In this document: positions 1 through 64,000 of the stretch, piece by piece
How positions within the stretch are numbered: the first letter of the stretch is position 1
How the letters are laid out: each line of letters begins with the position of its first letter
NCBI GenBank assembly: GCA_965200245.1
Contig: CBDATS010000008.1
Span: 256,001 to 320,000, forward strand
Length of the DNA: 64,000 nucleotides
Direction of reading: 5' to 3'
DNA from: a bacterium
Lineage (GTDB): Bacteria > UBA8248
Notes under the pieces: generated by a model
Told to the model about the DNA's origin: nothing
What the model saw: only the letters and a program-made list of their open reading frames with translations
Database searches by the model: none
Made by a program: the position numbers and the translations under genes

Positions 1-80
1 CTCAAAAAGGCGTTGGGGCGATACATTCCAAAGACTGTGGTATCATGCCCCGTAGGAAGCCATCCGGTGAACCCTAACCA

Positions 81-1685
81 TTGGAACGGCTTATGTCGAT
101 AGGACGCATTCTTGTTTCCCGATTTCTCCGAGCGCGTGCAGCAGACTACTTGCGCCTGAAGCACCTTGCGATATGCATGGTTCTTTCGGCAGCGGTGCTC
201 TCGACGAGCCTCGTCTTTTCGCTTTCGGATGATCAGGAAGAGGCCATCGCCCTTCTGTATGAGGTTATGCAGAAAGTGGACGATAGCTATGCACTGACCC
301 CCGATTTCAGAAAAATGTACATCGCGGGACTGAAGGGCCTCAAGAAAGCGTCCGGCGAGGGACGTTTCGATTTCGAGGAGAAAGCGGGCGGCGAGGTGCT
401 ACTCAGGGCGGGTGAGAAGGAATTGCTCGTCCGTCTCAGAGGAGACACCGACGGCGGACTGGGCGGGTTCGAGCGCGCCTATCGGTTCGTGGCGGAAAGC
501 GTCAGGGCTTCGGAGAAGTCGGAGAAGAAAAAAGAAAAGGGTGAACTTGACGTCATGTACGCGACGCTCGCTTCCATGCTGCGTTCTCTTGATCCGTTCA
601 GCACATTCGTTTCACCCGAGGCCTACAAACAGATGCAGGTGGAGCACACGGGGCGCTACGGCGGGGTAGGCGTCATCATCACGGTGCGGGAGAAGAAACT
701 CACCATCGTATCGCCGATCGAGGACACGCCGGCCTACCGCGCCGGCCTGAAGTCCGAAGACATTGTTCTGGAAATCGACGGCGCCTCCACAGCGGACATG
801 CCGCTGTTCGAGGTGGTGCGCCGCATGAGAGGACCTGCGGGCAAGACTGTCGATTTGCTGATTTCACGCGCCGCTTGGTCCCAACCTCGCAAGGTGACGC
901 TGCACCGCGCCATCATCAGCATACGCAGCGTGAAGACGGAGGTGAAAGAGGGCGGAATCGGTTACCTGCGCGTTACGGCCTTCCATGGCCGCACAACGCA
1001 GGAACTGGATGCAGGGCTCAGCGAGTTGATTCGCAAGAAGGTGCTTGGAATCGTGCTGGACCTGCGTGACAACCCGGGCGGTTTTCTTCGTCAGTCCGTC
1101 CAGGTCTCGGAAAGATTTCTGTCCGATGGAAACATGGTCGTCTTCACTCGGGGGCGGAGGCGAAAAGAGACGGTGTATTTTCGATCTCGCGGCACCGGCG
1201 TCTGGGCGGGCAAGCCCTTGGTCGTATTGATCAACAAGGGCAGTGCGAGCGCGTCCGAGATCGTGGCCGGCGCCCTGCAAGACTTGGGTAGCGCCCTGAT
1301 TATCGGCAGAACCAGCTTCGGCAAGGGTTCGGTTCAGGCCATCATTCCAACGAGGGGCAAGGCGGCGATCAGGCTCACGACAGCGAAATACTACACACCG
1401 CTCGGTCGACTGATTCACGAGAAGGGTATTCAGCCCGACATCGAAGCGGGTCCCCGAGCGCTCACGAAAAATGAGATCCGCGAACGAAGAAAACAGATGA
1501 AGACTTCGCTCTACCAGAAAGAGGAAAAGACGAAAGAGCAGAAAAAAGACCCCGTCCTCGAGCTAGCGGTCACCGCCTTGAAAAACACCCAAAGCGCGGA
1601 CGCGGAGGCGCTTCGCCAGGCGACGCTTATCGCGCAGCGCAAGATGCGAAGCGCCGGGACAGTATCGTCTGCAACCTCCCCCTAG
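81..1685 (+). CDS. Carboxyl-terminal processing protease, S41A family (PDZ + protease domain)
   Basis: Motifs LDPFS, YGGVGV (PDZ), DLRDNPGG, SASASEIVAGALQD (catalytic Ser) and GKGSVQ (catalytic Lys). True start may be downstream. Confidence 0.92.
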   Translation: MERLMSIGRILVSRFLRARAADYLRLKHLAICMVLSAAVLSTSLVFSLSDDQEEAIALLYEVMQKVDDSYALTPDFRKMYIAGLKGLKKASGEGRFDFEEKAGGEVLLRAGEKELLVRLRGDTDGGLGGFERAYRFVAESVRASEKSEKKKEKGELDVMYATLASMLRSLDPFSTFVSPEAYKQMQVEHTGRYGGVGVIITVREKKLTIVSPIEDTPAYRAGLKSEDIVLEIDGASTADMPLFEVVRRMRGPAGKTVDLLISRAAWSQPRKVTLHRAIISIRSVKTEVKEGGIGYLRVTAFHGRTTQELDAGLSELIRKKVLGIVLDLRDNPGGFLRQSVQVSERFLSDGNMVVFTRGRRRKETVYFRSRGTGVWAGKPLVVLINKGSASASEIVAGALQDLGSALIIGRTSFGKGSVQAIIPTRGKAAIRLTTAKYYTPLGRLIHEKGIQPDIEAGPRALTKNEIRERRKQMKTSLYQKEEKTKEQKKDPVLELAVTALKNTQSADAEALRQATLIAQRKMRSAGTVSSATSP

Positions 1686-1746
1686 TCCCGAGTGCGCGGC
1701 ACCTACCACTATTCCGCCGGGATAAAGATTTCGTTGATTTTCCGTG

Positions 1747-2595
1747 TTACGGAGTGAAGGCGAAGATGGTTCCTGCCGCTGCGGCCAGCCCTAGGAACTT
1801 TCGCATAGTTATCTTTTCCGACAGCCGCCAACTGGCCAGGATTGTGGTCACGATAAAACTGAATTGCATGATCGGCGAGACGATGGAGGCTTCTCCTTCC
1901 CTGAGTGCGGCCAGCAGTGAGGTGATGCCGAATATGAAGCAGGTGGCGGTTACGCATCCGTGCGCCCATCCTTTTTTCGAAAACTGCGGCCCTCCCTGCA
2001 CGATGAACGAGTAGATAAAAGCGATGGTGATGAAAAAAACTGCTTGGCTGTGCAGGAACATGATCGGTGCCACCCCACCCGAGACGCCGAGCTTGTAGAT
2101 GAAGCTTACGAGTCCGACAGCCACCATCGCCGCCATTGCCAGGAGGATGGAGGCGAGCTTGTGGGCGGAAAAGCTCCCCCGGTGAAAATCGGAGAACAGG
2201 AAGATGGCGCAGCCAGTAAGGATGAGGCCCACGATTTTGGAGAGTGTGATGGATTCATTCAAAAACCAGATGGCGAGCATGGCGGTGACGACAAAACTCA
2301 TCCGGTAGATAGGTGTGCTCACGCTCGTCTCTCCGAGTTCCACGCTTTTCATGAAGCACCAAAAACCGATGAATATAAAAAAAGCCGCGCCGATTCCGAG
2401 GAAAGAGGCGGGTGTCCAGGCGTAGCTGCCCTCGTATAGTGCCCAGAGCCACGTGATGGGAACGACGATGCTCGACTGCGAAACCGTTATTGTGCCTGGC
2501 AGTATCCGGTTTCTTACCGCACGTCCGTACACGTAGTCCGCCACGCCAATCAGAAACGATGCGAATAGCGCGAGTATGATGAATCTGGGAAGCAA
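1747..2595 (-). CDS. EamA/DMT family transporter
   Basis: 282 aa hydrophobic protein made of two repeated EamA-like halves (GETSVSTPI..LNE / GEASIVSPI..LSE). Confidence 0.85.
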   Translation of the reverse strand: MLPRFIILALFASFLIGVADYVYGRAVRNRILPGTITVSQSSIVVPITWLWALYEGSYAWTPASFLGIGAAFFIFIGFWCFMKSVELGETSVSTPIYRMSFVVTAMLAIWFLNESITLSKIVGLILTGCAIFLFSDFHRGSFSAHKLASILLAMAAMVAVGLVSFIYKLGVSGGVAPIMFLHSQAVFFITIAFIYSFIVQGGPQFSKKGWAHGCVTATCFIFGITSLLAALREGEASIVSPIMQFSFIVTTILASWRLSEKITMRKFLGLAAAAGTIFAFTP

Positions 2596-2825
2596 GTCGA
2601 ATCTCTCCCGGGAAAAATGATGCAGCCTGAAACCGTTCAGGCGTCAGAATCTTTTTCTGTGTACGCGTGTTGTCGGCATATGAAGATTACGCCAAAACAA
2701 GTCTCGATTCATATCGTCAACGCCCGGTCGTTCGTGTGAGCATGCATTCCCGTTCCATCCTTGTGGTTGATTGCCAAGGCGTGCAATTGCAGTTCTGAAC
2801 GGAACGGGGCTGCTGTTTTCCTTAG

Positions 2826-2865
2826 TTGTATGAACGAAATGCTTCCTGTATATTGCAAATATACA
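2826..2865 (+). promoter_or_regulatory. Putative sigma70 promoter with overlapping palindromic operator upstream of the liv-type operon
   Basis: TTGTAT-N17-TATATT. The inverted repeat TGTATATT-GCA-AATATACA (2847-2865) covers the -10 box. Confidence 0.5.
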
Positions 2866-3008
2866 TCTCGTCATGCTGCTTGCGTGAACCGCACCGGAAT
2901 TGTTCCGGAGGAGAGATATAGTCTTTCTTCTTTGTACATGCGGAAACGGGCAAGTCCCTGTATCCGCACTCTGAGTCCACGGAATCGGAAGACAGGGAGG
3001 AACACGTA

Positions 3009-4265
3009 ATGGTAACGAGATCGCCGTATGCTCCAAATAGATGGCTCAGCGTTTCTCGTCCGGCGGTGATGGTTGCGGCGTTGTCTTTCGCGCTCGTCGC
3101 CACCTTCGGCTCTACCGCCATTGCCGCCCAGAAAGGTCCCATTAAAATCGGGGTGTTGTCGTTTCTGAGCGGAAAACTGAAACCAATCGGGGACGAGATC
3201 ACCACGGGTATCCAGACGGCCGTGAAGATGCACGGGCCTGTCATGGGCCGATCCATAGAGTTGATCCTGGAAGACAGTCTGGTGAATGCGCAGGTGGCGG
3301 TCACCAAGGCGACCAAGCTCGTCCAGAAAAACCGCGTCACGGCGATACTGGGAACGAGCACGCTGGAAGCCTTGGCGTTATTGCCCGTGGCGAACCGCCT
3401 GCGCGTACCGATTATCACCTCGAACAGCGGCTCGGCCGTCATCACTGGCGAAAAGTGCAACTACTGGGTGTTTCAGACGAACCCCACTCCCCAGATGGCC
3501 GTCGTGGCGATGGACTCGCTCATCAACGATAACCCGAAGTTCAAGACTGCGAAGTGGTTCACAATGGGCCACGACTATCCCTGGAGCCGCCGGGTCGCGC
3601 GTTCGGTCAAGATCGTAAAGGGCGTGAAATACGTTGGCGAGGCGTTCGCGCCGCTGGACACCACGGACTGGGCGCCATTTATTGCCAAGGTCCGCGCTTC
3701 GGGCGCGACGGCGGTAGTCATCCCTGTCACACTGGGCACGCCGCTCGTGCAGTTTATCCAGCAGGCCAACGAGTTCGGCCTGACCAAGCAGGCGACTCTG
3801 GTGGCGCCCATTGGTCTGCCGGACTGGCTCATCGCCAAACTGGGTGAATTATCGACTCATATCGTCTCGGCGGGCGCGTGGAGCGCGTGGCGCCTTGAGG
3901 ACACGGTGCCCACGACCAAGAAGTTCAACGAACTCTACTACAAGATGCACGGTCGCGTAGCAGGCATGCAGGCCATCCAGGCGGGCACGGCGGCCCAACT
4001 TCTGTTCAACGCCATCCAAAAGGCGGGTTCGACGGACGGCAAGGCCATCGTCGCGGCGCTTGAGAAGCTCGATGTAGAGGCTCCTGCGGGAAGGATGCGT
4101 TTCCAGAAAGACGGACGTATGGCGGAGGTCCCTCTGATTCTCGGGAGGATCGAGAAGCTTCAGAAGCCGAAATACGGTGCGAAGTATGCGCAGTCGGTCA
4201 CGGCGCTTCCGGCATCCAGGACACTTGAGCTGGCGAAGAAGCTCGGCTGCAATTTGAAGAAATAG
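3009..4265 (+). CDS. Branched-chain amino acid (Liv/HAAT)-type ABC transporter substrate-binding protein
   Basis: Signal peptide, PIKIG motif, GRSIELILED, DYPW; first gene of a liv-type operon. Confidence 0.9.
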   Translation: MVTRSPYAPNRWLSVSRPAVMVAALSFALVATFGSTAIAAQKGPIKIGVLSFLSGKLKPIGDEITTGIQTAVKMHGPVMGRSIELILEDSLVNAQVAVTKATKLVQKNRVTAILGTSTLEALALLPVANRLRVPIITSNSGSAVITGEKCNYWVFQTNPTPQMAVVAMDSLINDNPKFKTAKWFTMGHDYPWSRRVARSVKIVKGVKYVGEAFAPLDTTDWAPFIAKVRASGATAVVIPVTLGTPLVQFIQQANEFGLTKQATLVAPIGLPDWLIAKLGELSTHIVSAGAWSAWRLEDTVPTTKKFNELYYKMHGRVAGMQAIQAGTAAQLLFNAIQKAGSTDGKAIVAALEKLDVEAPAGRMRFQKDGRMAEVPLILGRIEKLQKPKYGAKYAQSVTALPASRTLELAKKLGCNLKK

Positions 4266-4273
4266 CCATTGGG

Positions 4274-5140
4274 ATGGATTGGAATTTTTTGTTCGTCAAT
4301 TCACTGAACGGGATCATCTACGGCTCGTTCCTCGCGTTGACGAGTCTCGGCCTGAGCCTGGTGTTCGGCTTGGGCCGGGTCGTCAACTTCGCCCATGGCG
4401 TGCTCTACGCCCTGGGGGGATATTTTTTCATCATCCTTCTGCCGTCGATGGGATGGTGGGCGATGGTGTTCTCCCCCCTTGTGGTCGTGCCCTTGGCCAT
4501 CGCCATGGAATGGCTCATGATTGCCCCCATCCGTAATCGGGATGAAATCTACACCCTGCTCGTGACCTTCGGCCTCTCGTTCATGCTCATAGGCGCAATA
4601 GAGTATCTCTGGGGCACTGAGACTACCCTCATCAAGCCGCCCGTCATCTTTCAGGGCACTGTGGACATCCTCGGCAACCAGTTCCCCGTGTACAGGCTCT
4701 TTGCGTCGGCACTATCGTTGGTAGTGACGGGGCTGGTCTTCGTCTTTATCCAGTTTACGCCGATGGGTCTCCAGATTCGCGCCATCACGGATGACAACGA
4801 GATGGCGGAAGCCATCGGCATCAACACGCGCTGGCTGCTCACGAGTATATTCGGCGGCGCTGCCGGGTTTGCGGCGTTCGCGGGTGCGCTGGGCGCTCCC
4901 ATTTTTTCCGTCGAACCGGAAATGGGGATGGGTATCATCATCGACTCGTTCCTGGCGGTGATCCTGGGTGGCCTCGGCCATCTGCCCGGCACAGCCGTGG
5001 GGGCGTTCATCGTGGCACTGGCGAAATCCATCGGCGGGGGTTACATCGCGGAGTGGGCCATTGCAGTGCTTTTCCTGATCGTGGCCGCGATCATGGTTCT
5101 GCGGCCCAGAGGAGTCTTCGGTCGTGGCCGAATCGCCTGA
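4274..5140 (+). CDS. livH: Liv-type ABC permease (LivH-like)
   Basis: Motifs GLSLVFG..VVNFAHG, G..IRA..D..MA.A.GIN and ILGGLG. Confidence 0.88.
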   Translation: MDWNFLFVNSLNGIIYGSFLALTSLGLSLVFGLGRVVNFAHGVLYALGGYFFIILLPSMGWWAMVFSPLVVVPLAIAMEWLMIAPIRNRDEIYTLLVTFGLSFMLIGAIEYLWGTETTLIKPPVIFQGTVDILGNQFPVYRLFASALSLVVTGLVFVFIQFTPMGLQIRAITDDNEMAEAIGINTRWLLTSIFGGAAGFAAFAGALGAPIFSVEPEMGMGIIIDSFLAVILGGLGHLPGTAVGAFIVALAKSIGGGYIAEWAIAVLFLIVAAIMVLRPRGVFGRGRIA

Positions 5141-5168
5141 TGCGGGAAACAGGGTGCAAGACATCTCC

Positions 5169-6128
5169 ATGAGCCGCTCGAGGGTGGTCGCGACGAAGGC
5201 GATGCTCGCGGGCTTTGCGTTCTTGCTCCTAGCGGTTCCGTTCCTGAACGCAAGTCCTTTTTTCATCACACTGCTCACCGAAGCCCTGATCTTCGGCATA
5301 TGGGCGATGAGTCTCGATTTACTGGTAGGTTATACGGGCCTTGTCTCGTTTGGCCACGCCGCGAGTTTCGGCTTCGCGACCTACGCCGCGGGGCTTTTCG
5401 CCCAAAACATATCTGCGGACTTTTTTCTCTCGACAATCGTGGCCGTAATCGCCGCTGCAGGAGTGGCGTTTCTCACGGGCCTCGTCGTAACACGTCTCTC
5501 AGGCATCGCCTTCGCCATACTCACCCTGTGCATCTGCCAGGTTTTGTTCCAGATATCCGTGGTGTGGCGCTCGTTCACCGGTGGGCTTGACGGCCTCATC
5601 GGTGTTCCGCTACCCACGCTTTTCGGCCGGGAGGTGGAACCGGGCAAGGAGTTCTATCTCCTCACAGCCGTTACTCTCATCCTCTGCTATCTTCTTTTGA
5701 GGAGGCTGGTGGAGTCTCCCTTCGGGAAAACCCTGCTGGCGATTCGTGCGAACGAAGACAGGGCAGCAGCCATCGGTATCGACGTGAGGCGGCACAAGCT
5801 GGTGATTCTCATCCTCTCCTGGATGGCGGGTGGCGTGGCGGGAACGCTCTTCGTATTCCTGAAGGCGGGCGCAAACCCGATGACGCTCTACTGGGTCGAG
5901 TCGGGCAACATTCTGGCCATCACGATTTTAGGCGGCATCGGGACGCTGTTCGGTCCGATTATCGGCTCGATCGGTTTCATCTTCATACGTGATCAGGTAA
6001 CGACGATGTACCGGGCGTGGCAGTTTTCCTTCGGGCTCGCCTTCGTGCTCGCTGTCTTGTTCATGCCCTCGGGGATCGCAGGGGTCGCCGAGAGAATCTG
6101 GAGACGGATGTGGCCGGCGCGTTCATAG
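5169..6128 (+). CDS. livM: Liv-type ABC permease (LivM-like)
   Basis: Motifs GYTGLVSFGHA, TGG.DG, SPFG..L.AIR.NE and GG.GT.FGP. Start is uncertain (5124-5169). Confidence 0.88.
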   Translation: MSRSRVVATKAMLAGFAFLLLAVPFLNASPFFITLLTEALIFGIWAMSLDLLVGYTGLVSFGHAASFGFATYAAGLFAQNISADFFLSTIVAVIAAAGVAFLTGLVVTRLSGIAFAILTLCICQVLFQISVVWRSFTGGLDGLIGVPLPTLFGREVEPGKEFYLLTAVTLILCYLLLRRLVESPFGKTLLAIRANEDRAAAIGIDVRRHKLVILILSWMAGGVAGTLFVFLKAGANPMTLYWVESGNILAITILGGIGTLFGPIIGSIGFIFIRDQVTTMYRAWQFSFGLAFVLAVLFMPSGIAGVAERIWRRMWPARS

Positions 6129-6868
6129 TAGAGGGCCTTCATAAGTCCTTTGGCGCACTGCACGCCGTGAACGACGTGTCTCTTGAAATAGAGCCTGGTC
6201 AGGTACACTCGCTCATCGGCCCGAACGGCGCGGGCAAGACGACGCTGTTCAACTGTATCACAGGGTTTTCAAGGCCCGACGCCGGAAGGGTGCTTCTCAA
6301 CGGCAGCGACGTCACCCAACTGCCGTCCCACAAGCTGGTGAAGAAGGGTATCGTCCGCACGTTTCAGATCACCCAGGTCTTTGGTGAATTGAGCGCGCGC
6401 GAAAACGTCGAGCTCGCTGCTCGCTCCCGTGAGGGGCTGAATTTCGATTTCTTCCGAAAGGCGAGCGCCTGCCGGGAAGCCTGTGAGGACGCAGAAGAGT
6501 CACTGGAGGTGGTTGGGCTAATCGAAAAGGCCCATCTGCGGCCTGAAGAACTGGGCCACGGGGACAAGCGCGTGCTCGAAGTGGCCATAGGGCTTGCGCT
6601 CAAGCCCGAAGTCTTGTTGCTCGATGAGCCGACGGCGGGCATGTCTCGAACAGAAACCGAACGCATCGCTCGCCTGGTGTGTCAGATTACGGACCGCACG
6701 AGCGTCCTCCTCGTTGAGCACGACACAGAGGTGGTTCTCGCGATTTCGAATACAATCACCGTGATGACGCAGGGGAGGGTGATCGCCCAGGGTCCACCCG
6801 ATCTGGTCAGCAAAGACCCCCAAGTGCAGGATGTCTACCTGGGTGCTATCAAAGTGGAGGAAGATTGA
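6110..6868 (+). CDS. livG: Liv-type ABC ATPase (LivG-like)
   Basis: Walker A GPNGAGKT, RTFQ, LLLDEP, VEHD. GTG start at 6110 follows GGAG. Confidence 0.9.
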   Translation: MAGAFIVEGLHKSFGALHAVNDVSLEIEPGQVHSLIGPNGAGKTTLFNCITGFSRPDAGRVLLNGSDVTQLPSHKLVKKGIVRTFQITQVFGELSARENVELAARSREGLNFDFFRKASACREACEDAEESLEVVGLIEKAHLRPEELGHGDKRVLEVAIGLALKPEVLLLDEPTAGMSRTETERIARLVCQITDRTSVLLVEHDTEVVLAISNTITVMTQGRVIAQGPPDLVSKDPQVQDVYLGAIKVEED

Positions 6869-7599
6869 TGCTTCAGGTTTCCTCCCTTCACGTTCACTAT
6901 GGAACAGCCCATATTCTCCATGGCGTGAACCTGGTAGCGGAGGCCGGTAAAATCGCTTGCCTCATCGGGCGCAATGGCGCGGGCAAGAGCACGACTCTCA
7001 AAGCCATCATGGGCCTTGCACCGACCACTTCAGGCCAAATCCATTTTGAGGATCAGCGAATCGACGTCATGGCGGCCCACCGGATTGCCCGTATGGGAGT
7101 GGCCTACGTGCCCGAGGACAGACGACCTTTCGGTTCTCTGAGTGTGGAAGAGAATATCCGCGTCGCTGCGCAAGCCAGTTCGCACTCGGATGCGAACGGC
7201 GTCAGCAAGGCGTTATCGTTTTTTCCCGTCTTGGAGGAGCGCGCGGGTCAACTGGCGGGAAGCCTTAGTGGCGGCGAGCAACAAATGCTCGTGATCGCAC
7301 GTGCGCTGGTGGCACGGCCACGGCTGATTCTGCTTGATGAGCCGACTGAAGGTCTCGCGCCGAACCTCGTCCGCTCCATCAGAGACGGAATTATGAAGAC
7401 GCGCAGTCACGGCCTCTCCATTCTGCTCGTGGAGCAGAACCTCTCCCTTGCGCTGGAGGTGGGCGATTACTTCTATGTGCTGAGTCGTGGTTTCGTCGCT
7501 TTCGAGGGAACGAGCGAAGAACTGCTTGCACGAGAGGACGTGATCACCGAACATCTGGGGGTCGGCCGCATGAGGGAAGCCCTCCGGTCTCGTAAATGA
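6868..7599 (+). CDS. livF: Liv-type ABC ATPase (LivF-like)
   Basis: Motifs GRNGAGKST, LSGGEQQM, LDEPTEGLAP and VEQN. Confidence 0.9.
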   Translation: MLQVSSLHVHYGTAHILHGVNLVAEAGKIACLIGRNGAGKSTTLKAIMGLAPTTSGQIHFEDQRIDVMAAHRIARMGVAYVPEDRRPFGSLSVEENIRVAAQASSHSDANGVSKALSFFPVLEERAGQLAGSLSGGEQQMLVIARALVARPRLILLDEPTEGLAPNLVRSIRDGIMKTRSHGLSILLVEQNLSLALEVGDYFYVLSRGFVAFEGTSEELLAREDVITEHLGVGRMREALRSRK

Positions 7600-8127
7600 G
7601 CCGTTACAACGCAAGCCATCCGGGTCGACAGAAACGAAAAGAGAACACTCAATGCCTGTCTGTGCGCTTAAGGAAAACGCCCTCTCCTTGAAGGAAATCG
7701 CGATGATCGCTCCTTTGGAGGTTTCCGCTAGGAATGATCCAGTTATGCTACGAGGGGCAGAAGTGGCTCATCGTGGTCGAGGACACGGGCCTTGCAGAGG
7801 GATTTTCGCTCGTCGTATTGAAGACGAAGCCTCAAGGCGTTCTCGTACTCAAGGGCATGGCGGCTTTCGGGACATGCCTGAGTCTATCCTGAATCGTGGT
7901 AGGTGAAATCACGGCCCTCAGTTCGCATTGCAGGTCTTTCGCAACAGTGACTCGGGCACTTGAGGAGGGTGTCATCCGCACGTCAGCGATGATTCATAGT
8001 TTCTTCGACTTGCGAAACGCGTATGAGGCTCTTTGAAAGAGCTTGCAAAAAAGGCATAATAAAGTGTTGATCCTGTACTGGGGGTTGTTTTTTTGGTGTA
8101 AATGGAGAATCTACATTACTTGATGGG

Positions 8128-9045
8128 ATGGTGCTCGTTAAGGAGCAAGCGATGAGAGGCCTCATAGGGACGGCCTTGATTTTGTGTTTCCTTTTTTCGG
8201 CATGGAGTATGGAGGCCTCTGCGGCCACACCGGAGACGCCCCGGGTGATAGAAGAAAGACGTATTTCCCGTCTTGTCTCCCATCTCAAGCGGCTAGAGAA
8301 GCCCGAGGACTGGTTGCTGGTCCGCAAGTTTTTCTCCTCGGACGCCAACGTGCAACTCAACGCACTGTCGAACTGCCCCCTCCCTGAAAACGAATGGCCT
8401 TGGTATCTCTCCTCCAGTCATCTCAAGAACTACGCTTTCACGGTGGATTTCATCCCGCTCAACATGGATGCGGACAAACGCCTTGAGACCCTGGTAGTCA
8501 TCCAGTCGGATCACGCCAAGAATCACTACATTACCTTTTGCCTCATGGATGACGACATGAACGCCCGTAAGCCGCTTGCCTCCTACAGCGACTTGAGCCA
8601 GGGGCGGGAGATCACCTACCAGATCGCCGATTTGACGGGAGACGGATCCCATGAATTGATAGTCAATATCCGCGAGAATTCAAACGGCCGCTATTCCGAC
8701 GCCGTACGGGTCATCAAGCCAACCCAAAAGCGTCGTTTCGAACTGGTATGGTTCGCGCACCTTCAAGAGGAGTTGAGGTGGCCGAGAGCGAATTTGAACG
8801 GTGCGGGAACCCGAGTTGTCCAGAGAAGCGAAGATTTGAGTGCAACGGTTCGATTCCGCTTCAACGGGCCGGGCAACCCGGCCACCCTGATCCTCAAGGG
8901 GGTCAGAAAATACGAGGAGCAACTCTTCAACCTCGAAAACGGGCAAGAGAAAAAAGAAGTCTTGGTCGATCGGTTCCCCTTCGAGGAATTTTGGCGCTGG
9001 GATAAGAAGAAGCTGCAATTCGTCCGCGTTTTCGACTCCAGATAA
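8128..9045 (+). CDS. Hypothetical exported protein
   Basis: 305 aa ORF with an N-terminal signal peptide (..SMEASAA) and two DxxxD-like loops (MDADKRLE, DLTGDGSHE). Confidence 0.7.
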   Translation: MVLVKEQAMRGLIGTALILCFLFSAWSMEASAATPETPRVIEERRISRLVSHLKRLEKPEDWLLVRKFFSSDANVQLNALSNCPLPENEWPWYLSSSHLKNYAFTVDFIPLNMDADKRLETLVVIQSDHAKNHYITFCLMDDDMNARKPLASYSDLSQGREITYQIADLTGDGSHELIVNIRENSNGRYSDAVRVIKPTQKRRFELVWFAHLQEELRWPRANLNGAGTRVVQRSEDLSATVRFRFNGPGNPATLILKGVRKYEEQLFNLENGQEKKEVLVDRFPFEEFWRWDKKKLQFVRVFDSR

Positions 9046-9081
9046 CAGAAAAAGCATATCCGTCTTTCCGGAAAGGTCGTT

Positions 9082-10629
9082 GTGAACCCCTTGAACTTCC
9101 CGCGCCCCGTTATGCTCATCGTCCTGGATGGCTGGGGATTATCCGGTGCGCATGACCACAACGCCGTTGCGCTGGCCGATACCCCGACCATGGACACCCT
9201 GATAACTCACCGTCCCCACACCCGTCTCCTCACTTCGGGACGTGCCGTGGGGCTTCCCGACGGGCAAATGGGTAATTCCGAAGTGGGGCATTTGAACCTG
9301 GGCGCGGGCCGAGTGGTAAATCAGGATATCGTCCGAATCAGTCACTCTATCGAGAGCGGCGATTTCTTCGGACTCTCCCCGCTGGCCGAAAACATTCAGA
9401 AAGCGAAAAAAAAAGCCGGCGCGCTGCACATACTGGGTCTGGTGTCTGACGGCGGCGTGCACAGCCTCCAGGATCACGGAGTCGCGTTGGCGCGGCTGGG
9501 GAGAAAAATCGGGATCGAGCGCATCTTCGCGCACGCTTTCACGGACGGGAGGGATACGCCGCCCCGATCGGGCCTGGAATTCGTCAGACGCTACGAGGAG
9601 GACCTGCGTCGCGAGACTGGGGCCGAACTCGCCACTGTCATCGGACGCTACTATGCGATGGATCGCGACAGGCGATGGGAGAGGACCGAACGCGCCTACC
9701 GGGCCATGACGGCGGGGGAAGGCATTCACGCCCCGAGCGCAACAGAGGCCATAAAAAAATCTTATACGCAGGGTGTGACGGATGAATTCATCGAACCAGT
9801 CGTTCTCGTTGGACATGGATGTCCGGTGGGCCTGATTCGTGACGGCGACGCCGTGATTTGCATGAACTTCCGCTCGGACAGGGTGAGGCAGATCACTCGC
9901 GCCTTCACAGACGAGCGTTTTGACGGTTTCGATAACTCTGGCGGCCCTGCTGTTCATTATGCCTGTATGACGGAGTACGACGAGCGTTTCACACTTCCCG
10001 TCGCCTTTCCTCCCTTACGTATGGAGGGGTTGTTCTGCCACGCTGTTGCGGAGGCGGGAAAAACTTGCCTGAGAGTTGCCGAGACGGAGAAGTACCCCCA
10101 CGTCACGTATTTCTTTAACGGCGGCGAGGAAGAGCCACGTCTCGGCGAGAGGCGCCACATGGTTCCGTCGCCCAAGGTGCCCACCTACGAACTCAAGCCC
10201 GAGATGAGTGCGGGCGAGGTGACGCAAATCGTCCTCAATGCAATCGCGCAAGGCGAGGATGACGCGATTGTATTGAACTACGCCAATCCGGACATGGTGG
10301 GGCATACGGGCGTGGAAAAAGCCGCCGTACGGGCCGTTGGTTTCGTAGACAAGTGTCTCGGGCACGTTCTCGAGTCACTGGAGAGCGTGGGCGGGGCGGC
10401 GGTGGTGACAGCGGACCATGGCAATTGCGAGACGATGTGGGATGCTGAGAACGACTGTCCACACACGGCGCACACGCTGAATGAGACGCCCTGTATCGTC
10501 GCGGCACCCGGTTTTGACGGTCCCTTGAGATCAGGCGGCGCGCTTTGCGACGTGGCCCCCACCCTGTTGGGATTGATGGGTATCTCACCCCCACCGGAGA
10601 TGACGGGGAAGGATTTGCGGTTTCTCTGA
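9082..10629 (+). CDS. gpmI: 2,3-bisphosphoglycerate-independent phosphoglycerate mutase
   Basis: Motifs LDGWG, GQMGNSEVGH, DGRD, GRYYAMDRD, AETEKY, NPDMVGHTG and TADHGN. Confidence 0.97.
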   Translation: MNPLNFPRPVMLIVLDGWGLSGAHDHNAVALADTPTMDTLITHRPHTRLLTSGRAVGLPDGQMGNSEVGHLNLGAGRVVNQDIVRISHSIESGDFFGLSPLAENIQKAKKKAGALHILGLVSDGGVHSLQDHGVALARLGRKIGIERIFAHAFTDGRDTPPRSGLEFVRRYEEDLRRETGAELATVIGRYYAMDRDRRWERTERAYRAMTAGEGIHAPSATEAIKKSYTQGVTDEFIEPVVLVGHGCPVGLIRDGDAVICMNFRSDRVRQITRAFTDERFDGFDNSGGPAVHYACMTEYDERFTLPVAFPPLRMEGLFCHAVAEAGKTCLRVAETEKYPHVTYFFNGGEEEPRLGERRHMVPSPKVPTYELKPEMSAGEVTQIVLNAIAQGEDDAIVLNYANPDMVGHTGVEKAAVRAVGFVDKCLGHVLESLESVGGAAVVTADHGNCETMWDAENDCPHTAHTLNETPCIVAAPGFDGPLRSGGALCDVAPTLLGLMGISPPPEMTGKDLRFL

Positions 10630-10729
10630 CGCTTGGCGTTGTGTGTTTCGTTGCGTTCGGCGAATATCTGGTGTGAGCGAAGATTCGAGACTTGATGATG
10701 ACTGGACATTCACCCGCAAGGAGACGGAC

Positions 10730-11410
10730 ATGAACGAGGGAGTCCCTGATTTTCAGGTGTTGCGCGAGATGTATCACCAGGAGGTGGAGGGACTTACCGA
10801 CGCCCAACTCGACTGGGAAGACCCATCCGAGGAATGGTCGCGCTGGAGTATCAGGAGACAGGTAAGCCACGTGGCGCTCGCCTATTTCTTCTGGTGGGTG
10901 AAGATGTGGGGCAAGACCCTCTGGCCGGAGAACCCGCCCGAAGACCCTGTGGATTTCGCCAAGGCGGCGTCCAATCAATACGACCGGAGACTGGATGAGG
11001 AGAAATTCTGGCGGCTTGGGGATTTGCTCCCCAAGTTCGATGAGGCGATTCATTTTGCCGAGCGTGCAGCGGAGGAAAAGAGCACGGATGATTTGAACTC
11101 ACTGGTCCTCACCCGCTCTTTCAAGCCCGAGTTGCTGATGGGAGATACGGATCCCCCCGTGTATCGGTTCTGGATGCACGTCTCCACCTTTCATGACGAG
11201 GGACTCACCCAGGATGCGGAAGATGAGACGAAATTCACGTTTACACTGGGTGGCATGCTCCGGCAACTCTACTGGGAGGCGCTCGTACACCTGCGGACGA
11301 TTCATCGCCTGAAGATCAAACAAGGCCTCACGCCCGTTACGCAGATTCCGAGGGAGGGTTTGTTGCTCGATCCGTTCTTCTGGGGACCCGAGAATGAACC
11401 GAAGATGTGA
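10730..11410 (+). CDS. DinB-superfamily protein
   Basis: GLTDAQLDW...WSIRRQVSH and C-terminal H.RTI fit a DinB four-helix bundle. RBS AAGGAG precedes ATG 10730. Confidence 0.55.
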   Translation: MNEGVPDFQVLREMYHQEVEGLTDAQLDWEDPSEEWSRWSIRRQVSHVALAYFFWWVKMWGKTLWPENPPEDPVDFAKAASNQYDRRLDEEKFWRLGDLLPKFDEAIHFAERAAEEKSTDDLNSLVLTRSFKPELLMGDTDPPVYRFWMHVSTFHDEGLTQDAEDETKFTFTLGGMLRQLYWEALVHLRTIHRLKIKQGLTPVTQIPREGLLLDPFFWGPENEPKM

Positions 11411-11445
11411 GGCCATGCGCCGCCCACTTTTCTGAGGATGTTCCA

Positions 11446-12249
11446 ATGCCGTTCGTAGCGCCTAACTCGGACATAGACATATTCTATGAGGCCCAGGGAG
11501 AAGGGCATCCCCTTCTGCTGGTGAGCGGAACGGGACATGATCACACCTTCTGGTCGGCGCAGCTTCCCTTGCTGAGTGCGGATTACCACTGCATCGTTTT
11601 CGACAACCGGGGAGTGGGCAAGAGCACGGCACCGGCGCCGGGGTATTCCTTGGCGGACATGGCGGATGACGCCGCAGGTGTTCTTGATGCCGTCGGTGTA
11701 GAGCGCGCCCACGTGATGGGTTTTTCGATGGGGGGTCACATTTCCACCGAGCTCACGCTTCGCCATCCCGAGCGCGTTGTCAGCTTGGGGCTGCATCATA
11801 CATGGGCGAGGAACTGCGCGCGCCTGGGGTCTTTTCAGCGTGTCCGCATGCGCCTCGCAGCGCGTGGCGAGCGAGAGGCGCTCGTGGAACTAAGCCTTCT
11901 GGGGCTTTACTCTCATGAATTTTACGACGCGAACGCCGATCTACTGGAGCAGAAAAGGAAGTGGCTCACTGAACAATCCGGCGTCGACCTGGGCTGGGAG
12001 GGGCAACTGCGCGCCTGTCTGGAGGGGGATACCCTCGCTCGGCTTCATCAGATACAGGTTCCCACGCTCATTACGTGTTCGGATCGGGACTTGATCGTCG
12101 ACCCCCATCACGCGAGGGAGATTCATGCTCGCATCGCAGGCTCCAAACTGATCGTCATGGAGGGAACGGGCCACGTGGCGCTCATCGAGCGACCTGACGC
12201 GTTCGCACGCATCTGCCATAAATTTCTGACTTCTCTGCCGCCGGGGTAA
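11446..12249 (+). CDS. Alpha/beta hydrolase
   Basis: Motifs FDNRGVG, GFSMGG nucleophile elbow and GTGH. Confidence 0.9.
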   Translation: MPFVAPNSDIDIFYEAQGEGHPLLLVSGTGHDHTFWSAQLPLLSADYHCIVFDNRGVGKSTAPAPGYSLADMADDAAGVLDAVGVERAHVMGFSMGGHISTELTLRHPERVVSLGLHHTWARNCARLGSFQRVRMRLAARGEREALVELSLLGLYSHEFYDANADLLEQKRKWLTEQSGVDLGWEGQLRACLEGDTLARLHQIQVPTLITCSDRDLIVDPHHAREIHARIAGSKLIVMEGTGHVALIERPDAFARICHKFLTSLPPG

Positions 12250-12636
12250 GGATACGACTCGCGCCGCCCGTTCGGACGAGTGAACCCCGATTCCCGGAAG
12301 GCCCCTGAACTACCGTACGATTTCACTTTCCCCATGGGAGTGATGGTCAAGAAAATGGACGACAGTGCCCAGAAAACAGAACAGATACAGCCCTTCTTCC
12401 GGCCCTCCTGGACAGTGTCCATGGGCCTGATACCGGAACTTGCTCTGAAAATAGGCATGCCCTACACTTAGCAAAGCGTTGATTTCAAGGGTGGCTGGCT
12501 CCATTGAGGACAGGATATGCATCATCCGGGCTCTTGAGTGCTTGGTGAAGGGGTGGTTGTTCGGTCCAATCGAGACTTCGGACCTCATATAATAACCATG
12601 ACTTCTCACCGGATCTCGCGCAAGGAGGATGCAGCC

Positions 12637-13533
12637 GTGTCGGAAACCTACACCCATCACACCAATCCCGATTACCTGGTAGTGACCACATGGAATGACA
12701 GGATATATGAATCTCATGGCGTGAATTTCGACAAAACATATAACTGGCCATTTCCGCGCATTGCATACAATGAAGACAGGGACATGTTCGACATAATTCC
12801 CGAATGCAAGAGATTCGTAGAAAATGCCAGGAAAAGAGGCATGACCGACGAGGAGAAACTCAAGCTCAGACAAAAAAACATGGTATCAGCTACGCCCAAG
12901 GACTGGCATTTCGATGTAATCAGATTCTCCTACAAGGTTTACGCCTATACACATGCCGTCCTGAATGACATGGCCAAAAGGGGTATCATGTACTTTGATG
13001 CCGACTTCGTGTTCAAGGATGGACCTCCCGTAGACGAGAAGTGGATATCGGATAATGTACACAGGGACCATGCCCCCGTATCCTACTTGTCCAGCACAGG
13101 CGAGATCATGGCAGAATCGGGATTTGTATACTTCAACATGGAACATCCAGAGACCAGAAACCTGGTAGCCGAGATAAGAAACTGCTACGATTCAGGTTCG
13201 GTATTCAATATGGACAGGTGGGATGATGGCTATGTGCTGGGCTGGGTACTGAGAGATTTCGAGAACAGGAATGGAATCAGGAATCACAATATGACGATCG
13301 ACATGGACACATCCATTGTCAACTGCGTAATGGATAGCCCACTGGCCAGCGTGGTCGAACATCATCTTGGATACAAGACATACCCGTCGTATAGCAGGGA
13401 GTTTTTCGAGAATGACCTCATGGCTGAATTGAAACTATCCCTGATAACAGAACTGAGAGACAAGAAACTGTCCCGAATAATCGAACGAAGAAACAGAATG
13501 TCATCTCCCCAACGCACAGATTCAGAATCATGA
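12637..13533 (+). CDS. Putative nucleotide-diphospho-sugar (GT-A fold) glycosyltransferase-like protein with foreign composition
   Basis: DVIRFSYKVYA, YFDADF (DxD), ESGFV.FN, WDDGYV. RBS AAGGAGG precedes GTG 12637. The gene is AT-richer with many AGA/AGG/ATA codons. Confidence 0.6.
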   Translation: MSETYTHHTNPDYLVVTTWNDRIYESHGVNFDKTYNWPFPRIAYNEDRDMFDIIPECKRFVENARKRGMTDEEKLKLRQKNMVSATPKDWHFDVIRFSYKVYAYTHAVLNDMAKRGIMYFDADFVFKDGPPVDEKWISDNVHRDHAPVSYLSSTGEIMAESGFVYFNMEHPETRNLVAEIRNCYDSGSVFNMDRWDDGYVLGWVLRDFENRNGIRNHNMTIDMDTSIVNCVMDSPLASVVEHHLGYKTYPSYSREFFENDLMAELKLSLITELRDKKLSRIIERRNRMSSPQRTDSES

Positions 13534-13923
13534 CATCAAGCAAAACCGTTGGATGAGCTTCTGAAGACGGGAATTCAGGTTCAATCCCCCAAATCCGGGT
13601 ATGCGGTATATAAGGCAATGGAAAAAACGAAAAAGAACTCTCTGGAATCGTTTTATCAACCTTTGCCAAAATAAACCTGTGCCATTCTGTATGTTGGCCC
13701 GCCCTGGTATTACAACGGGAAACCACCGCCGGTTTGACAAAGGCCCTGGGCTTGGGGCAAGAAAAAATCGGTTTCATTCTCTTTGTCCATCGAACCGAAC
13801 GGTCTGGATATTCGGAAAGTGAGGTGTGCCATCCTCAGGAAGATTTTCGGCTGGTTCACTCGAAGGAACAACCTCTCACCGGGGAGTCGTTCACCTGCTT
13901 CAGGCGGCGGTTTCGGCCTGCCG

Positions 13924-14481
13924 ATGGTGCCGGATCAGGCAGAACAGGAAGCCCTTTTTGCCGAGAAAATCGAAGCCCATGGCAAGTGGCTGCAAAGTTC
14001 GGGAGCGCGAGGAGAACGTGCGAACTTTGCGGGCTCGAATCTGGAAAGCATCAGTTTATTCATGGCGAACCTCTCCAAGGCAGATTTGCGCGAGGCGTGC
14101 CTGTTCCATGCCAACGCGCAATGGGCGAACTTGGATGGGGCTGATCTCACGGGTGCCAATCTCGAAGGAGCCGATCTGTTTCAGTCAAGCCTTGAGGGGG
14201 CGAATCTCAGCGGCGCGCGGATGGCCGGGGCCAACATGATGTCCGCTGCTCTCAAATTCGCTGATTTGACGGACGTAGACCTCACGGGAGCCGACCTGCG
14301 CGGGACCTCGCTCCAGCGGACAAAACTCTCAGGCGCGAATCTTCTGGATGCTCTCATCGACAATGCCGATCTGGAACTCGCCGACATCCGTGGTGTCGAC
14401 CTCTCGGGCGTGAAGGGCCTCACACCCGAGCAGGCTGAAGGCGCGCTCAAGGACGGGGAGACACTTTTTCCAGATGTGTGA
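13924..14481 (+). CDS. Pentapeptide-repeat protein
   Basis: H.KWL....G..A leader followed by many A(D/N)Lxx repeats. Start is uncertain (13783-13924). Confidence 0.9.
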   Translation: MVPDQAEQEALFAEKIEAHGKWLQSSGARGERANFAGSNLESISLFMANLSKADLREACLFHANAQWANLDGADLTGANLEGADLFQSSLEGANLSGARMAGANMMSAALKFADLTDVDLTGADLRGTSLQRTKLSGANLLDALIDNADLELADIRGVDLSGVKGLTPEQAEGALKDGETLFPDV

Positions 14482-14590
14482 GGCCTGTCTCCGGGATATT
14501 TTTTGGGTGCCTTCCCTGTGTCTTTTTCTTTGGCGGGATTCGGTTTATGATGAGTTTTTGTCGAGATTCAACGAGCAGGAGTAACGCCCC

Positions 14591-15685
14591 ATGGCACAGA
14601 CGACACGGATGTTGGACCACGAAGTCGATTTGGTGGAGTACTACTACGAACAGGGTTTCACGGACGGGCTTCCCGTCGTACCGCCCACGCCGGAGAAGAT
14701 AGATGCAACCGTCGCGGCACTGGGAGGTGATAAGGACTTCATCGAATGCCGCGTGCCCCCACGCTGGGGCAACCTCACGAGAGAGGTGCTTGCGATCAAC
14801 ATGGTGATGGCGGGCTGCAAGGTGGAATACGCGTCCATTGTTCGTGCGGCGATGCTCGCGCTTTGCGACCCGCACTTCAACCTGAACGGCGTGCAAGCCA
14901 CCACCCACATGGCATGTCCGCTCATCGTGGTGAACGGACCGATTCGAAACGAGGTCGGCATGAACGCGGGCTGCAACGTGTTCGGCTCGGGCAACCGCGC
15001 GAACGCGACGATAGGCCGCGCGGTACGGATGATTCTCCTGAACGTGGGCGGTGCGTGGCCAGGCGATCTTGACAAGAGTACGCTGGGCTGTCCCACAAAA
15101 TACACCTACTGCATCGCGGAGAACGAAGAGGCGAGCCCTTGGGCGCCCTATCACGTGGAACAAGGCTACGCGCCCGAGGATTCCACCGTCTTTGCCATCG
15201 CTGCCGAGGCACCGCACAGTGTGACGAACCACATCGCGGACGATCCCGAGGGAATCCTCGACAGTATCTGCTCGGCGATGAGCACGATTGCGCACAACAA
15301 TTCAGTGAGCAGCGGATCGTGCGCCGTCGTCATTAGCCCAGAACATGGGGCGACCATCAGTGCCAGGAACTGGACGCGAAACGACGTGAAAAGCTACCTC
15401 TGGATGCATACCAGGAACACGTTTGCCGATATCTCGTTCAACCACCGTTACGGCAAGGTTTACAACCGCAACATTCCCAAGTGGTACAGACGCGCGCCGG
15501 AGGAGAGAATTCCCATCGTGCCGAGCCCCGAGAATATCCACCTGTTCGTAGCGGGCGGGGATGCGGGTCGTTTTTCGGCCTTCATCCCCGGCTGGGGCCA
15601 CATGACAAATCCGGTGCTCCGGGCAATCGACGGCAAGGTGCTCGAAGGCGGCCCCGTCTGCGTGGACGGCACCTGTCTGCTTTAG
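14591..15685 (+). CDS. Conserved hypothetical protein associated with the UGSC gene
   Basis: 364 aa with G.TDGLPVVPPT, NMVMAGC, QATTH and NRANATIGRA motifs and a C-terminal CVDGTC. RBS AGGAG. Confidence 0.8.
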   Translation: MAQTTRMLDHEVDLVEYYYEQGFTDGLPVVPPTPEKIDATVAALGGDKDFIECRVPPRWGNLTREVLAINMVMAGCKVEYASIVRAAMLALCDPHFNLNGVQATTHMACPLIVVNGPIRNEVGMNAGCNVFGSGNRANATIGRAVRMILLNVGGAWPGDLDKSTLGCPTKYTYCIAENEEASPWAPYHVEQGYAPEDSTVFAIAAEAPHSVTNHIADDPEGILDSICSAMSTIAHNNSVSSGSCAVVISPEHGATISARNWTRNDVKSYLWMHTRNTFADISFNHRYGKVYNRNIPKWYRRAPEERIPIVPSPENIHLFVAGGDAGRFSAFIPGWGHMTNPVLRAIDGKVLEGGPVCVDGTCLL

Positions 15686-15712
15686 AATTTTGAGAAGAAC
15701 GGGAGAAAACCA

Positions 15713-16255
15713 ATGAGTGAAGTCATCACGGGTCAGATCGTCTATGACCCCCGGGGGGTGGTAGAGGCAGAAACCCAGCCCACCGCCGAGCGTGTCGGGG
15801 ACCTGAAGGGCTTGAAACTCGGCGTCCTGGATAACACGAAGTGGAACGGGCGCAAGCTGCTCGAGAAGACCACGGCGCTGATGGAGGCGGAGGGCCCCTT
15901 CGCCGAGGTGCGCTACTACAAGAAAGAGAGCTTTTCGAAGAACGCGGCACCCGATTTGATTGCGCAAATCGTGGAGGAGAACGATGTCGTCCTGACGGCG
16001 ATTGGCGACTGAGGCTCCTGCACATCGTGCTGTATGCACGATGCGGTCTCCCTGGAGGAAAAGGGTGTCCCCACCGCCGTTATAGTGACCGAGGTGTTCC
16101 TCCACGAAGCCCGCGTGCAAAGGGCGGCTCTGGGGATGAACGACCTGACCCCGGTGGTTATCCAGCACCCCCTGAGCACGCTCTCGGAAGAGGAAATCTC
16201 CGCGCGCGCGGGTGATGCGGCCCGCCAAGCGGTGAAGGTTCTGCTCAAAGGCTAG
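15713..16255 (+). CDS. UGSC-family selenoprotein (Sec100, motif AIGD-U-GSCTSCC), 180 aa
   Basis: ORFs 15713..16012 and 16034..16255 are in the same frame and separated only by TGA 16010-16012. A hairpin follows. Confidence 0.9.
16023..16043 (+). promoter_or_regulatory. Putative bacterial SECIS element
   Basis: CATCGTGC-TGTAT-GCACGATG, an 8-bp perfect stem with the loop 18 nt after the UGA and G at loop position 2. Confidence 0.7.
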
Positions 16256-16266
16256 TACATCTATTT

Positions 16267-17499
16267 ATGACAAAGCCCTTGGAAGGTATCCGCGTCCTCG
16301 ACCTGACGCAGTTTCTCTCGGGTCCGCAGGCCACACTTTTCTTGGCGGGCCTGGGAGCCGAGGTCATCCGAATCGACAATCCTGCCACTGGCGACCCGGT
16401 GGCCTATTCCCCTCCCTTCATCGGCGAGAAGGGCGTCTCTTACCATCCCCAAACGGATGAGGACATGGGGATGGCCTATTTGAAGCGTACGCGCCAGAAA
16501 AAGGCGGTCACCCTGAACATCAAGGATCCACGCGGCCTCGAGATGTTCTATGGCCTCGTCGCTCGATCCGACATCTTGGTGGAGAACTTCTCCGTCGGCG
16601 TCACGAAAAGGCTCAAAATCGACTACGAGACGCTTCACGCCCGAAAACCCTCCTTGGTGTATTGTTCCATCACGGGTTATGGACAGACGGGACCTGACTC
16701 CGGCCTGAAGGGTTACGACGCTGTCTCCCAGGCCGCTTCGGGCCTGATGAACCTCACGGGCTTTCCCGACGGTCCGCCCACCAAGGCGGGTTCGGCCCTT
16801 GGCGACAGTATGGGAGGCACGTTCGCCTTCGGCGCCATCATGACTGCGCTCTTTCACCGTGAGCGCACAGGCAAAGGTCAGCATATTGACATTTCGATGA
16901 TCGACTGCATCTTCTCGCTCATCTTCGATGAGCCGATGGATTGTTACGAACGGCTGGGCCTCCCGCCGCGTATCGGCAACCGCATCATGCGGCTCGCGCC
17001 GTTCAATGCCTACGAGACGAAAGACGGCTGGGTAATCGTCGCTTCGGGCACCAACGCGCATTGGCACAACATACTGCACGGCATCGAACGCACCGACCTG
17101 ATAGGCGATGAACGATACGAGGACATGAGCCGGCGCGTGAGCAAGGTAGAGGAAGTCGACGCAATCATCAACGAATGGACTAGGCGGCGCGAGACGAAAG
17201 AGGCAGTCTCCTCACTGCGTGCGCACGACGTTATCTGCGGGCCGGTGAACAACATCGACGACATCCTCGCATGGCCCCATATGCAAGAGCGCGAGATGAT
17301 TGTCGATCTCGAACACCCCACCCTGGGGACGCTCGCCGGTGCGAAAGCCCCCGGTTTTCCCTTCAAATTCAGCGAAATCAAGGGTAGCTACGAGGCCTCC
17401 GCCCCGCTCGTGGGGCAGCACAACGCGGAAATCCTGGGCGGATTGCTCGGCGTGTCCGACGCAGAATTGAAGGGACTGGAAGACGCAGGTGTAATCTAG
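16267..17499 (+). CDS. CaiB/BaiF (family III) CoA-transferase
   Basis: Motifs PLEGIRVLDLT, LGAEVI, ENFS, SITGYGQTGP, GYD and G.GQHIDISM. Confidence 0.93.
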   Translation: MTKPLEGIRVLDLTQFLSGPQATLFLAGLGAEVIRIDNPATGDPVAYSPPFIGEKGVSYHPQTDEDMGMAYLKRTRQKKAVTLNIKDPRGLEMFYGLVARSDILVENFSVGVTKRLKIDYETLHARKPSLVYCSITGYGQTGPDSGLKGYDAVSQAASGLMNLTGFPDGPPTKAGSALGDSMGGTFAFGAIMTALFHRERTGKGQHIDISMIDCIFSLIFDEPMDCYERLGLPPRIGNRIMRLAPFNAYETKDGWVIVASGTNAHWHNILHGIERTDLIGDERYEDMSRRVSKVEEVDAIINEWTRRRETKEAVSSLRAHDVICGPVNNIDDILAWPHMQEREMIVDLEHPTLGTLAGAKAPGFPFKFSEIKGSYEASAPLVGQHNAEILGGLLGVSDAELKGLEDAGVI

Positions 17500-17534
17500 G
17501 CACCCTCCCTGGAGGAATCTGCAGGGTTTCTTCC

Positions 17535-18368
17535 ATGAGACGCGGTATCTTCATGCTGATGATGGTTTGTTTCCTCCTTTTGGGGTGCGCCGGAGAAGTC
17601 AACCTCTCGGGAGGGATCAATCCCAAAACGCTCGATCTGGCCGAAGAGGCGCGACGCACGTTCGATGCCGCCTACGTCATGCTCGAGATAAATGGCGAGT
17701 TCATCGGTGGCAGGATGGATGAGAGGTTCGTCCAGGTAAAACTCGCGGGATTAAAGAAAAAACGCCGCACCGTGATTTTCATTCACGGCTGCTCGGGACT
17801 AGGACGCGGGAACTTGCACTATATGCGGATTCTCGCACGGGCGGGCTACGCTGTCATTGCGCCAGACAGCTTCGCACGCCGCTACCGGCCTGAGACGTGC
17901 GATCCTGCGCGACATCGAGGCATAGAAGGTGCGCCGCACAGGCGCGTGGGGCGGATGCGCCAGAAGGAGATTCATCACGCGGCGTACCGGGTTCGGCATA
18001 TCCGATGGGTGGACAGGCAAAACCTCTTTCTGATGGGGCACAGCCAGGGAGGAACCGCAGCCGCTTCCTATGGGGGAGATGAGTTCGGTGCTCACGTCAT
18101 CTCGGGTTCCACTTGCGGGCGCGGCGTTCGAGTGCCTAAAGCGATTCCTGTTCTTGTGCTGTACTCGAAAGGGGATCCCTGGCGGCGTGGGAGGCCCGCC
18201 GATAGATGCCTGCGCAAGGCGAAAGAACGTGGTGTGAACATGGAGTTTCATCTCTTCGAGGGTCGCGCGCACAACTTCTCACGCAACAGGCGAGCCCGTC
18301 GGCTGATTCTCGATTTTTTGAAGCGATACCGCAGAGCGGAAACGATAATGATACAGAGCGCGCTCTAG
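17535..18368 (+). CDS. Dienelactone hydrolase-family lipoprotein
   Basis: Lipobox LLGC, HGCSG, GHSQGG elbow and HNF. Confidence 0.8.
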   Translation: MRRGIFMLMMVCFLLLGCAGEVNLSGGINPKTLDLAEEARRTFDAAYVMLEINGEFIGGRMDERFVQVKLAGLKKKRRTVIFIHGCSGLGRGNLHYMRILARAGYAVIAPDSFARRYRPETCDPARHRGIEGAPHRRVGRMRQKEIHHAAYRVRHIRWVDRQNLFLMGHSQGGTAAASYGGDEFGAHVISGSTCGRGVRVPKAIPVLVLYSKGDPWRRGRPADRCLRKAKERGVNMEFHLFEGRAHNFSRNRRARRLILDFLKRYRRAETIMIQSAL

Positions 18369-18461
18369 AAAAATTCCGTTTCGCCCGGTCTTCACGACAA
18401 AGCCGCGCCCCTGTGGTAGGATTCGCCATATCGCATACATGAACTCTGGAGGTTCACCCTC

Positions 18462-19448
18462 ATGCGAATCTGTACGATCAGTCTGGGAGGTGAGGCGCGC
18501 ATCGGCGTCTTGTTCGGGGAGAAAATCGCCGATCTCAAGCTGGCCTATGCCTTGTCGCTGGATGAGGTATCCGCTGCCGAGGCTATTGACCGCGTCGAGG
18601 CCGAGGTTCCCGATGATTGTGAGGAGTTTATCGAGGACCTCGAGTTGAATCGCCCCTTGGCGGAGGAAGCTCTTCAAGTGCTCGAAAATCATGGAAACAA
18701 GCAAGAACCGGTTCGCTTCGACGGGATGCAGGTGGTTTATGAACCCGGTGAAGTCGAAATCCTTCCTCCGGTCGTCCCGGGCACGCTGTTCTGCATGGCG
18801 AGGAACTACGTGGCGCATGCCGCCGAGATGGCGCGCACTCAGGTGGACGACTTTAAGGAAGAACTTCCGCTCTATTGTTTCCTGAAACCTGCGACGTGCG
18901 TGAGTGGCCCCTATGACGATGTGCCTGTCTATCCCTCGATGGAAAAACTCGACTATGAACTCGAACTCGGCGTGCTCATCGGGCAGGGTGGCAAGAACAT
19001 TCCCGTGGAGCGCGCCATGGACCATGTGGGCGGCTACACCTTGTTCAACGACATGAGCGATCGTACGACGCTCAATATGGGCAAGTTCATCGACTGGTAT
19101 GCCATGAAGGCTCCCGACGGTTTCGGCCCCATCGGCCCCTATATCCTCTTGCCCGAAGAAGGGCTCGACCCCCACGATTTACGGCTCAAGCTCTGGGTGA
19201 ACGGCGAACTTAGGCAAGACGCGACCACGGGTGATATGGTCTGGCGCATCGTCGAGCAGGTGTCCTATCTATCGAGTATCACAACACTGCGAACGGGCGA
19301 CATCATCGGCACCGGATCGCCTGCAGGCAATGCCGCTTCTTGGGGAGAATATCTCCAGCCAGGGGATCTGATAGAGGGTGAAATCGAAAGCATCGGACGC
19401 CAAGCTTTCCGCATCAGGATCGAGAACCCCGAGTATGTCCCGGGCTAG
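18462..19448 (+). CDS. Fumarylacetoacetate hydrolase-family protein
   Basis: Motifs RNY..H..E, FLKP, DYELEL, NDMSDR, K..DGF.PIGP and GDIIGTGSP. Confidence 0.92.
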   Translation: MRICTISLGGEARIGVLFGEKIADLKLAYALSLDEVSAAEAIDRVEAEVPDDCEEFIEDLELNRPLAEEALQVLENHGNKQEPVRFDGMQVVYEPGEVEILPPVVPGTLFCMARNYVAHAAEMARTQVDDFKEELPLYCFLKPATCVSGPYDDVPVYPSMEKLDYELELGVLIGQGGKNIPVERAMDHVGGYTLFNDMSDRTTLNMGKFIDWYAMKAPDGFGPIGPYILLPEEGLDPHDLRLKLWVNGELRQDATTGDMVWRIVEQVSYLSSITTLRTGDIIGTGSPAGNAASWGEYLQPGDLIEGEIESIGRQAFRIRIENPEYVPG

Positions 19449-19542
19449 ATTTTCCGGTGGTTGATCCCTGACAGTCCGGGGATTAAGATTTTCTCGGTGC
19501 ACGAGGTGCTCCCGAGCCGCTGAAAACCGAAAGGGGAAACCC

Positions 19543-20910
19543 ATGAACTCACCAATGGCCGAAGCCGAATCACTCCGTATGATGGACAAGGAGCACGTCT
19601 GGCATCCGCTCTTGAACCATTTCGGAATGGAGGAGAATCCCCTCGATGTCGTGGTCAAGGCCGAAGGATCAACCATCCAGGACGCTTCCGGCAGGGAATA
19701 CATTGACGCCATGGCCGGGCTTTGGTGCGTGAACATCGGTTACGGGCGCGACGAGGTGGCCCGTGCGGCCTACGAGCAGATGCTCGAGTTGTCCTACTAT
19801 CCGCTCACGCAGGTAAACCCGCCGGCTGCCAGACTCGCCGAGCGTCTTGCCTCCTTGCTGCCCAAGGGAGTCGAGCGTGTCTGGTTCGTTAACTCGGGTT
19901 CCGAGGCGGTGGATACCGCTATCAAGATAGCCCGTGCCTATGGACGTCTGAACGGCGGGAAGCGGTACAAGATCATCGCCCGCCACCAGGGATATCATGG
20001 AGCGACAATTGGCGGGGCGAGCCTCACCGGACAGACGCTCAGGCGCGCGATGTTCGAACCGCTCCTGCCGGGCGTGATTCACGTAAGTGCACCCTATTTC
20101 TACCGCAGCAACGCAGATACTGAAGAAGAACTCGCCTCCCGCTGCGCGGACGAGCTGGATGAGGTCATCCGCTATGAGGATCCCGGGACTGTGGCGGCGT
20201 TCATCGCGGAGCCTGTCATCGGTGGCGGCGGGGTGATTCCGCCTCCCGCGGATTACCTGAAACGCATGCGTGAGGTATGCAGAAACCACGGCGTGTTGTT
20301 CATCGCCGATGAGGTTATCACCGGCTTCGGGCGCACGGGAGTGCTGTTCGCTTCCGACTTGTATGAGATCGAACCGGATATCATGACGATGGCCAAGGGG
20401 CTGAGCAGCGCCTATCTGCCTATCGGGGCGACGGCGACCACGAGCGAAATTTTCGAGGCCCTGAACGCCGAGGGCGATTCAGGCTTCCTGCAAATCAACA
20501 CTTACGGAGGACACCCCGCGGCCTGTGCAGCGTCGCTCAAGAATCTGGAAATCATGATGGATGAGGAGTTGCCCGCGCGAGGTGCCAAGGTGGGCACTTA
20601 TCTCGGCGGGCTATTGAAGAAACTTTCCGACATTCCACTGGTGGGCGACGTGCGGGGGGTGGGCCTCATCTGGGGCGTCGAGTTGGTAGAAGAGAGTGGT
20701 GCGCCGCTTCCCACGGCGGCCACGGCGAAGGTGCTGGCCTACGCGAAAGAAGCGGGTGTCATTTTCGGCAAGAACGCAGGTATCGCAGCGGGCCCCTCGA
20801 ACACCGTAACCATCAGCCCGCCGCTGGTCTTTACAGAAGAAGAAGCCGAGCGCGCTGCCTCCGCTCTCGACGGTGCCCTGCGCCGCGTCCAGGCGGAGAG
20901 TGGCGTGTGA
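19543..20910 (+). CDS. Class-III PLP aminotransferase (omega-amine/taurine:pyruvate type)
   Basis: Motifs D..HVWH, GLWCVNIGYG, SGSEA, YHG, DEVITGFGRTG and MAKGLSS. Confidence 0.9.
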   Translation: MNSPMAEAESLRMMDKEHVWHPLLNHFGMEENPLDVVVKAEGSTIQDASGREYIDAMAGLWCVNIGYGRDEVARAAYEQMLELSYYPLTQVNPPAARLAERLASLLPKGVERVWFVNSGSEAVDTAIKIARAYGRLNGGKRYKIIARHQGYHGATIGGASLTGQTLRRAMFEPLLPGVIHVSAPYFYRSNADTEEELASRCADELDEVIRYEDPGTVAAFIAEPVIGGGGVIPPPADYLKRMREVCRNHGVLFIADEVITGFGRTGVLFASDLYEIEPDIMTMAKGLSSAYLPIGATATTSEIFEALNAEGDSGFLQINTYGGHPAACAASLKNLEIMMDEELPARGAKVGTYLGGLLKKLSDIPLVGDVRGVGLIWGVELVEESGAPLPTAATAKVLAYAKEAGVIFGKNAGIAAGPSNTVTISPPLVFTEEEAERAASALDGALRRVQAESGV

Positions 20911-20962
20911 AACGATAGCTGATAATCCAATCTTATTCATCATCCTGTAGGGAGGTTGTAAT

Positions 20963-21625
20963 ATGTCCAACATCACTATGCTCGACATCGAGGACCTGAA
21001 AAAGACGAAACTCGCTCCTTTCCTCAACAAGGCGCTAAAACACCGAGCGCCCGACCCTGCCTTTCACGCCATGCAGGGCCACAACGAGGATCTGGCGAAG
21101 TCGATGTATCTCGCCTGGGGAACGGTATTCAACACCGGTGTCATCGACCACAGGCTCAAGGAAATCATCCGCGTTCAGCTATCGCGCCGGGCCTTTTGCA
21201 ACTACTGAGGGAACGTACGCTCTGCTTCGGCGAAGCAGGCAGGTTTGACCGAGGAGATGATTGACGAGGGTATCGATAACTGGCGCGAGAGCGATCTTTT
21301 CACCGAAGCTGAGAAACTGGTCTTGGAATACAGCGAACTCATGGATTCGGAACCCGAGAAAATTGATGAGGCCTTCTATGCGAGGCTGCGTGAATGTTAC
21401 TCGGATGAGGAAATCGTGGAACTCGGCTCTTTCATCGGCTTCAACGTGGGCTACCATACCTTTTTCCGGACGCTCGATTTCTATCCCATGTTCTCCCCCG
21501 ACGGCAGGCTCGTGAGTCAGGAGGAATCGCGCCGCATCTACGGCGATTGCCCCGTCTCGCACTTGAGCGGTCCGCTGGCGCGCGCGATCGAAGAGGGTGA
21601 GGCGCAACAGACCAACGGCAGCTAG
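20963..21625 (+). CDS. AhpD/carboxymuconolactone-decarboxylase-like selenoprotein (C-N-Y-U82), 220 aa
   Basis: ORFs 20963..21208 and 21245..21625 are in frame across TGA 21206-21208, reading LKEIIRVQLSRRAFCNY-U-GNVRS (the AhpD CxxC position). The downstream paralogue is colinear across the TGA. Confidence 0.88.
21222..21238 (+). promoter_or_regulatory. Putative bacterial SECIS element
   Basis: CTGCTTC-GGC-GAAGCAG hairpin with a G-led loop 20 nt after the UGA. Confidence 0.7.
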
Positions 21626-21634
21626 GAGGACGCC

Positions 21635-22240
21635 ATGCCGATCATCGAGCCGCTCGAACCCGAAGGAATTGAAGAGAAGGACTGGAAACGTATTATGGAG
21701 CGCACCACCGAGACGCAGGCACCCGATGCGCTCTTCTCGCGCATCATGGCCCATGCACCCGGCTACGCCGGCCCCCTGCACGACGCCATGCACCGTTCCC
21801 ATGTCATGGGCGGGGTGGATCACAAACTCAAGGAGATGATCCGCATTCAACTCGCCAGGACCGCGCAGGATACCTACTTCTCCAACCTGCGCTCCGAGCA
21901 GGCGAAAAAAGAGGGCCTGACGGAGGAGCGCATCGAAGCTGCCTGCGGGAATTTCGAGAACGACGCACAGTTCACCGACGCCGAGAAATGGGCACTCCGG
22001 TTTTCCTGCTGGATGTATCGCGACGCCGCGAGGCTGGACAGGGAATTCTACGATGAGGGCAAAAAACACTTCACAGAGGCCCAGATCATGGAGATCGGCG
22101 CGATGGTGGCACTTCACTACGGCCTTCAGGTTTTCATGCGCACGCTCAAGGCCTATCCCTTACATGACCCCGAGGGCAACCCCGTATCACAGGAACAATC
22201 TGAGCAGATTTACGGAAAAGACGTGCCTACACCCTCATGA
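21635..22240 (+). CDS. AhpD/CMD-like paralogue lacking the redox motif (DTYF in place of CNYU)
   Basis: DHKLKEMIRIQLARTAQDTYFSNLRS aligns with DHRLKEIIRVQLSRRAFCNYUGNVRS. RBS AGGAGG. Confidence 0.85.
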   Translation: MPIIEPLEPEGIEEKDWKRIMERTTETQAPDALFSRIMAHAPGYAGPLHDAMHRSHVMGGVDHKLKEMIRIQLARTAQDTYFSNLRSEQAKKEGLTEERIEAACGNFENDAQFTDAEKWALRFSCWMYRDAARLDREFYDEGKKHFTEAQIMEIGAMVALHYGLQVFMRTLKAYPLHDPEGNPVSQEQSEQIYGKDVPTPS

Positions 22241-22276
22241 GTTTCGCCGTCGGTTCAGAAGCGTCCGCTTTGCAGG

Positions 22277-22690
22277 AACTTGTTCGGGATGTTCTTTTCC
22301 CGGCTGTGAGGCTATCGACCTGTCGCTCGCGGAGTTGGAGACGCTGGTGCGAAATGACAGGCCGGACTGGAAAGGTGTGCTTGAGTGCGTCAAAGGTGTT
22401 TATTTGATCATGGACACGAAAGCGGGAAACGCTATGTCGGCTCTGCCTGTGACGATCAAGGAGTGCAGTCACGGTGGCGTGAATATATTGAGCGCGCCAA
22501 TGGGGGAAACACCGAACTGAACGCGTGGCCCGACGACCAAGGGGGGATGGATTATTGCCGGGTTCATTTTCGGTTCACGCTGTTGGAGTATTGAACTGGT
22601 CGAACGCCCGAGTATCTTTTCCTTGAACGCGAGGAATCCTGGAAACGGATACTCATGACGCGCGGCAGGCAGGGGTTGAATCTCGGTTGA
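22277..22690 (+). pseudogene. GIY-YIG nuclease-family remnant (5'-truncated, frameshifted)
   Basis: KGVYLIMDT in one frame, GKRYVGSA...SRW..Y..GGN in another, then a stop and EREESWKRILMTR. Confidence 0.75.
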
Positions 22691-22966
22691 TGGGTTGTTT
22701 TTCGCGTTGAGTACAGGGCGGCGTGGTGAAAAAATCCTTGAATTACTTCCTCTCCCCATGTTCTAATGAATTTACAATCATCACAAAAGCGAATGCCCAT
22801 GTTTGGAGGCGCTTACGTCAACTCACCATTCGCCTTGAACTGGCAGGAATATGGCCTCTCTTTGCCTTGCCTGTTTCTCTGGGAGTCGTTGCATGCTGTC
22901 TATATGCGCAATCTTTTCGGGAACAAACGAATTTCAACCGGATTTCACAACAATGGGAATGAGATC

Positions 22967-24373
22967 ATGAAAAACCATCAACAGACTTCTCTTCCATGGT
23001 TTGCTATGTGGGGAGTGTTTCTCGCCTTCGTTGCTCTTGCGTTCACGGCGAGCGGGGCGGAGGCGGCAGTGGCCGTCGAGGGCCGGGTCGCAAATGACAA
23101 ATACATATTCAACACCTTCTTTTTGCTGATCTGTGGCGTGCTCATCATGTGGATGTGCGCGGGCTTCACAATGCTCGAGTCGGGTTCGGTACGCACGAAG
23201 AACGCCTCGGTGATTTGCCTGAAGAACATCGGCCTCTACGCCATCGCGGGGATCATGTTCTACATCATCGGCTATAACCTGATGTTTGTGGACGTTGGCG
23301 GCTGGATAGGCTCCGTCAAACTCTTGTTCCGGCCTTCTGGCGATGAGGTCGCCCTCTTGGCCGGGAATGAAAAGGCGGGCACCGCCATAATCGGGACCGA
23401 CTATGCCAGCATATCCTTCTGGTTTTTTCAGATGACTTTCGTGGCGACTACCGCTTCCATCGTCTCTGGTGCCCTCGCCGAGCGTGTGAAGCTGTGGACA
23501 TTCTTTGTTTTCATTGCAATCCTCACCGGCATCATCTATCCGCTGGTGGGTGCCTGGACGTGGGGCGGGGGCTGGCTCACCAAACTGGGTTTCAGCGATT
23601 TCGCTGGTTCCACTATCGTTCACTCGACCGGAGGATGGGCGGCGCTCGCGGGAGTCATCGTGGTAGGCGCGCGTCGCGGGAAGTTTCGCGAGGATGGGAG
23701 CGTCAAGCCCACGCCGCCCTCGAACGTCCCGCTGGTCACTCTCGGGGCCTTCATCCTTTGGTTTGGCTGGTTCGGGTTCAATGGCGGCTCCATGCTGGTG
23801 CTCAAGGGATCGGTCGATGCGTTGACGATGAGCAACGTGCTGGTCAGCACCAACCTCGCAGCTGCGGCAGGTTGCGTCGCCGTCTTGTTCACCGCAAATT
23901 CCATCTTCGGGCGTGTGGACTTACTCGCGGTGCTGAACGGCGCTATCGGCGGCCTCGTCGCCATCACGGCCGGACCGAACATCGTTGAATACCATTGGGC
24001 AGTCATCATAGGTGCCATTGGCGGCTTGGTGTGCGCGTACGGTTTGAAGATATTGGAGAACCTGAAGATAGATGACGTCGTGGGCGCGATTCCCGCGCAC
24101 CTGTTCGCTGGAATCTGGGGGACACTTGCGGTCTGTATCGCAGCGGGCGGTAGCCTCTCCGCGCAAATAATCGGCATTGTGGCGATTGGCTTGTTCGTGT
24201 TCGTGATCTCCTACGTCGTATGGTTGGTTCTGGACAAGACGATGGGCGTGCGGGTGACGGCTTCCGCGGAGGACCATGGGCAGGATTCGGCAGAACTCGG
24301 CATCGAGGCCTATCCCGAATTCGTGCTCATGCCCGATGAGGACGACGCGCACTTGGCAAAAGGAACTCGATAG
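22967..24373 (+). CDS. amtB: Ammonium transporter
   Basis: Motifs AGF.MLE.G, FFQ..F, DFAGSTIVH, WFGFNGGS and DDVVGAIPAH (twin His). Confidence 0.95.
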   Translation: MKNHQQTSLPWFAMWGVFLAFVALAFTASGAEAAVAVEGRVANDKYIFNTFFLLICGVLIMWMCAGFTMLESGSVRTKNASVICLKNIGLYAIAGIMFYIIGYNLMFVDVGGWIGSVKLLFRPSGDEVALLAGNEKAGTAIIGTDYASISFWFFQMTFVATTASIVSGALAERVKLWTFFVFIAILTGIIYPLVGAWTWGGGWLTKLGFSDFAGSTIVHSTGGWAALAGVIVVGARRGKFREDGSVKPTPPSNVPLVTLGAFILWFGWFGFNGGSMLVLKGSVDALTMSNVLVSTNLAAAAGCVAVLFTANSIFGRVDLLAVLNGAIGGLVAITAGPNIVEYHWAVIIGAIGGLVCAYGLKILENLKIDDVVGAIPAHLFAGIWGTLAVCIAAGGSLSAQIIGIVAIGLFVFVISYVVWLVLDKTMGVRVTASAEDHGQDSAELGIEAYPEFVLMPDEDDAHLAKGTR

Positions 24374-24440
24374 ACCGGGCGAGAAAGCCTTCCGGCAGGA
24401 TTGTTCGGAGGGATTAAAGCCCGGCGTGCGTTTTTTCGCG

Positions 24441-25193
24441 TCACGCCGGCCCGAAATACGCCTTGATGCGTCTGGCCGCCTCCTTAGAGACGCCGCTCAT
24501 CACCTCTGTCACGCGTTTGGGTGAGGTGTCCTCAATTACGCCGTACCATCCCGATTCATACATCTCTCGCACATCTTTCGGGATGTAGTAGACTGCCGGG
24601 TCGCGCCGGGCGGCGTCGCTCTTCGCTCCGTGATCCATGGGGGATGCGTCCGTGGCGAGTTCGAGGTGAGCGAGTTCGGGCCTGTCGGCGAGGACAGGCA
24701 GGACCTCGAGTTCTCCACCGTGGGTGAGGCCCACCTTCTGGCCGTAGAGGTTCTTGGCAATGAAGTGCGCGTGCACGATGAGGATTCGCAAACCCTCGTG
24801 TGCGTTCTGGGCGTCTTCGGCGGCGATCTCCATCGCCGGCAGGTTGCGCTCGTGCCAGTTCAGGAACACGATTTTTCTCGCACCGTGCTGATGGAGGCTG
24901 CCGACGACATCGCGCATCAGGCGGGTCATAGTCTCAGAGCGCAGTGACACCGTTCCACCGAAGCCCATGTGCAGGGGCGTAACACCGAAGGGGCAGAAGT
25001 CCACGAGCAACCCGCCGGTGATAGCCACGACCCGCCTCGCGAACGATTCAGCCGCGTAGTAGTCTGTACCCATCGGCAGGTGGGAGCCGTGTTGCTCCAC
25101 ACTGCCGATGGGAATGATGGCTAGGGCAGTTTCCTCCAATATCTTTTCGGCTTCGGGGTTCGTCATTTCCATCAGTGTGCGCGCTTTTCCCAT
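24441..25193 (-). CDS. Creatininase/creatinine amidohydrolase-family protein
   Basis: GSVEQHGSHLPMGTD, NWHERN (variant of NGHGGN) and HGGELE. Confidence 0.85.
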   Translation of the reverse strand: MGKARTLMEMTNPEAEKILEETALAIIPIGSVEQHGSHLPMGTDYYAAESFARRVVAITGGLLVDFCPFGVTPLHMGFGGTVSLRSETMTRLMRDVVGSLHQHGARKIVFLNWHERNLPAMEIAAEDAQNAHEGLRILIVHAHFIAKNLYGQKVGLTHGGELEVLPVLADRPELAHLELATDASPMDHGAKSDAARRDPAVYYIPKDVREMYESGWYGVIEDTSPKRVTEVMSGVSKEAARRIKAYFGPA

Positions 25194-25197
25194 CGTT

Positions 25198-25572
25198 CTA
25201 TGACTCCTCGTCTTGATCTTGATCCGTCGCGGGAATCGGTCCTTTGATTTCCATGAGTTCTATTACCACGCCGTCGGGCCCCTTGAGGTAGAGGTATTTG
25301 AGATGCGGCATATCGTCCTCTTCAATGATGGGGACGCTGTGTTCGTTGAGCATCGCACGGGCGGCGTCGAGTTCTCCCTTGCCTACGTAGAAGCCGATGT
25401 GGTCGACGCCCCGTACGATGATCATCCCTCCTCCGGCCATGAGTTTGGTCTGGGGCGCGCCTTTGCGCTCGCGCGAGTCGACGACGCGTGCCCCCAGGAT
25501 TTCCTGGTAGAAGCGCACTGCTTCGTCGTGATCCGTATGGAGAATGTGCGTATGTTCGTAGGTGAGTTTCAT
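25198..25572 (-). CDS. VOC/glyoxalase-family protein
   Basis: Motifs H.HI....D...A..FY..ILG, DHIGF and YLKGPDGVVIELME. Confidence 0.85.
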   Translation of the reverse strand: MKLTYEHTHILHTDHDEAVRFYQEILGARVVDSRERKGAPQTKLMAGGGMIIVRGVDHIGFYVGKGELDAARAMLNEHSVPIIEEDDMPHLKYLYLKGPDGVVIELMEIKGPIPATDQDQDEES

Positions 25573-25772
25573 GGCACATCTTTTTTCGGTCGTGCCCGGT
25601 GAAGGTGGCTCGAAAAAATTCCTTTCCCATATATCGCAGAGCGGGACGTTCCATATTCATTCTGGCGCAAAAGGATTCCTTTTTGAAGTGTGCCGCGAAA
25701 TTTCGTCTCTGACGATAAGGAAGGTCTTCCGGTGAGCAAGAAGATGCAAGCCGCTATGACCCCGCGGATACT

Positions 25773-25805
25773 TTGCAAATCGGGACGAATCATTGTATAC
25801 ACAAT
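25773..25805 (+). promoter_or_regulatory. Putative promoter with palindromic operator in a divergent intergenic region
   Basis: TTGCAA-N17-TATACA. The palindrome ATTGT-ATAC-ACAAT (25792-25805) covers the -10 box. Confidence 0.4.
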
Positions 25806-25870
25806 CTCCCTGACCCAACTCGTCTGCCATCGCGGGACGGCTCGACAAAGAGCCGGGCGGAGGAGTCTGG

Positions 25871-26698
25871 ATGATCAACATCCCGCTGGAGGCAATTCCT
25901 GTGGCGCAAGCAGTATGCAACGGAGTCCAGATTTCCTACGATGATAACGGCATGAACACCCCGACACCCCCCATCGTCTTTATACATGGGCACGGCTTGA
26001 ATCGCTCGATGTGGGAGCGCCAGAAACTCGCGCTCCGGGGTACGCACCGTGTCCTCACGTATGACCTGAGAGGACATGGTCGATCGGAGAACCCCCCCAC
26101 GGGCTACAGCCGGGACGAAGAGGTCGCGGACCTCCTCGACTTGCTCGAACACACCCGTATCACCAGAGCCCACCTCGTGGGTCTGAGCCGCGGCGCCGGA
26201 ATCGCGCTCGGCTTCGCCGCGGCGCACCCGGACAAAACGGCGTCGGTCATCGCGATGGGCCCGGGTTACGACTACCCCCGCCTGATGCCCGAGTTTGCTG
26301 ACCAAAGGCTCCAGACCATGGCCACCCTGAGGGCCGAGGGACTGCGAGCGGCCAAGGACTACTGGGCAGATTTGCCCATCTTCGCCTCTGTGCGGGAAAA
26401 CGAGGACGCCGCCGATTGGGCAGAGGACATGCTCCTGACTTACACAGGCGCGCATTGGCTCGACCAGAATCCTCCACAGGACACGTCGCTCGCGAACATC
26501 GCCGCAAAGATCACAGCCCCCACACTCCTCCTGGTGGGCGAGAAGGATTTGCCTGGCTTCCATGAATGTGTGGACGAACTGGCGGCGAAGATTGAAGGCG
26601 CAGAGAAAATGGTGGTCTCTGGTGTGGGACAACTGATGGCGATCGAGGACATCGATACGGTGACGGAGCACATCTCCGCGTTTTTGGCGAAGCAATAA
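25871..26698 (+). CDS. Alpha/beta hydrolase
   Basis: FIHG, YDLRGHG, GLSRGA elbow and GEKD. The usual C-terminal GH reads GQ, so the catalytic His may be absent. Confidence 0.85.
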   Translation: MINIPLEAIPVAQAVCNGVQISYDDNGMNTPTPPIVFIHGHGLNRSMWERQKLALRGTHRVLTYDLRGHGRSENPPTGYSRDEEVADLLDLLEHTRITRAHLVGLSRGAGIALGFAAAHPDKTASVIAMGPGYDYPRLMPEFADQRLQTMATLRAEGLRAAKDYWADLPIFASVRENEDAADWAEDMLLTYTGAHWLDQNPPQDTSLANIAAKITAPTLLLVGEKDLPGFHECVDELAAKIEGAEKMVVSGVGQLMAIEDIDTVTEHISAFLAKQ

Positions 26699-26775
26699 AG
26701 GAAGATTCCGAGTCGCGCGCGTTCAGCGTCTTATGGTTTCTTGTACGGGTCCGCGCGTGAATATCCGAGAACGGG

Positions 26776-28623
26776 ATGCGGCGGAGATCGGTATTGAATC
26801 CCTTTTCCGAAGTCAGAAAAATCGAGGCGGATGTGCTCATCATCGGCGGCGGCGTCGCCGGAATGATGGCGGCGGTGGGCTGCATTCGCTCGGGCGTCCA
26901 GCCTATTCTCATCACGAAGGCCACGTTTCCCTCGGGCAGTTCATCCATGGCGCGCGGCGGCTACACCGCGGCAATGGGCCACTCCGAGCCCACCGACAGG
27001 CCTGAATTCCTTTATGAGGATTCCATCGAGGCGAGTTACGGAATCTGTAACCACCGCCTGATGCGGATCATGAGCGAAGAGGCCATCGACAGGACAATCG
27101 AGCTTGACGCCTGGGGACTGGGCCTCGTGAGGATGGAAAACGGCAACTATCACCAGAAGAAAAGTGCCTCGCATCGATTTCCGCGCCTGCTTCACTGTGG
27201 AAAGCTGATGGGCAAGCCACTCATGCAATCTCTCGCACGGAAGATGCGCGAATGGGGCGTGAAGACGATACAGCATGCTGTCTTCGTGGACCTCATGAAA
27301 GTTGGGGAGCGCGTTGTCGGAGCGTGGGGGTTCATGTACAGAGAGGGGGTACCCATCGTTGTGCACGCACGTTCGACCATCATGGCGACGGGCGGCGCCC
27401 CGCAACTCCATGAGGTGAACGACTCGCCTCCCTATATCTCGGGCGACGGCTATGCCATGGCGCTGCGCGCAGGGGCCGAACTCATCGACATGGAGTTCAT
27501 CGACTATCAGCTACTCGCCGCAGCACCGCTCAATATCCGGGGCTATCCGCCCCACACGAGCGGTTTCATCAACGCGGGCGCCTTTCTCTATAACAACAAC
27601 GGTGAGCGCTTCATGTGGAACTATGACCCCGAGCGCGGCGAGCGTGCTACACGCGCCGTGGTGAACCGGGGCGTGGGCATGGAGATTTTCGAGGGACGCG
27701 GCACGGAGAATCACGGCATCTATCTCGATGCGCGCCACGTAATCGAGGAGGTGAACGACGGCGCCACGGCGGACATCATTCGCGTATTCAAAACCCAGGG
27801 TGTGGACATGGCGGAATCGCCCATTGAGGTGGCGAGCGGTCCGCACACCTATCTGGGTGGTATACGGATAGACGAATGGGGCCGCACGAACCTGCTTGGT
27901 TTCTACGCGGGTGGCGAGGCTGCCGGTGGTGTCCACGGTGCGAACCGAACGGGTGGCGCGGCTTTGGCAGACAGCTACGTCTTCGGGCTTCGCTCGGGCA
28001 TCGGCGCAGCTTGTGAGGGAACGCGTCTTGAAAGGCCCGATCCCGAAAGCGGCGGTTGGCAAGAGGGAATCGAGAAGCTGCGCGAGATCGAGGCGAGGAC
28101 GCACGGATCGGACGACAAGCAACTACGCCTTGAGGTGCAGCAGGTAGGTGTAGAAGGCATCGGGCAGATTCGTGAGGAAGCGAGACTTGAGAAAGCTCTC
28201 TCGCGGCTCGATGAACTAGAGGCCGAGAACGCTTTGGCCGTGGTGGCCGGCGATGCGTACCGCAAGCGCTTTGATTGCATGAGGAGGATTCAGGAGAATC
28301 ACAACCTCATTGGCGTGGCGCGCATGCTTGCCGTGGCGGCCCTCGCGCGAAAGGAAAGCCGGGGCGGGCATTTCCGCATCGACTACCCCGAGATCGACGA
28401 GGCTTGGCGATGTAACCTTGTGCTCTCGCTTGAGGACGGGAAGGTGATGCCAAGACGCCAGGAAGTGGTGGAAGCAAGCGATTCAGCACTCGTGCCCGGG
28501 GAAACGCCCACCACGGCAGCACTCGTGGAACAAGGTGGAATCGGCCAGAAAAATTCCCAGCATTTTCCCCCTGCCATTCTTCCAATGCGGAATGATCAAT
28601 TAAAGCCCAATAATAACAAATAG
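26776..28623 (+). CDS. Fumarate reductase/succinate dehydrogenase/NadB-type flavoprotein (orphan)
   Basis: Motifs IIGGGVAG, ATGG, SGDG..MA..AGA, AGGE.AGGVHGANR and RKESRGGHFR.DYP. Confidence 0.88.
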   Translation: MRRRSVLNPFSEVRKIEADVLIIGGGVAGMMAAVGCIRSGVQPILITKATFPSGSSSMARGGYTAAMGHSEPTDRPEFLYEDSIEASYGICNHRLMRIMSEEAIDRTIELDAWGLGLVRMENGNYHQKKSASHRFPRLLHCGKLMGKPLMQSLARKMREWGVKTIQHAVFVDLMKVGERVVGAWGFMYREGVPIVVHARSTIMATGGAPQLHEVNDSPPYISGDGYAMALRAGAELIDMEFIDYQLLAAAPLNIRGYPPHTSGFINAGAFLYNNNGERFMWNYDPERGERATRAVVNRGVGMEIFEGRGTENHGIYLDARHVIEEVNDGATADIIRVFKTQGVDMAESPIEVASGPHTYLGGIRIDEWGRTNLLGFYAGGEAAGGVHGANRTGGAALADSYVFGLRSGIGAACEGTRLERPDPESGGWQEGIEKLREIEARTHGSDDKQLRLEVQQVGVEGIGQIREEARLEKALSRLDELEAENALAVVAGDAYRKRFDCMRRIQENHNLIGVARMLAVAALARKESRGGHFRIDYPEIDEAWRCNLVLSLEDGKVMPRRQEVVEASDSALVPGETPTTAALVEQGGIGQKNSQHFPPAILPMRNDQLKPNNNK

Positions 28624-28655
28624 ATATGAATGCCGACCGGCGCTTCTAAAAAAGC

Positions 28656-28705
28656 GAAAAAAATCGGGTTTTTTCTTTGACAAACTCATCCCGAACCACT
28701 ATATT
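28656..28705 (+). promoter_or_regulatory. rRNA operon sigma70 promoter with A/T-tract UP element
   Basis: TTGACA (28677)-N17-TATATT (28700), preceded by A7 and T6 tracts. Confidence 0.8.
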
Positions 28706-28890
28706 TCGCCAGCCTGAACGGCCAAGAAGACTACAAGCAATACGCAGAGGTGGCGTCGAGAAGTTCTTGTGCCTCCGACGAATGGGAACAGACATTCCCT
28801 GTGCTTTTTCATGCGTACTCAGGCTTTGTGGGTTGACACGTACTGTCAATCATTGGTAATCTGTGTTTTCCTTCTTGTTTCAGGAAGATA

Positions 28891-28903
28891 TGATCTTTGA
28901 AAA
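28891..28903 (+). promoter_or_regulatory. rrn leader boxA antitermination site
   Basis: TGATCTTTGAAAA. A second copy, TGATCTTTGACAA, lies at 31261 in the spacer before 23S. Confidence 0.75.
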
Positions 28904-29023
28904 AAGAATAGGATATGTGACGGACCTGAACGGGCTCAGTAGTACAATTCCCAATTGAATCCAAAGGGATGGGAATCCTCCGGGAAACCGGTGAGGTGCA
29001 TTTTCCCTTTGGCAACGAAATAT

Positions 29024-30584
<1,561 letters not shown>

Positions 30585-30898
30585 TGCTGAATGATTCGTT
30601 TTCAGAAAGCACGGGAGGGGGGGAGGGCGTTTTCGCTGTCCGGTGGAAACGAATCGCTTTCCTGCCTGAAGATCGTGCGACGCCGCCTTGCACCTATGGG
30701 GCATGGCAGGATGATTGCAAAACGAATCGGCGCTTCAAGGTCGACTGCCCGTCTCGGGCCGTCCATATCCTGTTCTTGAAAATTACGCCACAGCGGGTAT
30801 GCGGATTGTTCCGAATTCGGTCAGTTATGAATTTGGGCTGAATGTCTGGGTGAATCCCGACGCGGAAGCTTGGTTTGAAGTCGCGCGGGCGAGGTCGC

Positions 30899-30975
30899 GG
30901 GCCTATAGCTCAGTTGGTCAGAGCGCGCGCCTGATAAGCGCGAGGTCCCTGGTTCAAATCCAGGTAGGCCCACCA
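30899..30975 (+). tRNA. tRNA-Ile (GAT)
   Basis: GGGCCTATAGCTCAG...CTGATAA...GGTTCAAATCC...CACCA in the ITS. Confidence 0.97.
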
Positions 30976-31113
30976 TACCGGAATTCCGGAATTGACAGAA
31001 ACGAAACGCATGGCATGAAACGCCTGGAAGTGATGGCGTGGATGGACCGTTGAGCGGAGCCGTGCAGGCTCATCGTCGTCGCGGGTCGTTCCCTGAAGCG
31101 AAATCTGAGATAT

Positions 31114-31189
31114 GGGGATGTAGCTCAGTCGGGAGAGCGCCTGGTTTGCAACCAGGAGGTCGGCGGTTCGAGCCCGCTCATCTCCACCA
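31114..31189 (+). tRNA. tRNA-Ala (TGC)
   Basis: GGGGATGTAGCTCAG...TTTGCAA...GGTTCGAGCCC...TCCACCA. Confidence 0.97.
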
Positions 31190-31344
31190 TTTGCATTGGC
31201 GGCTGTGGGTGATGAATTTGAATTCTCTGGCAGTTTCGGGCGGGAGTTTCTTCCGTCTTTTGATCTTTGACAATCGAATCGCATGAATTGGCATGTTCAT
31301 TGAAGGCTCTCAGTAATGGCTGGGAATCTGAAATCTCAAGATTC

Positions 31345-34334
<2,990 letters not shown>

Positions 34335-34416
34335 GATTTGAGATATCACTCATCGGTTCTCGGCCGGAGCCTCATGATGCCAATCGTGTGATTTGATTGT
34401 CAGGAATTTCAAAAAT

Positions 34417-34532
34417 TTCCGGTGGCTATAGCGGCGGGGCCACACCCGTTCCCATCCCGAACACGGCAGTTAAGCCCGCCAGCGCCTATGGTACTGCGGT
34501 CCTTTCCGTGGGAGAGTGGGTCGTCGCCGGAA
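34417..34532 (+). rRNA. rrf: 5S rRNA
   Basis: CCGGTGGCTATAGCG...CCCGTTCCCATCCCGAACACGG...GGGAGAGT...CGCCGGA. Confidence 0.97.
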
Positions 34533-34542
34533 TATGAATCGG

Positions 34543-34578
34543 AAACCCCGCTGGTCATTACAGCCAGCGGGGTTTTTG
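34543..34578 (+). terminator. Rho-independent terminator of the rrn operon
   Basis: AAACCCCGCTGG...CCAGCGGGGTTTTT. Confidence 0.85.
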
Positions 34579-35451
34579 TGTCTGTACAGGGAATGGCGAG
34601 CTTCGGGTATCCCCGAACGCTCGGGTACATATCGGGAATCTGTTTCGGATTTCCTGTCATGACGGGTGCCATGGAACTCGGCCTCGGTGGATTGTTCTAT
34701 GCTTTGCCCGATGTCCATGTCATCCCCTGGTATCTCGGTTACGTCTGTATCCCCTGAATGGCGCGGAAGATCGCTGTCGCCGACGGAATGGACGCAACAG
34801 GCGAAAACCGGGCAAGCCGTTTACCTTCCTTCTCGTGGTGTCATTCATCCTGGTTTTTCTCGGCCGGGACACCTTGAGCGGGTTGTCCTGGAAAGGAGTA
34901 ACGCGAAAGAGCAATCCTTACAACATCCAACTCTCCGGTAAGGGGATTCTCATCTTGCGCCCCGTTGGTGTCCGTTTTTCCGACTACAATCAGTGGCAAG
35001 TCGAAGCCGCCGGACAGCGTCGGAAGAAACGGGGAAAGGCAGTGTCGGCATATGGGTTTCTAGGCCTTATTGCCGCCTACGTTGGCCTGGGACTCATCTG
35101 TTACGGTATCTGCGTCACGGCGAAGGGTGCAGAAATACGCCTCGGTGGACTCAGAGCGCAAACACGCCGGGACGATGACCGAACCAGATTACAGGCACAA
35201 TGAGTTAATGGTCGAATCCGATTGCAAGCACACCGGATCGGTAGCAGCCCTGCGTGAAATCATCAAGCGCACCAAATCGCCGCGATTAGCCGGCCCGGTT
35301 TTCGTCCCTGAAAGACATTCACTCTCTCAATTGAAATCGGGACCAGTTTTCTGCAGCGTCCGCTGCATTTTTCATCGCTTTGTTGTATACTATTACACTT
35401 ACTCATTGAACATGCGCTGGCCACAATCTCGCCAACCGATGGAAGACAGCC

Positions 35452-36419
35452 ATGGCGCAAGAGGCTCACGCATCAAGAGAAGCTGCCACTCCTCAAGGGC
35501 GGCAATCGGCTTATAACGTACTGGTTCGCTTCGGCCCAGTCATCGGGCTCGCGTTCCTGTGTCTTGTTCTCTCCGTTACGTCCGAAGCCTTCCTGAACCC
35601 GGCGAACTTGATCAATGTCGCTCGCCAAGTCTCCATCAACGCCATCATCGCTGCTGGCATGACGTTCGTCATGATCTCGGGCGGGTTCGACCTATCGGTT
35701 GGCTCCGTCATGGCACTCTCGGGCGTGGTGGGCATCATGGCGATGAATGCCTTCGGTGACGCGGCGGGAATCCTGATCATGTTGGCCGTTGCCCTTTCCT
35801 GTGGCCTTTGGAACGGTCTGCTCGTCGCCTTCGCGCGCATCAACGCCTTTGTGGCCACGCTTGCCGGGATGACCATCTACCACGGCATCGCGCTCGTGGT
35901 GACAGACTCGTTTCCTGTCACGCGCTTCGGGGGCTGGTACCGCAACTTCGGCTAGGGGCACCTCTTCGGGCTGCCGATTCCGATCTACGTTCTCATCATC
36001 GTCTATGTCGTCGCCCACATCGTGCTGACGCGCCGTCGGTCTACGCCGTGGGCGGGAACGAGGAGGCCGCCCGCCTCTCGGGCATCAACGTGGAGCGCAT
36101 CCGCACGTCGGTATTCACCATATGCGGCTTCGGCGTGGGTATCGCCTCGCTTCTGATCATCGGGCGGTTGCAGTCCGCGCAGGCGAACATGGGCATTCAG
36201 GCTGAACTTGACGCCATCGCTGCTGTCGTCATCGGCGGTACGAGCCTCGCAGGTGGGGAGGGGCGTGTATTCGGAACCCTTGCGGGCGCCTTCACCATCG
36301 GGGTTTTAAACAACGGTCTGAACCTACATGACATCAGTGCACACTGGCAGCTTGTGGCCAAGGGCGTCGTCATTGCGCTCGCCGTTATCATTGATCGCCA
36401 ACTCGTGCACAGACAGTGA
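35452..36419 (+). pseudogene. Ribose-type sugar ABC permease (RbsC-like), disrupted
   Basis: GGFDLSVGS and LDAIAAVVIGG motifs are present. In-frame TAG at 35953-35955 and a frameshifting deletion near 36030-36040 (HIVLTR../SVYAVGGN). Confidence 0.85.
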
Positions 36420-36423
36420 GCAG

Positions 36424-37929
36424 ATGTCGGCGATGTTAACGATGGAAGGAATATCCAAGGCATTTCTGGGTGTCCAGGTGCTCTCGAAAGTCGATTTCGA
36501 GGTCATGCACGGCGAGGTGCACGCCTTGATCGGAGAAAACGGAGCGGGCAAGTCCACACTCATCAAGATACTCGCGGGTGTCCACCGGAGCGATGCAGGA
36601 ACGATACGCTTCGAGGGAAACGACTATAACGCCACCAATCCACATGAAGCGCTGGCGATGGGTGTAGCCGTCATCTACCAGGAATTGAACCTCGTCCAGA
36701 AGCTTACGGTGGCACAGAACATCTTCCTGGGCCATGAGCCCCTGCGACGTGCGGGTTTCGTCGCCACCCGTGAGATGAACTTGCGCGCCGGAGAAATCCT
36801 GAAAAAACTTGGTATCTCGATCGACCCGCGCACCCAGGTTGAGGAACTAGGTGTCGCCCAGAAGCAGATGGTAGAAATCGCAAAGGCGCTCTCTCGCGCT
36901 TCGCGCATCCTCGTGATGGACGAACCCACCGCTCCCCTCACGCAGAGCGAGATCGAGGTTCTCTTCCGCGTCATTGCAGGCTTGAAAGAAGAGGGAATGG
37001 GAATCATCTACATCTCGCACCGCCTTGATGAGGTTTTCCAGATTGCCGATCGCGTCACAGTGCTGCGCGACGGTGAGCGGGTGCATTCGAGTGAAGTACC
37101 CGAGACGCGGATCGACGAACTCGTCCTTGCGATGGTGGGTCGTCGCCTCGCCGAGGTGGAACCCCCACTTGATGTTCCTGAAGATGCGCCCGTGGTGCTC
37201 GAAGCGGATGATCTGGCTGATGGGAGGGTGGTGCAGGGCATCTCTCTGCAGGTGAGGGCGGGCGAGGTGGTTGGCCTGGCGGGACTCATCGGCTCGGGGC
37301 GCAGCGAGTTCGCGCACCTGCTCTTTGGTTCGGCAGCAGCAAGGGGTGGCGAGACACGCTTGTCGGGCAAGATGCTGAGTGGTGGCATCCCCCAGCGGAT
37401 CGCCGACGGTGTCGGCATGGTGCCTGAAGATCGGAAGCTCCAGGGGCTCGTGATGCAACTCCTCGTCAAGGAGAACAGCACGCTCGCCACGCTCGATAAG
37501 TACACGAACGGCGGATTTGTCCGACGCCTGGCTCACGAATCCCGCGTGCGAGAGATCATCGCGGAACTTCGCATCGCAACACGTGGGCCACGCCAGCCCG
37601 TCAAAATGCTGAGCGGGGGCAACCAGCAGAAAGTCATCCTCTCGCGCTGGATGGATACCGGCGCCCGCGCGCTCATCTTCGACGAACCCACGCGCGGAGT
37701 GGATGTGGGTGCCAAGGCGGAAATCTACGCCCTCATCCGGGAGTTGCAAAAACGTGGCGTCGCCATACTGATGATCAGTTCGGACCTGCCCGAGGTGCTG
37801 CGGATCAGCAACCGGGTCATTGTCATCAGGAACGGGCGCGTCGCGGGGGAACTTTCCCGCGATGAAGCCACTCAAGAGAACGTTTTGCGGCTCATGATGG
37901 GAGCCGCCGTATCGGGCAGAAGAGTCTAA
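36424..37929 (+). CDS. Sugar ABC transporter ATP-binding protein (RbsA-like, two ABC domains)
   Basis: Motifs GENGAGKST, MDEPT, LSGGNQQK and DEPTRGVDVGAK. Confidence 0.93.
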   Translation: MSAMLTMEGISKAFLGVQVLSKVDFEVMHGEVHALIGENGAGKSTLIKILAGVHRSDAGTIRFEGNDYNATNPHEALAMGVAVIYQELNLVQKLTVAQNIFLGHEPLRRAGFVATREMNLRAGEILKKLGISIDPRTQVEELGVAQKQMVEIAKALSRASRILVMDEPTAPLTQSEIEVLFRVIAGLKEEGMGIIYISHRLDEVFQIADRVTVLRDGERVHSSEVPETRIDELVLAMVGRRLAEVEPPLDVPEDAPVVLEADDLADGRVVQGISLQVRAGEVVGLAGLIGSGRSEFAHLLFGSAAARGGETRLSGKMLSGGIPQRIADGVGMVPEDRKLQGLVMQLLVKENSTLATLDKYTNGGFVRRLAHESRVREIIAELRIATRGPRQPVKMLSGGNQQKVILSRWMDTGARALIFDEPTRGVDVGAKAEIYALIRELQKRGVAILMISSDLPEVLRISNRVIVIRNGRVAGELSRDEATQENVLRLMMGAAVSGRRV

Positions 37930-37961
37930 ATGTAAAACCCTAACCAATGGAGGAACAAGCC

Positions 37962-38867
37962 ATGAAAAGAACTCTAGCTGTTCTTGCCCTCGGAATCGCA
38001 CTGGTAGTCGCGGGGGTGACGCCGGCTCAGGCAGCGATGAAGAAGCTCCGGTTCGGGGCGTCCTTCTCGGGCCTTCACCATCCCGCATACGCCACCGTGG
38101 CCAAGCATATGCGTTCGGAGGCGAAGAAACACGGCGTCAACATCATCATTACCGACAGCCAGGACAAGCTCGCCAAGCAAATCAACGATCTCGAGGACAT
38201 GATCACCAAGGGCTTGGATGTACTCTTCGTGAACACGGTTTCGAAAGGAACCGAACCCACTCTCAGAAAAGCTGCGGCCAAGGGCATCAAGGTCGTCGCT
38301 GTCCAGCGTTGGAACAGCGACCCCGCCGTGGTCCACTTCGTCGGTACGGACAACAAGGAAATGGGTCGCATTGGTGCCGAGTGGGTCGTCAAGCAAATGA
38401 AGGGCAAGGGGAACCTCGTTGTGATGTCGGGCATCCCCGGAGCCGCCTCATCGGATGATCGCAAGACGGGTTCGGACGCCGTGTGGGCGAAGCACAAGGG
38501 CATCAAGGTCGTTGCCCACCAGACGGGCATGTACAACCGCGTCAAGGCACTTGAGGTAATGGAGAACATTCTCCAGAAAAACAAGAAGATCGATTGGGTG
38601 TTTTGCTACAATGACTCGATGGCGATGGGTGTTCTCGGCGCCATCCGCGCCGCGGGCCGCAAGGGCATCAACGTCTTCGGTATGGATGCCATCAAGGACG
38701 CGGTGCAGGCCATCAAACGCGGTGAGATGACAGCCACCCTCGCGATTCCCTTTGATGAGGAAGGACGCGTTGCGGTGCGAAACGGCATCAAGTTGGCCAA
38801 GGGCGAGAAACTGGCCAAGTCTCATGTTATCCAGGCCTTCGTGATGACGAAGGGCAACGCGCCTTAA
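37962..38867 (+). CDS. Sugar ABC substrate-binding protein (RbsB-like)
   Basis: Signal peptide, VGTDN..G, NDSMAMG and G.D motifs. Confidence 0.9.
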   Translation: MKRTLAVLALGIALVVAGVTPAQAAMKKLRFGASFSGLHHPAYATVAKHMRSEAKKHGVNIIITDSQDKLAKQINDLEDMITKGLDVLFVNTVSKGTEPTLRKAAAKGIKVVAVQRWNSDPAVVHFVGTDNKEMGRIGAEWVVKQMKGKGNLVVMSGIPGAASSDDRKTGSDAVWAKHKGIKVVAHQTGMYNRVKALEVMENILQKNKKIDWVFCYNDSMAMGVLGAIRAAGRKGINVFGMDAIKDAVQAIKRGEMTATLAIPFDEEGRVAVRNGIKLAKGEKLAKSHVIQAFVMTKGNAP

Positions 38868-38897
38868 AGCCTCAATTCACGCAGTCAACCGTAGCCG

Positions 38898-38937
38898 AAA
38901 ACCGGCGGTCGGCTTGTTCTGCCGGCCGCCGGTTTTT
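38898..38937 (+). terminator. Rho-independent terminator
   Basis: AAAACCGGCGGTCGGC-loop-GCCGGCCGCCGGTTTTT. Confidence 0.85.
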
Positions 38938-39054
38938 GTATCGATGCAAGCAGGCAGGCATCGACTTCCATAAGAGAAATAAGGATTGTGTGGTAGAACG
39001 CAGGGACAGGTCGCGTGCCCCCTGCAGGGTTCCGGAATTTTTTCAAATGAATGG

Positions 39055-39297
39055 ATGAGAGAGGTAGTGGATCAAACAGATGTGAACCAGTACCTCTGTA
39101 TGTTTCGTCGGGAGCAGCCCAAGTATCCTTCCCGCAAGGCGCGAACTACCCTGCTATTCGACACCTGTACCGGCGATTTTAAGGTAGCATCCGCACACAA
39201 GGAGGATTATCTTACAGGGAAGGGTATATTACAGGTGGCGAATGTCACCACGCGACAGGAAGCGCATCTTCCCTGGCTGGTTGTGGGAATCGAGTGA
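39055..39297 (+). CDS. Small hypothetical protein
   Basis: Open frame filling the gap before the DUF309 gene, with a GAGAGG RBS-like sequence before an internal GTG. No recognisable family. Confidence 0.35.
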   Translation: MREVVDQTDVNQYLCMFRREQPKYPSRKARTTLLFDTCTGDFKVASAHKEDYLTGKGILQVANVTTRQEAHLPWLVVGIE

Positions 39298-39331
39298 GAC
39301 GAGAGAAGCCACCTTACGTGGAGGGTAGACG

Positions 39332-39760
39332 TTGTTCCCAATTCCCTGGGATGCACGCAGCGACGCGGGCGTTTTCCTGTTCAACCAGGGGGAATACTGG
39401 TACGCGCACGAGGCGTGGGAGGGAATATGGATGAACGCGGAGCCAGTGCCCAAAAAATTCTACCAAGGCCTCATCCAACTCGCCGCGGGCTACGTGAAAC
39501 TCCAGCAACGTCACTACAAGGGAGCACTCGCCAACTTGAAGAAAGGCCTCGAGCGATTCCGCGAAGTCGATGAGGCTGTGGGCGATCTCGACGTACCGAT
39601 TCTTTACAAGAAACTCGTGAACCAATCGCGCGGAGTGCGCGTGAGCCTGATCGATCAGGGAGAGATGCGCGTACTCGCCCACGCTTGGGATTTATGGCCG
39701 AAAATCGAATACGTCGCCGACGCGCAACGCAATTCGGTTTCCCACTCGCCGCTGGCCTGA
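39332..39760 (+). CDS. DUF309-family protein
   Basis: LFNQGEYWYAHEAWEGIW...YQGLIQLA signature. Confidence 0.88.
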   Translation: MFPIPWDARSDAGVFLFNQGEYWYAHEAWEGIWMNAEPVPKKFYQGLIQLAAGYVKLQQRHYKGALANLKKGLERFREVDEAVGDLDVPILYKKLVNQSRGVRVSLIDQGEMRVLAHAWDLWPKIEYVADAQRNSVSHSPLA

Positions 39761-39769
39761 GGATGAGAG

Positions 39770-40324
39770 ATGAAACGTCTTGTTTTTTGCATTACCATGC
39801 TGGTTTTTCTGGGCGGATGCGGGGGTTTTGAGCTGAGCGACTCCCCGTTCCAGCGAATCACCCGCACCCAACAGAAGGATAGTTATCTGGTGGCCGTTCA
39901 GGCCAGGTTGGTTCCCACTTACTGGCATGTGTTCTCCCCATTCAGTCCCGAGGAGGCCGAAGTGCGTGAAGCCGCCTGCAAGGGATTGTCGTTCGCTCCC
40001 CGGTTCCGCTGCGTTCGGACGAACAAGGTCGGTGCTCTTCTGGAGAAACCCGACTATGTCGTCCAAATCGAGTACGATGTAGTTGAAACGAAACACTTCT
40101 TCCGAAGCCGATATTTTCGAAGCGTGCTCGTGAATGACTCCCGGGGTGATAGGGATGTTGAAGGAGACGACGTAGGTGATGCCAACTACGAGGTGCGCTG
40201 GGGTTTTCGGGTGATAAAGGCCAGCGGGTCCAAGCCGGTGTTCCAGAGTATTTTCCGCGAAGAAAGCCTCGATACTTGGAGTTTCGACGTCGAGCAGTGG
40301 ATGGAACGCTATTTTTCGGAGTGA
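39770..40324 (+). CDS. Hypothetical lipoprotein
   Basis: MKR plus a hydrophobic stretch and lipobox LGGC. RBS GAGG. Confidence 0.7.
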   Translation: MKRLVFCITMLVFLGGCGGFELSDSPFQRITRTQQKDSYLVAVQARLVPTYWHVFSPFSPEEAEVREAACKGLSFAPRFRCVRTNKVGALLEKPDYVVQIEYDVVETKHFFRSRYFRSVLVNDSRGDRDVEGDDVGDANYEVRWGFRVIKASGSKPVFQSIFREESLDTWSFDVEQWMERYFSE

Positions 40325-40865
40325 ATCTGCATCAGACGGTTCTGGATTATCCGTGGAGGATTGATCCTCTCGGGCGAGTCGGTGGTCGGACGTATTTCCG
40401 GCCTACCTTGGCCCGTTAGGGCGCATCATCTGGCAACTGGAATGAAGGCGGGCCGCTTGAGGTGCTCACCGCTTTTCCTCGCGCATGACGGCGCTGGGCA
40501 ACGCCGTGTAGGCGTGCGGAATAACCCTCTCCTTGTTCTTGCGTGCCTTCGGCAAACACGCACTCTGGTCGGGCAGCATGTGATCTCACGAAGATAGAAA
40601 CGCCCCCGCCCATGGACCCACGCGGGACGCGTATTTCCCCGCATTTGTGATTGCCGGTTTTTTACGACTCGGGCGAGAATCCTTCGCGCGAAATTCCTGA
40701 AAATTGTCAATCTACGAATCGCTGCTCACCCCGTTATAACCACGGCACGAACGATCAGGTTCGTCAGTAGTTCCACTTGTATACGCTGGAGTTCAGATGA
40801 GCCGGTTTCGTATTCATCACAAATTGAAAAAGACGGGTTAAAAACGAGACTCAAAATGAAGGCTG

Positions 40866-41870
40866 TCAAGTTGGTTTAGTCAGGACGTTCACCGGATATC
40901 GGGGTTTCTTCCCGCTCAGGACACGGGCGATGTCCTCTCCCGCCCAAGTGGCGATAGTTTCCAGGCATTCGTGCGTGGAACCCGCCATGTGCGGCGTGAG
41001 AATGAGGTTGGGCGCGTCGAATATGGCACTTTCGGGATCGGGCGGTTCGCCTTCAAGGACATCAAGGGACGCCCCGCCGATTTGGCCGCTCATAAGCGCG
41101 CGCGCAAGAGCCTTCTCATCCACCAGCGGGCCTCTCGCTGCATTCACGAGGAACACGCCTTTTTTCATTCTTGAGATTGCAGCCCTATCGATCAGGTGGT
41201 AGGTCTTCGGTGTACTCGGCGCGTGAAGAGAGATGAAATCGGCCTGGCCCAGCAGGGTTTCGAACCGCGCGGGTCTTGCGCCTCGCGCCCGAATATCTTC
41301 ACTTTTTAGGCCTGGATCATGGGCCAGAACCTTCATGCCCAAAGCGGTTGCCATTTTCGTGAGCCTGCTCCCCACCTGTCCGATGCCAATGAGCCCCAAC
41401 GTCTTTCCGTTGAGTTCCATCCCCGTGTGGCGCGCTTCGCCCCATACACGCTCCGCTCCCACATAGGAGGCCACTTGGGGAATTCGTCTGGCGAGTGAGA
41501 GAATCAGCCCCAACGTAAGCTCGGCCACAGCGTTCGCGTTGGCACCCGGCGTGTTGGTGACGAGTACGTTATGCTCCGTGCAAGCTACCACATCCACCTG
41601 ATCCACGCCTGCACCATGCACGGCCACCATGCGCAAATCTGGCAGTAGAGCGAGCAGGGATGCGGTGATGTAGCCCGGGCGCAACAGAATCGCCTCTGCA
41701 CTCCGGAGTTTCTCCGAGAAGATGGTTTCTTCCTGTTCACTCAGAGGTCTGAAGGGTAGTGCCACGGCTCGAACGGGCGCTACGCCCGCCAACGCCTTTT
41801 TCACGGGATCCATGATTACAGGAAAATCAGATGTAGAAGTAACAGCGACCCACCGTTTTCTTGAAGACAT
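40866..41870 (-). CDS. D-isomer-specific 2-hydroxyacid dehydrogenase (SerA-like catalytic core)
   Basis: Motifs GAGVD, NTPGAN..AVAE, GIGQVG, NAARG and TPHMAG. Confidence 0.92.
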   Translation of the reverse strand: MSSRKRWVAVTSTSDFPVIMDPVKKALAGVAPVRAVALPFRPLSEQEETIFSEKLRSAEAILLRPGYITASLLALLPDLRMVAVHGAGVDQVDVVACTEHNVLVTNTPGANANAVAELTLGLILSLARRIPQVASYVGAERVWGEARHTGMELNGKTLGLIGIGQVGSRLTKMATALGMKVLAHDPGLKSEDIRARGARPARFETLLGQADFISLHAPSTPKTYHLIDRAAISRMKKGVFLVNAARGPLVDEKALARALMSGQIGGASLDVLEGEPPDPESAIFDAPNLILTPHMAGSTHECLETIATWAGEDIARVLSGKKPRYPVNVLTKPT

Positions 41871-41878
41871 GGAATGAA

Positions 41879-43540
41879 CTACATGTCGACGACGGTGAAA
41901 TCGCCGTCATAATTGTATTTGGCTCTTGCTTTTTGAATGGAAAGCAAACCTTCCTGTAAATCGCGCTCAATGGCGTAAAAGGAACGATCCTTCGGGTCGC
42001 CGTAGCCTCCTCCACTCGGTACTTCCAGAACGAGTCTGTCGCTTTGATTCATTACCCATTGGCGCTTGGGATTTATGGGACGACCGTTCAGGGTCACCTT
42101 TCCAACACGTCCGTTGTTCCCGCCGAACAACCCGTAGGCGGGGTGCCGTGTACGCTCGCTCATGAACGTAAGGAGGATCGGCCCGTCGGAGAGCGATTTC
42201 ACGATTACCTGCTGGCCGTTGCCGCCGGCGTATTTGCCTGCGCCGCCACTGTCTCTGATAGATGCTTTCCGCTCTACCAGCAACGGCACGAGGTGCTCCA
42301 GGATTTCAATGGGCGTGTTCGACGTGTTCGAGGGGAAATCAAGGCATACGCGCCCATCGTGCCTGTCCGTCGCGCCCTGCCCTCCATGCAGGAAGAAATT
42401 GCCCGCAAAGTGCCGGTTCTCTTTCGTGATGCCCGCCGCATTGATAGCCCACGTGGGGCTCCCGCTGGCAGCTTGCACGAGATTGGGAACCGCCTTGCAC
42501 AGGGCGCCAAAAATGGCCGAGGGGATGAAGTGTCCCACCATGGAGCGACCGTTCACCGGGGCCGGATAGCGCGCATTGAGTATGCTTCCTTCAGGAGCAG
42601 ATACCGTCACGGGCCGGAAGTTTCCCTCGTTGTTGGGAATTTGTGGGCAGAACAGGCACTTGAGCGAATAGGCGGAGTAAGAATAGACGTAACTCAGCAC
42701 GGCGTTTAGGCCCCGGTCAACCTGTGGGGAAGAACCTGTATAGTCCACCAGGATGCTGCTGCCGCGAACCTTCACCTCCACGCGGATAACGAGCGGCTCG
42801 TCGTACCCATCTGTGGAAACCTGGAAACGGTATTCTCCGTCTTCGACTTTCTTGATGGCTTCGCGCATGGCGTTTTCGGAACGCTGGAAGATAGTGGTGG
42901 CGGATGCCTCAAGGTCGGCGAGTTTGTATTCTTCCAGAATCTCGCCGATGCGTTGGGCGGCGAGCCTGCTGGCGGACATGTGGGAGATCAGGTCTCCTTC
43001 CACCTGATTCGGAACGCGCACGTTTTTTCTGATAATTCGCAGAATGTCTGCGTTGATCTGGCCACCAGACATGTATTTGCAGGGCGGGAGCTGGAGTCCT
43101 TCTTCGTATATCTCGCGTACCTCGGGCGACCTCAGTTTCCCTCCCATGTCCGTCACCTGGGTGGTGATTCCGATGAGGGCGACAAGCTTCGATTTGTAGA
43201 AAACCGGTGTGAGGGAAGTGAGATCCTGAAGATGGCCAGTTCCCATCCAGGGGTCGTTTGTAAGGATGAGGTCATCTTGCTTGAGGGTTTCCTGCGGGAA
43301 AATCTGCAGGAGTTTCTTGGCCGTGATTGGTAATGCGCCGACGAAGCTAGGCATGGTGGACCTGGCTTGAGCGATGGACTGTCCACCAGGGTTCAAAATG
43401 ACAACAGCGAAATTCCTCGATTCACGTATCGTGGTGGAAAATGCGGTGCGCACGATCTCAGTAGCCGCTTCCTCGGCGATGGCGACGAAGCGGTTCCAGA
43501 GGACTTCCAAAGTAATCGAATCGATACCCTTGCGGGCCAT
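41879..43540 (-). CDS. Hydantoinase B/oxoprolinase family subunit
   Basis: Motifs RTAFS..IRE, NDPW..GH..D, EEGL, NEG and GGGYGDP. RBS AGGAG precedes ATG 43540. Confidence 0.92.
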   Translation of the reverse strand: MARKGIDSITLEVLWNRFVAIAEEAATEIVRTAFSTTIRESRNFAVVILNPGGQSIAQARSTMPSFVGALPITAKKLLQIFPQETLKQDDLILTNDPWMGTGHLQDLTSLTPVFYKSKLVALIGITTQVTDMGGKLRSPEVREIYEEGLQLPPCKYMSGGQINADILRIIRKNVRVPNQVEGDLISHMSASRLAAQRIGEILEEYKLADLEASATTIFQRSENAMREAIKKVEDGEYRFQVSTDGYDEPLVIRVEVKVRGSSILVDYTGSSPQVDRGLNAVLSYVYSYSAYSLKCLFCPQIPNNEGNFRPVTVSAPEGSILNARYPAPVNGRSMVGHFIPSAIFGALCKAVPNLVQAASGSPTWAINAAGITKENRHFAGNFFLHGGQGATDRHDGRVCLDFPSNTSNTPIEILEHLVPLLVERKASIRDSGGAGKYAGGNGQQVIVKSLSDGPILLTFMSERTRHPAYGLFGGNNGRVGKVTLNGRPINPKRQWVMNQSDRLVLEVPSGGGYGDPKDRSFYAIERDLQEGLLSIQKARAKYNYDGDFTVVDM

Positions 43541-43553
43541 ATCGGAAATTCTC

Positions 43554-45653
43554 CTAGAGTTCGATGATAAGATTCTGGAATTTGTCGACCTGGAAGTTCG
43601 AGCGCGGGCCAATGACAGTCGTTGTCATTTTTTCCTCTACCAGCGCGGGTCCCTTGAGCTTCTGGCCGGGTTTCAGCAGATAGCGATCGAAGATATTCAC
43701 CTTTCGGAAGCCCTTATTCTCCGGCATATAGATACGTCGGTTACCTTTCAAGGCGTTTTTGCCGCCATTTTCAGATAAATTCGAGAAATCGAAATTCACG
43801 TTGGGTTCCGGTCCCATACCGAAAATTCTCCAACCAAACACCTGGAGCGGCACTTCGTCGATGGCACGCCCATGGGCTGAGGCGTAGTGTTCGCGGTAGG
43901 TTTCGATGATTTCCCCGAAATGGCTTCGTGTCAGTTTTCCGCTCGGGATTGGAATGGTGAGCGGGAAGCCTTGGCCCTCGAAACTGATGTCTGCCATACG
44001 CTGGATACGGATTTGGCGTTCTTTCACGCCCGCGGTGGTGAGTACTTGACGAAGCCGCTTTTCCCGCCGGGTAAGTGTTTCGTTAAGTTTGGCGAGGTTC
44101 ACGTCTTCGAGAGCTATTACATGGCTGTCCACGGTGTCGACCTTGAAGGGGACGGTATGGAGTCCCAAGCTGGAAGCCAAGCCTGCGCCCGGCGGGCAGA
44201 CAATGCGCTTGAGCCCCACCTTGCGCGCGAGCCTGAAGGCATGGACCGGACCCGCGCCGCCGGTAGCCAAAAGTGTGAAGTGGCGCGGGTCCTTACCGCG
44301 TTCGGATAGCTTGATGCGCGCGGCGGCGGCCATGGTTTCATTCACCAGTTCATGAATACCCCAAGCCGCCTGGATTTCTTCGATTTTCATCGGGTCAGCG
44401 ATTTTGGTGCGGATGGCTTCGGATGCTGCTTCGGGGAAGACGGGCATTTCCCCGCCCAGGAAATAATCGGGATTGATGTAGCCAAGCAATAGATTCGCGT
44501 CTGTCACCGTAGGTTTTTCTCCGCCCAGTCCATAGCATGCGGGACCTGGAGAGGCTCCCTGGCTCTCGGGACCGACCTTGAGTAGTCCCAAGTCGTCGAT
44601 TCGCGCGATGCTTCCTCCGCCGGCGCCGACCTCGATGAGATCGATGCACGGCACCTGGATGGGCATGCCGCTGCCTTTCGTGAAGCGTTTCACGCGTGCA
44701 ATCTCGAATTGCACGGAGAGGTGGGGTTCCCCATTTTCGATGATGCAGGATTTGGCGGTGGTTCCGCCCATGTCGAAGGCGAGAAGATTCTCGAATCCGC
44801 CGAGTTTCCCGAAATAGGCTGAGGAGAGTGCTCCCGCCGCTGGCCCCGACTCGAACATGCGTATAGGGCTGCGCCCGGCGGATTGCGCTGTGGTGATTCC
44901 ACCGTTCGATAGCATGATGTAGAGCGAGACGTTCTCAAGGTTGACCTCGAGGTCTTCGAGATACTTCGACACAATTGGCTGAATGTAAGCGTTTGCCACC
45001 GTGGTGGAGGTTCTCTCGTACTCCCTGATCTCGGGACAAACCTGCGAGGAGAGGCTGAAGCTAACTTCCGGGAACGATTGCGCTATGGCTTCTCCGACTT
45101 CGGTCTCATGGGCCGGATTAGCGTAGGAGTGCAAGAGGCAAACCGCAATAGATTCCGCCCCTTTTTCGACGAGTTCCTGAATTGTAACCCGGACCTCCTG
45201 GGTGCTCAAAGGCTGGAGAATCTCCCCATTCGCGGAAATCCGTTCTGTTAATTCGCGGCGAAAGGGTCCAGAAACGAGAGGTTCCGGAAATTCAGGCACG
45301 ATGTCGTAGATATCGTACCTTGACTCACGACCTATCAACAGGATATCGGCGAACCCTTTTGTAGAGAGAAGGCCTGTGAAGGCTCCTTTTTTCTCGATGA
45401 TGGCATTAGTAGCGAGGGTGGTTGCGTGAATCGCCTGCCCAAGATCGCGGAACTTGAGATTTTCCTCGTCGAGCAGCGTGCGCAGGCCGGCAAGTGCACC
45501 GATGGATGGGTCGTTCGGTGTCGTGAGATACTTGCCCACCGAGGTCTTTCCGTTTGAAGGATTGTAGACCGCGATGTCGGTGAACGTACCCCCGATATCG
45601 ATAGCGGCAACAATTCTTCTTCTGGCTGTAGGGGATGATGCGGATTTGGCCAT
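43554..45653 (-). CDS. Hydantoinase A/oxoprolinase family subunit
   Basis: Motifs DIGGTFTD, ESGPAAG, DMGGTT, GAGGGS and GGAGP.HA. Confidence 0.93.
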   Translation of the reverse strand: MAKSASSPTARRRIVAAIDIGGTFTDIAVYNPSNGKTSVGKYLTTPNDPSIGALAGLRTLLDEENLKFRDLGQAIHATTLATNAIIEKKGAFTGLLSTKGFADILLIGRESRYDIYDIVPEFPEPLVSGPFRRELTERISANGEILQPLSTQEVRVTIQELVEKGAESIAVCLLHSYANPAHETEVGEAIAQSFPEVSFSLSSQVCPEIREYERTSTTVANAYIQPIVSKYLEDLEVNLENVSLYIMLSNGGITTAQSAGRSPIRMFESGPAAGALSSAYFGKLGGFENLLAFDMGGTTAKSCIIENGEPHLSVQFEIARVKRFTKGSGMPIQVPCIDLIEVGAGGGSIARIDDLGLLKVGPESQGASPGPACYGLGGEKPTVTDANLLLGYINPDYFLGGEMPVFPEAASEAIRTKIADPMKIEEIQAAWGIHELVNETMAAAARIKLSERGKDPRHFTLLATGGAGPVHAFRLARKVGLKRIVCPPGAGLASSLGLHTVPFKVDTVDSHVIALEDVNLAKLNETLTRREKRLRQVLTTAGVKERQIRIQRMADISFEGQGFPLTIPIPSGKLTRSHFGEIIETYREHYASAHGRAIDEVPLQVFGWRIFGMGPEPNVNFDFSNLSENGGKNALKGNRRIYMPENKGFRKVNIFDRYLLKPGQKLKGPALVEEKMTTTVIGPRSNFQVDKFQNLIIEL

Positions 45654-46068
45654 TGCTAGGCTATGAGAGAGCCTCTTGTATGAGGGTAATCAGTTAGAAA
45701 CGGCACCTTGTTATTCAGCATGATTCTTTGCAACTCAAATTCTACAACCTGCGAAAGTTAGATAAAAACAAGTGTTTTGTCAATTTTAATTTGGAATATG
45801 CAGGATAAGATGTTGAAATATAACGTGTTGTTCCTGTTTTTCTGGGGAGGGATGGTAATGAAAATTATAAAACAATACCGGAGTTGAACCATTAAATCAT
45901 TGATTTATTTATTGTTATTAACTCAAGAGCACTTCACTTGGTCTCTAACCAACAGTGTCGGGGGACAGGATCGGTTGCGTTCTTCGATGAATGATGACTG
46001 TTTGCCTATAAGACCCGAATATCCATAGGATAGGGTGTTTTCATGAATCAAGACTGAGGATTTTTCTA

Positions 46069-47083
46069 ATGGCGAAAAACACCAACAGATCGGAAGTCCG
46101 ATATGCCTTGGTGGATTGTGACCCAGGTGTGGATGACGCACTGGCCTTGGCGATGGGCTTCGCTTCGCCTTTTTTCAGGTACGACGCTGTGACGAGCGTA
46201 CATGGCAATGTTTCCGCGCGCCTGGCTTACCGGAACGCAAGAAGGCTTACCGTATTCTTGCGTAATCATCTCGCTTTTCCTGTCCCTGCCGTTCCCGTCT
46301 ATCCGGGAGCATCACTTGCTCTTGACGGAAGTCGTCTGAACCGGAGCGAATCACGCGCGATTCACGGCCCAGAAGGCCTTGGAGCGATGTTCGACAGGAA
46401 AAGGTGCTTGCGCCCTCCGGGCGGGAGAAATTCGAAACTGGCTTGGGAGGTGATCGCAGAGCGGGCCAAGGAGCGTGGTTCGGGGTTGACGATTGTCACG
46501 CTGGGGCCACTGACGAATCTCGCTCTGGCTCTCCGGCGTGCGCCTGGAGCCTTCTCCCGCGTGAGGCGAATTGTTGTCATGGGGGGGGGCCGCGAGGATG
46601 CCAGGGAACGTTACGCCTGCAGCCGAGTTCAACATCTATTGCGACCCGTTGGCGGCAAAGGAGGTGTTCGCATCTGGGCTGCCTATCACCATGGTGGGTC
46701 TCGACGTGACGAGACGCGCACTCATTCGTGTCGATGAATTCGAGGGTGGCGGGTCGTTCCGCGCGGCCATGAGGGATCTCATCCAGGTCTATGCGCGATT
46801 CGCCAGAAAAAGCAGGGGTGCCGAGGACATCACCCTGCACGACCCGCTGGTGCTGGCCGTCGCAATGAAGCCGGATTTGGTGGAGACCATTCCCTGTCGA
46901 GTTGACGTAGACGCGAGCCGTGGCATCGCACGGGGCATGACGGTGGTGGATCTGAGAGAGAACAGGGGTAGACGAGTTGAAAACCCGGTCCATGTGGCCA
47001 TGGACTTGGACGTAAAGGATTTTTTGGCGTTTTTCGTCTCTCACCTGCAAAATTACCGTGGCTGGGACGCCGATGAAGAATAA
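46069..47083 (+). pseudogene. Inosine/uridine-preferring nucleoside hydrolase, frameshifted in a G9 run
   Basis: DCDPGVDD, HG..GLG and LGPLTN in the first frame; GNVTPAAEFN..DP and LHDP in the second frame. The switch is at GGGGGGGGG 46581-46589. Confidence 0.85.
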
Positions 47084-48032
47084 GAAAGGCCGCGTCCTTG
47101 TAGTGGGAAGCTCGAACATCGACATTGTCGTTCGCGTGGATAAGCTCCCCTCTCCAGGACAAACCGTACTTGGCGATGAGCGGCTTGAGTATTGGGGAGG
47201 GAAGGGGGCGAACTAGGCCTTGGCAGCCCTGCGCGCCGGGGCTGAGGTGCGCTTCGTCACGATGCTGGGAAACGACACGGGTGGCGATGCCTATGCCTGT
47301 CATCTTGCTGAGAGCGACATATCGCCCGATGGCGTGTTGCGCTGTAAGGCGAGCACGGGGACGGCGCTGATCGTGGTGGACTGGAATGGAGAGAACCAAA
47401 TCGCCGTGGCCCCCGGCGCGAATTCACTGCTCACGCCCGGGCGAATGAGAAAAAACCCCGGACTTCTCGATACCGGCAATGTTGTTCTGGCGCAGCTCGA
47501 GGTTCCGCTTCCTTCTGTCATGGCCGCATTCGTAAAAGGGAGAAGGCGCGACGCCTGCAACGTCCTGAATCCTGCGCCCGTGGCAGGGGAATTGCCCCAG
47601 GAACTGCTCGGCCTTACGGATGTAATCGTTCCCAATGAAAACGAAGCGGCGCAACTGGCGAAACTGGATCAGATACCCAAAACGGACGCGGAATTCCTGC
47701 ACGTCGCACGCGCCTTGCGGGCTTTAGGACCTTCGGGCGTGGTCGTAACCTCCGGGGAGAGAGGGGCTTTTCTGCTGGATGGGGAGCGCTTCTGGTTCCG
47801 GACACCTGCGGGAATCGAGACGGTCGATACTACGGGCGCTGGCGATGCGTTTTGCGGCGCGCTCGCGGCCAGGCTCGCAGAGGGCGCGCTGGTAGAGGAT
47901 GCGGTGCGTTTTGCTGTCTGCGCAGGATCATGCTCGGTGACGAGACGAGGTGCGCAGGACGGGTTGCCATCGCGCCGAAGGATTTTGAGAAATCAGACAC
48001 AAGTGCGTCAAAAACAAATTTGGGTTGGTTGA
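47073..48032 (+). pseudogene. rbsK: Ribokinase interrupted by an amber codon
   Basis: VVGSSNID...GGKGAN-TAG-ALAA (TAG 47214-47216 replaces the conserved Gln), then NENEA and DTTGAGDAF. Confidence 0.85.
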
Positions 48033-48131
48033 CTTGGAACCATAACGCGCATAGGGTGAAGTGGATGGGCGCTTGATGAGGCGAAATTTCGAGCTCCATC
48101 TCAACTAAATTTTCCGTCGCCGATAGGAGAG

Positions 48132-49181
48132 ATGCTCATGCCAATGGATTGGGATGAGTTCAAATCGAGAAGACAGGGTGGCGGTTCGGGAGGTGGTGGC
48201 GGCGGTATTCCGCCGCAGATCAAGCTGCCGCAATTCCGTCTGCCGAACTTCAAGCTACCCTCAGCGGCCATATTCGTCGTGGCGGGTCTGATCTGGCTGT
48301 CTTCCGGCATTTTCAGCGTGGGGCCGGACGAACAGGGGATCGTGCTTCGGTTCGGACGCATCGAGCGTGTGGTGTCCTCGGGCCTGAACTATCACTATCC
48401 CTTCCCGATCGAGACCGCCTACACGCCGAAAGTGACGGAAGTCAAGCGTGTGGAAATCGGTTTCCGAACCATCGATCCCGGCCCTCCGGCCAGATATTCC
48501 GACAAGTCCCATGAGTCGAGAATGCTGACCGGAGATGAGAACATGGTGGATGTTGACATGATCGTGCAGTACCGCATTGTGGAGGCGGACAAGTATCTCT
48601 TCAAGGTGCGCAATCCCAGGGAGACGGTCGTGCACGCCGCTGAGGCCGCCATTCGCCAGGTGGTAGGGAGCAAGCCCATCGACGAGGCACTCACCACCGG
48701 AAAGGGCGCGATTCAGCAGGAGACGCTCGTAGAGCTTCAAGAAATACTTGACCGCTACGAAACCGGCCTGCGCGTGGTGGCGGTGCAACTGCAGGACGTG
48801 ACGCCACCCAAGGAGGTTATTGACGCTTTCAAGGATGTAGCCAGTGCCCGTGAGGACAGGAACCGACTCGTGAACGAGGCGCAGGGTTACCAGAATCAGG
48901 TTATACCGGAGACCCGGGGTAAGGTGGCTGCCATCATCAGGAAATCGGAAGCCTATCGCGAGACCAAAATCCGCCACGCGCGAGGTGACGCGAATCGCTT
49001 CGTTGCGACGCTCAAGGAGTATAAAAAGGCGCCGTCGATCACACGCGAGCGTCTCTACCTTGAAATGATGAAGGAAGTGATGCCAACGGTGGACAAGGTG
49101 ATTCTCGATCAAGGCAAATCGGGCGTCCTGCCCATACTCCCCCTTCGGGGCAACGGAATCGAAGGAGTAACGAAACGATGA
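48132..49181 (+). CDS. hflK: FtsH modulator HflK
   Basis: Gly-rich N-terminus, LRFG, MLTGDEN, V.PP.EV..AF.DV and ERLYLE. Confidence 0.95.
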   Translation: MLMPMDWDEFKSRRQGGGSGGGGGGIPPQIKLPQFRLPNFKLPSAAIFVVAGLIWLSSGIFSVGPDEQGIVLRFGRIERVVSSGLNYHYPFPIETAYTPKVTEVKRVEIGFRTIDPGPPARYSDKSHESRMLTGDENMVDVDMIVQYRIVEADKYLFKVRNPRETVVHAAEAAIRQVVGSKPIDEALTTGKGAIQQETLVELQEILDRYETGLRVVAVQLQDVTPPKEVIDAFKDVASAREDRNRLVNEAQGYQNQVIPETRGKVAAIIRKSEAYRETKIRHARGDANRFVATLKEYKKAPSITRERLYLEMMKEVMPTVDKVILDQGKSGVLPILPLRGNGIEGVTKR

Positions 49182-50131
49182 GCGCCGAGGGCTCCGAATC
49201 CAGGAATATACCCAAAAAGACGATTGCCCTGGTTATCCTGGGTATCATCATCGTCTTTGGTGTCAATTCGTTTTTGTTCACGATTCGTGAAGACAGACAG
49301 GTTGTCGTTACCCGGTTTGGCAAGCCCGTTCGCGTCTTACGCAATGCAGGTCTTCACTACCGGGTACCCTTCATCGAACAGCTTTCGTTTTTCGACCGCC
49401 GATTGCTTGAATATGACTCCAACCCCACAGAAATCATCACGCAGGACAAGAAAAGCCTCGTGGTGGACAACTTCTCACGCTGGCTCATCATCGATCCGCT
49501 CCAGTTTCTCCGTACCGTGCGCAACGAAACGGGGGCGCAGGCCCGGCTCGACGACATCATCTACAGTGAACTGCGTCTCGAACTTGGTCGCAAGGACCTG
49601 ATTGACATCGTGGCGAAAGAACGGGCGCAGTTGATGGCCAAGGTCCGGGAAGAAAGCGACAAGAAAGCGCGTGCCTATGGCATCCAGATTGTGGACGTGC
49701 GCTTGAAGCGCGCGGATTTGCCCGCCGAGAACCTGAAGGCGATTTACGGGCGCATGCGGGCCGAGCGGCAAAGAATCGCCCGCCAATACCGCTCGGAGGG
49801 AAAAGAACAGGCCGAAAAGATACGGGCGGAAACCAACCGTGAGCGCGACGTACTTCTTGCCGAGGCCTACGAGAAAGAACAAACCATCAAAGGTGAGGGT
49901 GATGCCAAGAGCATCGACATCAACGCCAGGGCGTTCGGGCAGGATCAGGAATTTTATGCTTTCCTGAAGAGCCTGGAAGTCTATGAGCGCTCGCTCAAGG
50001 ACAAGACGACCTTGGTGTTGCCCGCCAGCAGCGATTTCCTGAGGTTCCTGCAAAGCTCCGAGAACAAGGGTTCGAATTCAACCAAAGCCGAGAGCAGACC
50101 TGAGGAAACAGCGAAAAAAAAATCCGAGTAA
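49178..50131 (+). CDS. hflC: FtsH modulator HflC
   Basis: Motifs T.DKK...VD, DVR.KR.DLP, RM.AER and GEGDA; follows hflK. Confidence 0.95.
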   Translation: MSAEGSESRNIPKKTIALVILGIIIVFGVNSFLFTIREDRQVVVTRFGKPVRVLRNAGLHYRVPFIEQLSFFDRRLLEYDSNPTEIITQDKKSLVVDNFSRWLIIDPLQFLRTVRNETGAQARLDDIIYSELRLELGRKDLIDIVAKERAQLMAKVREESDKKARAYGIQIVDVRLKRADLPAENLKAIYGRMRAERQRIARQYRSEGKEQAEKIRAETNRERDVLLAEAYEKEQTIKGEGDAKSIDINARAFGQDQEFYAFLKSLEVYERSLKDKTTLVLPASSDFLRFLQSSENKGSNSTKAESRPEETAKKKSE

Positions 50132-50150
50132 TACCGTCTCTCAAAATGCC

Positions 50151-50179
50151 AGCCCCCTCACGGCGAGGGGGGCTATTCT
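50151..50179 (+). terminator. Putative terminator hairpin after hflC
   Basis: AGCCCCCTC-ACGGC-GAGGGGG(G)CT followed by a weak T tail. Confidence 0.55.
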
Positions 50180-50726
50180 GTCCTGAACAGCACTGAGCAA
50201 CATCTGATGCCCGGGTTCCGCTTGTCCGCTTTCGTATTTAAGGGGCCCCGAGGTGGGAAAGGGGCAAGCGGATGCCCTGAAAGGCCGTTTCTCAAATGAA
50301 GATGAGGGGCGGATGCGCTTACCAGAAATCATGGTGAAGAAGTTTTTCTGTTACCCATAATATGAAATCTAGGCCGTATCTTTCTGGATGTCAAGGAATT
50401 TAAAACAAAATATAGTATATTTTTTTCTTGCCATACAATATATGGGGTCAGGCAGGCTATTTTAACCACAGTTTATCAAGATGAGGAAACGGGATAACCT
50501 CAAACAAAGCAATCGATTAGATAAAACCATATATGGTATGTCGATGAGTTGTGGATACAATATCTGGAGATCAAAGGGAAATGAAGGTTTCTGGTTTCCC
50601 CCTGGTGCATATAGTTTGGGAAATCGCCGAACAAGCCGAAGTGCGTACCAAGCGATGTGCAGGAAAGGAGACCGTGCCACCCCGAAATTATGGCGCAAGC
50701 CCATCCTGTGGCAGGACAACTACTGG

Positions 50727-51089
50727 CTATTTATCTCTCAGGTAATTATCGCTTCCGTCGAGCCAGTCTTCACGAATGGGGGAGAAGATGTCGTAGTCTA
50801 TCGCTGTTTCATCGCCTACGACTTCCACGGAGTGAGGGACGTGCGGGGGGATGAGGAGCGTCTCACCAGGGCCGAGTTCCACGGTTTCATCGTCAATGAA
50901 GAACCGGAGTTTTCCCTTGATGACGTGGGATATCTGCTCGTGCTCGTGGCTGTGCAGGGGTACAACGCAACCGGGCTTGAGCTTGAGCCAGCAGAGCATT
51001 TCTTTTTCACCCACAACCATCTTTCTAGAGAACGTGTCGGTCAAAGCCTCCTCGGGCATCTCGTCCCAATTGTATTTCCGGGCGCGCAT
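50727..51089 (-). CDS. Cupin-domain protein
   Basis: PLHSHEHEQ...IP..VPH motif. RBS AAGGAG. Confidence 0.9.
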   Translation of the reverse strand: MRARKYNWDEMPEEALTDTFSRKMVVGEKEMLCWLKLKPGCVVPLHSHEHEQISHVIKGKLRFFIDDETVELGPGETLLIPPHVPHSVEVVGDETAIDYDIFSPIREDWLDGSDNYLRDK

Positions 51090-51151
51090 GGTTCATCTCC
51101 TTGGGGTCGGTTGTTTTGCTTTTGGAATGCGGTGAAAGTCGCCGGGCACAG

Positions 51152-51430
51152 TTACTGTTTGTACCCGGGGAGTGTTCTGCTGAAGCCCTCCCGCATGACC
51201 CGGCCTTTTTTCAGCACGTAATACCCCTCGCCGTAGCGGATGACGCTAGTGAGGGGCGGAATCCGGCATTCCTTCGAGATAATCAGGTTTTCTTGGGATT
51301 CGTCGCGGGGGAGGTAGCGGTCGGCGTCGTCGTCGGATAGTTGGATTTCGCGGTTGCAGTCATCTGCAGCTTTTTCGAATTCGCCTTGCAACTTTATGGT
51401 CTTGCATTCGCAAGAAATTACATCGCTCAT
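51152..51430 (-). CDS. Small hypothetical protein (92 aa)
   Basis: ATG at 51430 with an AGGAG RBS; codirectional with the cupin gene. No recognisable family. Confidence 0.5.
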   Translation of the reverse strand: MSDVISCECKTIKLQGEFEKAADDCNREIQLSDDDADRYLPRDESQENLIISKECRIPPLTSVIRYGEGYYVLKKGRVMREGFSRTLPGYKQ

Positions 51431-51662
51431 CGAGGGTCTCCTGTATTCATCGAGAGCCTTCTGAAAAAGTGGGGCTATGCTAAAAAGGGGCCATCGTGGT
51501 GTCAAGACCGTCGGGGTGAAAAAGCATGTTTCATCACCGCAATGTATCGGGAGAGGTATGCTTCGGTTTGAAATGTCTTCTCCGCAGGAGTATAAATGAT
51601 GGCGTTTCAAGATTCGCTGCTTCAGGCTTTTTGGCCGCATTCATTTTCAGGAGGACGCATTC

Positions 51663-52163
51663 ATGCCAAGAATGACGGAAAAGATGATCGACTCGGGCGA
51701 TCCCTTCCCGAGTCTCGAGGTGAACCAGGTGGGAGGAGGCAAAATCTCCCTGCCCGGCGATCTCGCGGGCGATTGGGGGGTGGTTCTGCTCTACCGCGGA
51801 CACTGGTGACCGTACTGCAAGCAGCAGCTTACGGCCTTCGACAGGGCGGCGAAGCTCAAGGAAGAAGGCGTCAAAGTTGTTGCAGCCTCCGTGGACATGG
51901 AGGAGAACGCGAAGGGAACGGTCGAGGAATGCGGCCTCAGCTTCCCCGTCGGCTATGGTTTGGATAACAAGCATATTTCAGAACTTACGGGGTGTTTCTA
52001 CGAAGAAAAACGCCAGATCATCCACAGCACGGGCTATGTCTTGAAGCCAGATGGAACGGTGGCCGTCGCCGTCTACAGCACTGGCCCCATCGGCCGCCTC
52101 GTGTGGCAGGATGTGTTGGGCCTGGTTCAGTTCTACAAGAAGATGATGGCGTCCCAGAACTAG
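51663..52163 (+). CDS. Peroxiredoxin-like (AhpC/TSA) selenoprotein, motif YRGHW-U49-PY-C, 166 aa
   Basis: AGGAGG and ATG 51663 read GDPFP...VVLLYRGHW, then in-frame TGA 51807-51809, PYC, continuing into ORF 51891..52163. Confidence 0.9.
51826..51856 (+). promoter_or_regulatory. Putative SECIS element
   Basis: AGCTT-acg-GCCTT-CGAC-AGGGC-ggcg-AAGCT, with the apical loop 29 nt after the UGA and G at loop position 2. Confidence 0.5.
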
Positions 52164-52176
52164 CGCATCTTTTTCG

Positions 52177-52216
52177 AACACCCCCTCGTTTATCCTCTTC
52201 GAGGGGGTGTTTTTTA
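52177..52216 (+). terminator. Rho-independent terminator between the two Prx-like genes
   Basis: AACACCCCCTCG...CGAGGGGGTGTTTTTT. Confidence 0.8.
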
Positions 52217-52317
52217 TGTGCAGGTTTGGAGGGATTTTTTTATGGCCTCGCAGGAGAGATAACATCGCAGGCGAGTGATACGATCACATTCATCATCACG
52301 AGAAAACGGAGTCCATC

Positions 52318-52845
52318 ATGCCGAAAGTGAACCAGTACTTTCTCGACACTGGGGATGATTTCCCGAATCTTGAAATTCCCAAGGTAGGCGGCGGAACCAT
52401 CACCCTGCCCGATGACTTGCTCGGTTCGTGGGGCGTCGTCCTTTTCTACCGCAGCCACTGGTGACCCTACTGACTCGCACAGATGGCGGGATTCTCCCGG
52501 GCGGGAGAAAGATTGGAAGCTGAGGGTATCAAGGTGGTGGCGGCGTCCACCGACCCGGAAGAGGAAGCACTGCAGTCCATCGAGGCGAGCAAAGTGAATT
52601 TTCCGGTGGGGCACAGTCTCGATCCCGCGCGTATCTCGGAAACGACGGGGGCCTTCTACTCGCCCGAGGCGGGCGAGAAGCCCAGGCCGTTTCTTCACGC
52701 GACGAACTTTCTGCTTTCACCTGACGGCAAGGTGAACATTTCGCTCTATAGTTCAGGTCCCCTGGGGCGGCTCGTCTGGCAGAATGTCATCCAGGCCGTA
52801 CAGTTCCGAAAAAAGCGCATGGCGGCCGTGCAGGCGCAGCAGTAG
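52318..52845 (+). CDS. Peroxiredoxin-like double-selenocysteine protein, motif FYRSHW-U49-PY-U52, 175 aa
   Basis: ATG 52318 with a GGAG RBS. In-frame TGA at 52462-52464 and 52471-52473 lie exactly at the U and C positions of the upstream paralogue; the frame continues into ORF 52483..52845. Confidence 0.8.
52492..52509 (+). promoter_or_regulatory. Putative SECIS element
   Basis: TTCTCCC-GGGC-GGGAGAA, a 7-bp stem with a G-led loop 34 and 25 nt after the two UGAs. Confidence 0.65.
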
Positions 52846-53285
52846 TCGAACCACAACGGGCCGGAGGGGTATCTCCCTCCGGCCCGTTGTGGCGGTTGCG
52901 AATTTTTCAGGCGCTTGGTCACCTCGTCTGCGTCGGGCGCCTTGTTGTAGTCTTGATCCAGAGTGCCGTCGCCTGCGGGGCTTTTGACGGCGAAGAACTT
53001 CGCGGGTCCTTCGGTGATATGGATACCGTGACGTGTGTTTCTGGGAATATGTACCAGATCGCCGGGGCCGACCTCGTGGACCTCATCCCCACAGATCATG
53101 TTCATCTTGCCTTCGAGCATCAGGATGTACTGCTCCTCGTTGGGATGAAAGTGGGGTGGTGGGCCGTCGCCTTGGGGATAAATCACCCAGCCCACTTTCA
53201 TCAACTCTCCCGCTGTCGCGTGGTTTACGGCAGGACCCACCGCCGAGGATCCTTGGGGCAGGTCTTCCATTTTATAAAAGGGCAT
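52746..53285 (-). CDS. Cupin-domain protein with an apparent C-terminal extension
   Basis: PPPHFHPNEEQ...IPRNTRH. Similarity to its paralogue ends near 52900. Confidence 0.85.
   Translation of the reverse strand: MPFYKMEDLPQGSSAVGPAVNHATAGELMKVGWVIYPQGDGPPPHFHPNEEQYILMLEGKMNMICGDEVHEVGPGDLVHIPRNTRHGIHITEGPAKFFAVKSPAGDGTLDQDYNKAPDADEVTKRLKNSQPPQRAGGRYPSGPLWFDYCCACTAAMRFFRNCTAWMTFCQTSRPRGPEL
52851..52892. terminator. 18-bp perfect inverted repeat between convergent genes
   Basis: CCACAACGGGCCGGAGGG-GTATCT-CCCTCCGGCCCGTTGTGG. Confidence 0.7.
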
Positions 53286-53302
53286 GGAAAATCTCCTTGG
53301 GC

Positions 53303-53728
53303 CTAGAAGTTGTCCTGCAAGGTGGATTCCAGTTTCTCCCGCGCCTCGTCGGCATCTTCAGCCTTGTTGTAATCTTGATACAGATCGCCGTCGCCCGCGG
53401 GACTTTTCACCGTGAAGAAGGCGAAAGGACCTTTCGTGATGCGGAGGCCGTGGCGCTCGTTGCGGCGTATGTGTACCAGATCGCCGGGTATGACAATGCG
53501 AGTCTCCTCCCCCAGAATCACGTTCGCCTCGCCCTCCATCACGAGAAGAAATTGCTCCTCGTTCGGGTGATAGTGTGGTGGCGGGCCGCCGTCTGCGGGG
53601 TAGGTGATCAGCCCCGCTTTCATGAGTTCACCGGCCACGCTTTGCGTCTGGGCCTTGCCCATGTCGATATGCCTGGTTTCCATCTCGGATATTCGGTAAA
53701 ACGGCAAGTTCAGGTTCCTCCCTTTCAA
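53303..53728 (-). CDS. Cupin-domain protein (tandem paralogue)
   Basis: PPPHYHPNEEQ...RNERH and VKSPAGDG..QDYNKA are shared with the neighbour. Confidence 0.88.
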   Translation of the reverse strand: MKGRNLNLPFYRISEMETRHIDMGKAQTQSVAGELMKAGLITYPADGGPPPHYHPNEEQFLLVMEGEANVILGEETRIVIPGDLVHIRRNERHGLRITKGPFAFFTVKSPAGDGDLYQDYNKAEDADEAREKLESTLQDNF

Positions 53729-54405
53729 TCGAGCCGCGCGACCACGCGCGCGGGCGCGCCCTCGATTCTGTAAAGTTTCATCGGGAATGCGAACATCTCG
53801 AATTCCGTTTCTTCAAAAGTTTCGAGGTTGATGACGTGTTCTATAAGCGGGATCCCCCGCCCCAGCACGGTACGGTGACCTGGGGAATCCTCGTGATGGA
53901 CAACGGAGTCGGTTTGGAGACCCGGATCTATGGCGTGGTCCATGCAAAGGGCTTTCATGCCACAATCGCACAGGAAGTGGCACGCCTCCTTGTCGAGATA
54001 CGGGTTGGGGCCGAAATAATCGGGCGTGAAGAATTTCTCCTTCGACCAGCCTGTCCAGGAGATGGCGATGGATCCGTTCAGGCGCTGGGGGTCGAAGCCG
54101 GGGGAGGATTCGATCATCTCCCGGGTGATGGGGTTCGCTTCGCGCGCAATTCCTCTTAAATCTATCTTCACGGCGCGGCCGCAAAAAGTCTCGAGCGGCA
54201 TCTCGTCAATTGTCACGCCATCAGGATAGAAATGGTTGGGCGCGTCCAGGTGTGTTCCCTGATGGATCGCCATTTTCACTGCGCTGTTCTGGCGACCATG
54301 GGTAGGGTGTTCGTGAAACTGCCAGTATACCACCGGGGGGAAGGTTGGCACCTCGCAAAGGTCGGGGTGTCCGAGAGGGGCGGTGAGGTCAATCAATCGG
54401 CTCAT
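53725..54405 (-). CDS. Cyclase family (kynurenine formamidase-like) protein
   Basis: LIDLT, HQGTHLDAP.H and GAPARVVA. GGAGG RBS precedes ATG 54405. Confidence 0.9.
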   Translation of the reverse strand: MSRLIDLTAPLGHPDLCEVPTFPPVVYWQFHEHPTHGRQNSAVKMAIHQGTHLDAPNHFYPDGVTIDEMPLETFCGRAVKIDLRGIAREANPITREMIESSPGFDPQRLNGSIAISWTGWSKEKFFTPDYFGPNPYLDKEACHFLCDCGMKALCMDHAIDPGLQTDSVVHHEDSPGHRTVLGRGIPLIEHVINLETFEETEFEMFAFPMKLYRIEGAPARVVARLD

Positions 54406-55270
54406 GGTTATCCTCCGTTGATTTGGCGACTGAAAGGTGGTGTTTTCTGAAAAAATCGTGAGCGATGGCGAGCACGGCCTCGGGCCTGTCGAGTTGTACA
54501 TAGCGGCCCGCCCCCTCGATGAGAACAGATCTGCAACGTCGAATCCTCGCCGAGAGGATTTGGGCGTCCTCGTGGAATTCGGGGTCTTCCTCACCTGTGA
54601 TTGCGAGCACGGCGCAGGAAACTTTGCAGAGGCGTTCCGTGAGGTCGGGCGCGAGAAGTTCGGCGTATCCCGCAGAAGAGTATCCTGAAGCGTCGTTTCG
54701 CAAGAACAGGCGGTGATGCTCCGCACGTTCCATAGGGGTCATGCCTCGGGGTTCCCTGCCTTCGCTTTTTCTGTTGCGATAGGCTTCCTGCATGTCTCCC
54801 GCCTCGACTAGGTGGATACGCTCGGCTACTCCTCTGCGCACGCTCTTGGCGGCGGGCGCGGCTCCAGTCGAAATGAGGATGAGAGCGCCGGGCAGGTGGG
54901 GCTGCTCGACGGCGAGCATGAGCGCCGCCTTGGCACCCAGGCCGTGTCCGATCAGAACAGGCCGGCTCAACTCAAGGCGCGCGACGAGGGCGCCTATGTC
55001 GCCTGCCATCTCGGTGAGCGTGTATTTTCCCGGTGGACTCGAGGAACGCCCGTGTCCCCTTGGTTCCATGACGATAACGCGGTGCATACTCGAGAGCGTG
55101 GGTACAATCTTGCGCCATACCCAGGACGTATCGCCCAGACCCGGAACGCAGAGGACGGGGGTTCCCTCACCCGATGATTCATAGCAGATGATGACGGGAT
55201 CGTTCGCGCCGGCGCGGCTCAGGTTCAAATACCTTGAAGTGCGCGAAGATTCGCCTGCGACCCGAACCAT
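54389..55270 (-). CDS. Alpha/beta hydrolase-fold protein (nucleophile GHGLG; may be non-catalytic)
   Basis: PRGHG, GHGLG in place of GxSxG, GEED, and GAGRY in place of GAGH. Confidence 0.75.
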   Translation of the reverse strand: MVRVAGESSRTSRYLNLSRAGANDPVIICYESSGEGTPVLCVPGLGDTSWVWRKIVPTLSSMHRVIVMEPRGHGRSSSPPGKYTLTEMAGDIGALVARLELSRPVLIGHGLGAKAALMLAVEQPHLPGALILISTGAAPAAKSVRRGVAERIHLVEAGDMQEAYRNRKSEGREPRGMTPMERAEHHRLFLRNDASGYSSAGYAELLAPDLTERLCKVSCAVLAITGEEDPEFHEDAQILSARIRRCRSVLIEGAGRYVQLDRPEAVLAIAHDFFRKHHLSVAKSTEDNHEPID

Positions 55271-55272
55271 AC

Positions 55273-56028
55273 CTAGAGTGAAGCCAGGTCTTCGATCAGC
55301 CCGCGCAGACGCGCGGATACGGCTTCGAAATACTGTGCCCCGGTTTCCGCCGTCGCGGCACTCGGAGTACCCGATACGCCCGATGGTGCGCGGTGCCTGT
55401 TGAAATCCACCGGGCGGAAAAGCATGCCACGGTGGTGCATATCCTTTGTTGCCAAAGGATGCGTGTTCGTGTTGGGTTGATCGACTACCTCTTCCATGTT
55501 CACCAGATCGGGGCGAAGGTGGAGCATCATTGCGGTTTCGAACTCACCGCTGTGGGCCATACCTCCTACGGGCGTTTTTCTGATCTCCGCAGAGATTTCG
55601 TTGCCAAGATGGAAGTAGGTGATCATCCAGATGGTGAGCTCCAGTTCGTAGCCGATGTCGTTCAGCGTGGCTTGTAACGGCTGTACGTTTCCGCCATGGC
55701 CGTTCACGACGAATATTTTCTTGTATCCGTGATGGGCCACGGAGCGGATGATGTCCTTGATGAGGGCGACATAGGTCTCAAGTCTCAAGGAGATGGTTCC
55801 CGGATACTCGAAGTGATGGTGCGACGTACCCGTCCACATCGTAGGTGTCAGGAGTACGTTATCGAGGCCCTCCAAGGCCTTTCGGCAAACACTGGTACAC
55901 AGAAGCGTATCCACCACGACGGGGTTGTGTGGCCCATGCTGTTCCATCGAGGCGAAGGGAATAACGACCACGGCTCCGTTTTGGACCATTTCCTTGTGTT
56001 GCGGCCAACTGAGTTCTTCCCAAAGCAT
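55273..56028 (-). CDS. Creatininase-family protein
   Basis: Motifs SMEQHGPH.P..VD, S.HH..YPGT, NGHGGN and HSGEFET. Confidence 0.92.
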   Translation of the reverse strand: MLWEELSWPQHKEMVQNGAVVVIPFASMEQHGPHNPVVVDTLLCTSVCRKALEGLDNVLLTPTMWTGTSHHHFEYPGTISLRLETYVALIKDIIRSVAHHGYKKIFVVNGHGGNVQPLQATLNDIGYELELTIWMITYFHLGNEISAEIRKTPVGGMAHSGEFETAMMLHLRPDLVNMEEVVDQPNTNTHPLATKDMHHRGMLFRPVDFNRHRAPSGVSGTPSAATAETGAQYFEAVSARLRGLIEDLASL

Positions 56029-56171
56029 AGGGGCATCCTTCAATTTAGTGTGAGTAAGACCTCAAGGTTCTCAGGTTTTTTCATATCCGGCAAGAGCCGC
56101 GCCTCTCCGTGGCATACCTGGGGCGAGTTTCCCGATTGACAACTCCAGGCGCTGCCGCCATGCTCCCCTGT

Positions 56172-57179
56172 ATGAAATTCTCTACCGAGATTACACGCCT
56201 CCTGAACATCGAACATCCGATCCTGCTCGCCCCGATGGGCGGTGTTGCGGGCGGCGCGTTGGCCGGCGCGGTTTCCGCCGCAGGTGGTCTGGGACTCATC
56301 GGCGCGGGTTATGCCGACCCTGCGTTCGGCTACGGCTCGGATGAGTGGATTCTAGGGGAGTTCAAAAAGGCGGGTGCCCGCGCGGTCGGCATCGGCTTCA
56401 TCACCTGGGCACTGGAGAAAAGAGCCAGCGCACTTGACGTCGCGCTTGAATGTGGGCCTCGGGCCGTCATGCTTTCATTCGGCGACATCTCGCCATACGC
56501 CGAGAAAATACTGGCTACCGATGCGACGCTGATCTGCCAGATACAGACCCTGGAAGACGCCAGGGAAGCGGCAGCGAGGGGCGCCGAGATCGTCGTCGCG
56601 CAAGGGACAGAAGCCGGCGGACACGGGGCTGATCGCTCCACGTTGCCTCTCGTTCCGGCGGTCGCCGACGCGATAGCGCCAATACCGGTCGCAGCCGCAG
56701 GCGGCATCGCAGATGGACGCGGACTCGCTGCCGCCCTGATGCTGGGCGCCCAGGCAGTCCTGATTGGCACCCGTTTTTGGGCCACGCGCGAAGCGCTGGG
56801 CCATCCGAACCAAAAAACGCTAATCGAGCGAACCAGCGGCGGCCATACGCTGCGCACCAAGGTCTTCGACACGGCCCGGGGCATCGCTTGGCCGGAATCC
56901 TTCACGGGGCGGGCCATCCACAACGCCTTCGCCGAAACCTGGCACGATCGCGACGACGAACTGAGGGAGCAGGGTGCTTCTACGCGCGAGCATTTCTTCG
57001 AGGCTCAGCGCGTGGGGGATACGAAGGTGGCGGTTACTTTCGCCGGCGAAGGTTTGGACCTCATCGCCGACCGTCCGGGTGCAGGCGAGATCGTCGACAG
57101 GATTGCAGTAGAAGCGGTCGACACGCTCAACAAGGCGCAGATTCGCTATCTCGGCCACGACTCGGTGGAGAGCGGGTAA
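56172..57179 (+). CDS. Nitronate monooxygenase (2-nitropropane dioxygenase) family flavoprotein
   Basis: Motifs HPI..APM, QG.EAGGH, AAGGIADGRG and GTRF. Confidence 0.92.
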   Translation: MKFSTEITRLLNIEHPILLAPMGGVAGGALAGAVSAAGGLGLIGAGYADPAFGYGSDEWILGEFKKAGARAVGIGFITWALEKRASALDVALECGPRAVMLSFGDISPYAEKILATDATLICQIQTLEDAREAAARGAEIVVAQGTEAGGHGADRSTLPLVPAVADAIAPIPVAAAGGIADGRGLAAALMLGAQAVLIGTRFWATREALGHPNQKTLIERTSGGHTLRTKVFDTARGIAWPESFTGRAIHNAFAETWHDRDDELREQGASTREHFFEAQRVGDTKVAVTFAGEGLDLIADRPGAGEIVDRIAVEAVDTLNKAQIRYLGHDSVESG

Positions 57180-57288
57180 CCGCAAACAGTGCTTGGTTCA
57201 ACTCCGCTACCGGTCGCTTTTCGGCTTGTCAGAATCTACAATTCGTGGTCTTTTAAGGGCCGCAAGAAATACCGGTGGAGAAAGACAG

Positions 57289-57789
57289 ATGTATTCGAAC
57301 GATTCGGTGAGAGAAGACGAGCGCTGGATGGCCGAGGCGCTGGCACTGGCCGCACAGGCAGAAAAAGCGGGTGACGTGCCCGTGGGAGCGCTGGTTGTGC
57401 GCGATGGCCGGGTGCTTGGCCGAGGCTTCAACAGGCGAGAAGCCGCCTGCGACCCCACTGCACACGCCGAAGTCTTGGCGTTGAGAGAAGCAGCTCAGAC
57501 CGACGGCATTTGGCGGCTTGATGGTGCAACCCTGTACGTCACGCTCGAGCCGTGCCCCATGTGCGCGGGTGCCATTGTGAACTCGCGGATCGCACGGCTC
57601 GTCTTCGGGGCCACAGACCCCAAGGGAGGGGCCTGCGGTTCTTTGTTCGACATTCCCTCGGATCCGCGCGTGAACCACCGCGTGTCTATCACATCGGGTG
57701 TCATGGCCGAGGATAGCGCTGTGATGCTGCGTGCCTTTTTCGAGGAGCGCCGACGTGTCGCCCGTGAGGCGAGGCAGGCTGCGCGGTGA
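57289..57789 (+). CDS. tadA: tRNA-specific adenosine deaminase
   Basis: Motifs VPVGA, DPTAHAE, TLEPCPMC and DPKGG. Confidence 0.93.
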   Translation: MYSNDSVREDERWMAEALALAAQAEKAGDVPVGALVVRDGRVLGRGFNRREAACDPTAHAEVLALREAAQTDGIWRLDGATLYVTLEPCPMCAGAIVNSRIARLVFGATDPKGGACGSLFDIPSDPRVNHRVSITSGVMAEDSAVMLRAFFEERRRVAREARQAAR

Positions 57790-57804
57790 AGAAATGAACT
57801 TTGC

Positions 57805-57896
57805 GGAGAGGTGGCCGAGTCCGGTTTAAGGCGGCAGACTCGAAATCTGTTGTGCAGGTAACTGCACCGGGGGTTCAAATCCCTCCCTCTCCGCCA
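57805..57896 (+). tRNA. tRNA-Ser (CGA)
   Basis: GGAGAGGTGGCCGAG...GCAGA-CT-CGA-AA-TCTGT, long variable arm, GGTTCAAATCC and 3' GCCA. Confidence 0.95.
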
Positions 57897-58121
57897 TTCG
57901 CTGTGTTGGGTCACTTGCCTCGATCGTAAAATCATGGAAGTTGATTCAAACTATTTTTGATATTTGCTTCCTGAATGGCGTGGATGATTTCCTTGGTGTA
58001 ACTTGAAATCAAAACAAAAGCGGATTCATTGTAACTCCTGCGCAACCTGACGGGTTCGTGCAGGAGTGTGACATAAAAAGCCTCCTGGCTTCAAGAATCA
58101 GGTTGTCTGAACAAAGGGCGA

Positions 58122-59612
58122 TCAGGTGGAACCCGTCTTTTTGAAAAGAGAAGTCCTCTTCAGGAAAACACTTGTCAGGTAGAGAAGCGCCAAGAGAAGA
58201 AACACGAGGCTTATCGGCTTGCGAAAGAAAATGCCCGGATCGCCGTCCGAGAGGATGAGCGACATTCTCGCGTTTTTCTCGAATACCGGCCCCAGGATGA
58301 TCGCCAGCAATAGGGGCATGATGGGATAGTCGAACTTTTGCATGAGGTAGCCGAGCATCCCGAAGCCGATCATCAGGAAAACGTCGAAAAAGCTGTTTTG
58401 GAGCGCGAATGCCCCGATGACGCAGAACACCGCGATGCTCGGAAAAAGAAGCCCCGGCGGCACGCGCAAGACCTGGACAAACAGGCGTATGCCCAACAAT
58501 GCGATGACGATGGTCAAGAAAAGTGCGACGAAGAATGACCCGAAAATCGAGAACACGAAACCGCCGTGGCTTTCGAATAGCAGAGGCCCCGGCGCGAGTC
58601 CCTGAATGGTGAGTGCGCCGAGCATCACGGCGGTCACGGGGTCGCCGGGGATTCCAAGCGTGAGCATCGGTATCATCGCGCCGCCGGTCATGGCGCTGTT
58701 GGCAGCTTCGGGCGCGGACACGCCCTCCAGTTTCCCTTTCCCGAATGATTCGGGCTCGGTCGAGCGGCGTTGCGCCGTATTGTAGCTCAAAACGGCTGCG
58801 ACGGCGCTCCCCGTACCCGGTAGCAGGCCGATCGTTGTTCCGATGAAGGAGGATTGCACGAGCGTTCTCCAAAGACCGGCCAGAGTTTTCAACGAAGGAA
58901 GCAGGTCTCGCAGGCGTGTAGAAAAATCAGGCAGCGAGACGGCCGAGCCGCGCATGCCGGAGATGATCTCGGGCACCGCGAAAAGCCCAATCATCACCGG
59001 CAGGAAAGAGACCCCTTGCTGGATTTGCACAACGGAAAACGTGAAGCGCGGTATCGAATCGATGGGGTCCATGCCGACGGTGGAAAAACTCAAACCCAGC
59101 ACGCCCGAGATGAGTGCTTTGCTCATCGAGGTTTGCGCGAATCCGCAGATGAGACAAAGTCCCAGCAAGACCAGCGACGCCAACTCGGGCGCGCCGAATT
59201 TCAGGGCGAAATCCGCCAATTGGGGCGCGATGGTCACCAGGCAGACCAGGCTGAACAGTCCGCCCAGAAAACTTGAGAAAAAGGCTACACCCAGCGCGAC
59301 ACCGGCCCGGCCCTTGCGAGCAAGCGGGTGTCCGTCCAGGCTCGTGACGATGGCGGCGGGATTGCCGGGGATGTTGAGGAGGATGGCTGAGATACTGCCC
59401 CCCGTCATCCCGCCGACGAAAACGCCTACCAGAAGGCTCATCGACGTGACGCTCGCCATATGGAAGGTGAACGGCAACAAAAGGATGATGCCCATGCTCA
59501 CCGTGAGTCCCGGAATGGCCGCGAAAACGATGCCCATAAAACTGCCCAGGATGGCAAACAGAAAGGGCTTCCACGCCAGGGCCTGGACGAGGCCTTCCAC
59601 CAGGAGGCTCAT
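58122..59612 (-). CDS. tctA: Tripartite tricarboxylate transporter, large permease
   Basis: Motifs IPGL, GGSISAIL.NIPG, DG.PLA, PEAAN and LTLGIPG. Confidence 0.93.
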   Translation of the reverse strand: MSLLVEGLVQALAWKPFLFAILGSFMGIVFAAIPGLTVSMGIILLLPFTFHMASVTSMSLLVGVFVGGMTGGSISAILLNIPGNPAAIVTSLDGHPLARKGRAGVALGVAFFSSFLGGLFSLVCLVTIAPQLADFALKFGAPELASLVLLGLCLICGFAQTSMSKALISGVLGLSFSTVGMDPIDSIPRFTFSVVQIQQGVSFLPVMIGLFAVPEIISGMRGSAVSLPDFSTRLRDLLPSLKTLAGLWRTLVQSSFIGTTIGLLPGTGSAVAAVLSYNTAQRRSTEPESFGKGKLEGVSAPEAANSAMTGGAMIPMLTLGIPGDPVTAVMLGALTIQGLAPGPLLFESHGGFVFSIFGSFFVALFLTIVIALLGIRLFVQVLRVPPGLLFPSIAVFCVIGAFALQNSFFDVFLMIGFGMLGYLMQKFDYPIMPLLLAIILGPVFEKNARMSLILSDGDPGIFFRKPISLVFLLLALLYLTSVFLKRTSLFKKTGST

Positions 59613-59614
59613 CT

Positions 59615-60103
59615 CTAGAAGAGCCAGTCCTGCGGCAGGGGCACCTTCAGCAAATGGTGAAATACGTAGTTCACCGCCAAGGCGAAAACGACGACATAGG
59701 GGAGTGTGATTTTCCAGGAACGGATACCGCTCCACCGTATGGAGACGAAGAGAAACACGGCGACCGCGGCGCTAAAACCGATGTATTGCATCAAGAGCGC
59801 CAGGCCCGCCAGGAGGAGACAGAGGATCAAGGCGTCGAGAACACCTTTTCGCTCGATAACAACGATGTGCTCGCTCTTTCGGGATACGCAGAGAAGGTCC
59901 ACCCCCAGATCGACCAGTGTCAGGACGATGAGCAACGAAGCCCAGAGCCAAGGAATAAAAGAAGGCCCCAAGGGACCTTCTTCCCCCGGTCCCTGGGGCA
60001 ACTCCAGAATGATCGAACCATACCAGACGTAAAAAACCACCAAAAGGATCGGGACGAGGAGGCGTTCAACGCGCAACCTGATTTTTTTGTTCTCCCCCGT
60101 CAT
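59615..60103 (-). CDS. tctB: Tripartite tricarboxylate transporter, small permease
   Basis: Four TM segments, GP..IP and F...L.VPLP; lies between tctA and tctC. Confidence 0.85.
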   Translation of the reverse strand: MTGENKKIRLRVERLLVPILLVVFYVWYGSIILELPQGPGEEGPLGPSFIPWLWASLLIVLTLVDLGVDLLCVSRKSEHIVVIERKGVLDALILCLLLAGLALLMQYIGFSAAVAVFLFVSIRWSGIRSWKITLPYVVVFALAVNYVFHHLLKVPLPQDWLF

Positions 60104-60157
60104 GAACACCGAATCCCTTGCCCTCGCGACATTTCTGCCTCGGCGCGATTCAGAAGT

Positions 60158-61120
60158 CTACTTCTTCTTTTTCTTCTTCTTGTCCAGACCCAGCGAAACG
60201 ACGATCTCCTTGATCAGGGCATTTTGTTTGGCCACAAAGGCCGGGAATTTGTCCGGTCCCATGTAGGAGACCAGGAAACCTCGCTTCTCGGCGGTGGCCA
60301 GGACTTTCGGATCCTTTGCAGCAGCAGAGAATGCCTGGTGAAGTTTTTGAACCGCCTCTTTGGGCGTTCCCTTGGGAACGTGCAGTCCACGGAACTGATA
60401 GAAGCCGACGTCCCACCCATGCTCGCTGAACAGGGGAACCTTGGGATATGCCGGATGGCGTTTCGGGAACGAAACGGCCAGCATGCGTACCTTGCCCGCT
60501 TTGTGCAGGGCCAGCACCTCAGGCGGATGGACGGAAATCGCGTCGACCTCGCCTCCAAGCAGGCTGGGCACACGGCGCTTGCCCAGGGGAACATGACGGA
60601 ACTTGAAGCCTGCCTTTTTGGCCAGTGCCGAAGCCGTAAGCCGTGTGAAACTGCCCGAACCAGCGCTTCCGATCTTGAGCGTCTTCGATTTGGCCGCCTT
60701 CACGAGGTCGGGAAGCGTCTTGAAAGGAGAATCTCCCCGCACGACGATGGCGGTTGCCTCGAACACCACGCGGGAAACGTAGTCCCAGGCGCGGTAGTCA
60801 TACGGCAGGCGCCCCATGTTCGTGCCGGTCAGGATCGAGGCCGAAAGCCAGCCGATCTTGTACCCGTCGGCAGGTGCGGTCTTGATGTACGCGAAGCCGA
60901 TCGTGCCACCGGCTCCCGGACGGTTCACGGCGACGATGGGCTGCCCGAATACTTTTTCGGCCGCTTTCGCCACGGTGCGGCCGGAGATGTCCGCAGCGCC
61001 TCCGGCCTTGAAGGTGATGGTCATCTCTACGGGTTTCGTCGGGTAGGCGGCCGAGGCGGGCGCAACCGAAAACCCCGCGACGGCGAAGGCGAGTGCGAAT
61101 ACCAGCAAAAACTTCTTCAT
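60158..61120 (-). CDS. tctC: Tripartite tricarboxylate transporter substrate-binding protein (Bug/TctC)
   Basis: Motifs YPTKPV, AGG..D...R, NRPGAGG.IG and ADGY. Confidence 0.92.
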   Translation of the reverse strand: MKKFLLVFALAFAVAGFSVAPASAAYPTKPVEMTITFKAGGAADISGRTVAKAAEKVFGQPIVAVNRPGAGGTIGFAYIKTAPADGYKIGWLSASILTGTNMGRLPYDYRAWDYVSRVVFEATAIVVRGDSPFKTLPDLVKAAKSKTLKIGSAGSGSFTRLTASALAKKAGFKFRHVPLGKRRVPSLLGGEVDAISVHPPEVLALHKAGKVRMLAVSFPKRHPAYPKVPLFSEHGWDVGFYQFRGLHVPKGTPKEAVQKLHQAFSAAAKDPKVLATAEKRGFLVSYMGPDKFPAFVAKQNALIKEIVVSLGLDKKKKKKK

Positions 61121-61162
61121 GGGGAATCCTCCTTGAAATACGTCGGAACTAACGAAATCAGC

Positions 61163-62671
61163 TTAATCACGATTCCAGGAATGCCACCGCGAAAGTCCGA
61201 TGCAGACGCTTTTCACCTGCGTGTATTCGCGCAGCGCCTCCTCGCCATGCTCCCTGCCGATGCCGCTTTTCTTGACGCCGCCGAAGGGGATCTCGGAACC
61301 GTAGCGGTAGGTGTTGATGAACACGTTTCCACAGTCGAGTTCCGCAGCGAGTCGATGCGCCCGTCGCAGGTCACTCGTCCAGATGTAGCTCGCCAGACCG
61401 AATTCCGTGGCGTTCGCATCCCGGACTGCATCATCCAGGGAATCGAATTCGTGCACAGTAAGAACGGGGCCGAAAATCTCCTCGCACGCCGCCCGCATAC
61501 CCTGATTCACGCCTGTGAGCACCGTGGGCTGTATGAAGTTTCCGCCCGGCTCTCCCTCGGCTGCAGGACGACCACCACCACAGGCGACGCACGCCCCGTC
61601 ACTGAGCGCCGATTCGACATAGCCGACTACGTGGGCGAGATGATCGCGGGATATAAGCGGCCCCATGTCGGTCTCTGCATCCATCGCGTCGCCAACGCGA
61701 ATTCTCTTGACGCGTTCGACAATTTTCTCGACGAACACATCATGAATACCGCTCGGCAGAAACAGGCGGGTTCCGGCGAAACAGACTTCACCCTGGCGGG
61801 CAAACACCTGGCTCAGCACACCGTCTGCGGCTTCTTCCAAATCGGCGTCCTCGCAAACGATGATGGGCCCCTTGCCGCCAAGCTCCGCCAGCACCGGGGT
61901 CACGTTCTGCGCAGCGAGTCCCAGGACTTCCAAGCCGCCCTCGGTGCCGCCCGTAAAGACGATCTTTCTGATATCAGGATGGCCTACGATCTTGGCGCCT
62001 GTCGAGCGCCCCGAACCCGCAACGATGTTGATCACCCCTGGCGGGAACCCGGCGTCTTCCACCAGTTTTCCGAAATAAAGCACCGAGGCCAGAGCGACGG
62101 CGGAGGGCTTGATGATCACGGTGTTGCCGCAGGCCAGAGCAGCGGCCAGCCCCCGTGACATGAGTTTGAGCGGGGTGTTCCAGGGAACGATGATGGCCAC
62201 GACACCCAAAGGTTCCCGTATCGAATACATGAGGCGATCGTTCATCAATGGCTGCGCGCCGCCTTCCAGCTTGCCGGCCCAACCGGCGAAATACTCGAAA
62301 TGGCGCGCGGAAGAGGCGGATTCCAGGCGGCTTTCCCGAATGGGGATACCCGTGTTTATCGCTTCCAGCCTCGCGAGTGTTTCCGATTGTTCGCGCATCA
62401 GCGCCGCGAGTTTCATGATGAGTTTCCCGCGCTCAAGTGCGGGCATCTTCTTCCAGGACGCATCGTGATACGCCCGCCAGCAGGAGGCGACAGCCTCATC
62501 AACCTGCGCATCCGAGGCGGGGAACAACTGGAATATCGTCTCGTTGTTTGAGGGGTTGAGCACGTCTATCGGCTCGCCACGCTCGCCTTTGACCCAGACG
62601 CCGTCGATTAATTGTTGTTCCACTTCCTGGGTGAGTGGAAACTCGGTCACTTTCACCAGACTACCTGACAT
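61163..62671 (-). CDS. NAD(P)-dependent aldehyde dehydrogenase
   Basis: Motifs PWN, FTGG, ELGGK, QGEVC (catalytic Cys), EEIFGP and PFGG.K.SG. Confidence 0.95.
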   Translation of the reverse strand: MSGSLVKVTEFPLTQEVEQQLIDGVWVKGERGEPIDVLNPSNNETIFQLFPASDAQVDEAVASCWRAYHDASWKKMPALERGKLIMKLAALMREQSETLARLEAINTGIPIRESRLESASSARHFEYFAGWAGKLEGGAQPLMNDRLMYSIREPLGVVAIIVPWNTPLKLMSRGLAAALACGNTVIIKPSAVALASVLYFGKLVEDAGFPPGVINIVAGSGRSTGAKIVGHPDIRKIVFTGGTEGGLEVLGLAAQNVTPVLAELGGKGPIIVCEDADLEEAADGVLSQVFARQGEVCFAGTRLFLPSGIHDVFVEKIVERVKRIRVGDAMDAETDMGPLISRDHLAHVVGYVESALSDGACVACGGGRPAAEGEPGGNFIQPTVLTGVNQGMRAACEEIFGPVLTVHEFDSLDDAVRDANATEFGLASYIWTSDLRRAHRLAAELDCGNVFINTYRYGSEIPFGGVKKSGIGREHGEEALREYTQVKSVCIGLSRWHSWNRD

Positions 62672-62722
62672 CAAAACTCCTTTGGGTTAACGAAAATATC
62701 GGTCAGACACCTGCGCCCGGAC

Positions 62723-63412
62723 CTATAGTTTCTCAGTTTCGGGGCCGGACCAATCCTCATCGCTCAGCACGTCTTTGTGCACCACGTTTGCCTCGACGGA
62801 AGCGACGACATCCTTGGCCACCTGCTCATACCAGTCGGCCACGTCTTTCGGGTAGTCCGTGTGGCTGGGCAGATCCTTGATAAGAGGGCCTTCCACGGAG
62901 GGAATGTCGTGTACGCCGTCGAACTCCTGGGAGTAGGTCCGTCCTTTTCGTGCGGCGAATTCCTTGTCGATTGTGGCGTCGAGCTTGAGCCACTTCCCGT
63001 TCAGGTACGCCTCTCCCAGCGAGTGCCATGGCAGCTTGCGGTCGCCCCATATCTTGGCGACTTCTTCGTTCATGAAAGGTTTGTCCGGGCAATGAAGCTG
63101 CTGGAAACCGATGCGCGAGGGAATGCCCGATGCTCGGCAAAGAGCGGCGAACATGCTGGCCTTGCCCATACAAAATGCCTTGCCATTGTTCAGTACGTCG
63201 CTGGCCTGACGCTTCCCCTCGGCGAGATAGCGGAACGAGTCGAGAATGTCGTAGGGAAAATCGCGGACGAAATAATAGATATTGCCGAGTCTTTCCTTAT
63301 CGTCTGCGCAGCCGTCGGTGAGTTCCCGGGCTTTCGATACGATGTCGTGGTTGTTCGAGTCGATAAATTCGGTGGGCTCAAGGTAATCGGCCATGTCCTG
63401 GTGTTCGTTCAT
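62723..63412 (-). CDS. Transglutaminase-like domain protein
   Basis: AFCMGKA..AALCRA.GIP.R, WH...E and W.KLDAT give a Cys-His-Asp triad. Confidence 0.88.
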   Translation of the reverse strand: MNEHQDMADYLEPTEFIDSNNHDIVSKARELTDGCADDKERLGNIYYFVRDFPYDILDSFRYLAEGKRQASDVLNNGKAFCMGKASMFAALCRASGIPSRIGFQQLHCPDKPFMNEEVAKIWGDRKLPWHSLGEAYLNGKWLKLDATIDKEFAARKGRTYSQEFDGVHDIPSVEGPLIKDLPSHTDYPKDVADWYEQVAKDVVASVEANVVHKDVLSDEDWSGPETEKL

Positions 63413-63442
63413 CCGAGAATCTCCCTGCTCAATAGGAGGGCT

Positions 63443-64000
63443 TCAGCCCCCGTTCGACAGACTTCTGACCTCGGGGAGAATCTCCTCTCCCGCGAGGCGA
63501 AGCATATCCATTTCTGCGACATCGGGGATCGTATAGAGAAAATGTCGAACACCCGCGTTGACGTATTCCATCATCCTTTCCACGCATTCCTTCGGTGTAC
63601 CCGCGATTATACCCGTCTGCGGGATAGCGTCAAATCGCCTTTTTTCTGCCTCGATTCGGGCGCGATCATGACTCGGCAGGAGAAGGCACATCAAGGAGCG
63701 CCTGAGTGCTTCGGGGTCGCGCCCCGCCTCCTCGCAGTTGACGTCGATTTCTTCTTTACGTTCGAGATAGCGCTCCGGCGGCCACCAGCGCACGTTGAAG
63801 CCATCCGCATGCTTTGCAGCGACGCGGAGGACTTTCTTCCCCTCCCCGCCGATCCATATCGGTGGCGAGGGTTTCTGAACGGGCGGAGGGTCGCACACCG
63901 CGCCCTTGATCGTGTAATGCTCTCCCTCGAACGTGGGGTTGGGCTCCGTCCAGATTTTGCGGATCAACTGAACGGCTTCCTCCATCTGGGCGATGCGAAT
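63443..64000 (-). CDS. LLM-class flavin-dependent oxidoreductase (5' part outside the window)
   Basis: Motifs F.GEHY, P.PVQKP.PPIWIGG.G, A..ADG.N and GTP..C. Confidence 0.88.
   Translation of the reverse strand: MRIAQMEEAVQLIRKIWTEPNPTFEGEHYTIKGAVCDPPPVQKPSPPIWIGGEGKKVLRVAAKHADGFNVRWWPPERYLERKEEIDVNCEEAGRDPEALRRSLMCLLLPSHDRARIEAEKRRFDAIPQTGIIAGTPKECVERMMEYVNAGVRHFLYTIPDVAEMDMLRLAGEEILPEVRSLSNGG

Follow-up and report, generated by a model that had tools for sequence, protein, structure and literature searches.

What does a bacterial selenoprotein of the UGSC family do together with the protein that is encoded next to it? The question is raised here by a stretch of 64 kb of bacterial DNA, referred to below as the window, in which three codirectional genes encode a 364-aa protein (here A364), a UGSC-family selenoprotein and a family-III CoA-transferase (Table 1). 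The genes are separated by gaps of 27 nt (15686-15712) and 11 nt (16256-16266), and the ORFs and sequence agree in this with the first-pass annotation. The three genes that follow are syntenic in close relatives (loci L001-L014, L018, L020 and L024), and it is uncertain whether they are part of the same pathway as A364 and UGSC. A scan for promoters and terminators gave counts at or below shuffle level, the sole useful site being terminator-like, at 19461-19486.

Table 1. Features of the locus, in window coordinates.
Feature	Position	Strand	Evidence
A364 gene (364-aa partner)	14591..15685	+	ORF and translation
UGSC-family selenoprotein gene, 180 aa, Sec100	15713..16255	+	Translation with TGA as U; PF24696; NF041046
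UGA codon predicted to be read as selenocysteine	16010..16012	+	In-frame; same codon in orthologues
SECIS-like hairpin	16023..16043	+	Fold; conservation in 65 distinct sequences
Family-III (CaiB/BaiF-type) CoA-transferase gene, 410 aa	16267..17499	+	PF02515
Dienelactone-hydrolase-like protein gene	17535..18368	+	Pfam
Fumarylacetoacetate-hydrolase-family gene	18462..19448	+	Pfam
Class-III aminotransferase gene	19543..20910	+	Pfam

Under translation table 11 the middle ORF covers 15713-16012 and gives 99 aa, ending at the TGA, with a separate 73-aa ORF from 16034. When TGA is translated as U, a single protein is obtained (...DVVLTAIGD-U-GSCTSCCMHDAVSLEEKGVPTAVI...), containing the motif D99-U100-G-S-C103-T-S-C106, of which the U/C-G-S-C part is invariant in 35 aligned members of the family. 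This protein scores 199.6 bits against Pfam PF24696 (cut-off 25, residues 10-178) and 157 bits against NCBIfam NF041046 (cut-off 125), and both matches span the TGA. A TGA is found at the same D-U-GSCTSC codon in all 76 of the UGSC orthologues that adjoin A364 relatives, with the protein sequence downstream of it conserved, and six paralogous UGSC copies likewise carry it. The clear indication from the sequences is that the TGA is the selenocysteine codon of a UGSC-family selenoprotein, as had been supposed earlier when it was read through. That it is instead a true stop or a sequencing error, and that there is no selenoprotein, would suit the two ORFs of table 11 and the lack of Sec machinery and tRNA-Sec within the 64-kb window, but this reading has next to no probability, being already contradicted on sequence grounds by the recurrence of the same TGA in orthologues from many phyla, the conserved coding across it, the curated selenoprotein model that is exceeded across the codon, and the conserved hairpin downstream.

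Bacterial SECIS elements, as defined for bSECISearch, are hairpins lying shortly downstream of the UGA and having a G in the apical loop. The hairpin found here starts 11 nt after the UGA, its 8-bp stem (CAUCGUGC/GCACGAUG) closing a 5-nt loop, UGUAU, and it agrees with this definition in both spacing and loop. The 61-nt fold around it has an energy of -23.5 kcal/mol (z = -2.1), a stability reached by 8 of 200 shuffles. The stem, which had also been noticed at first reading, is kept in 65 distinct sequences, in which 93.5% of cells are paired and six base pairs form an invariant core, and decoding of the UGA is predicted to be helped by it. Two-sided changes are seen in only two pairs, and the covariation score is equalled or bettered in 497 of 500 shuffles; that covariation does not rise above shuffle level is explained by coding, as the stem overlaps codons of invariant residues.

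The system had been put forward as undescribed. This does not hold, since reports from 2007-2008 (PMC1976440, PMC2398784) already describe both the UGSC family and a fusion of it to an unknown domain, and the locus is a further member of a known, uncharacterised kind. In surveys of the ocean, UGSC has since 2008 ranked with the most abundant selenoprotein families of prokaryotes, PMC2398784 giving 255 Sec sequences from 37 samples in the GOS data, and the D-U-G-S-C motif of the window protein is the same as that of the '#UGSC-containing' GOS reads in Dataset S1 of that paper. The further claim, that UGSC proteins have no assigned function, agrees with what is said of the family in the relevant passages of PMC1976440 and PMC13188914, the latter being a 2026 review that keeps UGSC among the uncharacterised families.

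A thioredoxin-like fold was suggested for UGSC in the account given in PMC2398784. The structure predicted here is however an alternating β-α domain with five strands, flavodoxin-like (pLDDT 89.3), and its PDB matches are flavodoxin-like proteins (azoreductases, WrbA-type proteins, flavodoxin, TIR) with TM-scores of 0.40-0.50. None of the approximately 40 PDB matches listed is named as a thioredoxin or peroxiredoxin, nor is there a GrdB or PrdB chain among them, and the thioredoxin fold was rejected; on the model, it would give way to a flavodoxin-like one. PDB sequence searches with the single proteins and with the UGSC profile returned chance-level rows only.

A364 belongs to a large family that has no curated model and no solved relative. 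It has at least 7675 relatives at 90% clustering and 4852 clusters at 50%, and such a family, with thousands of clusters, constitutes a large gap in protein annotation. The subfamily of the window protein is approximately 75% identical across phyla. Pfam and NCBIfam gave no family match for the window A364, and when 64 of its relatives were searched at E up to 1, no family was matched by more than one of them. The predicted structure is confident (pLDDT 91.8) except for tail residues 356-364, which are below 50, and comparison with PDB folds gave no convincing match from which a chemistry could be read, the best TM-score being 0.25 or less. A search of the ESM Atlas found unnamed look-alikes only, plus one cluster in which 16% of members carry UGSC, and a search for named entries returned none. 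Kinship to class I (Fe-S) fumarate hydratases was considered and rejected: the top Foldseek rows have E-values of 1e-3, but with TM no higher than 0.25 and an rmsd of about 19 Å, and hhalign against E. coli FumA gave probabilities of 0.14% for the A364 profile and 1.9% for the UGSC profile. Stray matches of UGSC to FumA models had also prompted this idea.

Among 150 representatives, the conserved residues of A364 are D25, C76, R143, C174, E177 and H252. The two cysteines are common (C76 in 138 of 143 representatives, C174 in 131 of 148) and not strictly invariant, Gly being found at position 76 in one close relative and Cys174 being absent from 11 of 120. The protein has 11 cysteines in total and ends in CVDGTCLL, so that the C-terminal CVDGTC noted earlier is indeed there; 116 of 119 close relatives share this CxxxxC tail, for which the pLDDT is low. 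A364 is presumed to be the substrate-binding or catalytic subunit.

A364 and UGSC are near-obligate partners, either adjacent or fused. In 76 of 80 genome loci the gene that immediately follows A364 is UGSC, a count that overstates independence since many of the loci come from closely related genomes, and that rests on a crude ORF heuristic for gene calls, in neighbourhoods that vary. A search for UGSC in three of the exceptions (L019, L067, L080) found chance-level matches only, of 27 bits or less, and in the fourth (L021) the sequence ends inside A364. On plasmids, each of the 17 records that match UGSC has an A364 match beside it. Fusions were surveyed in the best 150 representative A364 relatives, Pfam being run on the 67 that have at least 400 aa, and in 41 of these the chain also contains a UGSC domain: 15 have a full-length N-terminal UGSC, 22 have one from just after the Sec position, and 4 have a C-terminal one that stops there. 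A 450-aa 'fusion' (P0123) was not counted as natural, because its junction reads like a frameshifted A364 end. The earlier proposal that the two proteins act together is therefore supported, in that they behave as a functional unit, and the question of what UGSC does becomes testable, now that it is tied to one partner family. The fusion partner in the 41 chains is very probably, as we infer, the 'Unknown_1' of Zhang and Gladyshev 2008 (PMC2398784); whereas the arrangement described there is a fusion, the window has separate genes in the order A364 then UGSC. One GOS read in Dataset S1 of the same paper has a UGSC domain followed by a stretch that loosely recalls the start of A364.

Other fusion partners of A364 are thiol-redox modules. 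Within the same 67 long forms, a Redoxin domain (AhpC type, with CxxC) is fused in five, the catalytic chain of ferredoxin-thioredoxin reductase (FTR) in two, one of them also having UGSC, and a TrxR-like Pyr_redox_2 domain in one. In the five Redoxin fusions the CxxC domain stands in place of UGSC, which suggests that UGSC has the role of an electron donor and does not attack the substrate. The gene neighbourhoods tell a similar story, trxB adjoining the pair in three of nine annotated plasmid loci: in Roseovarius sp. THAF8, UGSC is followed by trxB; in Arthrobacter sp. ERGS1:01 the order is trxB-trxA-A364-UGSC; and in Variovorax SRS16 trxB lies within the cluster of the pair. TrxB and TrxA were found neither in the window nor in any of the 80 genome loci. 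These fusion partners and the neighbouring trxB and trxA genes fit the redox part of the reductase proposed at first, and TrxB/TrxA, Redoxin and FTR-like modules can be named as candidates for electron input.

The CoA-transferase aligns with PF02515 along its full length, at 379.2 bits and above the cut-off (residues 5-386; profile positions 1-366 of 366), which places it with the family-III enzymes, among them the formyl-CoA, succinate--glutarate and mesaconate CoA-transferases. Its scores reach none of the NCBIfam equivalog cut-offs (283 against 750 for succinate--glutarate CoA-transferase), and no substrate can therefore be assigned to it. The earlier reading had tied the pair to CaiB-type genes, and this stands for part of the family only: a CoA-transferase is directly downstream of UGSC in 19 of 76 loci, but mostly in one clade, 17 of the 19 having an A364 at least 79% identical to that of the window, and the link exists in some lineages only. 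The remaining two loci are from Rhodospirillaceae and Burkholderiales, one each. In three of the nine annotated plasmid loci, the pair has near it a family-III CoA-transferase that is not an orthologue, those of Roseovarius and Natrinema being only about 35% identical to that of the window. In the lineage of the window, the CoA-transferase gene is probably cotranscribed with the pair. Of the 80 loci, 23 have a family-III CoA-transferase, 26 a LarA-like gene, 12 a FadB-like gene and 4 an acyl-CoA dehydrogenase gene, and there are also transporters of the SSF, TRAP, TTT and MFS types. The clusters in which the pair recurs are regulated by LysR and contain transporters, CoA-transferases and acyl-CoA enzymes as well as LarA-like and aconitase-X genes, not stress genes, and the substrate suggested by these surroundings is a small carboxylic acid or the CoA thioester of one.

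On balance, we favour with moderate confidence the proposal that A364 and UGSC form a split, two-component Sec-dependent reductase that is recycled by thiols and has its place in the catabolism of organic acids or acyl-CoA. They would be the halves of a widespread two-domain enzyme, here divided between two polypeptides. A364 would bind the substrate at a site formed by the six residues that are conserved throughout the superfamily, and Sec100-x-x-Cys103 of UGSC, at a helix start in the flavodoxin-like domain, would deliver two electrons. This could take place in one of two ways: Sec100 might attack the substrate itself, the mechanism proposed for GrdB and PrdB, or it might resolve an oxidised cysteine of A364. 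By either route Sec100 and Cys103 would end as a Se-S bond, to be re-reduced by thiol systems. In this subfamily the re-reduction may run through the disordered C-terminal CxxxxC tail of A364, and in other lineages through dedicated TrxB/TrxA or through the fused Redoxin, FTR-like or TrxR-like modules. In this genome, the CoA-transferase encoded directly downstream would make or consume the CoA thioester.

This proposal has the logic of the thioredoxin-dependent reductases, of which familiar examples are the Msr-Trx fusions, AhpF/AhpC and class Ia ribonucleotide reductase: a catalytic domain with conserved cysteines, interchangeable CxxC or UxxC donors, and a TrxR-like input. The flexible dicysteine tail of A364 likewise recalls the CxxxxC shuttle of class Ia ribonucleotide reductase. 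The likeness is in logic only, with no relation in sequence or fold, and the UGSC donor differs in being flavodoxin-like and in having Sec.

A stricter version would make the pair a reductase of the GrdB/PrdB type, in which A364 holds the substrate, Sec100 attacks its carbon and cleaves a C-N or other C-heteroatom bond by way of a selenoether, Cys103 resolves this to Se-S, and the product or its CoA ester passes to the CoA-transferase. Enzymes of this type, as is well established and is also described in PMC13188914, have a Sec subunit and a larger substrate-binding partner, and take their electrons ultimately from thiol systems. The UxxCxxC motif of selenoprotein B (Wagner et al. 1999, as cited in PMC6778437; also PMC13188914) is present in UGSC as U100-G-S-C103-T-S-C106, with a layout identical to that of GrdB, GrdF and GrdH. 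Moreover, selenoprotein-B models are the only recurrent non-UGSC families matched by 35 UGSC proteins, all below threshold: TIGR01917 (GrdB) by 20 of them, NF040794 (GrdF) by 15, TIGR04483 (PrdB) by 9, GrdH by 3 and TIGR01918 by 2. The best E-value to the GrdB model is 9.6e-5, in the Sec region, which is also the region covered by the alignments of the window UGSC. UGSC resembles PrdB in size, both have a larger unrelated partner, and some neighbourhoods have transporters of amino-acid or osmolyte type (SSF, BCCT, branched-chain ABC), an amidase or a class-III aminotransferase.

Against this, when the window UGSC was compared with the cut-offs of TIGR01917, NF040794, TIGR04483 and TIGR01918, it fell below them, with 15.6 against 602.2, 14.9 against 800 and 15.8 against 300 bits. 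A364 matches neither the pyruvoyl proproteins of the GrdE/PrdA type nor any other family; GrdA, GrdC/D and PrdC-like genes are absent from the window ORFs scanned; and the replacement of UGSC by a CxxC Redoxin in the five fused relatives counts against a carbon-attacking Sec. The UGSC domain, at 180 aa, is free-standing or fused to A364, unlike GrdB, GrdF and GrdH, and its hosts are mostly aerobic or marine and soil lineages, not Stickland fermenters. The likeness to GrdB that was first remarked on thus stands as regards the motif and the recurrent matches in the Sec region, but the scores are far under the family cut-offs; it is a weak sequence link between the Sec loop of UGSC and those of GrdB and PrdB, and the strict mechanism appears rather unlikely.

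A general thiol-redox or antioxidant system, peroxidase-like or a repair reductase, with UGSC as a substitute for thioredoxin and no tie to the catabolic neighbours, is improbable. It would account for the AhpC/TSA-Redoxin and TrxR-like fusions, for the grouping of UGSC with thioredoxin-like redox selenoproteins in the treatments of PMC2398784 and PMC13188914, and for the abundance of the family in oxic ocean samples as given in PMC2398784. It is at odds with the predicted flavodoxin-like fold and with the catabolic type of the clusters described above. Furthermore, paralogous A364-UGSC pairs are found within one cluster (L062 and others), which suggests diversification of substrates.

Very little probability attaches to the idea that the pair serves selenium metabolism, for instance in supplying SelD with selenium compounds that it reduces or carries. 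Genes of the Sec machinery commonly adjoin the main selenoprotein gene of a genome, and sel genes are to be expected beside any dominant selenoprotein, whatever its function. It is true that the pair is flanked in L068, L070 and L074 by selA-selB-tRNA-Sec on one side and a Pyr_redox_2-SelD fusion on the other, that tRNA-Sec is just upstream of the pair in 5 of the 80 loci, the whole set of 80 having only one other tRNA, and that selB is near the pair in Paracoccus ferrooxidans. The tRNA-Sec and sel genes beside the pair also speak for its use of Sec. But 75 of the 80 loci have no sel link, and Cys-type pairs occur in haloarchaea, Arthrobacter, Variovorax and Roseovarius, where the stretches viewed contain no sel genes.

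It is equally improbable that there is no net redox reaction, the pair being a thiol- or selenol-catalysed isomerase or lyase whose substrate, an unsaturated acid or CoA ester, undergoes Michael addition and then elimination, with thiol systems only keeping the enzyme reduced. For acid-base chemistry on a carboxylate, A364 has suitable conserved residues in its Cys, Asp, Arg and Glu, and the neighbours include the fumarylacetoacetate-hydrolase family, enoyl-CoA hydratases, LarA-like racemases and aconitase X. Yet the TrxR-like and FTR-like fusions and the dedicated trxB/trxA operons exceed what maintenance needs.

Returning to the split thiol-recycled reductase, a bolder form of it, itself rather unlikely, can be offered as speculation: A364 and UGSC might constitute a third class of Sec-dependent substrate reductase, beside the glycine-type and proline reductases. 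Like GrdB and PrdB, it would have a Sec subunit with a larger partner, but that partner is not of the GrdE/PrdA type, and GrdA and GrdC/D are lacking. Its Sec loop would descend distantly from that of GrdB/PrdB and would have been grafted onto a substrate-binding subunit, A364, with a fold new to the PDB, and the reaction would be the reductive cleavage of a bond between carbon and a heteroatom, the substrate being a small organic acid, an osmolyte or a CoA ester, in aerobic marine and soil bacteria, with Cys forms in haloarchaea. Cultured, plasmid-borne examples of the pair are available in Roseovarius sp. THAF8, Arthrobacter sp. ERGS1:01 and Paracoccus.

It counts against the favoured reading that in a fused form from Sporomusa termitida the Cys/Sec motif is lost from the UGSC-like domain, which suggests that in some paralogues this domain also has a non-redox, structural role.

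The middle of the three genes encodes a real selenoprotein, an additional member of the known UGSC family. With TGA 16010 read as selenocysteine, the product contains the segment D-U-GSCTSC (Sec100) and scores 199.6 bits against the Pfam UGSC family (PF24696), the aligned region crossing the TGA, and 157 bits against the NCBIfam model NF041046, 'UGSC family (seleno)protein' (cut-off 125), where the TGA again lies inside the alignment. The first-pass annotation had described three codirectional genes with short gaps, readthrough of this TGA, an 8-bp stem behind it and a CVDGTC motif at the C-terminus of the 364-residue partner (here A364). All of these are reproduced: the ORF coordinates give gaps of 27 nt (A364/UGSC) and 11 nt (UGSC/CoA-transferase), the translation contains the D-U segment, the stem is present, and A364 ends CVDGTCLL. 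Upstream, an inverted repeat seen by eye (GGAGACA...TGTCTCC, 22-nt loop, followed by a T-run; the motif scan was silent) overlaps the stop codon of a pentapeptide-repeat gene. It may be a terminator, in which case A364 would head its own transcript.

Positions of features in the window and at the related loci (L numbers)
Feature	Location	Position	Strand	Remark
Inverted repeat	window	14457-14503		
A364 gene	window	14591-15685	+	ORF, 364 aa
UGSC gene	window	15713-16012, in-frame continuation to 16255	+	TGA=U translation, 180 aa
SECIS-like hairpin	window	16023-16043	+	8-bp stem, begins 11 nt past UGA
CoA-transferase gene	window	16267-17499	+	ORF, 410 aa
Dienelactone-hydrolase-like gene	window	17535-18368		
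Creatinine-amidohydrolase-family gene	window	24441-25193	-	
Creatinine-amidohydrolase-family gene	window	55273-56043	-	
Complete rRNA operon	window	29024-34532		
16S rRNA	window	29024-30576		rRNA operon
tRNA-Ile, tRNA-Ala	window	16S-23S spacer		rRNA operon
23S rRNA	window	31345-34336		rRNA operon
5S rRNA	window	34418-34532		rRNA operon
Hydantoinase A/B	window	41879-45653		
Distant UGSC paralogue	L062	28-1943		Acidobacteriota
Distant UGSC paralogue	L050	1467-2003		Acidobacteriota
Distant UGSC paralogue	L052	1286-1819		Acidobacteriota
Distant UGSC paralogue	L076	581-1114		Acidobacteriota
Distant UGSC paralogue	L077	1412-1945		Acidobacteriota
Distant UGSC paralogue	L069	31-321		Acidobacteriota
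Sec toolkit around pair	L068	38-7382		alphaproteobacterial MAG
Cys-type UGSC	L087	8000-8815		Arthrobacter sp. ERGS1:01 plasmid

With one genome taken per species, a scan gave 514 stretches with A364 relatives, and the best 80 of these 514 loci were analysed. A same-strand UGSC gene follows A364 in 76 of the 80, and all 76 have TGA at the identical codon, with the protein conserved on both sides; six more distant UGSC paralogues within the 80 loci are likewise TGA-bearing. UGSC was not found in the stretches of L019, L067 and L080, and the fourth locus without it, L021, stops within the A364 gene. Sixty-five distinct sequences retain the hairpin (93.5% of cells paired); shuffles covary equally well, because the stem overlaps invariant codons. 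As a sequence feature, the conserved hairpin supports, but does not prove, a SECIS. A tRNA-Sec gene lies immediately upstream of the pair at five of the 80 loci (L041, L045, L068, L070 and L074), the sole other tRNA across all 80 being one tRNA-Gly. At three of these, L068, L070 and L074, all from alphaproteobacterial MAGs, the Sec toolkit flanks the pair in the order selA, selB, tRNA-Sec, A364, UGSC and a Pyr_redox_2-SelD fusion (selA is not present in the L074 stretch), suggesting that these genomes use Sec mainly in this pair. No Sec machinery was found within the 64-kb window.

A364 and UGSC are one unit. Each of the 17 plasmid records that match UGSC also has an A364 match no more than a few hundred bases from it. 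Among the 150 best A364 representatives, 67 have at least 400 residues, and when all 67 were scanned against Pfam, a UGSC domain was found in the same chain in 41. It is complete and N-terminal in 15, which are Cys forms since their ORFs are unbroken; it begins just past the Sec position in 22, and in four A364-first chains it ends at that position. The non-UGSC Pfam partners are all thiol-redox modules, namely AhpC/Redoxin with a CxxC (5/67), the ferredoxin-thioredoxin reductase catalytic chain (2/67, one also with UGSC) and a TrxR-like flavoprotein domain with a CAVC motif (1/67). An extra Pfam domain is absent in 19, including forms of ~710 residues with two A364 copies. Representatives P0132, P0139, P0143, P0178, P0195 and P0220 (about 710-740 aa) have two to three matched A364 stretches per chain and no other Pfam domain, and from their sequences look like tandem duplications. 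Dataset S1 of PMC2398784 includes reads from this UGSC family, and one of them continues past the UGSC domain. Some kilobases upstream of the main pair, Acidobacteriota loci carry another UGSC paralogue, a distant one at 31-37% identity that also has the TGA. At L062 an A364 paralogue (39% identity) comes before it, and the two pairs are separated by SSF-symporter and FadB-like genes.

Neither A364 nor any of 64 diverse relatives, scanned singly at E up to 1, matched a Pfam or NCBIfam family. Judged by sequence matching, its own family is very large: of 8000 candidates scored, at least 7675 clusters (90% identity) matched, and at 50% identity the number of clusters with E ≤ 0.001 was 4852. Within the window's subfamily, records from Nitrospinota, Acidobacteriota, Alpha- and Betaproteobacteria, SAR324 and Chloroflexota share about 72-94% identity. 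The nearly universal residues in 150 representative clusters are D25 (139/140), C76 (138/143), R143 (148/148), C174 (131/148), E177 (147/148) and H252 (124/142). The window's subfamily has in addition an invariant C244 and several His residues, and the C-terminal CxxxxC (C357/C362) occurs in 116 of 119 close relatives as against 4 of the 150 representatives. The AlphaFold2 model of A364 (64 input sequences; pLDDT 91.8, pTM 0.91) is less confident at residues 281-300 and in the last ~20 residues. Foldseek identified no convincing PDB relative (best TM ≤ 0.25, rmsd about 19 Å). The highest-ranked matches (E ≥ 1e-3) were class-I fumarate hydratases and cyanuric acid hydrolases; kinship with the former was rejected on this TM and a negative profile comparison with E. 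coli FumA.

Modelled at pLDDT 89.3, UGSC forms an alternating β/α domain with five strands, and Sec100 lies in the link from strand 3 to helix 3. The PDB entries it matches (TM 0.40-0.50) are flavodoxin-like proteins rather than thioredoxins, and the predicted fold is flavodoxin-like. When 35 UGSC proteins were run one at a time against 18,950 NCBIfam models, the matches outside their own family were mainly to selenoprotein-B models of the glycine-type and D-proline reductases (GrdB 20/35, GrdF 15/35, PrdB 9/35, GrdH 3/35, TIGR01918 2/35; best E 9.6e-5). Residues 73-156 of the window's UGSC align to positions 323-397 of 431 in the GrdB model, Sec included. The likeness to GrdB noted in the first-pass annotation is weakly supported: UGSC has in common with GrdB/F/H their UxxCxxC motif (PMC6778437, PMC13188914), and the Sec-region matches recur, but the scores are far under the model cut-offs.

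A trxB gene is near the pair in three of nine annotated plasmid regions examined. On plasmid pTHAF8_b of Roseovarius sp. THAF8 the pair is Cys-type and UGSC is followed by trxB, the Arthrobacter sp. ERGS1:01 plasmid has trxB-trxA-A364-UGSC, and in Variovorax sp. SRS16 trxB is within the cluster. The UGSC of the Arthrobacter plasmid is Cys-type and has a C-terminal extension whose NifU-like match is borderline, at 27.2 bits against a cut-off of 27; phosphosulfolactate-synthase-family genes are found near the pair both there and in Natrinema zhouii.

From the thiol-redox fusions, the trxB neighbours, the UGSC fold and the GrdB/PrdB-model matches, we propose that A364 and UGSC are probably a split two-component Sec-dependent reductase. 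A364 would hold the substrate, and the Sec-x-x-Cys of UGSC would supply two electrons, finishing as a Se-S bond; this would be re-reduced by thiol systems, perhaps via the flexible CxxxxC tail in the window's A364 subfamily. In doing so the Sec might attack the substrate directly, as proposed for GrdB/PrdB, or only recycle the cysteines of A364. All steps of this mechanism are ones that we infer. Counting against this reading are the GrdB and PrdB scores far under the cut-offs, the absence of a convincing PDB relative for A364, the fact that C76 and C174 fall short of strict invariance, one fused paralogue whose UGSC-like domain has lost the redox motif, and the failure to find trxB or trxA at any of the 80 genome loci or in the window.

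In 2007 UGSC was described as 'a selenoprotein of unknown function' (PMC1976440), and it was still listed as uncharacterised in 2026 (PMC13188914); the passages that mention it in four papers assign it no function. Added here are an almost obligatory pairing with a single family that curated models do not cover, a predicted flavodoxin-like fold, a weak GrdB/PrdB link, thiol-redox input modules, and cultured model organisms carrying the pair, among them Paracoccus ferrooxidans and P. versutus, which have the Sec type.

The third gene is a family-III CoA-transferase that falls under every equivalog cut-off. Its linkage to the pair, which the first-pass annotation had related to the substrate, is conserved only in part. 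It has a homologue in 23 of the 80 loci, and this lies immediately after UGSC in 19 (L001-L014, L018, L020, L024, L045 and L060), 17 of which are from relatives of the window's organism, the exceptions being L045 (Rhodospirillaceae) and L060 (Burkholderiales). In L022 and L025 the homologue sits 1.9 kb downstream, and in L044 and L049 it is 3.5 kb away, with 29-30% identity. Roseovarius, Natrinema zhouii and Variovorax have non-orthologous CoA-transferases (~35% identity) close to the pair. Recurrent neighbours over the 80 loci, counted from crude ORF calls in genomes many of which are closely related, are LarA-like (26), PQQ dehydrogenase (21), FadB-like (12), SSF symporter (10), acyl-CoA dehydrogenase (4) and amidase (3). 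Transporters near the pair are of branched-chain-type ABC, TRAP, TTT, MFS and BCCT types, LysR regulators also occur near it, and in Vibrio europaeus and Sporomusa termitida aconitase X is the neighbour of fused forms. The neighbours point to breakdown of small carboxylic acids, or of the corresponding CoA esters, as the shared theme.

Downstream in the window, dienelactone-hydrolase-like, FAH-family and class-III aminotransferase genes are syntenic in close relatives, and a terminator-like site appears only past the FAH gene. The dienelactone-hydrolase-like protein, encoded behind the CoA-transferase gene, begins MRRGIFMLMMVCFLLLGCAGE, which resembles a lipoprotein signal with a lipobox; unlike its operon neighbours, it may be exported. 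ORF calls at 30157-34757 are spurious, because the rRNA operon occupies this region. It is worth adding that the window also contains two creatinine-amidohydrolase-family genes, hydantoinase A/B and a putative cyclase, which suggests heavy investment in the catabolism of cyclic amides or N-compounds.

Follow-up and report, generated by a model that had tools for sequence, protein, structure and literature searches.

A conserved pair of AhpD-like genes in bacteria: a predicted CxxU selenoprotein and its Sec-less twin

Organization of the locus

The window analyzed here, a stretch of 64,000 nucleotides from a bacterium of the lineage UBA8248, contains three consecutive genes on the forward strand, coding for a class-III aminotransferase (494 against a cut-off of 488 with NCBIfam model NF005812), an AhpD/CMD-fold protein with an in-frame TGA codon (hereafter gene A) and a paralogue of the latter (gene B), respectively (Table 1). 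The Shine-Dalgarno-like sequence of gene B overlaps the stop codon of gene A, an arrangement consistent with translational coupling of the two genes, and the A-B intergenic gap lies between -10 and 42 nt for 35 of the 36 loci of relatives and between -26 and 49 nt among the species loci. Contigs from RNA libraries span both the A-B and the aminotransferase-A junctions and carry the TGA codon of gene A unaltered; they come from one study with possible DNA carry-over, and a contig spanning two genes is no proof of a single transcript. The open reading frames between gene B and the ammonium transporter gene (22053-22594) matched no Pfam family at E <= 0.1, and a decayed nuclease gene briefly considered for this interval was dropped.

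Table 1. Features of the aminotransferase-A-B locus (positions within the window)
Feature	Position	Strand	Details and basis
Class-III (omega-type) aminotransferase gene, 455 aa	19543..20910	+	ATG 19543, stop TGA 20908-20910; Pfam PF00202 Aminotran_3, 321.5 bits
Shine-Dalgarno-like GGGAGG, 7 nt ahead of gene A ATG	20950..20955	+	Sequence reading
Gene A, predicted AhpD/CMD-fold selenoprotein, 220 aa, C79-N-Y-U82	20963..21625	+	Translation with TGA=U; stop TAG 21623-21625
In-frame TGA, predicted selenocysteine U82, context F-C-N-Y-TGA-G-N-V-R	21206..21208	+	Conservation; Cys in distant homologues
Predicted SECIS hairpin CUGCUUC-GGC-GAAGCAG, 7-bp stem and GGC loop	21222..21238	+	Comparison of related loci
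Shine-Dalgarno-like AGGAGG for gene B, overlapping the TAG stop of gene A	21624..21629	+	Sequence reading
Gene B, paralogue of gene A, D78-T-Y-F81, 201 aa	21635..22240	+	ATG 21635, 9 nt past gene A stop; stop TGA 22238-22240

The preliminary description had tentatively linked genes A and B functionally to the aminotransferase. On this reading, the two proteins would act on a product of the upstream class-III aminotransferase within one dedicated pathway, and the local arrangement agrees with it: the aminotransferase gene lies 52 nt upstream of gene A on the same strand, the two adjoin in 34 of 40 loci of relatives, and RNA-library contigs bridge them. A further, weak sign is a terminator-like site ahead of the aminotransferase gene (19461-19486), the only one returned by a scan of positions 19300-22900 for terminators and promoters, with none after gene B; that scan was given no weight, as sites were fewer than in shuffled sequences (one found against 3.2 expected). 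Across species, however, the aminotransferase adjoins gene A in only 24 of 80 loci, all belonging to a Nitrospinota/Tectomicrobia-like clade. In the other 56, 41 of which offer 7 kb of sequence upstream of gene A and the rest less, no aminotransferase is found next to gene A, and elsewhere the genes alongside encode either SDR, HMGL-like, cupin and MFS proteins or a peroxiredoxin, an amine oxidase and a Zn-ADH. Some relatives have 0.8-2.5 kb of other sequence between the aminotransferase gene and gene A. No universal neighbour beyond A and B was found, all neighbour sets being lineage-specific. A peroxiredoxin gene lies directly upstream in five of the 80 loci, all within one subclade of A and thus amounting to about one event, while none stands beside the A-B pair in the window. 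The aminotransferase is therefore a lineage-specific neighbour outside the conserved A-B module, possibly co-transcribed with it in the Nitrospinota-like clade only, and a dedicated aminotransferase pathway is rather improbable.

Gene A as a predicted selenoprotein of the AhpD/CMD fold

The read-through of TGA within a C-N-Y-U motif, proposed beforehand for gene A, is supported by comparison of related loci. The TGA is kept at codon 82 in all 40 loci of relatives and in all 80 species loci, which carry at least eight phylum labels, and gene A orthologues with one TGA are present in 39 of 61 genomes of relatives. The surrounding residues (C79, Y81 and N84-A88) are invariant and coding conservation extends to both sides of the codon. 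Thirteen full-length homologues have Cys at the Sec position, in the form C-x-x-C-x3-R-S or close variants (e.g., P0145, P0153 and P0165), and CxxC homologues occur with identities of 28-38%. A search for residues other than Cys at this position, which would have spoken against selenocysteine, returned a 'W' in some database entries, where TGA had been mistranslated; thus, the database protein P0003 equals the gene product of locus L124 save for one codon, given as 'W' there and TGA in the DNA. The genome encodes a tRNA-Sec (75.9 bits; cut-off 47), selA and selB side by side (572.7 and 391.9 bits, respectively) and selD (338.6 bits), all above their cut-offs. Since TGA is also the ordinary stop codon of the aminotransferase gene and of gene B in the same putative operon, the organism does not generally read it as sense. 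Most database entries are split at this codon by gene callers, as if it were a true stop, leaving a gene that is broken or else a pair of short ones (81 and 126 amino acids). Since all 80 species loci, from various phyla, retain the reading frame and the residues around the codon as well as the TGA itself and the hairpin described below, and since the genome has a full Sec machinery, that reading is hardly credible at all. Judged from this evidence, gene A is a genuine CxxU selenoprotein gene with predicted selenocysteine incorporation.

Bacterial SECIS elements are stem-loops placed at a set spacing just downstream of the UGA, and their apical loop contains G. In gene A the stem begins 13 nt and the GGC loop 20 nt after the TGA, so that the SECIS-like hairpin earlier reported 20 nt past this codon is confirmed, with that distance referring to the start of the loop, and gains comparative support. 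Over the 77 distinct sequences compared, pairing is kept in 99.4% of cells and the GGC loop never varies (77/77). Compensatory changes affect two stem pairs and 22 cells, a level reached by none of 500 shuffles: a U-A pair is replaced by C-G in 21 sequences, with two U-G intermediates, and one further C-G is replaced by U-A. The first of these swaps joins a synonymous Ser change (TCT to TCC) with a Gln to Arg replacement (CAG to CGG), and synonymous sites within the stem are frozen. The fold energy of the single sequence is not unusual over the 71-nt stretch (z = -0.32; 78 of 200 shuffles fold as well), and the support for the hairpin therefore comes from the related loci. An Rfam scan of positions 20900-22300 at E <= 10 gave one chance miRNA match and no curated family over the hairpin. 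Conserved guanosines in the SECIS loop are noted in a legend of PMC1088965.

The protein encoded by gene A matches the Pfam CMD family (PF02627) with 29.5 bits (cut-off 23). Its AlphaFold2 model (pLDDT 92.5, pTM 0.87) gave 29 matches in the PDB at E <= 0.001, and among the matches listed all are AhpD-like or CMD-family proteins; TMq values of 0.62-0.68 were obtained by Foldseek to 2prr, 3c1l, 6k40, 2oyo and 6ohi. An all-helical AhpD-core fold is thus predicted by the model. The best fold matches, extending over 180-195 columns, are 'peroxidase-related / AhpD core' structures of about 190 aa (2prr, 2oyo, 3c1l and 6k40), which differ from gene A in being Cys proteins with 15-22% identity to it. 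Bmp8 tetrabromopyrrole debrominase (6ohi, 6ohj) resembles gene A in length (195 aa), in fold and in the place of its CxxC, but has Cys where gene A has Sec and lies in another gene context; we know of no paired dead paralogue of Bmp8.

Classical AhpD proteins from Mycobacterium tuberculosis (1knc, 1gu9) and Pseudomonas aeruginosa (PA0269; 2ijc, 7xw1) share the all-helical fold, and their Glu-x11-Cys-x-x-Cys aligns with E67-x11-C79-x-x-U82 of gene A; the model superimposes on PA0269 with TMq 0.55-0.56, whereas the M. tuberculosis structures match poorly (0.35-0.36). In the profile match to PA0269 (2ijc), E-x11-C-x-x-C-x3-H is aligned with E-x11-C-x-x-U-x3-R. The full AhpD signature, Glu-x11-Cys-x-x-Cys-x3-His, is accordingly incomplete in gene A, in which Glu and the first Cys are present, Sec takes the place of the second Cys and Arg86 that of the His four residues on, and in gene B, in which Asp and Phe replace both Cys and Arg replaces His. 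With Arg in place of the His of the AhpD relay, the chemistry of the gene A protein may be unlike that of AhpD. Gene A is, moreover, about 75 residues longer than classical AhpD and has a conserved C-terminal tail.

An AhpD-like CxxU selenoprotein family (COG2128) was first recognized in 2005; metagenomes of the Sargasso Sea and of the GOS survey are its described sources in the available text of PMC1088965 and PMC2398784, and that of PMC13188914 lists it under TIGR01926. As far as these texts describe it, the family shares with gene A the CxxU motif, the relationship to AhpD/CMD and a marine bacterial distribution, and some matches of gene A bear the JGI name 'alkylhydroperoxidase family enzyme'. 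Gene A differs in reaching only 38.8 bits on TIGR01926 (cut-off 81.8), and in the parts of the three papers available a conserved Sec-less twin or fusions go unmentioned. Going by the description of the family, gene A most likely belongs to it or forms a close subfamily. The remaining NCBIfam matches of gene A were likewise below cut-off, namely NF053654 'YciW-related (seleno)protein' (68.5 against 310), NF041047 (22.3 against 110) and NF041537 (14.9 against 510), three CMD-fold models that resemble gene A in including Sec variants. NF053654 is the best match for both proteins (31.8 bits with gene B, far below the cut-off of 310), and no NCBIfam model claims either.

Gene B and its association with gene A

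The proteins encoded by genes A and B align colinearly, with identity at 69 of 199 residues (35%; E 2e-41) and one 1-residue gap, D78-T-Y-F81 of gene B standing opposite C79-N-Y-U82 of gene A, as expected from the initial view of gene B as a colinear paralogue in which CNYU is replaced by DTYF. Gene B exceeds the Pfam CMD cut-off only just (23.8 against 23 bits), and a search of the ESM Atlas with it returned unnamed or CMD clusters only. Being intact in 77 loci and retaining D-x-Y-F in 72 of the 77 orthologues, gene B is, on the pattern of conservation, under selection. An unusual C-terminal tail had also been described as common to both proteins: the tails of this pair, YPMFSPDGRLVSQEESRRIYG and YPLHDPEGNPVSQEQSEQIYG, indeed align with each other and all A proteins keep theirs, but as a feature of the pair the tail does not hold, only 29 of 77 B proteins being long enough. 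In a quick phylogenetic tree with SH-aLRT support only, the A and B clades each received 99% (84% for the A+B node) and their internal groupings match. The distance matrices of A and B are correlated (r = 0.68, none of 2000 permutations as high), although the shared history of kin makes the matching trees and the Mantel figure look more independent than they are.

Gene B follows directly downstream of gene A in 36 of 40 loci of relatives and in 78 of 80 species loci; of the six exceptions, four lie on contigs that end too early for gene B to be seen. Among 201 genomes from the order of genome G062, the module was found in 17, as 16 adjacent pairs and one gene A at a contig end; in a sample of 201 Acidimicrobiia genomes it was found in two, both times as a pair. 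Independent occurrence of the two paralogues, which would have weakened the idea of a joint function, was searched for and A and B were never found separated in 463 genomes; likewise, gene B without gene A was found neither in these genomes nor in the loci examined, the B-type proteins of databases coming without genomic context. Two distant TGA-containing homologues (L059 and L060, 46-47% identity) have no gene B nearby, and the fold therefore does not require the twin. On this distribution, gene B is an obligate partner of gene A in the loci and genomes examined, and the tree suggests that the pair moves between phyla as a unit.

The two genes are also joined naturally. Locus L122 of SAR324 contains an in-frame A-B fusion at the DNA level (426 aa, one TGA), and 14 database proteins, with Betaproteobacteria-labelled fusions, comprise the C-terminal part of A, a linker of 40-90 aa and B in one frame. 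The single-chain model of the A-B fusion, which is also the model that covers gene B, has a pTM of 0.88, with disorder confined to the linker (residues 208-235), and is taken as a hint only, since AlphaFold may pack the halves by their likeness to solved AhpD-like homodimers. Because of the obligate co-occurrence, the co-divergence and the natural A-linker-B fusions, the two proteins most likely form, as the preliminary description had suggested, a hetero-oligomer, with one selenol centre and working as an asymmetric pair. Known AhpD forms are homo-oligomers; gene A differs from them in having a dead paralogue alongside.

Genes A and B might instead function independently, B being a non-redox CMD-family enzyme or binding protein with its own homo-oligomer, and the adjacency stemming from tandem duplication and a shared operon. 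CMD-family proteins without CxxC do exist, gene B keeps a motif of its own (D-x-Y-F in 72/77), and the B-type proteins P0139, P0149 and P0151 occur as separate library entries, seen without genomic context. Yet P0149 and P0151 branch among the B genes that are paired. With 35% identity the duplication is an old one, and still the pair has not been split in any of the 463 genomes, crosses phyla as a unit and occurs as a single polypeptide in two lineages. Independence of the two proteins is accordingly regarded as unlikely.

Proposed function and significance of the pair

The best explanation, which we consider probable, is that A and B constitute a self-contained module that arose when a CxxU AhpD-like selenoprotein gene was duplicated once, long ago, A being Sec-decoded and redox-active and B a non-catalytic partner in an asymmetric pair. 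UGA-82 of gene A would be read as selenocysteine under the direction of the hairpin 13 nt downstream, and the protein would keep the AhpD-type centre E67-x11-C79-x-x-U82 with Arg86 at the classical His position. In AhpD, the second Cys of CxxC is the nucleophile; by analogy, the selenol of U82 may attack an oxidized substrate, and C79 would then resolve the adduct as a selenenylsulfide, to be reduced in turn by a reductant. Gene B keeps the scaffold residues H63, E67, Y81, R86 and S87 (A numbering), but it carries Asp and Phe where A has Cys and Sec, so that it could not perform this chemistry and would provide the structural or docking half of the pair. The complex would be asymmetric, each AhpD-fold heterodimer containing a single selenium centre, and several of these dimers may join into an oligomer. 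As to the substrate, our first guess would be a peroxiredoxin or some other disulfide or hydroperoxide.

If the pair were a Bmp8-type selenium-dependent reductive dehalogenase, or another small-molecule reductase, the selenol would take up the halogen, much as thyroid deiodinase does, and the substrate pocket would be shaped by B. Among solved structures, the debrominase Bmp8 (6ohi) is the closest in sequence to the A profile (E 7.9e-13, 51.7 bits) and also a fold match (TMq 0.65); it removes bromine via oxidation of cysteine to a disulfide, as stated in the available text of PMC5577590, and some of the sequencing runs that hold this DNA are labelled sponge metagenome. Set against this, its identity to gene A is only 21-22%, AhpD proteins of the PA0269 type score nearly as well (E 6.8e-12), the 15 loci scanned contain no halogenase or bmp-like neighbour, and the contexts of the module are very varied, which leaves a dehalogenase or similar reductase a quite doubtful candidate. 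A related proposal takes the pair for a one-selenium asymmetric enzyme, in which duplication left one half of a formerly symmetric CxxU homodimer with a dedicated non-catalytic role (D-x-Y-F), and in which a new composite pocket would let the selenol act on a small molecule (e.g., reductive dehalogenation, cf. Bmp8 and thyroid deiodinase) and not on a peroxiredoxin. We hold this proposal, too, to be unlikely; if true, it would cut by half the expensive UGA recoding needed for each active complex.

AhpD-like CxxU proteins rank among the most frequent selenoproteins of marine bacteria; the available text of PMC2398784 gives 299 sequences for the GOS data. Obligate pairing of such a protein with a dead twin appears to be undescribed, as far as could be searched outside subscription journals and the supplements of selenoproteome papers. 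For annotation, the present data indicate that most database entries split gene A at the TGA or give Trp for it, and that NCBIfam models cover neither A nor B. For the family itself, the probable module of A and B offers a concrete architecture, an asymmetric heterodimer with one selenium centre, and a handle for expression, in that both proteins are to be co-expressed; it would also add a bacterial case of a pseudoenzyme subunit serving a selenoenzyme.

Locus organization and decoding of the internal TGA

The AhpD/CMD-like CxxU gene (gene A), its downstream paralogue (gene B) and the preceding aminotransferase gene lie on the same strand, and the sequence bears out the preliminary description of an internal TGA, an adjacent hairpin and a colinear paralogue carrying D-T-Y-F. 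The aminotransferase and A genes are separated by 52 nt, while gene B starts 9 nt past the gene A stop codon, which is overlapped by the AGGAGG motif preceding gene B. Both the aminotransferase gene and gene B terminate with TGA; this codon is therefore a normal stop in the operon, and the internal TGA of gene A requires special decoding. The ~520 nt between gene B and an ammonium transporter gene (22241-22765 and 22766..24373, respectively) contain nothing but short ORFs that overlap one another and match no Pfam family.

Features of the A-B locus (window coordinates)
Feature	Position	Strand	Basis or remark
Class-III aminotransferase gene, 455 aa	19543..20910	+	Pfam Aminotran_3, 321.5 bits
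GGGAGG ahead of gene A start	20950-20955	+	sequence reading
Gene A, 220 aa when TGA is read as U	ATG 20963, TAG 21623-21625	+	translation
In-frame TGA of gene A (U82), within F-C-N-Y-TGA-G-N-V-R	21206-21208	+	sequence reading
Hairpin CUGCUUC-GGC-GAAGCAG	21222-21238	+	loop begins 20 nt past TGA
Gene B, 201 aa	21635..22240	+	translation

The source genome (G000; 3.68 Mb, 15 contigs) encodes tRNA-Sec (75.9 bits against a cut-off of 47), adjacent selA and selB (572.7 and 391.9 bits, respectively) and selD, which has one in-frame TGA of its own and therefore encodes a Sec-containing SelD (G000:C8:72779-73741, L018, outside the window). The tRNA-Sec gene (G000:C8:357344-357436, L001) is located on the same contig as the window, ~37 kb past its end.

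Gene A orthologues (E <= 1e-50) were found in 39 of 61 related genomes, each with exactly one in-frame TGA, and the TGA occupies the identical codon in all 40 loci fetched from related genomes. A scan of species-representative genomes yielded 261 relatives, and in the best 80 of these (L064-L143, partly overlapping with the former set through shared genomes) codon 82 is TGA without exception, within the motif C-[N/R]-Y-TGA-G-N-V-R. The record titles of these 80 loci name Nitrospinota, Tectomicrobia, Acidimicrobiia, Rhodospirillales and other Alphaproteobacteria, Gammaproteobacteria, Chloroflexota/Anaerolineales, Chthoniobacterales and SAR324. Near database homologues of A are almost all fragments which stop at residue 81 or begin right after residue 82, and a few full-length entries have W at the Sec position. 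One of these, P0003, matches the product of locus L124 except at the W, where the L124 DNA has TGA; W is thus an artefact of gene calling. Remoter full-length homologues (28-38% identity) possess C-x-x-C-x3-R-S, with Cys in place of Sec; this favours the preliminary description, which named non-Cys residues at this position as contrary evidence.

Taken by itself, the hairpin stretch is no better folded than its shuffles (z = -0.32), and no Rfam family matches the region; its support comes from the comparison of 77 distinct sequences. Pairing is maintained in 99.4% of 539 stem cells, the three unpaired ones belonging to L136, L137 and L139, and the GGC loop is invariant. Stem pair 2 occurs as U-A (54 sequences), C-G (21) or U-G (two), and pair 7 as C-G (76) or U-A (one). 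The observed covariation was matched by none of 500 column shuffles, and shifting the stem partner by 1-3 columns abolishes pairing. The U-A to C-G exchange couples a synonymous Ser change (TCT to TCC) to a Gln-to-Arg replacement (CAG to CGG), while in the stem segment GCT-TCG-GCG-AAG synonymous positions are fixed and adjacent codons vary freely. On these comparative grounds the hairpin is almost certainly a functional bacterial SECIS and A a selenoprotein, as had been proposed, in agreement with the invariant TGA, the Sec machinery and the Cys-containing homologues.

Several other CMD/AhpD-like matches per genome also have exactly one in-frame TGA (G000:C5:15139-15573, minus strand, and many in genomes G001-G045), and AhpD-like selenoproteins seem to be abundant in the lineage. 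The 376-aa database protein P0147 has two CMD domains in tandem, with the motifs C-E-Y-W and C-P-E-W; if each W stands for a mistranslated TGA, this protein would carry two Sec residues.

Fold of A and its closest known relatives

The AlphaFold2 model of A, built with a 44-sequence alignment, is all-helical (pLDDT 92.5, pTM 0.87). Foldseek retrieved 29 PDB matches at E <= 0.001, and all those listed are AhpD-like or CMD-family proteins, including 2prr, 3c1l, 6k40 and 2oyo (TMq 0.62-0.68), the tetrabromopyrrole debrominase Bmp8 (6ohi and 6ohj, TMq 0.65) and the Pseudomonas aeruginosa AhpD protein PA0269 (2ijc and 2o4d). Bmp8 and PA0269 are also the best PDB-sequence matches of the A profile (E values of 7.9e-13 and 6.8e-12, respectively), and E-x11-C-x-x-C-x3-H of PA0269 aligns with E67-x11-C79-x-x-U82-x3-R86 of A. 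No NCBIfam model reached its cut-off for A, the top one being 'YciW-related (seleno)protein' (68.5 bits against 310). AhpD-like CxxU selenoproteins have been reported from Sargasso Sea and GOS analyses (PMC1088965, PMC2398784) and appear in a 2026 review listing (PMC13188914); A is most likely a member of this family or next to it.

Gene B as a redox-dead twin

Pairwise alignment of A and B is colinear (35% identity, E 2e-41) and places D-T-Y-F of B opposite C-N-Y-U of A; with Pfam CMD, A scores 29.5 bits and B 23.8 bits, barely over the threshold of 23. Gene B is intact, with the motif D-x-Y-F in 72 of 77 orthologues, D-x-Y-S in four and A-P-Y-F in one, and it retains scaffold residues common with A (H63, L65-K66-E67, R70, Y81, R86 and S87). 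Conservation is much stronger in A than in B (mean column identity 74 vs 57%, mean pairwise distance 0.30 vs 0.46).

B directly follows A in 36 of 40 relatives' loci, the exceptions being one contig end within B, one within A, and the distant single genes L059 and L060. Among the 80 species loci, B lies at -26 to +49 nt from A in 77; in L087 a diverged 158-aa CMD protein occupies its place, and the contig stops 100 nt past A in L085 and 256 nt past A in L110. Searches with B matched two of 201 sampled Acidimicrobiia genomes, both with an adjacent B and TGA-containing A, and 17 of 201 genomes from the order of G062 (16 adjacent pairs and one with A at a contig end); in these two samples the paralogues, whose independent occurrence was to be checked, were not separate, and B was never seen without A.

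The unusual C-terminal tail, initially regarded as shared by the pair, is near-invariant across A proteins (Y174 to G194; a short hairpin plus helix in the AlphaFold2 model), whereas its counterpart occurs in only 29 of 77 B proteins, those of at least 190 aa (one of which, 247 aa, likely has a mis-set start). Most B proteins, fusions included, stop shortly past F-M-R-T-L, which makes the tail a property of A and not of the pair.

Locus L122 from SAR324 carries A and B as one open frame (426 aa, a single TGA at codon 82, linker of ~45 residues). Fourteen database proteins of 281-371 aa (P0008, P0009, P0017, P0018, P0020, P0021, P0025, P0028, P0038, P0052, P0063, P0070, P0114 and P0123), two of them with Betaproteobacteria names, join the post-TGA part of A to a B domain with G-D-x-Y/H-F through a 40-90 aa linker. 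The L122 model (29-row alignment) reached pLDDT 88.2 and pTM 0.88, with pLDDT below 50 only at residues 208-235 and the final three; such a pTM would be expected only given confident relative domain placement, but the predicted packing may also simply copy that of solved homodimers. Proteins P0154 (141 aa) and P0064 (181 aa), in which an A-like N-terminal part precedes a B-type motif (S-D-R-Y-F and G-D-S-Y-F, respectively), may be A/B recombinants or assembly chimeras.

In a quick maximum-likelihood tree (69 rows, SH-aLRT support, careful search unfinished), A and B each form one clade (99 and 99) joined at 84, with the CxxC homologues as outgroup (99), and many sub-groupings recur in both clades. 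Distances among A proteins are correlated with those among B proteins (r = 0.68 between the two matrices), a figure inflated by shared descent and reached in none of 2000 permutations. The TGA-containing genes at L059:3499-4059 (G037) and L060:6013-6582 (G041) fall outside A+B; they encode C-S-Y-TGA, are 46-47% identical to A and have the same hairpin, with no twin and no C-terminal tail, and may resemble the pre-duplication form. In the simplest history, a CxxU gene would have duplicated once, one copy would then have lost its redox residues, and A and B would thereafter have been inherited and horizontally transferred together.

Genomic context and possible function

The aminotransferase gene adjoins A in most of the relatives' loci (34 of 40), whereas only 24 of the 80 species loci have it beside A, all of these within a Nitrospinota/Tectomicrobia-like clade; any link with the aminotransferase is accordingly confined to one clade. 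Upstream on the same strand (16267-19448) lie genes for family-III CoA-transferase, dienelactone-hydrolase-like and fumarylacetoacetate-hydrolase-family proteins, the last kept alongside the aminotransferase in Nitrospinota-like loci, pointing to a small catabolic cluster. Two metatranscriptomic libraries of one study contain contigs identical to the locus, with no base differences, spanning the aminotransferase-A junction (20827-21046) and the TGA and A-B junction (21018-21858 and 21434-21914), consistent with joint transcription of the three genes.

Elsewhere, in Rhodospirillaceae-labelled loci (7-13), the pair is preceded by SDR, HMGL-like and cupin genes and followed by an MFS transporter gene. 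One A subclade has a peroxiredoxin gene directly upstream (5 loci) and flavin amine oxidase and Zn-alcohol dehydrogenase genes downstream (8 loci). The complete cluster recurs in L094, L097, L112, L118 and L121, loci labelled Acidimicrobiia, Gammaproteobacteria or Chthoniobacterales, with its flanking genes ~0.1-0.7 kb upstream of A and 0.1-4 kb downstream of B; it looks like a block that has moved horizontally. No universal neighbour beyond the pair was found in the relatives' and species loci examined, and the conserved unit is therefore A-B alone. The AhpD-type centre, together with the peroxiredoxin gene found nearby in that subclade, makes peroxiredoxin or disulfide reduction the leading guess for the role of A-B; a small-molecule role, e.g. 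dehalogenation, is possible in view of the kinship with Bmp8.

Within the literature searched, no paper describing the A-B pairing was found. A is a real selenoprotein of an already known kind; what is new is the redox-dead twin, which is obligate, co-evolves with A and in some cases is fused to it, and this pairing argues for an asymmetric hetero-oligomer, as first proposed, which would contain one selenium centre.

Follow-up and report, generated by a model that had tools for sequence, protein, structure and literature searches.

A peroxiredoxin-like gene with two in-frame UGA codons: a well-supported two-selenocysteine member of a catalogued family

The locus considered here raises the question of how two TGA codons lying only 9 nt apart in one reading frame are to be read. 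From ATG 52318 of the window (the whole stretch of 64,000 nucleotides that was analysed), the frame reads MPKVNQYFLDTGDDFP...WGVVLFYRSHW-TGA-CCC-TAC-TGA-LAQMAGFSRAGE... when TGA is translated as selenocysteine (Sec, U). The present analysis gives good support to the view that this frame, called gene B in the following, is a genuine two-Sec selenoprotein gene belonging to a family that has already been catalogued. The features of the locus are as follows.

51663..52163, forward strand: gene A, a tandem paralogue of 166 aa with the motif W-U-P-Y-C (from translation, Pfam AhpC-TSA and orthologue copies)
52191..52217, forward strand: terminator-like hairpin followed by a T-run, between genes A and B (a chance-level Rfam alignment falls on the same stem)
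52308..52311, forward strand: GGAG, a Shine-Dalgarno-like motif of gene B, 6 nt before ATG 52318 (read from the sequence; function putative)
52318..52845, forward strand: gene B, encoding a 175-aa peroxiredoxin (Prx)-like thiol:disulfide oxidoreductase selenoprotein with the motif W-U-P-Y-U (from translation, Pfam AhpC-TSA and an AlphaFold model)
52462..52464, forward strand: UGA1, corresponding to Sec49, which matches the first Cys of WCPYC and, in the Prx TxxC motif, the Thr
52471..52473, forward strand: UGA2, corresponding to Sec52, aligned with the second Cys of WCPYC, which is the position of the Prx peroxidatic Cys
52474..52490, forward strand: hairpin H1, a stem of 5-6 bp with a CAGAU-like loop, immediately 3' of UGA2 (from changes on both sides of the stem at three of six pairs)
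52492..52509, forward strand: hairpin H2, UUCUCCC / GGGC loop (52499-52502) / GGGAGAA, the proposed SECIS (from conservation, folding and bSECIS constraints)
52851..52892, no strand assigned: perfect inverted repeat of 18 bp just past the gene B stop, possibly a bidirectional terminator (read from the sequence)

Read through both TGA codons, gene B ends at TAG 52843-52845 and comprises 175 residues, including the two U. The ORF list made with translation table 11 splits the same DNA into a 48-aa head (52318..52464) and a 120-aa tail (52483..52845), and inspection of the sequence upstream of ATG 52483 showed no Shine-Dalgarno motif. The full-length frame put forward in the original prediction is confirmed by the translation, and it recurs in 20 of 38 orthologues.

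Gene A, which lies upstream of gene B and encodes a protein 53% identical to its product, has TGA (51807-51809) and TGC at codons 49 and 52, the positions homologous to the two TGAs of gene B. Pfam AhpC-TSA matches both proteins well above its cut-off of 26 bits, with 69.4 bits for gene B (residues 12-139) and 67.7 bits for gene A. Each of the 38 gene B orthologues adjoins a copy of gene A, and all 37 A copies that were extracted carry UxxC. The terminator-like hairpin at 52191-52217 separates the two genes, yet one contig from an RNA library (X6, 51617-52809) spans both of them. A scan of the whole genome for other in-frame U..U pairs with open flanks passed 94 frames, among which, judged by eye, only gene B is protein-like.

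The 38 orthologues were obtained from a search of 41 relatives and 51 Nitrospinota genomes. Codon 52 is TGA in 20 of them, TGC in 17 and TGT in one; at codon 49, every one of the 36 intact orthologues has TGA. The alternation is thus exclusively between TGA and TGY, as had been proposed as a check on the Sec reading. The UxxU form occurs in five genera (8 of 22 copies in g1, 4 of 5 in g2, 1 of 1 in g18, 4 of 4 in g17 and 3 of 3 in g22), and UGA2 is consequently not a mutation private to one genome. The two basal genera have UxxC (g20, 2 of 2; g21, 1 of 1). One g1 genome (G015) yielded an A-type copy only, and four genomes were without a match at E <= 1e-25. A scan of metagenome contigs, using the pattern W-U-P-Y followed by any TGN at codon 52 and by the H2 hairpin, returned 17 contigs, with TGA at codon 52 in 14, TGC in two and TGT in one; the frames of all 17 stay open to the contig limits.

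A maximum-likelihood tree was computed with codon 52 masked and was rooted on the A copies. On this tree the Fitch minimum is seven U/C changes from a Cys root, corresponding to one gain and about six reversions, although the exact number is soft because several g1 nodes are weakly supported (42-77%). The sister sequences L025 and L039 (88% support) differ at this codon, TGC in one and TGA in the other. UxxU accordingly arose once from UxxC in this Nitrospinota family and has reverted several times since. Two gene B copies are damaged, and both are UxxC: G008 (L046) has an in-frame internal deletion that leaves 128 aa, and G017 (L045) has a frameshift after about residue 117. These two were left out of the codon alignments and trees. 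Damage was seen in none of the 20 UxxU copies, every one of which has an open frame of 172-177 aa.

These data bear directly on the possibility that the TGA at codon 52 is a TGC-to-TGA nonsense mutation that makes gene B a pseudogene, or else an error of sequencing or assembly. The splitting of the gene by table-11 ORF calling is what such a reading would lead one to expect, and the truly broken orthologues G008 and G017 lend it some colour, though both are UxxC. It is contradicted by the recurrence of TGA, which 20 of the 38 orthologues (five genera) and 14 of the 17 metagenome contigs carry, by the intact frames of all 20 UxxU copies and by the substitution pattern. When the eight g1 UxxU copies are compared with one another (28 pairs), the median dN/dS downstream of codon 52 is 0.090, at dS values of up to 1.62, and the value for the 48-codon head is 0.107; the frame after UGA2 is under strong purifying selection. 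Independent sequencing runs likewise agree on both TGAs. Runs from a second study carry the locus, namely a DNA run labelled as sponge metagenome (X4) and the RNA-Seq libraries X6 and X7, and the sole difference between their contigs and the window is T>C at 52350. Lack of read support for the TGA had been named in the original prediction as grounds for refutation; independent DNA and RNA-library contigs carry both TGAs, and UGA2 is unchanged in runs X1, X4, X6 and X7. The pseudogene or sequencing-error reading is effectively refuted, and the probability that we leave to it is negligible.

The contigs from the RNA libraries are short and limited to the A-B pair (51617-52809, 51626-52633 and 52616-52861), whereas the DNA contigs extend beyond it. 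We regard this as a weak hint of transcription, not as proof. The X7 contig has a loose end at 52861, after which its next letters match the window some 50 nt further on (to about 52912). It skips half of the inverted repeat that follows gene B, which could reflect a variant or an artefact of assembly at the hairpin.

The genome is equipped for Sec decoding. Its assembly (3.68 Mb, 15 contigs, 95.8% complete) contains selA (572.7 bits), selB (391.9 bits) and selD (338.6 bits), all above the curated cut-offs, together with a tRNA-Sec of 75.9 bits (gathering score 47), which ARAGORN calls SeC(tca) with an 8-bp acceptor stem. The complete set of selA, selB, selC and selD, whose presence had been named as a check, is therefore found above cut-offs. 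The selA and selB genes have no internal stops. The selD gene (G000:C8:72779-73741, reverse strand) contains one in-frame TGA and probably encodes a SelD that is itself a selenoprotein. TGA ends 1252 of the 2510 open frames of at least 300 aa and is the commonest stop; since it serves as the normal stop for half of the long frames, it is not reassigned in this organism.

It is conceivable that one or both UGAs are decoded as something other than Sec, either as Cys through a SECIS-dependent tRNA-ReC (selC*) or as Trp or Cys by near-cognate read-through. According to a study of UXXU hydrogenases, tRNA-ReC is enriched in genomes that encode them, where either UGA might then be Cys (PMC13582414), and the frequent U-to-C reversion described above indicates that Cys is tolerated at position 52. 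The tRNA content of the present genome points the other way. Of the 48 tRNAs reported by ARAGORN, one is a tRNA-SeC(tca) and one a tRNA-Cys(gca) of ordinary type (75 nt), and all 15 sub-threshold Rfam matches to tRNA-Sec are ordinary tRNAs. A search for tRNA-ReC with ARAGORN and Rfam gave nothing convincing in this assembly, from which, at 95.8% completeness, a tRNA may be missing. The two odd ARAGORN calls, a 91-nt 'tRNA-Pyl(cta)' at G000:C8:91646-91736 and a 93-nt tRNA with a two-base anticodon at G000:C4:1003962-1004054, have weak stems and look like false positives. We consider non-Sec decoding to be very unlikely.

It can be mentioned here that weaker thioredoxin- or Prx-like matches in the relatives (e.g., G005:C194:7816-8199 and G013:C4:2355073-2355429) also contain one or two in-frame TGAs in many cases. 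These suggest large selenoproteomes, in line with the ranking in BSepDB, which places Nitrospinota-labelled genomes among the most selenoprotein-rich bacteria (PMC13326102).

Sec insertion at two UGAs calls for a recoding signal, and the best candidate is the hairpin H2. Its 18 nt are identical in all 20 UxxU orthologues, and the six codons that it covers (FSRAGE) have a third-position entropy of 0, compared to a gene mean of 1.15 bits, making this the lowest six-codon window of the gene. Its stem comprises 7 bp (6 bp when folded by computer) and its 4-nt loop starts with GG; the folding energy is -9.9 kcal/mol, and the apical loop follows UGA1 at a distance of 34 nt and UGA2 at 25 nt. The published bSECIS model specifies an apical loop of 3-9 nt, a stem of 4-16 bp, a G in the first two loop positions, a distance of 16-37 nt from the UGA and a folding energy of -7.5 kcal/mol or lower (PMC13188914). 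Counted on the sequence and the computed fold, H2 lies within every one of these limits for both UGAs. The spacing of E. coli-type SECIS elements is much tighter, which counts against two insertions 9 nt apart from a single hairpin.

Conservation of H2 extends to UxxC orthologues and to gene A, where a hairpin with an AGGGC loop occupies the same place (about 51836-51854), so that H2 is not tied specifically to the second UGA. At this site the sequences of the basal UxxC orthologues diverge. When single sequences are folded, the 76 nt after the UGAs are no better than shuffles (z of 0.16 for gene B and -1.37 for gene A), and the case for a SECIS accordingly rests on the comparative evidence. 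A scan of positions 51600-52900 with Rfam at E values of up to 10 gave five chance-level matches and no SECIS family, none being expected.

The hairpin H1, located between UGA2 and H2, shows compensatory changes across genera, with C-G, G-C, A-U and G-U at columns 18/24 and with C-G and G-C at columns 15/27 and 13/29. The two-helix structure composed of H1 and H2 is 90.5% paired, compared to 51-70% in slid controls, and 0 of 500 shuffles reach 90.5%, although an alignment of related sequences can outdo all shuffles even where no structure exists. H1 was also considered as a canonical bSECIS for UGA1, and this was rejected: G is missing from the first two positions of its loop, and its distance from UGA1 is 15 nt.

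A further alternative is that UGA2 acts mainly as a selenium-dependent attenuator, such that the main product would be a 51-residue peptide, with the full-length protein made only when Sec-tRNA is plentiful, or with the tail produced from ATG 52483. Sec insertion is generally inefficient, and two consecutive events multiply the loss; in addition, H1 could serve as a pause site right after UGA2. Such a role is difficult to reconcile with the purifying selection that acts on tail and head alike (the dN/dS values given above). Moreover, 14 of the 20 UxxU copies have Leu in place of M56, the residue encoded by ATG 52483, which means that a separate tail has no conserved internal start, and the missing Shine-Dalgarno motif before 52483 adds to this. 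Finally, a redox domain deprived of its CxxC equivalent has no evident use. We consider attenuation as the main function of UGA2 to be very unlikely.

On the basis of the above results, we conclude that gene B very probably encodes one full-length protein of 175 aa in which both UGAs are read as Sec by SelA, SelB, SelD and tRNA-Sec, with H2 as the most likely signal. In the mechanism that we propose, the CxxC redox pair of a thioredoxin/peroxiredoxin-fold protein would be written as two UGA codons 9 nt apart, the Sec machinery would decode both, and the coding-region hairpin H2 would act as a single pre-existing SECIS for the two codons. With both UGAs within reach of H2, one TGC-to-TGA change might have been enough to create UxxU. 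The product would then alternate between a diselenol and a diselenide formed within the molecule, and would serve as a thiol/selenol-disulfide oxidoreductase or as a non-canonical peroxide reductase.

A bolder form of the proposal would have one coding-region SECIS, invariant over at least five genera, drive two successive SelB-dependent Sec insertions three codons apart, with the covarying H1 providing a pause or spacer for the reloading of SelB. The product would contain a true diselenide centre of very low potential, and one-base changes would toggle it to a selenenyl-sulfide (UxxC), perhaps with selenium supply. This scenario is tentative, and we put its chances somewhat below even.

The AlphaFold model of the gene B product (pLDDT of 92.9, pTM of 0.90) puts U49 just ahead of a helix beginning at residue 50, the arrangement found in CxxC proteins of the thioredoxin fold. 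The top PDB folds for this model are peroxiredoxins, the best being Bcp4 (3hjp) with a TM score of 0.77. When the protein is aligned to 7kuu with HMMER, the peroxidatic Cys is matched by U52 and the TxxC Thr by U49, while R45 takes the place of the Prx Pro (-7) and A128 that of the Prx Arg. The canonical Prx motif is PxxxTxxC, accompanied by a catalytic Arg in the strand after the active site. The candidate assignment as a canonical peroxiredoxin was rejected, as the Pro at -7, the Thr at -3 and the Arg are all absent in gene B and the NCBIfam Prx equivalogs score far below their cut-offs. PrxU, which has TxxU, was rejected as well (NF040737, 18.7 bits against a cut-off of 270). Compared to PrxU and to Prx/AhpC/Bcp, gene B has the common fold and has U52 at the peroxidatic Cys/Sec position, but it has Sec in place of the TxxC Thr, and the Pro at -7 and the catalytic Arg are not conserved. 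Because these canonical residues are missing, peroxidase activity is uncertain. The most economical reading is a putative diselenide-forming oxidoreductase.

The family to which this protein belongs can be named. Two reviews tabulate a PF00578 Prx-like thiol:disulfide oxidoreductase with the motif 'UxxC, UxxU' and the type member WP_010940744.1 (PMC9312934, PMC13188914). In these tables the row is credited to the reviews' reference 12, and the 2026 review adds a count of 1-2 Sec (PMC9312934, PMC13188914). Gene B has the PF00578 domain and UxxU at the CxxC-equivalent site, and by the domain and motif criteria of the tabulated entry it is a member of this family, the type member entering the comparison by description only. 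It also displays the properties expected of a bacterial selenoprotein, namely Sec-decoding genes in the genome, a Sec/Cys pair, a frame conserved on both sides of the UGAs and a hairpin within the bSECIS constraints. The likeness to the tabulated family extends to the Cys homologues and the downstream bSECIS-type hairpin, and both motif forms occur at the present locus, UxxC in gene A and UxxU in gene B. The GOS study reports UxxU also in a distant Prx-like 2 family (PMC2398784).

The novelty implied by the original prediction was therefore overstated: the protein family and its two-Sec form are already catalogued in the tables of PMC9312934 and PMC13188914, and gene B is no new kind of system. 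In those tables UxxU appears as an entry only, and what the present analysis contributes is the Nitrospinota lineage, the history of gain and reversion, the invariant SECIS candidate within reach of both UGAs and the covarying H1. A literature search gave BSepDB and unrelated papers and no paper on this protein in Nitrospinota, although the supplements of BSepDB and of the reviews may list these genes.

The comparison with SelL that was part of the same prediction holds in part. SelL is a eukaryotic thioredoxin-like UxxU selenoprotein with a diselenide bond, and it uses a 3'-UTR SECIS that imposes no spacing limit. The UxxU at the CxxC position of a thioredoxin fold is common to both, so that, by analogy, a diselenide centre would be the natural expectation for gene B. 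The families are different, and the SECIS candidate of gene B is in the coding region, 25-34 nt from the UGAs. Membership in SelL or its relatives was rejected on the score of NCBIfam NF040769 (SelL_rel_redox), 27.7 bits against a cut-off of 120; SelL is thus an analogue of gene B only, and the likeness stands as analogy, not as kinship.

The Cys-form homologues annotated as 'peroxiredoxin' or 'peroxiredoxin family protein' (e.g., from Streptomyces, Promicromonospora and Pseudonocardiales) have about 158 aa and the motif WCPYC. They are 46-53% identical over some 90% of the length and have the same fold and motif position; they differ in having Cys at both sites with no in-frame UGA and in lacking the five-residue insert of gene B (the EAGEK region). 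In a 45-sequence alignment that includes the Cys homologues, the positions W48, C49, P50 and C52 are invariant.

A parallel in terms of decoding comes from the UXXU hydrogenases, for which one SECIS serving both UGAs is raised as a possibility only (PMC13582414). Both systems are bacterial, with UGAs three codons apart and one conserved downstream SECIS that has a G in the apical loop, and in both of them Sec and Cys types occur intermingled in the tree. The hydrogenase is not related to the gene B protein, and the site in question serves there as a metal ligand. The enrichment of tRNA-ReC in the hydrogenase genomes also has no counterpart found in the present 95.8%-complete assembly. The 20 UxxU and 18 UxxC orthologues, related by one gain and several reversions, constitute a clean natural series that bears on the question raised in that study of whether one bacterial SECIS can serve UGAs three codons apart (PMC13582414). 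Gene B is of interest mainly as a tractable natural model of tandem UGA decoding; if the bolder form of the proposal is true, this small and soluble protein would be the simplest natural system for testing such decoding in bacteria.

The reading also has consequences for annotation. The closest database proteins are fragments of 100-122 aa, and the three that were aligned start at the Met after UGA2 or two residues before it, from which it follows that routine gene calling hides gene B. The expectation that standard annotation would miss the gene proved correct, as public gene calls cut such genes to C-terminal pieces of 100-122 aa. Automated calls in this lineage systematically reduce these genes to C-terminal stubs, and their correct reading matters for the annotation of selenoprotein-rich Nitrospinota-labelled genomes.

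The surroundings of gene B comprise cupins, a cyclase, an alpha/beta hydrolase, a creatininase and Band 7 proteins, and no redox partner genes were found in this gene neighbourhood. One cupin frame (52746-53285, reverse strand) overlaps the 3' end of gene B in antisense by about 100 nt. Its C-terminus is about 40 aa longer than that of the neighbouring paralogue (53303-53728), and the extension, which crosses the inverted repeat at 52851-52892, may not be real. Elsewhere in the window, a tRNA-Ser(cga) is located at 57805-57896, and a tRNA-Ile(gat) and a tRNA-Ala(tgc) lie side by side at 30899-31189, as in the spacer of an rRNA operon.
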